From: an uncultured virus (IMG/VR IMGVR_UViG_3300010885_058768)
Taxonomy: Duplodnaviria; Heunggongvirae; Uroviricota; Caudoviricetes
IMG/VR virus record: IMGVR_UViG_3300010885_058768
Span: 57,289-77,288 of that record
Length of the DNA stretch: 20,000 bases
Reading direction: 5' to 3' (one strand)
Both the position numbers and the translations under genes were made by a program. The notes beneath the pieces are model-generated. The model saw nothing but the letters and a program-made list of their open reading frames with translations. It ran no database searches and was not told the origin of the DNA. Position 1 is the first letter of the stretch. Each line of letters begins with the position of its first letter. Shown here piece by piece: positions 1 to 20,000 of this stretch.

Positions 1-2
1 AC

Positions 3-2879
3 GGCTACTTCTCAAACGCGGGTGTCTCCTATGTCTCAGCTGAGGACATTAACTTATTAGAAAATCCGACCTTTGAATACAAGGATTCTCTAAACGCGAT
101 AAACTACAGCGCGGCCTCCTGGACCGCTGGAACCGGACTAACTCTTTTGGCAGGTGGAAAGGACTTTACCGCTGGAACTCCGCTGTATGCAGCCTCGCCA
201 AAATACGGAGCACAGGTCACGTGGACGACTGCAGTTTCAACGTACTTTACTGGAAAACTTCACTACACGGCTGGCAAGTCCTATGCCGTGTTTAAGAATA
301 GAAGAAACCTGTACCTCGGACTAAAAGTCTTCCCGCTATACACTCCGGTCGAAAAAACCGTCACCGCGGTTGAAGGAGTACGAGTAAGTGGAACTGTCAC
401 CGGCGCAACTTCAACAGCGACAACGGTGACCTATACTGGAACAAGCCTACAGTTCGAGCTTGGCCAAAGGTTGACCGTCACAGGTTTTGGAAACGCAAGA
501 TGCAACGTCTCTAATGCAATAGTCTCGGCAAAGAGTGGAACTACCTCGGTGACGGTGCTATCAAATGGCGATAGCGGCATTACTTCTACCGCGTCTACCG
601 CGGACAACGCAGTCACTGGACTTCTTAAGATTACCGCTGCCTCGCATGGATTTACTGCGGGGCAGGTAGTGTTCCTTGACTTTGATGCTGGGTACCTTGA
701 GCCAGAGTTCGGTGAAGTAGTCAATATGTATTCCCCGCACACCATAGCCAATGGAACGAGTGGCTACACCTTCGTGGTAAGCACCTTTGGATTAGCCGCT
801 GGGTCTTTCCACGTACCTGCTGATTTTTCTGACATAGAGGTCTCGGCCATGAGCGTAATTCCACATGGCTCTAGAGCGACTAAGGCGTTTAGCGTTTACG
901 AGGCAGCCTTTGACCTATCTAGCATTCGTCTAAGGTACGACAATGGCAGCACTACGAATCTTTCTAGCGTACTTGCAGCCACGACGGCGGCCGAGTGGAG
1001 CGCCGGGACAAACAAGTATCTAATCAGCAACGCCAATTCATACATGCTCGGTAGACTTGACACCGCGGTAAAGATTCCGCCGATGACGCAAGCCAACGAG
1101 ATAGTTATAAGTGGAGAGAAAGTCGAGGCAGCTTACCTGGCTGCCGACCCTACTGCCTATGGCTTAGACAAGGATATATTTATAGACCTTCCTGGCTGGC
1201 TCTATCCGCACGATGGAAACGGCGTTGTGTCGAATACGCCTACTAAGATTGCAAGCATTGGATACATACTTGACGAAGTCTATTTCTCTTCATCTAACTC
1301 GTTCTTCTACGGAAGCGGCGGAGGCTCGTACCGCTGGTACGCGACTACTGACACGACTCCCAGCTACGACCCGGCACAGGCCTCGGTTGAGGGAACGAAG
1401 ACCTGGCTAAACATCGACCTAGGCAACCAGTCAGCGTCGCTCGACTACTTTGACTACATCAAGTTTAAGCCACAGGTGTTCACCAAGGCTCTCAAGGAAA
1501 GACCTTCGATTGGCGTCTTTGACGCAGTCGTTCCATACATTAAAACAAACGACCCGGCTCCAGAGATTACCACTGTTAGCTCTGGACAGTACGAGTACAT
1601 TATTGCAAGTGATTACAGAAACGTAAGCTCTCATCTAAAAACGACTACCGGAGAGCGGTCTTCTGCGTTTGAGATTTCTGCACTGTATCGGGACATCTCG
1701 GCGAGCTCTGGAAGTGAGACTGGTCGCAAGGGAGCGCTTGTCGGCGGAGTCTACGACGGCCTATCTAACTCGACAACCTTGTACCTATCTAGCGACTCTC
1801 TGCAGTGGAGTTCTAACTACATAAGTCCAACTAATCCAAACTACGCGCAAGTGAGATTTGCTGACAAGGCGTACTTTAACATTCCGGTGCGAATAGCAAG
1901 CAACATGTCTCTCAGTGGAACCTTCTATGGTGCTGGAAGCATCGTCACCTCAAGTGGAAACATTAGAACCACCTCTGGCAACGTCTACACTACAAGCGGA
2001 AACATCTACACCACAAGCGGCAACATTTACTCTACGTCTGGAAACATCTACACCACGAGCGGCAGCATCACCGCAAGCACGTCACTGAACGGACAAACTC
2101 TAAGACTTAGCTCGACTGACAACATCTCGCTAGGAAGCAACACTCACGCATTCCAAATCGGCGATAGCACTTCAACTAACCTTCGTTTAGACACCAACGA
2201 GGTGCAGGCGCAGGGATACACGTCTCCTAACCGGACTACAGCTGACCTATACTTAAATAAGCTTGGTGGAGACGTTTTCATTGGAAACACTGGAACAAGC
2301 AACCTAACCGCAAATGGAACTATCACTAGCGGTGGAATAGTCTACAGCGGTTCTAACTTATACACCAACGGCATAACTACAACCACGTCGTGGTTCTCAA
2401 ACGCCACAGACTTTACGGCTTTGGTTAACGGCGTAATTCACTCAAGTAACACTGGTGGAGAAGCTCTGCGTCTGTCTAGAAAGAGCAGCACCGGCGCTGT
2501 AGTTAACTTCTACTACGGTAGCGCGACCGTAGCGGGTCACATCGACGTTACCGGCACGTCGTCGGTTAGCTACATCACTAGCTCTGACTATCGACTAAAA
2601 GAAAATGTAGTCGCAATCAGAGACGCGGCGTCTAGACTTAAGAATCTAAATCCTGTGCGCTTTAACTTCAAGGATGAACCTGGACGAACCGTTGACGGTT
2701 TTCTTGCACATGAAGTTGCTGCGTACGTTCCGGAGGCGATTAGCGGTGAAAAGGACGCTGTAGACGAAGATGGAAACCCTATTTACCAAGGTATCGATCA
2801 ATCTAAGATGGTTCCACTACTAACCGCGGCTTTGCAGGAGGCTATCGCAAGAATCGAAGTTTTGGAAGGAAGAGCATAA
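3..2879 (+). CDS. Phage tail fibre / receptor-binding protein with C-terminal intramolecular chaperone (peptidase S74); 5'-truncated
   Basis: The frame is open from base 3 (GYFSNAGVSYVSAEDINLLENPTF...), so the TTG at 147 is not the real start. The sequence is Ser/Thr/Gly-rich and beta-like, with SGNIYTT repeats. The C-terminus SSDYRLKENV...LNPVRFNFK...GFLAHEV...VPEAISGEKD...YQGIDQSKMVPLLTAALQE is the S74 autocleavage signature. Confidence 0.9.
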   Translation, partial: GYFSNAGVSYVSAEDINLLENPTFEYKDSLNAINYSAASWTAGTGLTLLAGGKDFTAGTPLYAASPKYGAQVTWTTAVSTYFTGKLHYTAGKSYAVFKNRRNLYLGLKVFPLYTPVEKTVTAVEGVRVSGTVTGATSTATTVTYTGTSLQFELGQRLTVTGFGNARCNVSNAIVSAKSGTTSVTVLSNGDSGITSTASTADNAVTGLLKITAASHGFTAGQVVFLDFDAGYLEPEFGEVVNMYSPHTIANGTSGYTFVVSTFGLAAGSFHVPADFSDIEVSAMSVIPHGSRATKAFSVYEAAFDLSSIRLRYDNGSTTNLSSVLAATTAAEWSAGTNKYLISNANSYMLGRLDTAVKIPPMTQANEIVISGEKVEAAYLAADPTAYGLDKDIFIDLPGWLYPHDGNGVVSNTPTKIASIGYILDEVYFSSSNSFFYGSGGGSYRWYATTDTTPSYDPAQASVEGTKTWLNIDLGNQSASLDYFDYIKFKPQVFTKALKERPSIGVFDAVVPYIKTNDPAPEITTVSSGQYEYIIASDYRNVSSHLKTTTGERSSAFEISALYRDISASSGSETGRKGALVGGVYDGLSNSTTLYLSSDSLQWSSNYISPTNPNYAQVRFADKAYFNIPVRIASNMSLSGTFYGAGSIVTSSGNIRTTSGNVYTTSGNIYTTSGNIYSTSGNIYTTSGSITASTSLNGQTLRLSSTDNISLGSNTHAFQIGDSTSTNLRLDTNEVQAQGYTSPNRTTADLYLNKLGGDVFIGNTGTSNLTANGTITSGGIVYSGSNLYTNGITTTTSWFSNATDFTALVNGVIHSSNTGGEALRLSRKSSTGAVVNFYYGSATVAGHIDVTGTSSVSYITSSDYRLKENVVAIRDAASRLKNLNPVRFNFKDEPGRTVDGFLAHEVAAYVPEAISGEKDAVDEDGNPIYQGIDQSKMVPLLTAALQEAIARIEVLEGRA
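1932..2078 (+). repeat. In-frame 21-nt (7-aa) tandem repeat S-G-N-I-Y-T-T; 5 good copies plus 2 degenerate flanking copies
   Basis: AGSIVTS SGNIRTT SGNVYTT SGNIYTT SGNIYST SGNIYTT SGSITAS; synonymous codons differ between copies. Confidence 0.9.
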
Positions 2880-3007
2880 TGTACATGATTCTAAAGGTGT
2901 TGAACGATGAAGTTGAGGAATTTGCGGTGTATGACCGAATCTCAAGAACCGAGGTGGCTAGGTACGCGACTTATGGCGAGGCACTAGAAGACCTCTTATC
3001 AAGATAA
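2879..3007 (+). CDS. Small hypothetical protein (42 aa), below the ORF-track cutoff
   Basis: ATG overlaps the tail fibre stop (TAATG), as many genes here do. Translation: MYMILKVLNDEVEEFAVYDRISRTEVARYATYGEALEDLLSR*. Confidence 0.6.
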   Translation: MYMILKVLNDEVEEFAVYDRISRTEVARYATYGEALEDLLSR

Positions 3008-3072
3008 CTAAGACTAAACCATATAGGATAGATAGGTAATACCCCACAGGACAAGGATAAGGAAAAGACAAG

Positions 3073-3270
3073 ATGGCTCAAGACAACCAAGCCGACCAAG
3101 GCGAATTTTTAGGTAACGTTCTAGTGCTAACTAGAAATCAACTAGCGTCTGCTATGAACGCATGCACTGAACTAGAGGCTGCATTGACTATAGAAAGAAA
3201 GCGCAATGAAGAGCTAGCTGCTCGAGTCGCTGAACTAGAGTCTCAGACTAAGGCAGCTACGGATAAATAA
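3073..3270 (+). CDS. Small coiled-coil hypothetical protein
   Basis: AAGGA-type RBS upstream, a heptad pattern (LEAALTIERKRNEELAARVAELE), and TAATG coupling to the next gene. Confidence 0.75.
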   Translation: MAQDNQADQGEFLGNVLVLTRNQLASAMNACTELEAALTIERKRNEELAARVAELESQTKAATDK

Positions 3271-3740
3271 TGATTAACGTAAAAGATGGCGCCAGAACTC
3301 TTCAATTTGATGGAGAGCTTTTAGGTACGTCTTCTTCATACAGGAGAGGCTCTGTCCGCTGGATTGAGTTTGAGCTGTATAGAACCAAGAGCGGTTCGTA
3401 TGTTTTGTCTCGTGTTGGAGTTTCACTGGTCTTCCATGGAGCGGCGTGTCCTCTAGTAAAGAGATACAGTCTTACTGAGGCGCCGGTTGAAGACCTAACT
3501 GAACGCTCTCTTCCTTGCGAGCAGTGCAACCCTACTGATGACGTAGATTTAGTGTTCCCCGAAAAGAGTAGAAGCTGGGCGCAGGTTAGCGAAGAGCCGC
3601 AGGCTGTTCTAGACGCGCTTTACAAGTACGATGACGGTGGAGCAAGGTACCTAACAAACGTGGCGCAAAGGCTATTAGAAGATTCAGCCGAAAAAGACTC
3701 CAAAATAGATGAAGTCTACAGGATAGAACTTATCCCATAG
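3270..3740 (+). CDS. Hypothetical phage protein with a possible Zn site (H-x3-C ... CxxC)
   Basis: 156-aa ORF coupled to the upstream gene; motifs FHGAACPL and PCEQCNP. Confidence 0.75.
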   Translation: MINVKDGARTLQFDGELLGTSSSYRRGSVRWIEFELYRTKSGSYVLSRVGVSLVFHGAACPLVKRYSLTEAPVEDLTERSLPCEQCNPTDDVDLVFPEKSRSWAQVSEEPQAVLDALYKYDDGGARYLTNVAQRLLEDSAEKDSKIDEVYRIELIP

Positions 3741-3742
3741 CC

Positions 3743-3751
3743 TGTTATAAT
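3743..3751 (+). promoter_or_regulatory. Extended -10 promoter element (TGnTATAAT) for the nucleotide metabolism/replication operon
   Basis: TGTTATAAT lies about 25 nt before the ATG at 3777 and is followed by an AAAGGA RBS. Confidence 0.6.
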
Positions 3752-3776
3752 TGAACAAAGACGCAAAGGACAAAAG

Positions 3777-4787
3777 ATGTTTATAGTAATCGAAGGCACA
3801 GACGCCTCAGGTAAGAGTTCACTTACTCAGGCTGTCGAAGAAGAAATCGCAAGCAGGCTCCAATCAAGGCTGCCTATCAACTCATTCCATAAGGGTAAAC
3901 CTGAGGAAGAGACTCGTCGTTGGGTTTTGCGTGATTACGTTCTGTCAATAGAAGATAAGTCATTCGTAGACAAGGCGACACTCGCTGACCGCTGGCACTG
4001 GGGAGAAATAACCTACGCTCCGCTAAAACGTCCACACACTAACAAGGACGGATACGGCCTTCTTGGAGAGGCTGGGTGGCGCTGGGTGGAACTTTTTATG
4101 GCTTCCCGTGGTATCCAACAGTTCTGGCTTTACCAGCCTCTAAGTGTCATAGAGGGCCGTCTAAAGGCGCGTGGTGATGACTATGTCTTGCCTGATGAGC
4201 TACCTTTTATTCTAGAACAATACGGCAAGGCAGCCGAGCAAATCATTGGCCTAAAGAAACTTCAACCTGCTCCAGACAGCCTAGATGAGATTCCAAATCT
4301 CGCTAAGGAAATTGTTGACCTAGCGCTTGTCAAGGCTGAGTCCGTTAGAGCTCTAAGAGACTTTGGTCCGTACATCGGAGTTCCTAAGCCTAAGGTTCTG
4401 CTAGTCGGCGATAGGCACAATGCCACTAAGCGCTATGGGCACGAGACTAACCTTCCATTTATGCCTGTTGATGGGAACTCAGGCGAGTATCTTCTCACTG
4501 CTCTTCCGGCAGATGAGTGGAAGAACATCGGACTTATAAACATAAACGACCATCCGGAGATGTTCCGTTCTCTTTGGGAAGCGCTAGGCTGTCCGCCGAT
4601 AGTAGCGCTTGGTCGCCTGGCCGAGCGAGGCCTAGTTAAACAAGGATTCATAGATTCTCAATACAACGTTGCTCCGCATCCGCAGCGGGTGCGCAGATTT
4701 GCAAACTCTAGAAAACAAGAATACGGCGAGGCGATACTTAGATTAGCCGACACTACAGATAAGGAAGACAAATGGATACTGCGATAA
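3777..4787 (+). CDS. Thymidylate-kinase-like (dNMP) kinase fused to a C-terminal uracil-DNA glycosylase-superfamily-like domain
   Basis: N-terminal: IVIEGTDASGKSS P-loop, DR motif (LADRWHWGEITY), RLKARGDD lid. C-terminal: KVLLVGD...PF...GNSGEYLL...IVALGRLA...PHP, which follows the UDG family-4-like motif order. Confidence 0.8.
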   Translation: MFIVIEGTDASGKSSLTQAVEEEIASRLQSRLPINSFHKGKPEEETRRWVLRDYVLSIEDKSFVDKATLADRWHWGEITYAPLKRPHTNKDGYGLLGEAGWRWVELFMASRGIQQFWLYQPLSVIEGRLKARGDDYVLPDELPFILEQYGKAAEQIIGLKKLQPAPDSLDEIPNLAKEIVDLALVKAESVRALRDFGPYIGVPKPKVLLVGDRHNATKRYGHETNLPFMPVDGNSGEYLLTALPADEWKNIGLININDHPEMFRSLWEALGCPPIVALGRLAERGLVKQGFIDSQYNVAPHPQRVRRFANSRKQEYGEAILRLADTTDKEDKWILR

Positions 4788-5626
4788 TCAACATCAAAGA
4801 CGGAGTCAATGGCTACGTTGACCTAGTGCAACATGTTTTAAAACACGGTAAGGAAGTGGCTCCACGTGGGCAGAAGACCAGAGAAATTGAAGACGCCATC
4901 ATTAGAATCGATGATGTCTACAACACTTTGCCTTTAGGAATCAACCGTGGAACCGTTCCTGGAATCGGTGCTGTAGAGGCTTGTCAGCTACTTGGAGGAA
5001 GCAGCATCCCGGAGCTAGTGATAGCCGTTGGTCCACAGTTCAAAAACTTTGCCGAGGATAACGGAATCTTTCACGGTGCGTATGGACTTAGAACCAATGG
5101 GCAATACGACGTTATTATCGAAAGACTCAAGGCAGACCCTGATACTCGCCAGGCCGTAGTCACAATCTGGAATCCAGAGTACGACCTGCAGCCAAGCAAG
5201 AGAGACTATCCTTGCACGGTTTTACATCAATTTAGAATTCGTGACAATAAACTAAACATGAGCGTCTACATGCGTTCCAATGACGTTTGGCTTGGTGCCG
5301 CCTACGACTTCTTCCAGTTTACCCGTGTTCAGTTGGCTATTGCTTCAGTGCTAGGAATCGAACCTGGAACTTATAACCACCACGTCGGCTCGCTTCACAT
5401 CTATGAGCAGCACTACGAGGCTGCAGACAGTCTCAAGTATAGTGATAAGATTATTGATGTGCCGTTTATAACTGGAGCAACATGGGCAGAGGTTAGCGAC
5501 TCAGCAAATGACGCTTTGTTTGCCGCCATGGATGTTAAGCCACTAGATAGCATAAGCCAAGACGCACGCTGGTACGCCGAGGCAATGAAAAACGCAATCA
5601 AGCGCAACGCTGAGAAGAGTGAGTAA
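4772..5626 (+). CDS. Thymidylate synthase-family enzyme, dCMP hydroxymethylase type
   Basis: Motifs YGLR, DTRQAV, catalytic PC (Cys148), MRSNDVWLGAAYD and SLHIYE. It has Asp179 where dUMP-specific ThyA has Asn (E. coli RSCDVFLGLPFN). Confidence 0.85.
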   Translation: MDTAIINIKDGVNGYVDLVQHVLKHGKEVAPRGQKTREIEDAIIRIDDVYNTLPLGINRGTVPGIGAVEACQLLGGSSIPELVIAVGPQFKNFAEDNGIFHGAYGLRTNGQYDVIIERLKADPDTRQAVVTIWNPEYDLQPSKRDYPCTVLHQFRIRDNKLNMSVYMRSNDVWLGAAYDFFQFTRVQLAIASVLGIEPGTYNHHVGSLHIYEQHYEAADSLKYSDKIIDVPFITGATWAEVSDSANDALFAAMDVKPLDSISQDARWYAEAMKNAIKRNAEKSE

Positions 5627-5866
5627 ATGCCAGAAGACGGCGAGCAGTACATAGACCTAGGCATTAGCCACCTACGTATTGTCGCCGTTCAACTTCACGT
5701 GGTCTACAAAGAACTACGCGAGGCCGGATTCGATAAAAGTGAAAGCTTATATCTAATCTCGCAGCTGCTTGTTGTGTCTACTCCTGAAGTAGACAGTGGA
5801 CCTTATAGATACGACAACTACAACGACAATGAGAGAGACGATGACGATGATGGTGCAGGAGCCTAG
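5627..5866 (+). CDS. Small hypothetical protein with acidic tail
   Basis: Starts immediately after the upstream stop; helical core (QLHVVYKELREAGFDKSESLYLI) plus an Asp-rich tail. Confidence 0.7.
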   Translation: MPEDGEQYIDLGISHLRIVAVQLHVVYKELREAGFDKSESLYLISQLLVVSTPEVDSGPYRYDNYNDNERDDDDDGAGA

Positions 5867-6323
5867 GCCGTCCTGGGACGAAGTTTGGATGGACGTTGCT
5901 AGAACTATTAGCAAACGTTCAAGATGCTCTAGAGCGCACGTAGGCGCAGTAGTAGTTTCGGCTGAACAGCGAATAAGCGCGACTGGCTACAACGGCCCGG
6001 CTGCGAATCTAAAAGTACAAGGCGACTGCATAAATTGGTGCGACAGAGCTAAGGGTCTTACTCCACTTGACAATACCTATGATTCTTGTCCGTCTATTCA
6101 TGCTGAGGCCAACGCTCTTTTATACGTAGACCGCTCGAGAATTGAAGGCGGAACTATCTACGTTACTGGTGCTCCGTGTATGCAGTGCGCCAAACTTATC
6201 AGCAACTCTGGACTGCGTAGAGTCGTCTCCATTGTTAGGCAGATAGATGTGCACAGAAAGCCAGAACGCGTGATAGACTATTTACGTAGCTGCGGAATAG
6301 AAGTATCTACCATTGAGGAGTGA
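5847..6323 (+). CDS. dCMP deaminase
   Basis: RPSWDE N-terminus, RSRC...VGAVVV, ATGYNG, HAE and PCMQC zinc motifs. The start is probably one of the ATGs at 5841/5847/5850 rather than the GTG at 5796. Confidence 0.9.
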   Translation: MMVQEPRPSWDEVWMDVARTISKRSRCSRAHVGAVVVSAEQRISATGYNGPAANLKVQGDCINWCDRAKGLTPLDNTYDSCPSIHAEANALLYVDRSRIEGGTIYVTGAPCMQCAKLISNSGLRRVVSIVRQIDVHRKPERVIDYLRSCGIEVSTIEE

Positions 6324-6326
6324 CAA

Positions 6327-8147
6327 ATGACACGTGGATTAGAAGAAGTAAAGTTAGACCTAGTTGATAGCGTTGAAAAGGCAGGACAGTTTCTAACCTG
6401 GCTTGGAGAACGCAGGCCACACAACGCTATAGCCATTGACACTGAAACAGGAGAGCTTCCTGGTCGCCCGCGCTCAGATGCGCTTTCTCCTTGGCACGGC
6501 AGACTTCGTTTAGTGCAGGTTGGGGATGCGATGCACGGCTGGGCGATTCCTTGGGACGAATGGGCTGGAGTCTTCTACCAAGCAATGAACAAATACGATG
6601 GTCAAATCGTGTGTCACAACATCGCCTTTGAAGCTAAGTTCTTTGAGATTCAGTCTAAGTGGAGTATGCCTTGGCAAAAGGCGCACGACACTATGATTAT
6701 GGCTCAAATTATCGACCCGCTTGGCTCTGGCGCTTTGAAGAGGCTGACATCACAATACGTTGACAGCAGGGCGGCTGCTTTGCAGTCTAACTTAGATAAC
6801 GCTTTGATAGACAACGGTTGGACCTGGGGAACTGTACCTACAAACTTTGAACCGTATTGGGCCTATGGCGCACTGGACACTGTGCTCACGATGAGACTGT
6901 GGGAAAAGTTCTGGGAGAAATGCGGACCTGATGGACCTTATAGCAGATCGTACGAGCTTGAGATGGCTGCAAGAAAAATAGTCACTCGCATGGAACTCAA
7001 CGGAGCGCGCATCGATTTAGATTATTCGCGTAAGAAATACGAAGAACTTAACAGCTATACTGAGCAAGTGAAGGCTTGGGCAAGAGACACGTACAATGGA
7101 GTTTCTATTACCAGCAACATTCAACTAGTTAGGTTGTTTGAAAGCATGGGAGCTGAGTTCACTGAGTTTACTGCGACTGGCCAGAAATCTGCTACTAAGG
7201 ACCAACTAAGACTTCTAGTGCGAGACGGCTCCCCAGAAGTACAGAATTTAGCTCAAACAGTTTTGGCTCAACGTAAGGCAGATAAACTAGCCAACACCTA
7301 CTTCCTAAACTTTATAAATGACAACATTAACGGATTCGTTCACCCGTCTGTAAAGACTCTTGGTGCGCGTACTGGTCGCATGTCTATCACTAATCCTGCA
7401 CTGCAGACTCTACCTAAGGGCGATGACACTGTTCGCCGTGCATTTATTCCTAAGGACGAAGACCACGTAATCGTGACCTCTGACCTTGACCAAGTCGAGT
7501 TTCGTATGTTTGCGTCGATGTCCAAGGACCCTAACCTAATCAGCCTGTTCAACCTTGCTGACGCAACTGGTTCGGACCCGTTTACTGAGATTGGCCGTGA
7601 GATTTATGCTGACCCGTCTATGCAACGTTCAGATAAGAGACGTAATCTAATCAAAGGCGTAATCTACGGTCGTCTTTATGGAGCCGGAGTTGAGAAGCAG
7701 GCAATCACTGCTGGTGTTGCAAAAACACAGATGCAGGCTGTGTCAGACGCCTTTGACACTAGGTTCCCAGGCATGTCCGTCTTTCAAAAGCAAATCGATG
7801 ACCTTGGCATGCGCAGACTGCGAGCTGAAGGTCAAGGATACGTTCACACTTGGACTGGAAAACGTCTTCCTTGTGATGACGACCGCACCTATACCTTAGT
7901 GAACTATCTGATTCAAGGTGGAGCTGCTGAGGTATTTAAGAACAACTTAGTAAAGTTAGACCAAGCAGATTTGACAGATTTGCTTATCGTGCCGGTGCAC
8001 GATGAAATCGTACTAAACGCACCAAGAAAAGATGTCAAAGAGATTATGCAGACTGTAAAGGAGTGTATGACTACGACAGAGGGATGGGCAGTTCCGCTCA
8101 CCTCGGGAATCGATGGACCACTTGAAACGTGGGGAGATAAATACTAA
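6327..8147 (+). CDS. polA: DNA polymerase family A (3'-5' exonuclease plus polymerase, no 5' nuclease)
   Basis: ExoI DTET, ExoII HNIAFE, ExoIII YGALD, TGRMS...PALQ, motif A DLDQVEFR, motif B KGVIYGRLYG, motif C VHDEIV. Confidence 0.95.
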   Translation: MTRGLEEVKLDLVDSVEKAGQFLTWLGERRPHNAIAIDTETGELPGRPRSDALSPWHGRLRLVQVGDAMHGWAIPWDEWAGVFYQAMNKYDGQIVCHNIAFEAKFFEIQSKWSMPWQKAHDTMIMAQIIDPLGSGALKRLTSQYVDSRAAALQSNLDNALIDNGWTWGTVPTNFEPYWAYGALDTVLTMRLWEKFWEKCGPDGPYSRSYELEMAARKIVTRMELNGARIDLDYSRKKYEELNSYTEQVKAWARDTYNGVSITSNIQLVRLFESMGAEFTEFTATGQKSATKDQLRLLVRDGSPEVQNLAQTVLAQRKADKLANTYFLNFINDNINGFVHPSVKTLGARTGRMSITNPALQTLPKGDDTVRRAFIPKDEDHVIVTSDLDQVEFRMFASMSKDPNLISLFNLADATGSDPFTEIGREIYADPSMQRSDKRRNLIKGVIYGRLYGAGVEKQAITAGVAKTQMQAVSDAFDTRFPGMSVFQKQIDDLGMRRLRAEGQGYVHTWTGKRLPCDDDRTYTLVNYLIQGGAAEVFKNNLVKLDQADLTDLLIVPVHDEIVLNAPRKDVKEIMQTVKECMTTTEGWAVPLTSGIDGPLETWGDKY

Positions 8148-8614
8148 TGACAAAAATGATTTTAGCAGTAGACCCTGGCAAGGCGACAGGAATGGCGCTA
8201 TTTACCTTTGAGGTTGGCAGTGAGCCAGAACTAGTCTGGTCTATAGAGGTTCAACAGCACGAGTACGCTGAGCCTATTCGAAACACGCTGCTTCTTGCAG
8301 ACTACTCGGGTGTCTCTCTTGAGATAGTCTGCGAAAGATTTACGATAAACGCGCAGACAGTAAAGAACACTCAGGCGCCATACTCACTTGAGCAGATTGG
8401 AATTCTAAAGCAATGCATGATGGACAAGTTGATTGACCCGGACTCAATTGTGTTCCAGTCTCCAGCTGACGCTAAGAGAATGTTTACCAACGAGGCACTC
8501 AAGAAACTTGAGTATTGGCACAAGGGTGGAGAGGGTCACGCTCTAGATGCGATTAGACACGGGCTTCTTCGGCTAGTAAAAACTGGTTGGAAGCCTCTTA
8601 GACTGCTCCAATAA
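8147..8614 (+). CDS. RuvC-like (RNase H fold) Holliday junction resolvase
   Basis: ILAVDPGKATG, central VCERF, C-terminal HALDAIRH; position directly after polA. Confidence 0.75.
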   Translation: MTKMILAVDPGKATGMALFTFEVGSEPELVWSIEVQQHEYAEPIRNTLLLADYSGVSLEIVCERFTINAQTVKNTQAPYSLEQIGILKQCMMDKLIDPDSIVFQSPADAKRMFTNEALKKLEYWHKGGEGHALDAIRHGLLRLVKTGWKPLRLLQ

Positions 8615-8649
8615 AAACAAGAAATAATACCACATACTAATAGAAAACA

Positions 8650-8678
8650 CAGACAAACTGTAAAAATCGTGTTAGTAT
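8650..8678 (+). promoter_or_regulatory. Putative sigma70-type promoter upstream of the helicase
   Basis: CAGACA (8650-8655), 17-nt spacer, TAGTAT (8673-8678) with an upstream TG, then a GAAAGGA RBS before the GTG at 8705. Confidence 0.45.
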
Positions 8679-8704
8679 GTTTTTAGTGACGAAAGGAATA
8701 CACA

Positions 8705-10513
8705 GTGCCAGTATACGCTGAAATTGACCCAAATGGTAAGCACGTAGTGCTAACCGCTGACTGGAGATTCAAGGAGCTCTGCAAGAGCGTTCCAGGCGCA
8801 AGCTACAATGGCAAGGAACAAGTATGGAGAGTTCCTGTTTCTTGGGGAACATGCTTGGCCTTGCGTTCAACATTTAGAGATGAACTAATAATCGGCGAAA
8901 ATCTTTCCACCTGGGCAAACAACGAATTAGCTACACGAATCAATCCTGCCAATGAGCTAAGAGACCTAGAGGTGCTGCCTGAAGGAGAAGGCGACCAAGA
9001 CCTTTTCCCGCATCAACGTGCAGGAGTTAAGTTTTTGGCCACAGCTCGCAGAGCTCTTCTTGCGGATGAGCCAGGTCTAGGAAAAACCGCTCAGGCTATC
9101 CGAGCTATCAAGGAGCTACAGGATAGAGGTGAACAGGTGTTTCCTGCGCTTGTCGTTTGCCCGAACACGCTAAAGAAAAACTGGAAGCGCGAGTTTGAGA
9201 GATGGTGGCCTGGAGTCAACGTAGAAGTAATCAAGGGTTCGGCAACACAAAGGCGAAATCAGTTTGAAGCAGAGAACGTTGATGTCTATGTTATCAACTG
9301 GGAGTCTCTGCGCACTCATTCTCGCTTATCGGGATACGGTTCAATTGCACTTGCTCGTTGCATCGAGTGCGGAGGCCACGATGAAAAGGTCACGGCCAAT
9401 CGTTGTGAGGTTCACCTACGAGAATTAAACAAAATCGACTTCAAGGCTGTGGTGGCCGATGAGATTCACAGGTCAAAGGAGCCTAAGTCTAAACAGACTA
9501 GAGCTCTGTGGGCCGCAACGGGAAACGCAGACATTAGATTTGCACTTACTGGAACACCTATAGCTAATAACGTGCTAGACCTATGGGCGATTCTTCACTG
9601 GATAGCTCCAGAGGAGTGGCCAAGTAAGAGTCGCTGGATTGACCGCATGATTGACATAATGCTAAACGCGTTTGGTGGAATGATGGTTCTTGGTGTAAAG
9701 CCTCTAATGGAGCCAGAGTTCCATGCGTCTATAAATCCTAGAATGCGTCGAATGCTAAAGGCTCGCGTGCTTCCATGGCTGCCTGAAATGATGTTCGAGA
9801 GACGTGATGTCGAGATGTCTACTAAGCAGAAGAAAGCTTACGAGCAGATGCGCGACAACATGATTGCAGAACTTGAAAACGGAGAGGCTATCACGGCTCC
9901 TAGCGCGCTGACTCAAACTACGCGTCTATTACAGTTCGCTAGTTCATACGCAGAGAACACATTTGACGAGGTCTCAGGTGAAACTAGAACTGTGTTGACA
10001 GCTCCGTCTGCCAAGGTTGATGCTCTAATGGAAGACATTAGCAATGGAGACTTTGGAGATGACTCTGTCGCAGTGTGCGCGGTGTCTAGACAGCTAATTG
10101 AAATTCTTAGCGCTGAGCTAACAAGCGCTGGAATAGCCCATGGACTAATTACAGGTGCTCAAAATGAAGATGAACGTCAGAAGTCAATTGACGACTTCCA
10201 GTCCGGTAAAACTAAATGGATTCTGTTTACAGCTCAGGCTGGAGGTGTCGGTGTGACCTTGACTGCAGCTCGCAGACTAGTTATGCTCCAGAGACCTTGG
10301 TCTCTAGTCGACCACAAGCAGGCTCTAGATCGAATCCATAGAATTGGTTCCGAAATACACGATTCAGTAGTTATAATGGACTATATAACTGAAAACACGA
10401 TTGAGGAACGAGTACTTCAAGTCTTAGAAACTAAGGCTGATAACTTCGAGCAAATCGTGAAGGATAAAGACAAATTACTAGCGATGCTCAAGGACGACAA
10501 GGAAAGCAAATAA
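8705..10513 (+). CDS. SNF2-family DNA helicase/translocase
   Basis: LADEPGLGKT, DEIH, LTGTPIAN, AGGVGVTLTAA and QALDRIHRIG motifs; GTG start with a strong RBS. Confidence 0.93.
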   Translation: MPVYAEIDPNGKHVVLTADWRFKELCKSVPGASYNGKEQVWRVPVSWGTCLALRSTFRDELIIGENLSTWANNELATRINPANELRDLEVLPEGEGDQDLFPHQRAGVKFLATARRALLADEPGLGKTAQAIRAIKELQDRGEQVFPALVVCPNTLKKNWKREFERWWPGVNVEVIKGSATQRRNQFEAENVDVYVINWESLRTHSRLSGYGSIALARCIECGGHDEKVTANRCEVHLRELNKIDFKAVVADEIHRSKEPKSKQTRALWAATGNADIRFALTGTPIANNVLDLWAILHWIAPEEWPSKSRWIDRMIDIMLNAFGGMMVLGVKPLMEPEFHASINPRMRRMLKARVLPWLPEMMFERRDVEMSTKQKKAYEQMRDNMIAELENGEAITAPSALTQTTRLLQFASSYAENTFDEVSGETRTVLTAPSAKVDALMEDISNGDFGDDSVAVCAVSRQLIEILSAELTSAGIAHGLITGAQNEDERQKSIDDFQSGKTKWILFTAQAGGVGVTLTAARRLVMLQRPWSLVDHKQALDRIHRIGSEIHDSVVIMDYITENTIEERVLQVLETKADNFEQIVKDKDKLLAMLKDDKESK

Positions 10514-11448
10514 TGACAACAGTAGAACCAATCAAAATCTCTAACTCTGAGATTCAAACATTCAAGGATTGCCGTCGCAAGTGGTGGTTAGCTTATTACC
10601 GTAGACTGCAACCAAAAAACAAAAACAAGACGGGCGCACTTGCACTTGGTTCTCGTATTCACGAAGCACTTGACATGTACTATTCAACTGGTCAGGATTT
10701 GCTCGAGGCTCACGCAGAACTTCTAAACAAAGACCGTGAACTGTATAAAGCGGAATGGCGCGACCTAAGTGAGCTTGAGTCTGAAGGCGAACTTGGCCGC
10801 ATCATGCTTGAAGGCTACCTGCAGTGGGTAGACGAAGAAGGCATCGACGCTGAGCTAGAAATGATTTCCACTGAGGAGATTATCTCAATGCCTTTGATGG
10901 AAGGCCGCGTAGAGCTACAAGGTAAACTAGACATGCGTGTTCGTCGCAAGGGCGACGGAGTGCGTATGTTTAGAGACTTTAAAACCGTTGGCGGTTCTTT
11001 CTCTGACTTTGCAAACCAGGCTCAAATGAACGAACAGATTCTTACCTACATGCTTCTTGAGTCAGCTCAGAACAAAGAAGGTGAACGTTCCGAAGGTGGA
11101 ATCTTTACCATGCTAAAAAAGGTAAAGAGAACCGCGAACGCAAAGCCTCCGTTCTTTGAACAGATTGAAGTTCGCCACAACGTGTTTACTATGCGTTCGT
11201 TTTGGCAGAGACTGCACGGCACGCTTACCGACATGCTTCGAGTGCGCGATGCTTTAGATGAAGGTGCAAACCCGCAGTTTGTAGCTTACCCGACTCCATC
11301 TAGAGACTGCAAGTGGAAGTGCCAGTTCTATTCAGTGTGTCCGCTAATCGACGACGGCTCTGCGGCAGAGCAGGCAATCAGCGAGCTATTTGAAGAATCT
11401 AATCCGTACGCATACTATGGTCAGGAAGACCCAAAGGGTGATGCGTAA
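10513..11448 (+). CDS. Cas4/RecB-like PD-(D/E)XK exonuclease, probably with an Fe-S cluster
   Basis: SNSEIQTFKDCRRKW, GSRIHEAL, GKLD...DFKT, QILTY and C-terminal CKWKCQFYSVC (1+3 Cys arrangement). Confidence 0.88.
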   Translation: MTTVEPIKISNSEIQTFKDCRRKWWLAYYRRLQPKNKNKTGALALGSRIHEALDMYYSTGQDLLEAHAELLNKDRELYKAEWRDLSELESEGELGRIMLEGYLQWVDEEGIDAELEMISTEEIISMPLMEGRVELQGKLDMRVRRKGDGVRMFRDFKTVGGSFSDFANQAQMNEQILTYMLLESAQNKEGERSEGGIFTMLKKVKRTANAKPPFFEQIEVRHNVFTMRSFWQRLHGTLTDMLRVRDALDEGANPQFVAYPTPSRDCKWKCQFYSVCPLIDDGSAAEQAISELFEESNPYAYYGQEDPKGDA

Positions 11449-11512
11449 TGAAGACTTTATTGCAATTCCGCAATGAGAAAACAACAACAACAAATGAAGG
11501 AAGGATGAGAGT

Positions 11513-12268
11513 ATGTCAGACGTTCAACGTTCACTAACCATAATGGTTTATGGCGAGTCTAAGGTTGGTAAGTCAACCTTTGCTGTTACAGCACCATACC
11601 CACGTCTCATGCTTGACGTAGAAGGCGGACACCGTTTCTTGCCTATCAACGTAAAGTACTGGGACCCACTGCGCGAGGAGCCACCAGTTGCCGACGGCAC
11701 TTGGGACACCTGCGTAGTACCAGTTCGTGATTACGATACTGTCCTAAAGGCTTATCAATGGCTACAGCTTGGTAAGCACCAGTTCAAATCACTTATCATC
11801 GACTCAGTATCTGAGTTGCAGGTTAAGTGTATGGACAACATCGCTGGAGTAAATCAGATGCAGATGCAGCAGTGGGGCGAACTACTTCGTCACATGGGTT
11901 CTCTGCTTCGCGATTTGCGTGACCTAACGATGCACCCTACCGCTCCGCTAGAAGCAGTAGTTCTAACCGCGATGGCAAGACCTAGCCAGGATGGACGCAC
12001 GCGTCCTTACCTGCAAGGACAACTTGCAATCCAGGCTCCGTATTTTTACGATGTCCTTGGAGCAATCAACGTTGAAACCATCCAAAATCCTGACCCAACT
12101 CAACCTCCATACCGCGCTCGTCGCATGTATGTTGAAAGAACTGACAAATACGAAGCCGGCGAACGCGTCCAGGGCCGTCTTGGTCAAATCGTTGAGCAGC
12201 AGGACCTCGGAATCGAGCGTATGCTCGACATGATTTTCGGTCCAAAGACCGAGAGCAAGTCGGTCTAA
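11513..12268 (+). CDS. Sak4-like / AAA_24 P-loop ATPase (recombination or annealing)
   Basis: YGESKVGKST Walker A, LDVEGG, IIDSVSELQ; lies between the exonuclease and the SSB. Confidence 0.82.
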   Translation: MSDVQRSLTIMVYGESKVGKSTFAVTAPYPRLMLDVEGGHRFLPINVKYWDPLREEPPVADGTWDTCVVPVRDYDTVLKAYQWLQLGKHQFKSLIIDSVSELQVKCMDNIAGVNQMQMQQWGELLRHMGSLLRDLRDLTMHPTAPLEAVVLTAMARPSQDGRTRPYLQGQLAIQAPYFYDVLGAINVETIQNPDPTQPPYRARRMYVERTDKYEAGERVQGRLGQIVEQQDLGIERMLDMIFGPKTESKSV

Positions 12269-12314
12269 CCAATCCCGGTTAGTCGATAACTACAGAAAGA
12301 TAAGGAATCTCATT

Positions 12315-12866
12315 ATGAGTTCATTAAACTGGGGAGACCTAGTAAAGGACGCCGGAGAATCTTCCGGCGGTCAATACGAGCCGTTGCCAGACGGTGACTA
12401 CGACCTGAAGGTAATCGAGGCTTCGGCCGCGGTTTCACAGTCAGGTAAAACCATGTTCAAAATCACTACTGAGGTTCAGGCAGGTGCGTTCGCTAAGCGT
12501 CGTATCTGGGACAACTTGGTAGTATCTCCAGACAGCCCAGCTGCTCTAGGCATCTTCTTTTCGAAGATGGCCGCGCTTGGTCTGCCTCGCGAGTACTTCA
12601 TGGGAAACCCAAGCAACGCGACTATTGAAGCCGCTATTCTAAATCGTGCATTCCGCGCGCAAATTGGCTCACGTGTGTGGCAAGGCGCTAAGAAGAACGA
12701 GATTAAGAAGTACTACGTTGCTCCTGCGGCTGGCGTTGCTGCCGCTGTAGCTCCTGCTGCTCCAGCACCCGCTCCAGCACCCGCTGCTGCTCCAGCTCCA
12801 GCACCCGCTCCAGCGCCGGCCGCAGCTCCTGTAGCTGCTGCTGCTCCACCTGCATCGCCGTTCTAA
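12315..12866 (+). CDS. Single-stranded DNA-binding protein (DUF669-like) with Ala/Pro-rich tail
   Basis: YEPLPDGDY...SQSGKTM...IWDNL...NEIKKY pattern, terminal PF, and position downstream of the Sak4-like gene. Confidence 0.8.
   Translation: MSSLNWGDLVKDAGESSGGQYEPLPDGDYDLKVIEASAAVSQSGKTMFKITTEVQAGAFAKRRIWDNLVVSPDSPAALGIFFSKMAALGLPREYFMGNPSNATIEAAILNRAFRAQIGSRVWQGAKKNEIKKYYVAPAAGVAAAVAPAAPAPAPAPAAAPAPAPAPAPAAAPVAAAAPPASPF
12759..12818 (+). repeat. GCTCCAGCACCC-type repeats encoding (AP)n linker
   Basis: Three exact copies of GCTCCAGCACCC plus variants. Confidence 0.85.
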
Positions 12867-12872
12867 ACGGAT

Positions 12873-12916
12873 AGTTGTTGTCCTGGGTTCTCTGATAGAG
12901 TGCCCAGGACGCAACT
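12873..12916 (+). terminator. Long intergenic stem-loop (terminator, attenuator or processing site)
   Basis: AGTTG-TT-GTCCTGGG-TT-CTCT-GAT-AGAG-TG-CCCAGGAC-G-CAACT directly after the ssb stop; no U-tract. Confidence 0.6.
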
Positions 12917-12934
12917 CTAACTTCAAGGACTACA

Positions 12935-14149
12935 ATGAAAATTCTTATGACAGGCTATACAGCCTTGCAGATTGGTAATCCAGTCCGCAGTATTCAAAAA
13001 ATCAACGTTCCAGCATCTATCGTGAAGGCGCTGCGTGACGCCGGACACGAGGTCGATTGGCGGAAGGTCACCGTTGGCGAAGACCTATCTATGTACGATG
13101 TTGCCTGGATAAACTTGGCGCCAATGAACTCGCTAAATGGACGCCATGGAGCGATGGGTACTCTGTACACTTTAGCTTCTGGTCTACCTTGCGTAGGCTT
13201 CTTCGATGACTGGCAGTTCAACGCTGTGTTCAACGGTGCACGCGCGCTAAAGCGTGACACGACTAAGATGCTTTATAAGCACCTGTTTGGTCCAGCAGAC
13301 GCTCGTGGCACTGAGGCAGCTACGCATTTTAGCCGCAAGTCAGTAGACGAGGCTATAGCTCGTATTGAAGCTGTAGACCCGGCTCGAGCAAAGAAAATCT
13401 CCTTCGAGAGATACTACATGTTAGACAAAGACGCAGACGTCGAGCCTTACGAAAAAATGCTCATTGAGTCAGCTAGTCTTCTTCTAAATGATCGTTGGGC
13501 TGAAGGAATGGTTCCAGTGTGTCCAATGTATGGTTTTGGTGATCGTTCACTTGTGCGCAAGCGTATGCCAAAGGACATGGGCGCAATCGAGGCGCTAGAC
13601 CCAAGCCCGACTATTTATGAGCTTCTAAATGAGGTTGCTCCGGCTGCACCTGAAACCAAAAAACGCGGCTGGGTACTTGGCGCGCTTATGCCACACGACA
13701 CCTGGTTAGATAAGAAAACTATTTCCTGGCCTGTAGAAATCGTTGGTAGTCGCAAACTTGTTCGTGAACGCGGCGGTCAGCGCTTTGACACAGAGAAAGA
13801 AGTGCTAGAGTTCTATAACCAGCACTGGGGAATTATGTCTCCGCCTTACATGCACTCTGGCTCAGGCTGGTGGCGTAGTCGTTTTATGTACGCAGCCCGT
13901 GTTGGTTCTATCCTGTTGACTGAGAAGGGTGAAGCCAATGGGCTTGGCTCAGCTTACAACGTCACTCTCGCTCAGGTTGAGAAGATGTCAGACGAGGAGC
14001 TAAAGGCTACAGCAGACGCACAGGCCCAAGCGCTTCGCGCATTTATGCCAACCTATCAAAGCTTCGCTGAACACTGTGTAAGAATCGTAGAACGAGCTGT
14101 GAAAGAAGACAAGGGCCTAAAGCTAAATCCTGACGGCACTCGAGCATGA
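12935..14149 (+). CDS. Putative DNA glycosyltransferase (GT-B fold, T4 beta-glucosyltransferase-like), paralog 1
   Basis: GT-B N-terminus MKILMTG...KALRDAGHEVDW...DLSMYDVAWINLAP...GFFDDW, similar in layout to T4 BGT; C-terminal PPY..GSGWWRSRF; nucleotide-modification gene context. Confidence 0.65.
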   Translation: MKILMTGYTALQIGNPVRSIQKINVPASIVKALRDAGHEVDWRKVTVGEDLSMYDVAWINLAPMNSLNGRHGAMGTLYTLASGLPCVGFFDDWQFNAVFNGARALKRDTTKMLYKHLFGPADARGTEAATHFSRKSVDEAIARIEAVDPARAKKISFERYYMLDKDADVEPYEKMLIESASLLLNDRWAEGMVPVCPMYGFGDRSLVRKRMPKDMGAIEALDPSPTIYELLNEVAPAAPETKKRGWVLGALMPHDTWLDKKTISWPVEIVGSRKLVRERGGQRFDTEKEVLEFYNQHWGIMSPPYMHSGSGWWRSRFMYAARVGSILLTEKGEANGLGSAYNVTLAQVEKMSDEELKATADAQAQALRAFMPTYQSFAEHCVRIVERAVKEDKGLKLNPDGTRA

Positions 14150-15168
14150 GCAAGATTTTGGTGACTGGAATGTCAGCACCACAGGCGTCTCAAAAGGCTA
14201 ACTCTCGAGGTTTAAGTTTTACTAAAGTCGTAGTTGACGCGTTGTCTGAGCTTGGCCACGAGGTTCACTGGTCTCTGCCCTCGCTAGACTGGACTGAGGA
14301 AGACTTGTCTTTATTTGACTCGGTTGTAGTTGGAGTTTCTCCGCTAACGAGTCTAAGTGCTAACTACTCATACGGTGGTCTTCATGCTATTGGAGAACTA
14401 AAGGACAGTGACAAACTTACCCTACTAATCGATGCTCCACAGGTTGCTCAAATAGGTGCGGGTCTACGGGCAGTTAGAAGTAATCCTGATAGCCTCACTA
14501 AGGCATTCTATTCGAATAGGCCAGGGTATCAGCGGGTGACGGATTCGAGTGTCTCTAAAAGGCTTCTAGCCACCGCCGAGTGGTTGCTGGACGAGCAGTG
14601 GCCAACAACTATCTATCCCGAGTTGCCGTGGAAAGATTCCGACTCGACAGAGCAACTTCTTCCTAGTGGAGCTAAAGGTGCGTTAGTTGGAATCAACCGA
14701 GACATCGCTCTAATCGAAAAAGACCTACTTACTGCAAGAAGAGAGAAGTGGGTAGTCGACAGCTACACGACTCCATGGGCTAAGTCTACAGTAAAAACTA
14801 TCTCACTCCCGACTGCTCCTATGAAGTGGCATAAGGGATGTGACGACGTCATGGTCCAAACTCAAATTGCTCGGTCAATTGGAGCACTAATAACTCCTTA
14901 CAGACAAGACGGCACTTGGTGGAGCTACAGATACGCTCAAGCGCTGTCTGCCTACACACCAATAGCTACAGGCTGGCAAGAGAGCGGGAAACTGCACGAC
15001 TCCTGGAGTTTCTTAGCGGCAACTATTGAAAGTGCAAGTCAGAATATACGTGATGGTATTTCTATAGAACAGCGTGAGTCCTACGTGGCGGCCATTCCAA
15101 GTATAATCGAAACCAATAAGAAACTTCAAGACACACTAAAAATTACAAAAAGAAAGGTAATACTATGA
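14146..15168 (+). CDS. Putative DNA glycosyltransferase (GT-B fold), paralog 2
   Basis: KILVTG...ALSELGHEVHW...DLSLFDSVVVGVSP...LLID and TPY...GTWWSYRY are collinear with the upstream gene; ATGA overlap. Confidence 0.6.
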   Translation: MSKILVTGMSAPQASQKANSRGLSFTKVVVDALSELGHEVHWSLPSLDWTEEDLSLFDSVVVGVSPLTSLSANYSYGGLHAIGELKDSDKLTLLIDAPQVAQIGAGLRAVRSNPDSLTKAFYSNRPGYQRVTDSSVSKRLLATAEWLLDEQWPTTIYPELPWKDSDSTEQLLPSGAKGALVGINRDIALIEKDLLTARREKWVVDSYTTPWAKSTVKTISLPTAPMKWHKGCDDVMVQTQIARSIGALITPYRQDGTWWSYRYAQALSAYTPIATGWQESGKLHDSWSFLAATIESASQNIRDGISIEQRESYVAAIPSIIETNKKLQDTLKITKRKVIL

Positions 15169-15653
15169 GCGATAACGTGCTTTTTAAAAAGTGGCTCGAG
15201 AAAACAAGAGAGCTTCAAAAAGAAGTTTACAAAATAGACTACGCCTCAATGGAAGGCGATAGCCCAGAAAACATCAATAACCTAGTTGAGTACATTCGCT
15301 GGAACATGCTTGCCATTGACGATGAGCTAGCAGAAATGCGCCAGGCAATCTCGTGGAAGCCGTGGCAGCATGACGAGCCATACGCAGACCGCGAGGAGCT
15401 AATCAAGGAAGCCGTAGACGTTCTGCACTTCGTGGCTAACATAATCGTAGCTGCTGGAGGAACTGACGAGGTACTAGATGAGTTCTACGTAGCTAAGATG
15501 GAAAAGAACCGTGCAAGACAGACCGCTGGATACAAGGTCAAGGCCGAGGGAATCAAGTGCGTAATGTGCTCGCGCGCGTTAGATGATGTGGCACCTAGCG
15601 AAAATCATCCAAATGTATGCGTAAAGTGTGATGAAGAAGATAGGAACAAGTAA
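15165..15653 (+). CDS. All-alpha (MazG / dimeric dUTPase-type) dCTP/dUTP pyrophosphatase with C-terminal CxxC..CxxC
   Basis: DELAEM..ISWKPW...EELIKEAVDVLHF...KMEKNRARQ..GY; tail CVMC...CVKC. Confidence 0.85.
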   Translation: MSDNVLFKKWLEKTRELQKEVYKIDYASMEGDSPENINNLVEYIRWNMLAIDDELAEMRQAISWKPWQHDEPYADREELIKEAVDVLHFVANIIVAAGGTDEVLDEFYVAKMEKNRARQTAGYKVKAEGIKCVMCSRALDDVAPSENHPNVCVKCDEEDRNK

Positions 15654-16072
15654 TGGGAAGCGTAGATTTTGAATGGGTAAGACAACAGTTTATTGAGTCT
15701 AAAACTAAAATCGTAGTTGGTCTAGCCGTAATGAAGCTACTTGAAACTTGGCAAGAGATTGACCTAACACCAGACCAGGCAAAAGAAGTCTTTGAAATCC
15801 TAGGTTCTTTAGCGCAAGGTCACGCCATAGCAGCGAGCAAACCTGATGAGGTCTGGGTTGGCGCTAGACGTGGAGACCTAAAGGTTGGAGACGAAGTTCG
15901 TGTCAAGCGTGACGCCTACTCTGGAGAGCTAGGTACTCTTCACAATGGGCGCCGAGGAAAAATTATAGCAATTAGAAGTGGTGACATCATCATAAGAACT
16001 CTTGACAACAAGAGTCCATCATTAGATGGAGTACACTACGCTCCTGACCAGTTAGAAAAGAGAATCGTCTAA
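15653..16072 (+). CDS. Hypothetical protein with helical N-terminus and SH3/KOW-like C-terminus
   Basis: DLKVGDEVRVK...HNGRRGKIIAIRSGDIIIR...YAPDQLEK; TAATG coupling at both ends. Confidence 0.7.
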   Translation: MGSVDFEWVRQQFIESKTKIVVGLAVMKLLETWQEIDLTPDQAKEVFEILGSLAQGHAIAASKPDEVWVGARRGDLKVGDEVRVKRDAYSGELGTLHNGRRGKIIAIRSGDIIIRTLDNKSPSLDGVHYAPDQLEKRIV

Positions 16073-16380
16073 TGACAGAAGAATCTAAAAATGAACTTCC
16101 TAGAATTGAGGCTTTGCGTGAGGCTGCAAGAATTATCTCTGGTGATAGAGACGTGCAGTATGGAGCTCCAGAAGATAACCTAGGACGTATAGCTAAGCTG
16201 TGGTCGGTTTTATTTGAAAAAGAGATTACGGCTCAAGACGTGGCGATGGCGATGGTCGCACTAAAGATGGCTCGCTATGTGAACAAGGGAGACTTCCAGC
16301 CCGACACCTGGATTGACATCGCTGGATACGCTGGAATTGGCTATGAAGTTGGCAAACCTAAGAACGAGAGCAATCTATAA
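16072..16380 (+). CDS. DUF6378-like phage protein
   Basis: EAARIISGDRDVQYGAPEDNLGRIAKLWS...DVAMAMVALKMAR...DTWIDIAGYA pattern. Confidence 0.8.
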   Translation: MTEESKNELPRIEALREAARIISGDRDVQYGAPEDNLGRIAKLWSVLFEKEITAQDVAMAMVALKMARYVNKGDFQPDTWIDIAGYAGIGYEVGKPKNESNL

Positions 16381-16385
16381 AATCT

Positions 16386-16424
16386 TTGCAAATGTGACTA
16401 TTTTTCGTATTTATAGTTTATAAT
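16386..16424 (+). promoter_or_regulatory. AT-rich promoter region upstream of the DenV-like gene
   Basis: TATAAT at 16419-16424 followed by a GAAAGGA RBS; the -35 element is uncertain. Confidence 0.5.
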
Positions 16425-16447
16425 GGAATTATTACGAAAGGACAACC

Positions 16448-16987
16448 ATGCAAACATTCGTTCCACTGACAACTAAGTTCTCTGACATAGCGCAGGTTCT
16501 AGACAACAAGCGACTAAACAAGCAGGCACTAGAAGGCTGGCAGATTCTTATGGTTCTGACCAGGCTAAACCCAGACGGCTCACAGCGCGTAGTCAAAGGC
16601 TGGGCGAACCATCCAGCAGTCAAGATGTGGGAAGGCCACGAAGTAGCTCTTCACGACTACATCCAGGAGATGGTTATCGAATGGAAAAAACGTGGCTTCA
16701 AGTCGACCATCGGAGACAAGGCTGCACAGACCATGCAGCACGCCAAGGCTAACGGTTTTGACATCGATACGTACACTCTCCCGTCTTGGATGGTTGACCA
16801 TGAAGTTCATGAACTCGTTGCGGCTAGTCACCGGGTAGCTCTTCTAAACAAAAACTATCAGTGGTACACGCAGTTCGGTTGGCAGGAAGACGACGGAATC
16901 TATCCTGAAGTTTACACGTATGTTTGGCCTAATGTTGACGGCACGTACATCATAGGTGAACCAAGAGCCACTTTAGCCAACAAATAG
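16448..16987 (+). CDS. MSMEG_6728-family / pyrimidine-dimer DNA glycosylase (T4 endonuclease V-like)
   Basis: MQTFVP...LDNKRLNKQALEGWQIL...GWANHPAVKMWEG...EWKKRGF...SHRVALL.K...Y.WP. Confidence 0.85.
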   Translation: MQTFVPLTTKFSDIAQVLDNKRLNKQALEGWQILMVLTRLNPDGSQRVVKGWANHPAVKMWEGHEVALHDYIQEMVIEWKKRGFKSTIGDKAAQTMQHAKANGFDIDTYTLPSWMVDHEVHELVAASHRVALLNKNYQWYTQFGWQEDDGIYPEVYTYVWPNVDGTYIIGEPRATLANK

Positions 16988-17121
16988 AGGTCACCAGGCG
17001 GTCGTAGAGACACTTTCACGCCTGCGCCCAGGTACTAATACCCCCTAAAAATTCAAGAAACACCGGGGCTTTTACCCAAAACTTTTGCTCTAAACCCTGT
17101 AATATTTTTATAGGCGCTGGA

Positions 17122-17469
17122 ATGGAAGCAATGAAAAGAGAATCTCGCATAGGTGAGTCTCTGTGGCAGGAGTGGACCGGAGACGGCTACGAATCTGCTA
17201 ACGAAAATGCCGTCGTGTTCTTTACAGAGGAGCACGTCGACGTCGAAATTGACGTAGTGCAACGCGCACTTGCTTCCGCTTTACAGCGAGACGGCTCTGT
17301 CTCCTCTCTCGGACAGGGCTACAAGGCGATTGAAGACGCCATAATCACGCAAGGATACGCTGGACAGGTTGACGGAGAACCGGACCTAACTCTATGCGAT
17401 GACCAGGGAGAAACCAGGTATGGAGACTGCGTTGAAAGCGTAGTTGCCGTCACCTGGGTAGAGGTGTAA
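17122..17469 (+). CDS. Acidic hypothetical protein
   Basis: 115-aa ORF abutting whiB; the start may be the ATG at 17131. Confidence 0.7.
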   Translation: MEAMKRESRIGESLWQEWTGDGYESANENAVVFFTEEHVDVEIDVVQRALASALQRDGSVSSLGQGYKAIEDAIITQGYAGQVDGEPDLTLCDDQGETRYGDCVESVVAVTWVEV

Positions 17470-17470
17470 G

Positions 17471-17980
17471 TTGACAAAAAATAACGACATGTCTTGGCAA
17501 AAAGACGGAGTCTGCGCTAGACCAGAAAACAAGGGTAAAGAGACGTTCTTCTTCTCAAGTAAGACGGACGAAAAATACCAGGCAAAGAACATGTGCTTCT
17601 CCTGCCCTGTAAGACGAGACTGTGTCAAGTTCGCTCTCGAGACAAAACAAATCTGGGGTATCTGGGGTGGAAAAGACGAAGGAGAAATCCGCAGGACTCT
17701 TTCTGTGTCCTGGAACGGTCAGGAATCAAGAAGACAGAGACCGCCTCAATGTCCTTATTGCAACGCAAGAACTAGTAAGTTGCAGACTATAGTGGCTGAC
17801 GTTCCCGGCGGTGGGCGATGGACCACGATGAAACTTGTAAATTGCACTGAGTGTGACTTTACTTGGAGAAGTAGAACTAGTGCTAACGCTGTAGAGACTT
17901 ATCACATTCAAAGAAGCGAAAAACTCGCAAAGAGCGAAGAAGAAAAGAAAGCTAAGAAGCCTAAAGCTTTACCGGAATAA
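17471..17980 (+). CDS. whiB: WhiB-family Fe-S transcription factor with C-terminal zinc ribbon and basic tail
   Basis: WQKDGVC...FF...AKNMCFSCPVRRDC..FAL....WGIWGG, then CPYC-x25-CTEC and a Lys-rich end. Confidence 0.9.
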   Translation: MTKNNDMSWQKDGVCARPENKGKETFFFSSKTDEKYQAKNMCFSCPVRRDCVKFALETKQIWGIWGGKDEGEIRRTLSVSWNGQESRRQRPPQCPYCNARTSKLQTIVADVPGGGRWTTMKLVNCTECDFTWRSRTSANAVETYHIQRSEKLAKSEEEKKAKKPKALPE

Positions 17981-19148
17981 CTCGTACATATTCTCGCGGG
18001 TCAAAGTCTCCGCCAATAACCATCGTCAGTAGACCTGGCTTGGATTCTAAGCCCGCTCGGTCTCTAAACCACTCAGACCCGGGGTCAGTTGTTGGCGCCT
18101 GTACCCAGAAGCGATGGCCGATGTCCATACACTTGTAGTTGTGGAAGTGTCCTGACACCCAGACGTCTGCCATTCCAAGTGAAGTCTGTCCTGCCGCTTG
18201 AGCAGAGATGTACTTCAATGGGTCTCTTGCCTGATGTCCATGAAACAGACCAAGCATGCAGCCGTCTATGTCTACTGTTAGAGTTTGGTGACCTGACGAT
18301 GGGTAGCGAAACTCAATGTGTTGCAGCGCTGGATTCTCTGCGCAGGCGTCTTGGACTGCCGCTGCAATCTCAACGTTCCAGCCGTCTGCCGGGTCAGCCG
18401 CAACTAGCCTAGTGGCTTCATCGTGATTGCCGTTTACAACGGGTATGACCATTCGTTCCGCTAGCGGAGCAAGAGCCTTGACCTGTGCCATAAGCAAGCG
18501 TCTTGCAACGCGAACCTGCTCAGTTAGTCCTAGGTCAGAAGCTGCCTGCCCTTGAAGTCTTCCACCTTGAGAAACGTTTCCTTCGACGTGGTCTCCAGGT
18601 AAGCCTAGAACTATTGTTCCTAGATTTAATCCCATGCGAGTTAGCGCCTGATAGTGAGCAACGCTTCCCTCGGTTAGATGAAGGATTCTTTCAATGGACT
18701 GCTGAGTTCCTTGGCCGTTAGCTTTCTTACCGATTTGCTGGTCGCTTGGAAATACTGAATAAGCGCCTTGTCCGGTGTTTGGCTTAATTCCTTTTTCTGG
18801 GCGCCACTTTTTAATTTCGTCTATAAGCTGTTCGGCGTCAAGTCTATTGTCGTTTGAGTAGCCGGCTGGAGCCAGGTTTACTCTAAGTGACTCTAAAAAC
18901 TCTCCATCATACTTCTGCCACTTGCCTCTTCTCATCGAGGTAATCACCCAGTCGTTTGGGTTTAGGCCAAAATCTTCTAGCACTGCTCTTGCGTCCTGCA
19001 GCTCACTCGCTGGGCGAGGAGTTGAGATTACGTATCCACCTCGCTGGTCGTCAAGGTCCATGCGAGCACGCCAGTCTTCTGGCACGTTCAACGACTTGTA
19101 GTCTGAACCAGAGTTTCCTGGACTAGATAAACTTTCAAAAAGACCCAT
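17961..19148 (-). CDS. Calcineurin-like metallophosphoesterase (Mre11/SbcD-like)
   Basis: SDQQIGK, GDHVEG, GNHDE, FHGH and GHFH motifs. Confidence 0.85.
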   Translation of the reverse strand: MGLFESLSSPGNSGSDYKSLNVPEDWRARMDLDDQRGGYVISTPRPASELQDARAVLEDFGLNPNDWVITSMRRGKWQKYDGEFLESLRVNLAPAGYSNDNRLDAEQLIDEIKKWRPEKGIKPNTGQGAYSVFPSDQQIGKKANGQGTQQSIERILHLTEGSVAHYQALTRMGLNLGTIVLGLPGDHVEGNVSQGGRLQGQAASDLGLTEQVRVARRLLMAQVKALAPLAERMVIPVVNGNHDEATRLVAADPADGWNVEIAAAVQDACAENPALQHIEFRYPSSGHQTLTVDIDGCMLGLFHGHQARDPLKYISAQAAGQTSLGMADVWVSGHFHNYKCMDIGHRFWVQAPTTDPGSEWFRDRAGLESKPGLLTMVIGGDFDPREYVRVIPVKL

Positions 19149-19152
19149 GTCG

Positions 19153-19437
19153 CTATCCTTGCTTTTCCGGTGAGTAGCAACCGCAGACAGTTCTGCGATG
19201 GCGATCGATCATTGTTGTTGAGACGTGAATGCCTTCGTCTCGGAGAGCTATGACTATGTTCGCAGACGTGACCCTGCCCGGGTGACCTTTTGGAGATTCA
19301 ACGGCTTCCTTGAGTCGTTGCTGGTCGTTGCTCTGTAGCCGCTCGTCTTCAAACGCCTTGGCTATTGTGCACTTGCGAGTGCTCCTAGTTGGAACGCTGT
19401 CAGCACCGCCGCTCTTGAGTCGCTCACTAAACGACAT
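19153..19437 (-). CDS. Small protein, probable HTH plus Cys/His Zn site
   Basis: KCTI...SANIVIALRDEGIHVSTTMIDRHRRTVCGC; AGGA RBS; sits 4 nt upstream of the phosphoesterase. Confidence 0.7.
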   Translation of the reverse strand: MSFSERLKSGGADSVPTRSTRKCTIAKAFEDERLQSNDQQRLKEAVESPKGHPGRVTSANIVIALRDEGIHVSTTMIDRHRRTVCGCYSPEKQG

Positions 19438-19536
19438 GTTGGTTCCTGTCTATCTGGGGCTTTGTACCCGTTTAGACAATTGTATACCTTGGAAAGTAAA
19501 ATAACTATGCCACGAGGAGCATAATAATTGGAGCAG

Positions 19537-19854
19537 CTATTTGCGCTTTTTTGCTACAGGCTTGTCTGAAGCCACCATGGCGACAAGAATCTCCTTGACC
19601 AATTTGATTTCCACTGATGTCTCGCGGCTGCAGGCTTCGATGTTGTTTACCCTGTCTGCCAATGAGGTTCCACCGTTTTCCCAGAGCTGATGCTCGACTC
19701 TGTCTAATCTGTCGGCTATAGTTCGTCCTTGCTCGTCTTTTCCAATTGCATCTGAGACCTTGCGGGCTACGTTGTATATCGCTATTAGCGCTCCAACTAT
19801 CACACCGATAGCTGTAATAACGGCGGAAATCATGAAAATACTATCGAACTGCAT
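19537..19854 (-). CDS. Single-TM membrane protein with coiled coil (holin-like / lysis-associated candidate)
   Basis: N-terminal hydrophobic helix, RLDRVEHQLWENGGTSLADRVNNIE, basic C-terminus KKRK. Confidence 0.7.
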   Translation of the reverse strand: MQFDSIFMISAVITAIGVIVGALIAIYNVARKVSDAIGKDEQGRTIADRLDRVEHQLWENGGTSLADRVNNIEACSRETSVEIKLVKEILVAMVASDKPVAKKRK

Positions 19855-19888
19855 TAGGTCCTCTATCGCGTGTTTTTGGATTACCTAT

Positions 19889-19894
19889 ATTATA
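19889..19894 (-). promoter_or_regulatory. -10 element (TATAAT) for the leftward genes
   Basis: TATAAT on the - strand about 35 nt upstream of the ATG at 19854, with a GAGGA RBS. Confidence 0.45.
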
Positions 19895-20000
19895 CGGGCA
19901 GATTTAGAGGCCGTGCTCCCATATAATCTCTAAAACAGGCGAAGCTGTGCTGTGTAGGCTTAGGCAATGGATTATAGTAGACATACTGCAAACACCGCAA

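Follow-up and report, generated by a model that had tools for sequence, protein, structure and literature searches.

Does an uncultured phage that replicates with a family A polymerase hypermodify its cytosines in the manner of the T-even phages? The question is raised by a 20,000-nucleotide stretch of an uncultured virus (IMGVR_UViG_3300010885_058768:57289-77288; hereafter the window), in which an earlier note made from the sequence alone had seen a complete T-even-style cytosine modification pathway split around the replication module. Our analysis favours this idea in a modified form, and with a probability of about 60% we suggest that cytosine would be replaced before replication and glycosylated afterwards, in an organisation that resembles the T-even phages but relies on different protein families. 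The genes present, their folds, the residues of the active site and the co-occurrence patterns make a glycosyl-hmC pathway probable, and it is from these that we infer the individual chemical steps, the sugar and a full replacement of cytosine.

Organisation of the locus

The ORF list and the family searches recovered each of the genes named in the earlier note between positions 3777 and 16987, all of them co-oriented on the + strand and closely set with frequent overlaps of 1-16 nt. The phage is a freshwater actinobacterial phage, with an actinobacterium as host (compare its WhiB genes). Its putative pathway genes are divided by a replication and recombination module (6327..12866, + strand), which according to Pfam and PHROG encodes a family A DNA polymerase (6327-8147), an SNF2 helicase (8705-10513) and a DUF669/SSB-like protein (12315-12866), together with a RuvC-like protein, a PD-(D/E)XK nuclease and a Sak4-like AAA_24 protein. 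This module has a gene order in common with Actinomycetia phage DSL-LC01 and 80 IMG/VR loci.

The thymidylate synthase homologue carries the signature of T4 gp42

The central enzyme of the proposed pathway is a member of the thymidylate synthase (TS) family (4772..5626, + strand; PF00303, 2.9e-27 in Pfam), and the CMP 5-hydroxymethylase MilA (5b6d) is its top PDB sequence match (2.5e-22). We aligned it with E. coli ThyA, T4 gp42, RB69 gp48 and SPO1 gp29 and used ThyA numbering. At positions 143, 169 and 177 the alignment gives D/D/D (L143D, D169, N177D) as in T4 gp42, and the catalytic C146 is kept along with E58, Y94 and R166. As controls in the same alignment, E. coli ThyA and RB69 Td read L/D/N, the 5hoC synthase RB69 gp48 reads E/N/D, and SPO1 gp29 and CP-51 read D/D/N, in agreement with the residues published in PMC13326640. 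Asp177 is therefore shared with T4 gp42, RB69 gp48 and MilA, and Asn occupies this position in ThyA, RB69 Td, SPO1 gp29 and CP-51, whereas Asp143 is shared with T4 gp42, MilA and SPO1 gp29 in place of the Leu of the methyl-forming ThyA. Moreover, all complete TS ORFs of related loci (11/11) have the D/D/D signature.

According to that paper, Asp177 stands for specificity towards cytosine and not uracil, and an acidic residue at 143 combined with Asp169 for a non-methyl, hydroxymethyl outcome; the 143/169/177 rule is empirical, and for L143D the authors describe a correlation with non-methyl products (PMC13326640). Since the three diagnostic residues are those of T4 gp42, the protein is probably neither a dTMP synthase nor a dUMP hydroxymethylase nor a 5-hydroxy-dCMP synthase. 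A canonical ThyA is contradicted by D177, D143 and the NCBIfam TS equivalogs, which all score far below their cut-offs (best 90.1 bits versus 174.55, and 78.5 versus 108.35), a dUMP hydroxymethylase by the diagnostic active-site residues of the T4 dCMP hydroxymethylase, and a 5-hydroxy-dCMP synthase of the RB69 gp48/DLP3 gp80 type by the retention of D169 without a D169N exchange. Judged from its sequence, we predict that the TS homologue is a dCMP 5-hydroxymethylase (5hm-dCMP synthase) of the T4 gp42 type.

A different 5-substituted dCMP as product, either 5-methyl-dCMP as reported for XP12 or 5-hydroxy-dCMP as in RB69, would alter the downstream chemistry, and we regard it as quite improbable. 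Asp177 fixes only cytosine as the substrate, which leaves room for such a product, and reportedly 5-methyl-dCMP is found with the Xanthomonas phage XP12. Against it, Asp143 groups the enzyme with T4 gp42, MilA and SPO1 gp29 and not with the Leu of ThyA, and a methyl group would give the co-varying glycosyltransferase discussed below no hydroxyl to act on. Asp169 also differs from the Asn found here in RB69 gp48 and, according to PMC13326640, in all tested 5hodCMP synthases; the product rule for 143/169 from that paper is empirical and was applied with E. coli ThyA, RB69 Td, T4 gp42, RB69 gp48, SPO1 gp29 and CP-51 as controls.

Kinase, deaminase and pyrophosphohydrolase

The gene preceding the TS homologue (3777..4787, + strand) encodes a two-domain protein of 336 aa. 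Its N-terminal half matches phrog_761 thymidylate kinase (5e-8), and the fold comparison assigns a P-loop kinase of the YorR/Tmk type to residues 1 to ~190 and a divergent alpha/beta fold of UDG family 4/5 to residues ~190-328. The dNMP kinase of the earlier note thus turns out to be a kinase fused to a UDG fold. A dTMP kinase equivalog was rejected (TIGR00041, 17.7 bits versus a cut-off of 83.25), and the YorR/Tmk-like domain is a candidate 5hm-dCMP kinase. For the second domain, Pfam gave no match to PF03167 even at E<=10. Two motifs, "GDxRN" and "HPQ", do not vary within the family; their likely counterparts in UDG family 4 would be GE(A/G)PG and HPS.

A predicted zinc-type dCMP deaminase follows at 5796..6323 (+ strand; PF00383, 9.1e-21; phrog_174, 2.2e-46), with HAE and PCxxC motifs in its sequence, and would supply dUMP. 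On the other side of the replication module, the gene at 15165..15653 (+ strand) matches PF08761 dUTPase_2 (3.7e-10) and ends in a CxxC...CxxC segment. When the protein was compared with the whole T4 and RB69 genomes, gene 56 was the sole match, and BLASTP aligns it with T4 gp56 over 136 aa (E 4e-10) at 26% identity, a weak likeness from which a preference for dCTP or dUTP is not readable. By sequence it is an all-alpha NTP pyrophosphohydrolase (PPase) of the dimeric dUTPase/MazG superfamily and a distant homologue of the T4 dCTPase/dUTPase gp56.

Taken as a set, these genes could also serve ordinary nucleotide metabolism: a divergent dTMP synthase, a dTMP kinase, a dUTPase and a dCMP deaminase would form a coherent path that raises dTTP with no base replaced, and GenBank indeed annotates the counterparts in DSL-LC01 and in Gordonia phages as thymidylate synthase, thymidylate kinase and MazG-like. 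However, the uracil-specifying Asn177 and Leu143 are both exchanged for Asp, the TS and dTMP kinase equivalogs of NCBIfam all stay well under their cut-offs, the top PDB match of the TS homologue is a cytosine hydroxymethylase, and the T4 counterpart of the PPase is a dCTPase. This makes a mere dTTP route very improbable.

Two glycosyltransferases with different distributions

Between the SSB-like and the dCTPase-like genes of the replication operon lie GT404 (12935..14149, + strand, 404 aa) and GT340 (14146..15168, + strand, 340 aa). Neither protein matched any model of NCBIfam or, even at E<=10, of Pfam, including PF09198 and the other glycosyltransferase (GT) models. For GT340, a two-Rossmann GT-B fold was shown directly. 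T4 BGT is its best structural match, ahead of the next GT-B enzymes by only ~1.3 Z units, and the other top matches (PimA, BshA, SenB, WaaG) include many lipid, cell-wall or small-molecule GTs; which acceptor is used cannot be told from the common GT-B fold. GT404 is a full-length paralogue of GT340 (hhalign probability 100%, E 5e-42) and belongs to an unannotated viral family. This homology and the neighbours of its Atlas model, which has a mediocre pLDDT of 0.66, suggest a GT-B fold for GT404 as well. Among the neighbours are GT4/GT1 clusters and a viral cluster whose members all (100%) belong to PF09198 T4-Gluco-transf (TM 0.61/0.69), to which the feature score of 0.96 is a lead only. The GT-B fold that had been assumed for both proteins is thereby seen in GT340 and backed for GT404 by hhalign and the Atlas neighbours. 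Membership of either protein in the T4 beta-glucosyltransferase family PF09198 was rejected at the sequence level, the fold being compatible and the Pfam model unmatched.

The GT404 family comprises 630 clusters at 50% identity. It includes fusion proteins, with a C5 cytosine DNA methylase as the partner in one and a dUTPase_2 domain in another. Members are also encoded by T4-like phages of Aeromonas and Erwinia that have D/D/D gp42 homologues. A tblastn search with GT404 returned 56 records from Aeromonas, Vibrio, Gordonia, Stenotrophomonas, Erwinia, Actinomycetia and unnamed phages, and none from Rhizobium.

The distribution of these genes was followed in 18 related loci with enough flanking sequence, 12 TS-positive and six TS-negative. 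The TS, deaminase and PPase genes are all present in 12/18 loci and all absent in 6/18, so that deaminase and PPase each occur in 12/12 TS-positive and 0/6 TS-negative loci, and GT404 is found in 10/12 versus 0/6. The four co-varying genes occupy four separate positions. As the 18 loci stem from related phages, a small number of evolutionary events may underlie this joint presence or absence. GT340 behaves differently: it is retained in relatives without a TS, TET/JBP or C5-methylase gene, among them one complete 135-kb genome with terminal repeats, and 530/532 of its invariant positions are intact in the TS-less relatives. Thus, at least one of the pair can do without hmC, and the acceptor of GT340 is uncertain because the protein is fully conserved in complete relatives without the TS gene.

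These observations bear on the possibility that hmC DNA is made but both GT-B enzymes glycosylate virion proteins, the host envelope or a small molecule, with hmC left unglycosylated or otherwise modified. The persistence of GT340 without TS, top matches such as PimA, BshA, SenB and WaaG for a fold that does not name its acceptor, and the lack of a match of either protein to a DNA-GT Pfam model fit this explanation. GT404, on the other hand, occurs only with the TS module, belongs to a family in which a C5 DNA methylase and a dUTPase_2 domain occur as fusion partners, accompanies D/D/D gp42 homologues in T4-like phages, and lies like GT340 in the replication operon and not in the structural region. 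In sum we consider it rather unlikely that neither enzyme acts on DNA, and GT404 is the best candidate for a DNA 5hmC glycosyltransferase. Of the earlier proposal that both are DNA glycosyltransferases, the part concerning GT404 is supported by its co-variation with TS, whereas the part concerning GT340 is not.

A proposed pathway and its relation to known systems

For glycosyl-hmC we propose that the gp56-like PPase would hydrolyse dCTP and dUTP to the monophosphates, which depletes dCTP and feeds dCMP forward. The TS homologue, set for cytosine by Asp177 and for a non-methyl outcome by Asp143 and the kept Asp169, would then use methylene-tetrahydrofolate to convert dCMP to 5-hydroxymethyl-dCMP. 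This product may be phosphorylated by the YorR/Tmk-like kinase domain and by host NDP kinase to 5hm-dCTP, which the phage family A polymerase would incorporate. The deaminase would shunt part of the dCMP to dUMP, destined for the host thymidylate synthase because the phage is without a canonical TS. After replication, GT404 would glycosylate the hydroxymethyl group of the DNA with a sugar taken from a host nucleotide-sugar. A second sugar or another linkage may come from GT340, which may equally act on another acceptor. If true, exchanging cytosine and adding a sugar would amount to T4's trick to escape bacterial DNA-cutting defences, achieved partly with different, unnamed enzymes.

The T-even phages make glucosyl-hmC with the dCTPase gp56, gp42, the dNMP kinase gp1, the dCMP deaminase Cd and alpha- and beta-glucosyltransferases. 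Our phage encodes the same logical set of activities, including the D/D/D signature of gp42, a distant gp56 homologue, a GT-B enzyme with T4 BGT as best match and a deaminase. In contrast to the T-even phages, its kinase has a YorR/Tmk fold joined to a UDG fold and is not of the gp1 type, its GTs belong to unannotated families without a PF09198 or AGT match, a canonical phage Td is missing, a family A polymerase serves replication in an actinobacterial host, and one GT is uncoupled from the TS gene in relatives. What the evidence favours of the T-even-style claim is the core, backed by the gp42 signature, the gp56-like dCTPase, the kinase, the deaminase and a GT404 that tracks TS.

According to PMC13326640, the glycosylated 5-hydroxycytosine pathways of RB69, DLP3 and RL38J1 likewise have, next to a Tmk/YorR-like kinase and GT-B GTs, a TS homologue in which residue 177 is Asp and residue 143 acidic, and they include a dCTPase. 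The 5hoC phages differ in that their synthases carry D169N and form 5-hydroxy-dCMP via flavin and O2, and in that they encode NDP-sugar synthesis genes (PMC13326640), whereas D169 is kept here and no such genes were found. Glycosylation of 5hmC in DNA has been demonstrated for phage GT-B enzymes with a T4-BGT-like architecture from MT/TET or ThyS clusters, and in that study ThyS accompanies ~28% and 5mYOX ~10% of the mined GT-B contigs (bioRxiv 10.1101/2023.12.21.572611). The GT404-family member with a C5 DNA methylase recalls the MT/TET clusters; unlike in these, a TET/JBP gene was found in 0/5 records (this phage and four relatives). DSL-LC01 and the Gordonia phages GodonK, Forza and Sixama offer close parallels with syntenic kinase-TS-(deaminase)-PolA and GT-PPase modules, a D/D/D TS and homologues of GT404 and GT340. 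Cultured Gordonia phages carry the same pathway core. In GodonK, BLASTP aligns the kinase over the kinase domain only.

Sugar supply and flanking genes

The observation that no sugar-nucleotide synthesis genes are visible in the window was confirmed and holds also for the record's remaining 57 kb (44 ORFs) and for an extra 44 kb (46 ORFs) of a 121-kb contig, which carries proteins identical to those of this phage and was used to widen the search to the 121-kb genome. This phage must take its sugar donor from the host, and the sugar may be new, as the earlier note suggested. DSL-LC01, by contrast, has a genuine UDP-galactopyranose mutase gene between its two GT homologues, and such a gene also adjoins the GT404 homologue of Erwinia phage FBB1. 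According to PMC13326640 this mutase is used by Rhizobium phage RL38J1; PMC10611076 treats the one of DSL-LC01 as an auxiliary gene for the host cell wall.

Downstream of the PPase, a 139-aa protein (15653..16072, + strand) is kept beside the GT and PPase genes in TS-positive and TS-negative relatives and is found in most related loci; it gave no Pfam, PHROG or NCBIfam match and no assignable fold in these searches. The adjacent DUF6378 protein (16072..16380, + strand; PF19905, 9e-28), for which a PDB sequence search gave no match, tracks the TS module (11/12 TS-positive versus 0/6 TS-negative loci). Finally, the gene at 16448..16987 (+ strand) encodes a T4 endonuclease V-like protein of the pyrimidine-dimer DNA glycosylase family (MSMEG_6728 family; PF03013 Pyr_excise, 3.2e-18; NF038085, 101.6 bits versus a cut-off of 100). 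This protein and the UDG-like domain at 3777..4787 account for the two glycosylase-fold proteins that had been counted as pathway members, an assignment that our results do not support for either: the UDG fold forms part of the kinase protein, and the endonuclease V-like protein, which is also present in TS-less relatives, probably serves DNA repair rather than the pathway.

Predicted substrate and product of the thymidylate synthase homologue

The thymidylate synthase (TS) homologue of the window (4772-5626, + strand) finds its top match among solved structures in MilA, a CMP 5-hydroxymethylase (E 2.5e-22), and stays far under the cut-off for every NCBIfam thymidylate-synthase equivalog. According to a recent study of the family, three positions in E. 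coli ThyA numbering are diagnostic: N177D selects for dCMP as substrate, L143D/E accompanies a non-methyl product and D169N is the mark of the recently discovered 5-hydroxy-dCMP synthases that depend on flavin (PMC13326640, 2026). We aligned the window protein with E. coli ThyA, RB69 Td, T4 gp42, RB69 gp48, SPO1 gp29, the CP-51 enzyme and three relatives, and the control enzymes reproduce the published residues at 143/169/177, namely L/D/N in ThyA and Td, D/D/D in T4 gp42, E/N/D in RB69 gp48 and D/D/N in SPO1 gp29 and CP-51. The window protein carries D/D/D, as do its counterparts in DSL-LC01, GodonK and Forza and all complete TS ORFs of related IMG/VR loci (11/11), and it retains C146, E58, Y94 and R166. 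Because of this D/D/D signature, the conserved residues and the sub-cut-off equivalog scores, the enzyme is predicted from its sequence, by an empirical residue rule, to make 5-hydroxymethyl-dCMP. Our first candidate had been thymine (5-hmU) hypermodification, suggested by the similarity of the TS homologue to CP-51 and by the presence of a dCMP deaminase and a dUTPase-like gene, and was rejected on account of Asp177, which is Asn in SPO1 gp29 and CP-51. A 5-hydroxycytosine pathway was rejected as well, since D169 is kept.

Genomic context and further precursor enzymes

The virus record measures 77,288 bases, and the window is its final 20 kb, with a G+C content of about 48%. A tail-fibre gene lies where the window begins, and a WhiB gene occupies 17471-17980. 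All substantial ORFs between 3073 and 17980 are + strand ORFs, and in many cases the start codon overlaps the stop of the preceding ORF. ORF calls together with family searches bore out the gene list of the earlier note. The region comprises i) the nucleotide-pathway genes for a kinase (3777-4787), the TS-family enzyme and a dCMP deaminase (5796-6323), ii) the replication genes for a family A polymerase, a RuvC-like protein, an SNF2 helicase, a PD-(D/E)XK nuclease, a Sak4-like ATPase and a DUF669 SSB-like protein and iii) downstream the unannotated ORFs GT404 (404 aa) and GT340 (340 aa), an all-alpha NTP pyrophosphatase (PPase), a 139-aa protein of unknown function, a DUF6378 protein (16072-16380) and a Pyr_excise protein (16448-16987). 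Proteins identical to those of the window are encoded on a 121,061-base IMG/VR contig with a completeness estimate of 90%. Among annotated relatives, Actinomycetia phage DSL-LC01, assembled from a metagenome, is the nearest and shows synteny with the window, and the modules recur in the cultured Gordonia phages GodonK, Forza and Sixama.

The deaminase contains the HAE and PCxxC motifs. The 162-aa PPase (15165-15653) matches dUTPase_2, and in a search against the whole T4 and RB69 genomes gene 56 (dCTPase/dUTPase) was its only match, with 26% identity to T4 gp56 over 136 residues in BLASTP (E 4e-10). Its C-terminus (residues about 130-160) is a CxxC...CxxC segment that may form a zinc ribbon; T4 gp56 has no such tail and stops where the alignment with the all-alpha domain stops. 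A canonical TS was not found in the 121-kb genome, with one PF00303 match in all and none in the Pfam ORF scans, and dTMP would therefore be supplied via the host enzyme.

The GT404 and GT340 families

GT404 (12935-14149) and GT340 (14146-15168) have no Pfam match even at E≤10 and no NCBIfam match, and a profile search of GT340 against the PDB also gave none. The two proteins are paralogous over their full length (probability 100% and E 5e-42 in hhalign), and the structural neighbours of the predicted Atlas model of GT404 point to GT4/GT1 clusters and one viral cluster that is 100% PF09198. The GT404 family amounts to 630 clusters at 50% identity, and four of nine long members scanned (P0351, P0288, P0269, P0286) are fusions, with C5 cytosine DNA methylase, dUTPase_2 or SAM methyltransferases (Methyltransf_23) as partners. 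Among sequenced phages (56 records), the family is found in DSL-LC01, Gordonia phages and T4-like Aeromonas, Vibrio, Stenotrophomonas and Erwinia phages, and the gp42 homologues of Aeromonas phage phiAS4 and Erwinia phage FBB1 are D/D/D.

In DSL-LC01, a UDP-galactopyranose mutase gene (PF03275, 5e-30; L001:16324-17421) lies between both GT homologues, and in FBB1 such a gene adjoins the GT404 homologue (L021:5937-7001). These neighbours tie the GT404 family to nucleotide-sugar use, and their presence in two unrelated phages hints at galactofuranosyl DNA modification in those phages. The authors of the DSL-LC01 article read the mutase as a cell-wall auxiliary gene (PMC10611076). Besides, in phiAS4 the GT404-family match sits amid three consecutive hypothetical genes of ~350 aa each (L019:4895-8167), and this triplet may be a multi-GT array.

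Co-occurrence of the genes in related loci

Out of 384 related stretches in IMG/VR, 80 loci were taken via GT340 and the window genes were mapped onto them. Where the loci span the SSB to the 139-aa gene (57 loci), GT404, GT340 and PPase occur together in 39, GT340 and PPase only in 4 and GT340 alone in 14. Eighteen of these loci additionally include 1.6 kb or more of sequence upstream of the polymerase; 12 of them have TS, deaminase and PPase together, and the other six have none of the three. GT404 accompanies them in 10/12 TS-positive vs 0/6 TS-negative loci and DUF6378 in 11/12 vs 0/6, and the presence of GT340 in 18/18 is by construction, as the loci had been chosen through it. Since the co-varying genes stand at four separate positions, the pattern supports a functional module to which GT404 belongs; as the loci belong to related phages, few evolutionary events may underlie it. 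DUF6378 may be an unrecognised component of the pathway. It has no match among PDB sequences, and its PHROG label "phosphofructokinase" looks unreliable.

GT340 is retained without the TS module

Of the two GT-B-like genes in the earlier note, GT404 follows the TS module and GT340 does not, being kept in TS-less genomes. A sub-lineage (loci L042, L044, L050, L059, L072, L104 and others) is devoid of TS, deaminase, kinase fusion, PPase, GT404 and DUF6378 and keeps a fully conserved GT340 orthologue. In two near-complete TS-less genomes, one of them 135 kb with terminal repeats, no TS, TET/JBP or C5-methylase gene was found and the GT340-type protein is the only GT superfamily member; among 67 ORFs of the complete TS-less genome, Pfam searches revealed no other base-modification route. 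The complete genome G001 instead encodes a T4 gp1-type dNMP kinase (PF21448) and an unrelated GT1-family glycosyltransferase. Furthermore, 530 of 532 family-invariant positions are intact in the GT340 orthologues of TS-less genomes, which resemble GT340 of the window as closely as orthologues from TS-bearing genomes do. This conservation implies a function of GT340 without the need for TS-made hmC, and in the window phage the protein may extend the DNA sugar, make it more diverse or act elsewhere.

Two further explanations were rejected. A TET or C5-methylase route as a rescue is not borne out, as PF12851 was detected in 0/5 records and PF00145 in 2/5, neither of which is a near-complete TS-less genome. 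Displacement of GT404 to another site in genomes lacking it beside GT340 was discarded, because these contain one superfamily match per genome (4/4 records), compared with two in a class A control genome.

Sugar donor and comparison with the T-even pathway

Neither a sugar-nucleotide synthesis gene nor a second TS is present among 44 ORFs upstream in the record or 46 ORFs from the rest of the 121-kb contig, in scans of ORFs from 80-90 aa upwards with the exception of one 4391-aa ORF. The sugar donor is presumably a host NDP-sugar.

The proposed pathway shares its overall logic with that of the T-even phages and differs from it by another kinase family with a UDG-fold fusion, unnamed GT families, no phage Td, a different type of polymerase and a host of another phylum. 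An idea of this kind has precedents, as TS-linked GT-B DNA glycosyltransferases have been shown to act on 5hmC and were the subject of large-scale mining in IMG/VR (bioRxiv 10.1101/2023.12.21.572611). We found no account of such a pathway in actinophages in the literature searched, and the DSL-LC01 authors assign the genes to ordinary metabolism or regard them as host-directed auxiliaries (PMC10611076).

Taken jointly, we give a chance of roughly one in four to the reading that abundant freshwater actinophages convert C fully to glycosyl-5hmC with a variable sugar, a kinase-UDG enzyme and DUF6378 as a component. Glycosylation would then be carried out by an uncharacterised GT-B family shared with T4-like Aeromonas and Erwinia phages, the sugar would be a host-derived hexose in the window phage and galactofuranose where a UDP-galactopyranose mutase is inserted, and the nucleotide kinase fused to a UDG-fold domain would be a new kind of enzyme. 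The role of this domain might be to recognise the modified pyrimidine, to anchor precursor synthesis at replicating DNA or to keep unmodified bases in check.

If the proposed pathway is correct, T4-style C replacement and glycosylation reaches actinobacterial phages that have a family A polymerase and occur commonly in lake metagenomes, a function would be gained for two large viral protein families that are unannotated so far, and the labels "thymidylate synthase" and "thymidylate kinase" would be corrected in DSL-LC01 and several cultured Gordonia phages. Resistance of the phages to many restriction enzymes, and probably also to some CRISPR nucleases, would be a further prediction, with a bearing on host-range work and the sequencing of such viromes. 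The natural variants (TS with both GTs, TS with a single GT, and a single GT in the absence of TS) offer a comparative system, and the prediction is open to a bench test in cultured Gordonia terrae phages.

Additional features of the genomes

The DUF669 SSB-like protein (12315-12866) has a long, Ala/Pro-rich C-terminal tail of low complexity. The Pyr_excise protein scores 101.6 bits against an NCBIfam cut-off of 100 for the MSMEG_6728 family, which links it to a mycobacterial protein family. Outside the window, the structural region of the record includes a single ORF of 4391 aa (G000:C1:19921-33096). The genome G004, which carries locus L118 (G004:C1:4426-15178), encodes a class II (B12-dependent) ribonucleotide reductase and a thioredoxin and, in addition, an N6/N4 DNA methylase, a second WhiB and a serine recombinase.

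Follow-up and report, generated by a model that had tools for sequence, protein, structure and literature searches.

The gene at positions 3777 to 4787 of the window (the whole stretch of 20,000 nucleotides that was analysed) encodes a polypeptide in which a predicted nucleotide kinase of the thymidylate kinase (Tmk) fold is joined to a small domain with the fold of uracil-DNA glycosylases (UDGs), here called the mini-UDG. The fusion of kinase and mini-UDG is common in uncultured phages. Tentatively, we favour the reading that the protein combines a kinase for 5-hydroxymethyl-dCMP (hm-dCMP) with an active DNA glycosylase for U and 5-hydroxymethyl-U (hmU), which would protect DNA containing 5-hydroxymethylcytosine (hmC).

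Overall structure of the fusion protein

The features of the gene and its product are as follows.

3777..4787, + strand, whole gene of the kinase and mini-UDG fusion (ORF listing; ATG start, 336 aa plus stop)
3777..4271, + strand, N-terminal P-loop nucleotide kinase domain, YorR/thymidylate-kinase-like, residues 1-165
3795..3818, + strand, P-loop GTDASGKS, residues 7-14 (from the translation)
3987..3998, + strand, DRWH motif, residues 71-74
4158..4178, + strand, LID-like segment RLKARGD, residues 128-134, aligned to 'RLRVRGDE' of YorR
4281..4343, + strand, long inter-domain linker helix, residues 169-189 (DSSP on the full-length model)
4359..4784, + strand, C-terminal mini-UDG domain, residues 195-336, without Fe-S cysteines
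4407..4421, + strand, motif-A equivalent GDRHN, residues 211-215, directly after strand β1 (E207-211 in the model)
4458..4460, + strand, Phe228
4539..4541, + strand, Asn255, at the end of strand β2 (E251-255 in the model), in the place of the uracil-recognising Asn
4677..4700, + strand, motif-B equivalent HPQRVRRF, residues 301-308, after strand β4

The full-length AF2 model has a pLDDT of 92.5 and a pTM of 0.92. Kinase and UDG-fold halves are both recovered, in agreement with the original prediction of a kinase fused to a UDG-like domain. That prediction placed the start of the second domain at about 4370, and the computed onset lies at about residue 195-199 (nucleotides 4359-4371). The overlap of 16 nt that it described between this gene and the next is also found, the ATG of the neighbouring ThyA homologue being at 4772 and the fusion reading frame ending at 4787 (overlap 4772-4787); by an estimate from BLAST offsets, it is kept in 67 of 83 related loci. 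The gene is read as one polypeptide carrying two enzymes, and we infer both activities.

The kinase domain

The N-terminal half has the P-loop NMP-kinase fold, with the P-loop, the DR-x motif and the LID arginines all present. Residue conservation, here and below, was counted over 129 full-length relatives drawn from clusters at 50% identity. In the P-loop, K13 is invariant, and G7 and G12 are each found in 128/129. The DRWH motif, which presumably sits where Tmk carries its DR(Y/H/F) motif, keeps D71 in 128/129 and R72 in all 129. In the LID-like segment, R128 is present in 103/129, R132 in 109/129, G133 in 107/129 and an acidic residue (D/E134) in 120/129. The best Foldseek matches of the kinase half are YorR (E 3.6e-7), Tmk, with many Tmks among them, and PPK2. 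The family profile aligns with YorR (structure 2axp) at E 1.2e-20 across positions 2-167 and with Tmks at about E 1e-5, and the PHROG family phrog_761 'thymidylate kinase' is matched at E 5e-8. The Tmk models of Pfam and NCBIfam remain below cut-off: PF02223 (Thymidylate_kin) has no match in the window protein at E ≤ 0.1, and TIGR00041 reaches 17.7 bits where 83.25 is required. With PADLOC, the full protein matches at the P-loop level only and the C-terminal domain gives no match. Judged by these fold and profile matches, the N-terminal half is a kinase of the Tmk fold; the curated models do not mark it as a dTMP kinase. We infer the substrate, hm-dCMP, only from the adjoining hydroxymethylase-type ThyA homologue.

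The mini-UDG domain

The structure search assigns the C-terminal domain to the UDG fold, an α/β fold with a central parallel sheet as in UDG families 1-6. A structural match to the UDG superfamily, chosen beforehand as the test on which the assignment would stand or fall, was thus found. The closest folds are family-4 enzymes (T. maritima 1l9g/1vk2, T. thermophilus 1ui0/1ui1, S. tokodaii 4zbx), UdgX 6ail and the family-5 enzyme 2d3y; the UdgX-dUMP entry 6ajp is also among the matches. The mini-UDG differs from all three groups in length (about 140 aa, compared with about 190-220 aa), in being fused to a kinase, in lacking the four-Cys Fe-S site, in its motif A (G-D/E-x-R-x) and in being undetectable by sequence. 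PF03167 gives no match in the window protein at E ≤ 0.1 and none in a six-frame search of its record, and no UDG of the PDB is found by sequence with the window protein or, at E ≤ 10, with the close-family profiles A1, A2 and A3. Among 23 distant relatives, two have sub-threshold PF03167 matches (E 1.4e-3 and 0.029).

Motif A of family-4 UDGs is GE(A/G)PG. The GDRHN of the window is a rare variant when compared across loci, the family consensus being G-D/E-x-R-(N/G); G211 is found in 128/129, D/E212 in 127/129 (D in 88, E in 39) and R214 in 97/129. The polar, acidic residue after β1 is retained and the remainder of the motif is rebuilt. Phe228 (127/129) we take, from the order of the secondary structure elements, to stand where family 4 has its base-stacking Phe (PF-x-G-x-AG); around it P230 (128/129), S235 (122/129) and G236 (120/129) are conserved. 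Asn255 is invariant (129/129). Motif B is kept almost entirely, with H301 in 128/129, P302 in 129/129, Q303 in 123/129, R/K306 and R307 both in 129/129 and F308 in 127/129. Four positions past the motif-B His there is a hydrophobic residue (V/I/W) in 108/129, the place of the intercalating L272 in human UDG (PMC13160076). In a phage PolA-UDG of solved structure, the catalytic residues are described as the motif-A Glu E53 and the motif-B His H178 (PMC13697223). The original prediction called the domain degenerate; with the positions equivalent to the UDG catalytic and pocket residues (D/E212, F228, N255, H301) nearly invariant in the alignment, it is streamlined, not degenerate. The near-invariance of these positions and of R307 indicates that residues of catalytic type are strongly selected.

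The C-terminal domain of the window has one cysteine (C272). Its relatives have between 0 and 4, with no conserved cysteine column in the 129, which rules out a four-Cys Fe-S site. The lack of the family-4 motif and of the Fe-S cysteines, first noted for the window protein, therefore extends across the 129 relatives, and family-4 membership is excluded by the GDRHN motif A and the missing cysteines. With a median pI of 8.2 the C-terminal domain is basic, as expected for a nucleic-acid-binding module; the kinase half, at 5.9, is acidic. We also considered an aGPT-Pplase or amino-acid:DNA transferase, marked by an HhH fold and a conserved Cys/Glu, which is excluded since the domain has the UDG fold, not helix-hairpin-helix (HhH), and no conserved Cys. 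The aGPT-Pplases of thymidine hypermodification are described as having a helix-hairpin-helix DNA-glycosylase-like fold (PMC8989533).

Gene neighbourhood

Five further genes of the window bear on the predicted function.

4772..5626, + strand, ThyA homologue with dCMP-hydroxymethylase signature (PF00303, 2.9e-27)
5796..6323, + strand, dCMP deaminase (PF00383, 9e-21)
6327..8147, + strand, family-A DNA polymerase (PolA) with 3'-5' exonuclease and without a UDG domain (PF00476, 1.7e-54; PF01612)
15165..15653, + strand, MazG/dimeric-dUTPase-like NTP pyrophosphohydrolase (PF08761, 3.7e-10; phrog_18650 'dUTPase', 6e-20)
16448..16987, + strand, DenV-like pyrimidine-dimer DNA glycosylase (PF03013, 3.2e-18)

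The best solved relative of the ThyA homologue is the CMP hydroxymethylase MilA (5b6d, E 2.5e-22). The window enzyme carries L143D, keeps D169 and carries N177D; in the alignment with MilA there is a D at Cys-3 and a D at the N177 place. By the rule given in PMC13326640, an acidic residue at the L143 place together with N177D and D169 denotes a dCMP hydroxymethylase, and D169N a 5-hydroxy-dCMP synthase. The hydroxymethylase originally proposed downstream of the fusion is thus supported by its L143D/D169/N177D signature, and its activity is predicted on that basis. The corresponding 'DCDD' signature (D three residues before the catalytic Cys, with D169 and N177D) is present in 81 of 83 loci.

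In 79-80 of 80 IMG/VR loci the fusion is followed by the ThyA homologue, the dCMP deaminase and PolA, in that sequence. The deaminase and PolA are each present in 79/80, and the one locus without the deaminase ends at a contig end. The MazG/dUTPase-like protein is a candidate for the dCTPase/dUTPase of the pathway. The presence of a DenV-like glycosylase in the window indicates that base-damage repair is selected for in this phage. A pair of paralogous ORFs lies at 12935-15168, downstream of the fusion locus. Searches of Pfam, NCBIfam, PHROGs and PDB sequences give no support for these as glycosyltransferases, and that label comes solely from the annotation of a homologue in DSL-LC01.

Comparison with known systems

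T4 gp1 is a dNMP kinase that acts on modified dCMP. It stands alone, and its likeness to the window kinase lies in the predicted phosphorylation of modified dCMP. YorR/Tmk-like nucleotide kinases also adjoin ThyA homologues in RB69, DLP3 and RL38J1; these too stand alone, whereas the window kinase is fused. Their ThyA partners carry D169N and make 5-hydroxy-dCMP, whereas the window partner retains D169. For DLP3_078 the best structural match is YorR 3kb2 (table in PMC13326640), as for the window kinase. In SPO1-like, SP15-like (phiLo/YerA41) and N4-like phages, the UDG domain is carried by PolA, whereas here it is carried by the kinase, and the PolA-UDG phages modify thymine, in contrast to the cytosine pathway predicted here. 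Brig1 and Brig3 belong to the UDG superfamily and, like the mini-UDG, have ties to the biology of phages with hmC; from them it is clear that the superfamily can be retargeted, Brig3 to 5hmC and Brig1 to α-glucosyl-5hmC, as reported in a preprint (PMC13160076). They are, however, host-encoded, larger, stand-alone and aimed at phage DNA; the mini-UDG is phage-encoded and is likened to them by superfamily only.

Distribution of the fusion

Homologues of the protein number 393, and among 120 listed, 119 have 333-339 aa with at least 99% coverage. The C-terminal domain alone recovers 544 clusters at 50% identity; among 150 listed, 126 carry an N-terminal P-loop. The fusion is present in all 80 IMG/VR loci fetched with the motif-B pattern (HPQRVRRF equivalent) as the search key, each time upstream of the ThyA homologue. 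An assembly chimera, raised originally as a concern, should be missing from relatives; the fusion recurs in the 80/80 IMG/VR loci, in DSL-LC01 and in Bacillus phage G. It is neither a chance event nor a chimera.

A tblastn search of a phage collection with the window protein, its C-terminal domain, P0180 and P0205 finds the C-terminal domain only in DSL-LC01, which is metagenome-assembled; the phage G homologue is recovered solely by fold search and profile. The Gordonia phages Forza (gp180, 262 aa) and GodonK (gp194, 260 aa) were rejected as cultured carriers, having the kinase half only. Both have the same kinase and a hydroxymethylase-type ThyA homologue, and their genomes contain no mini-UDG at E ≤ 1. 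P0205 (136 aa) was rejected as a stand-alone mini-UDG, its IMG/VR relatives being fusions of 316-324 aa with the same gene order. No locus was retrieved for P0175, and a free-standing form is not established. In Atlas viral clusters of 127-137 aa, PF03167 is found in 18-36% of members. No other UDG (PF03167, E ≤ 1) is encoded in the window's own 77-kb record or in five related records, two of them complete genomes.

In public records, the gene is named only 'thymidylate kinase' or 'hypothetical protein'. A literature search, its scope set outside supplements and the 2013 phage-modification paper of Iyer and colleagues, found no published description of the fusion, and in a word search of the main text of the MetaGPA paper (PMC8670742) UDG, kinase and glycosylase are all absent.

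The homologue in Bacillus phage G

Phage G gp315 (331 aa) is without a name in JN638751 and is called 'thymidylate kinase' in NC_023719. It is matched by the family profile (E 3.1e-24, positions 3-295 of 316) and ranks third in the BFVD fold search (E 2e-5). Its Pfam scores are 48.2 bits for UDG (cut-off 24.3) and 28.9 bits for Thymidylate_kin (cut-off 27). The hhalign comparison of the C-terminal domain profile with gp315 is weak (probability 45%, E 2e-4). The two proteins share the order of kinase and UDG and are similar in length, and both genes lie near a dCMP deaminase and near a ThyA homologue whose hydroxymethylase signature is the same. They differ in sequence (21% identity), in an insertion around β2 of gp315, in its motif A (AQNPG), in that gp315 passes the Pfam UDG threshold and in that its ThyA homologue is near but not directly adjoining. 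We take AQNPG to be closer to the MUG/SMUG type. Two homologues of the T4 α-glucosyltransferase are reported near gp315 (PMC6024577). Gp315 could be an orthologue of old standing, or the fusion could have arisen there independently. In two unrelated phage lineages, the window type and phage G, the fusion is tied to a predicted hmC pathway.

Proposed function

In the glycosylase reading that we prefer, the YorR/Tmk-like domain would be the phage's own dNMP kinase and would convert 5-hydroxymethyl-dCMP, supplied by the translationally coupled neighbouring ThyA homologue, to the diphosphate, by analogy with T4 gp1. The mini-UDG, without the Fe-S cluster and the GEAPG loop and retaining D/E212, Phe228, Asn255 and His301 in the HPQ-x-V-R-R-F loop, would be a catalytically active monofunctional DNA glycosylase that flips out and removes uracil-type bases from phage DNA. 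Its targets would be U and probably also hmU, the deamination product of hmC. U would be frequent in this DNA, since the dCMP deaminase and pyrophosphatase that the phage encodes increase dUMP, which the kinase may pass on. Unless removed, hmU:G would fix C-to-T changes in an hmC genome, and host Ung would not be able to clean it. Among the activities listed in the original prediction, excision of U or deaminated hmC ranks highest; a glycosylase that feeds the kinase is chemically weak, because a free base would be released and not a dNMP. Several points count against an active glycosylase. The rebuilt motif A (G-D/E-x-R-x, not GEAPG) means that the water-activating geometry may differ; Forza and GodonK, without a mini-UDG, indicate that the domain is dispensable for the pathway; and in a short lytic cycle repair of deamination may give little benefit.

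The kinase partner, moreover, points at least as naturally to a role at the nucleotide level. The UDG-fold domain would then bind or hydrolyse free dUMP or hm-dUMP arising from the neighbouring dCMP deaminase, gating or sanitising the input of the kinase, as a phage counterpart of pool-cleaning enzymes and not of DNA repair. We regard such a role as unlikely, though several features fit it: the kinase to which the domain is joined works on mononucleotides, translation of the gene is coupled to that of the ThyA homologue that makes nucleotides, and the compact, confident two-domain model (pTM 0.92) suggests that the domains may act together. Entry 6ajp shows that dUMP can be bound by a protein of the UDG fold; the conserved carboxylate, Asn and His would fit glycosidic-bond hydrolysis in any context, and the invariant R306/R307 could hold a 5'-phosphate. 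However, we know of no member of the UDG superfamily with a free nucleotide as its physiological substrate, and the basic C-terminal domain and the V/I/W at the place of human L272 (108/129) fit DNA binding. Binding of DNA, or of PolA, could also serve as a non-catalytic tether that anchors the hm-dCMP kinase and the nucleotide supply at the replication fork, in the way that UDG domains and subunits act in other viral replisomes. This too is doubtful: UDG domains that became purely structural, as described for N4-like PolA, lost their catalytic residues (PMC13697223), whereas those of the mini-UDG are nearly invariant.

Other readings would change the target of the enzyme. The mini-UDG might be a new UDG family, retargeted through motif A, that polices the modification state of DNA while coupled to the supply of hm-dCDP; its targets would be unmodified C in the DNA of the host or of rivals, or hmU/glycosyl-hmU from deamination, so that precursor synthesis would be coupled to quality control at the fork in a phage-side mirror of Brig1/Brig3. 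We consider this improbable. Somewhat harder to credit is a weapon that attacks host or competitor DNA by excising unmodified C, or some other base that the glycosyl-hmC DNA of the phage itself lacks; this would be the glycosylase counterpart of the cytosine-specific nucleases of T4 and a mirror of host Brig-type defence glycosylases. It would draw on the retargeting seen in Brig3 and Brig1 (PMC13160076), on the link to the hmC pathway in two unrelated lineages, and on a rebuilt motif A that could reshape the pocket. The kinase would not be fed, however, since bases and not dNMPs are released, and nothing points to a role in toxicity or host shutoff. Asn255 is invariant, and in family-1 UDG cytosine excision needs an Asn-to-Asp change at the equivalent place. 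Least probable, in our view, is a kinase acting on DNA, in which hmC or hmU, flipped out by the UDG fold, would be phosphorylated on its 5-hydroxymethyl group by the P-loop domain, priming hypermodification as 5-hmdU DNA kinases do. Kinases for hmU in DNA exist and are reported in metaviromes as fusions to other modification enzymes (PMC8989533), and the paralogous genes downstream (12935-15168) would suit such a pathway. Yet M6 gp54, a 5-HMUDK (Table 1 of PMC8989533), gives only a short local hhalign match to the kinase profile (32 columns, probability 72%), whereas YorR and Tmk are matched over the whole domain. In the complete DSL-LC01 genome, the fusion is the sole match to a Tmk-like kinase, so the pathway would lack a dNMP kinase, and YorR/Tmk-like kinases adjoin ThyA homologues in the cytosine-modifying phages characterised in PMC13326640.

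The family of the C-terminal domain is large, almost all its listed members being kinase-fused, and the function can be tested in a cultured phage through gp315 of phage G. If active, the mini-UDG would rank among the smallest enzymes of the UDG type and, with its altered water-activating loop, would be a candidate for a seventh family. It would then interest enzymologists and could serve as a tool, for instance in sequencing chemistry as a glycosylase specific for hmU or a modified base. Activity would also reveal by what means phages with modified cytosine keep their DNA free of uracil-type bases, and would bear on the old question of whether dNTP synthesis is physically coupled to replication and repair.

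Domain architecture and distribution

Features of the window (window coordinates)
3270-3740, + strand: 156-aa ORF just 5' of the fusion gene
3777-4787, + strand: fusion gene, 336 aa; the next ORF (ATG 4772) overlaps it by 16 nt
12935-14149 (404 aa) and 14146-15168 (340 aa), + strand: paralogous tandem ORFs, both matching one DSL-LC01 gene
16448-16987, + strand: DenV-like pyrimidine-dimer glycosylase
17471-17980, + strand: WhiB-like regulator
17961-19148, - strand: SbcD/Mre11-like exonuclease

The original prediction placed a dNMP kinase followed by a UDG-like half at 3777-4787, with a 16-nt overlap with the next ORF; coordinates, overlap and domain order all agree with our analysis. The fusion is no assembly chimera: it is real and widespread, with a mini-UDG ORF followed by a ThyA homologue in 80 of 80 IMG/VR loci fetched. 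The dCMP deaminase and PolA come next in 79 of these, the exception being truncated by the contig end. The fusion protein has 393 homologues; 119 of the 120 listed fall within 333-339 aa and reach 99% coverage or more, and the other is 304 aa long. An exhaustive search with residues 170-336 alone gave 544 representative clusters (E ≤ 1e-3). The 150 listed span 107-362 aa; 126 have an N-terminal P-loop, and most of the 17 below 260 aa are visibly truncated kinases. The closest named genome is the metagenome-assembled Actinomycetia phage DSL-LC01 (52.5% identity over the full length), in which the gene is annotated "thymidylate kinase"; the available part of the DSL-LC01 paper (PMC10611076) does not discuss it. 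One cultured phage, Bacillus phage G, carries a homologous fusion.

Kinase half

In the kinase domain (residues 1-165) the P-loop reads GTDASGKS, a DRWH motif follows, and R-x3-RGD forms a LID-like segment. The family profile matches the solved SPbeta protein YorR (2axp/3kb2) over the entire kinase domain (E 1.2e-20) and thymidylate kinases at E about 1e-5. Foldseek with the full-length AF2 model (pLDDT 92.5, pTM 0.92) ranks YorR first, with Tmks and PPK2 next. The fusion protein falls below the pass level of curated Tmk models, and the N-terminal half is therefore assigned as a kinase of the Tmk/YorR fold, its substrate unproven. The sole Tmk-like match in the complete DSL-LC01 genome is the fusion gene itself. 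YorR/Tmk-like "nucleotide kinases" adjoin ThyA homologues in characterised cytosine-modifying phages, according to a table in the accessible text of PMC13326640.

Mini-UDG

Conserved positions in 129 full-length sequences (the window protein and 128 representatives of clusters at 50% identity)
Gly211: 128/129
Residue 212, after β1: Asp in 88 and Glu in 39 of 129
Phe228: 127/129
Pro230: 128/129
Asn255, end of β2: 129/129
Gly279: 129/129
His301: 128/129
Pro302: 129/129
Arg/Lys306: 129/129
Arg307: 129/129
Phe308: 127/129

The C-terminal domain, modelled alone (pLDDT 94.4), gives the structural matches to the UDG superfamily that were sought: all Foldseek rows listed at E ≤ 1e-3 are chains of this superfamily (family 4, UdgX, family 5, BdiUNG). 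A second fold search, independent of Foldseek, covered 48,161 chains. The link to UDGs at the sequence level is weak. A Pfam search with the window protein gave no match, a PDB search with three family profiles matched no UDG chain, and PF03167 matched, below threshold, just 2 of 23 distant relatives.

Phage G gp315 (331-aa ORF) bridges the fusion family and UDGs in sequence. The family profile matches it at E 3.1e-24 (positions 3-295 of 316), and gp315 passes two Pfam thresholds, that for UDG with 48.2 bits over residues 189-318 and that for Thymidylate_kin with 28.9 bits. The C-domain-only profile aligns weakly with gp315 (probability 45%, E 2e-4), placing LLVGDRHN on VMVVAQNPG and HPQRVRRF on HPAYVKRF.

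GDRHN does stand in place of the family-4 motif, at residues 211-215; among the mini-UDG relatives the motif usually reads G-D/E-x-R-(N/G), His at 214 as in the window being rare. The C-terminal half holds a single cysteine, in keeping with the predicted lack of Fe-S cysteines, and the mini-UDG lies outside family 4. The term "degenerate" does not hold, the catalytic-type positions being near-invariant. Judged by strand positions in the AF2 model, the conserved residues occupy the places of UDG motifs A and B, of the stacking Phe and of the Asn that reads the base. According to the accessible text of PMC13697223, the catalytic residues of a solved phage PolA-UDG are the motif-A Glu and motif-B His, and both are gone in those N4-like polymerases whose UDG domain has turned structural. 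As the catalytic-type residues are kept here, the domain is a small Fe-S-free UDG with motif A rebuilt. Its median pI is 8.2 (basic), against 5.9 (acidic) for the kinase half.

Predicted cytosine-modification pathway

The ThyA homologue 3' of the fusion gene has MilA CMP hydroxymethylase as its best solved match (E 2.5e-22). Asp occupies the third position ahead of its catalytic Cys (the L143 place) and the N177 place, and the Asp of the D169 place is retained; 81 of 83 loci carry this "DCDD" signature, the exceptions being one cut ORF and one short misaligned ORF. In such homologues N177D confers dCMP preference, an acidic L143 accompanies hydroxymethylation and D169N marks 5-hydroxy-dCMP synthases (PMC13326640, accessible text); by this rule the protein is predicted to hydroxymethylate dCMP. 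Further products of the window are a dCMP deaminase and a MazG/dUTPase-like pyrophosphatase. The deaminase ORF (5796-6323, +), with a GTG start as listed and a Thr/Met-rich leader, overlaps a 79-aa ORF (5627-5866, +) ending in an acidic tail; its true start may lie further downstream than 5796.

The tandem ORFs at 12935-15168 may encode DNA glycosyltransferases for the hmC pathway, their single DSL-LC01 homologue being annotated "glycosyltransferase". Neither matches a Pfam or NCBIfam family, which leaves that annotation unconfirmed; in the PHROG search one matches, to a PHROG of unknown function only, and ORF 14146-15165 gave nothing meaningful against the PDB.

In phage G, an unrelated jumbo phage, genes close to gp315 likewise include those for a dCMP deaminase (gp317) and for a ThyA homologue with the same hydroxymethylase signature (gp319). 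Two T4 alpha-glucosyltransferase homologues, gp306 and gp313, are nearby (PMC6024577, accessible text). With a glucose-1-phosphate thymidylyltransferase (gp309) and a HAD phosphatase, the region (JN638751 224000-240000) forms a T4-like set, from which glycosylated hmC is predicted in phage G DNA; the accessible text of PMC6024577 contains no statement on the chemistry of this DNA.

Kinases of two cultured Gordonia phages
Forza, locus L002, 4995-5783: "thymidylate kinase", 262 aa, kinase half in common with the fusion
GodonK, locus L003, 5001-5783: "thymidylate kinase", 260 aa, kinase half in common with the fusion

Besides the kinase, both phages encode a ThyA homologue of hydroxymethylase type, but their genomes contain no mini-UDG, fused or elsewhere; the C-terminal extension of their kinases (about 100 aa) has no detectable likeness to it. 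The mini-UDG is thus an accessory of the hmC pathway and not a requirement.

Genomic neighbourhood

The window is the end part of a 77-kb viral record (58% complete, CheckV). Its replication module is of actinophage type (WhiB, PolA, SNF2 helicase, PD-(D/E)XK nuclease, RecA-like AAA_24 protein), and 16448-19148 is a neighbourhood rich in repair genes in this lake actinophage. The 156-aa ORF is matched by BLAST in 72 of the 83 related loci, Forza and GodonK among them, and may be part of the fusion-gene module. Pfam and PHROG searches assigned it no family; its cysteine pairs (..HGAACP.. and ..LPCEQCNP..) could be metal ligands. A large tail-fibre-like ORF (3-2879, +), open at the window start, contains short, almost identical repeats in a row (TSGNIYTTSGNIY...); at its C-terminal end, the segment with ..SSDYRLKENV.. 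resembles a tail-spike chaperone domain of the self-cleaving type.

Proposed function

The architecture and the fold are established, as are conservation at the catalytic-type positions and a tight linkage of the gene to hmC genes. Tentatively, and at somewhat less than even probability, we infer that the kinase phosphorylates hm-dCMP and that the mini-UDG is catalytically active, acting on phage DNA as a glycosylase of uracil-type bases. No canonical UDG was detectable in the window's record or five related records. Uracil would come from a dUMP-rich pool made by the phage itself and hmU from deamination of hmC; host enzymes or the phage's own DenV-like glycosylase could process the AP sites, T4 endonuclease V having AP-lyase activity.

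It is rather unlikely that the mini-UDG sanitises or gates at the nucleotide level, and a non-catalytic tether to DNA or the replisome is equally so. Attack on unmodified or foreign DNA is thinkable from the Brig1/Brig3 precedent (preprint PMC13160076, accessible text) and is improbable. Least probable of all is a kinase acting at the DNA level, with base flipping; likeness to the 5-hmdU DNA kinase M6 gp54 is limited to 32 columns.

Our literature search, at the level of main texts, found no published description of a kinase-UDG fusion. The family would represent a new lineage of small UDGs, in a new fusion architecture.
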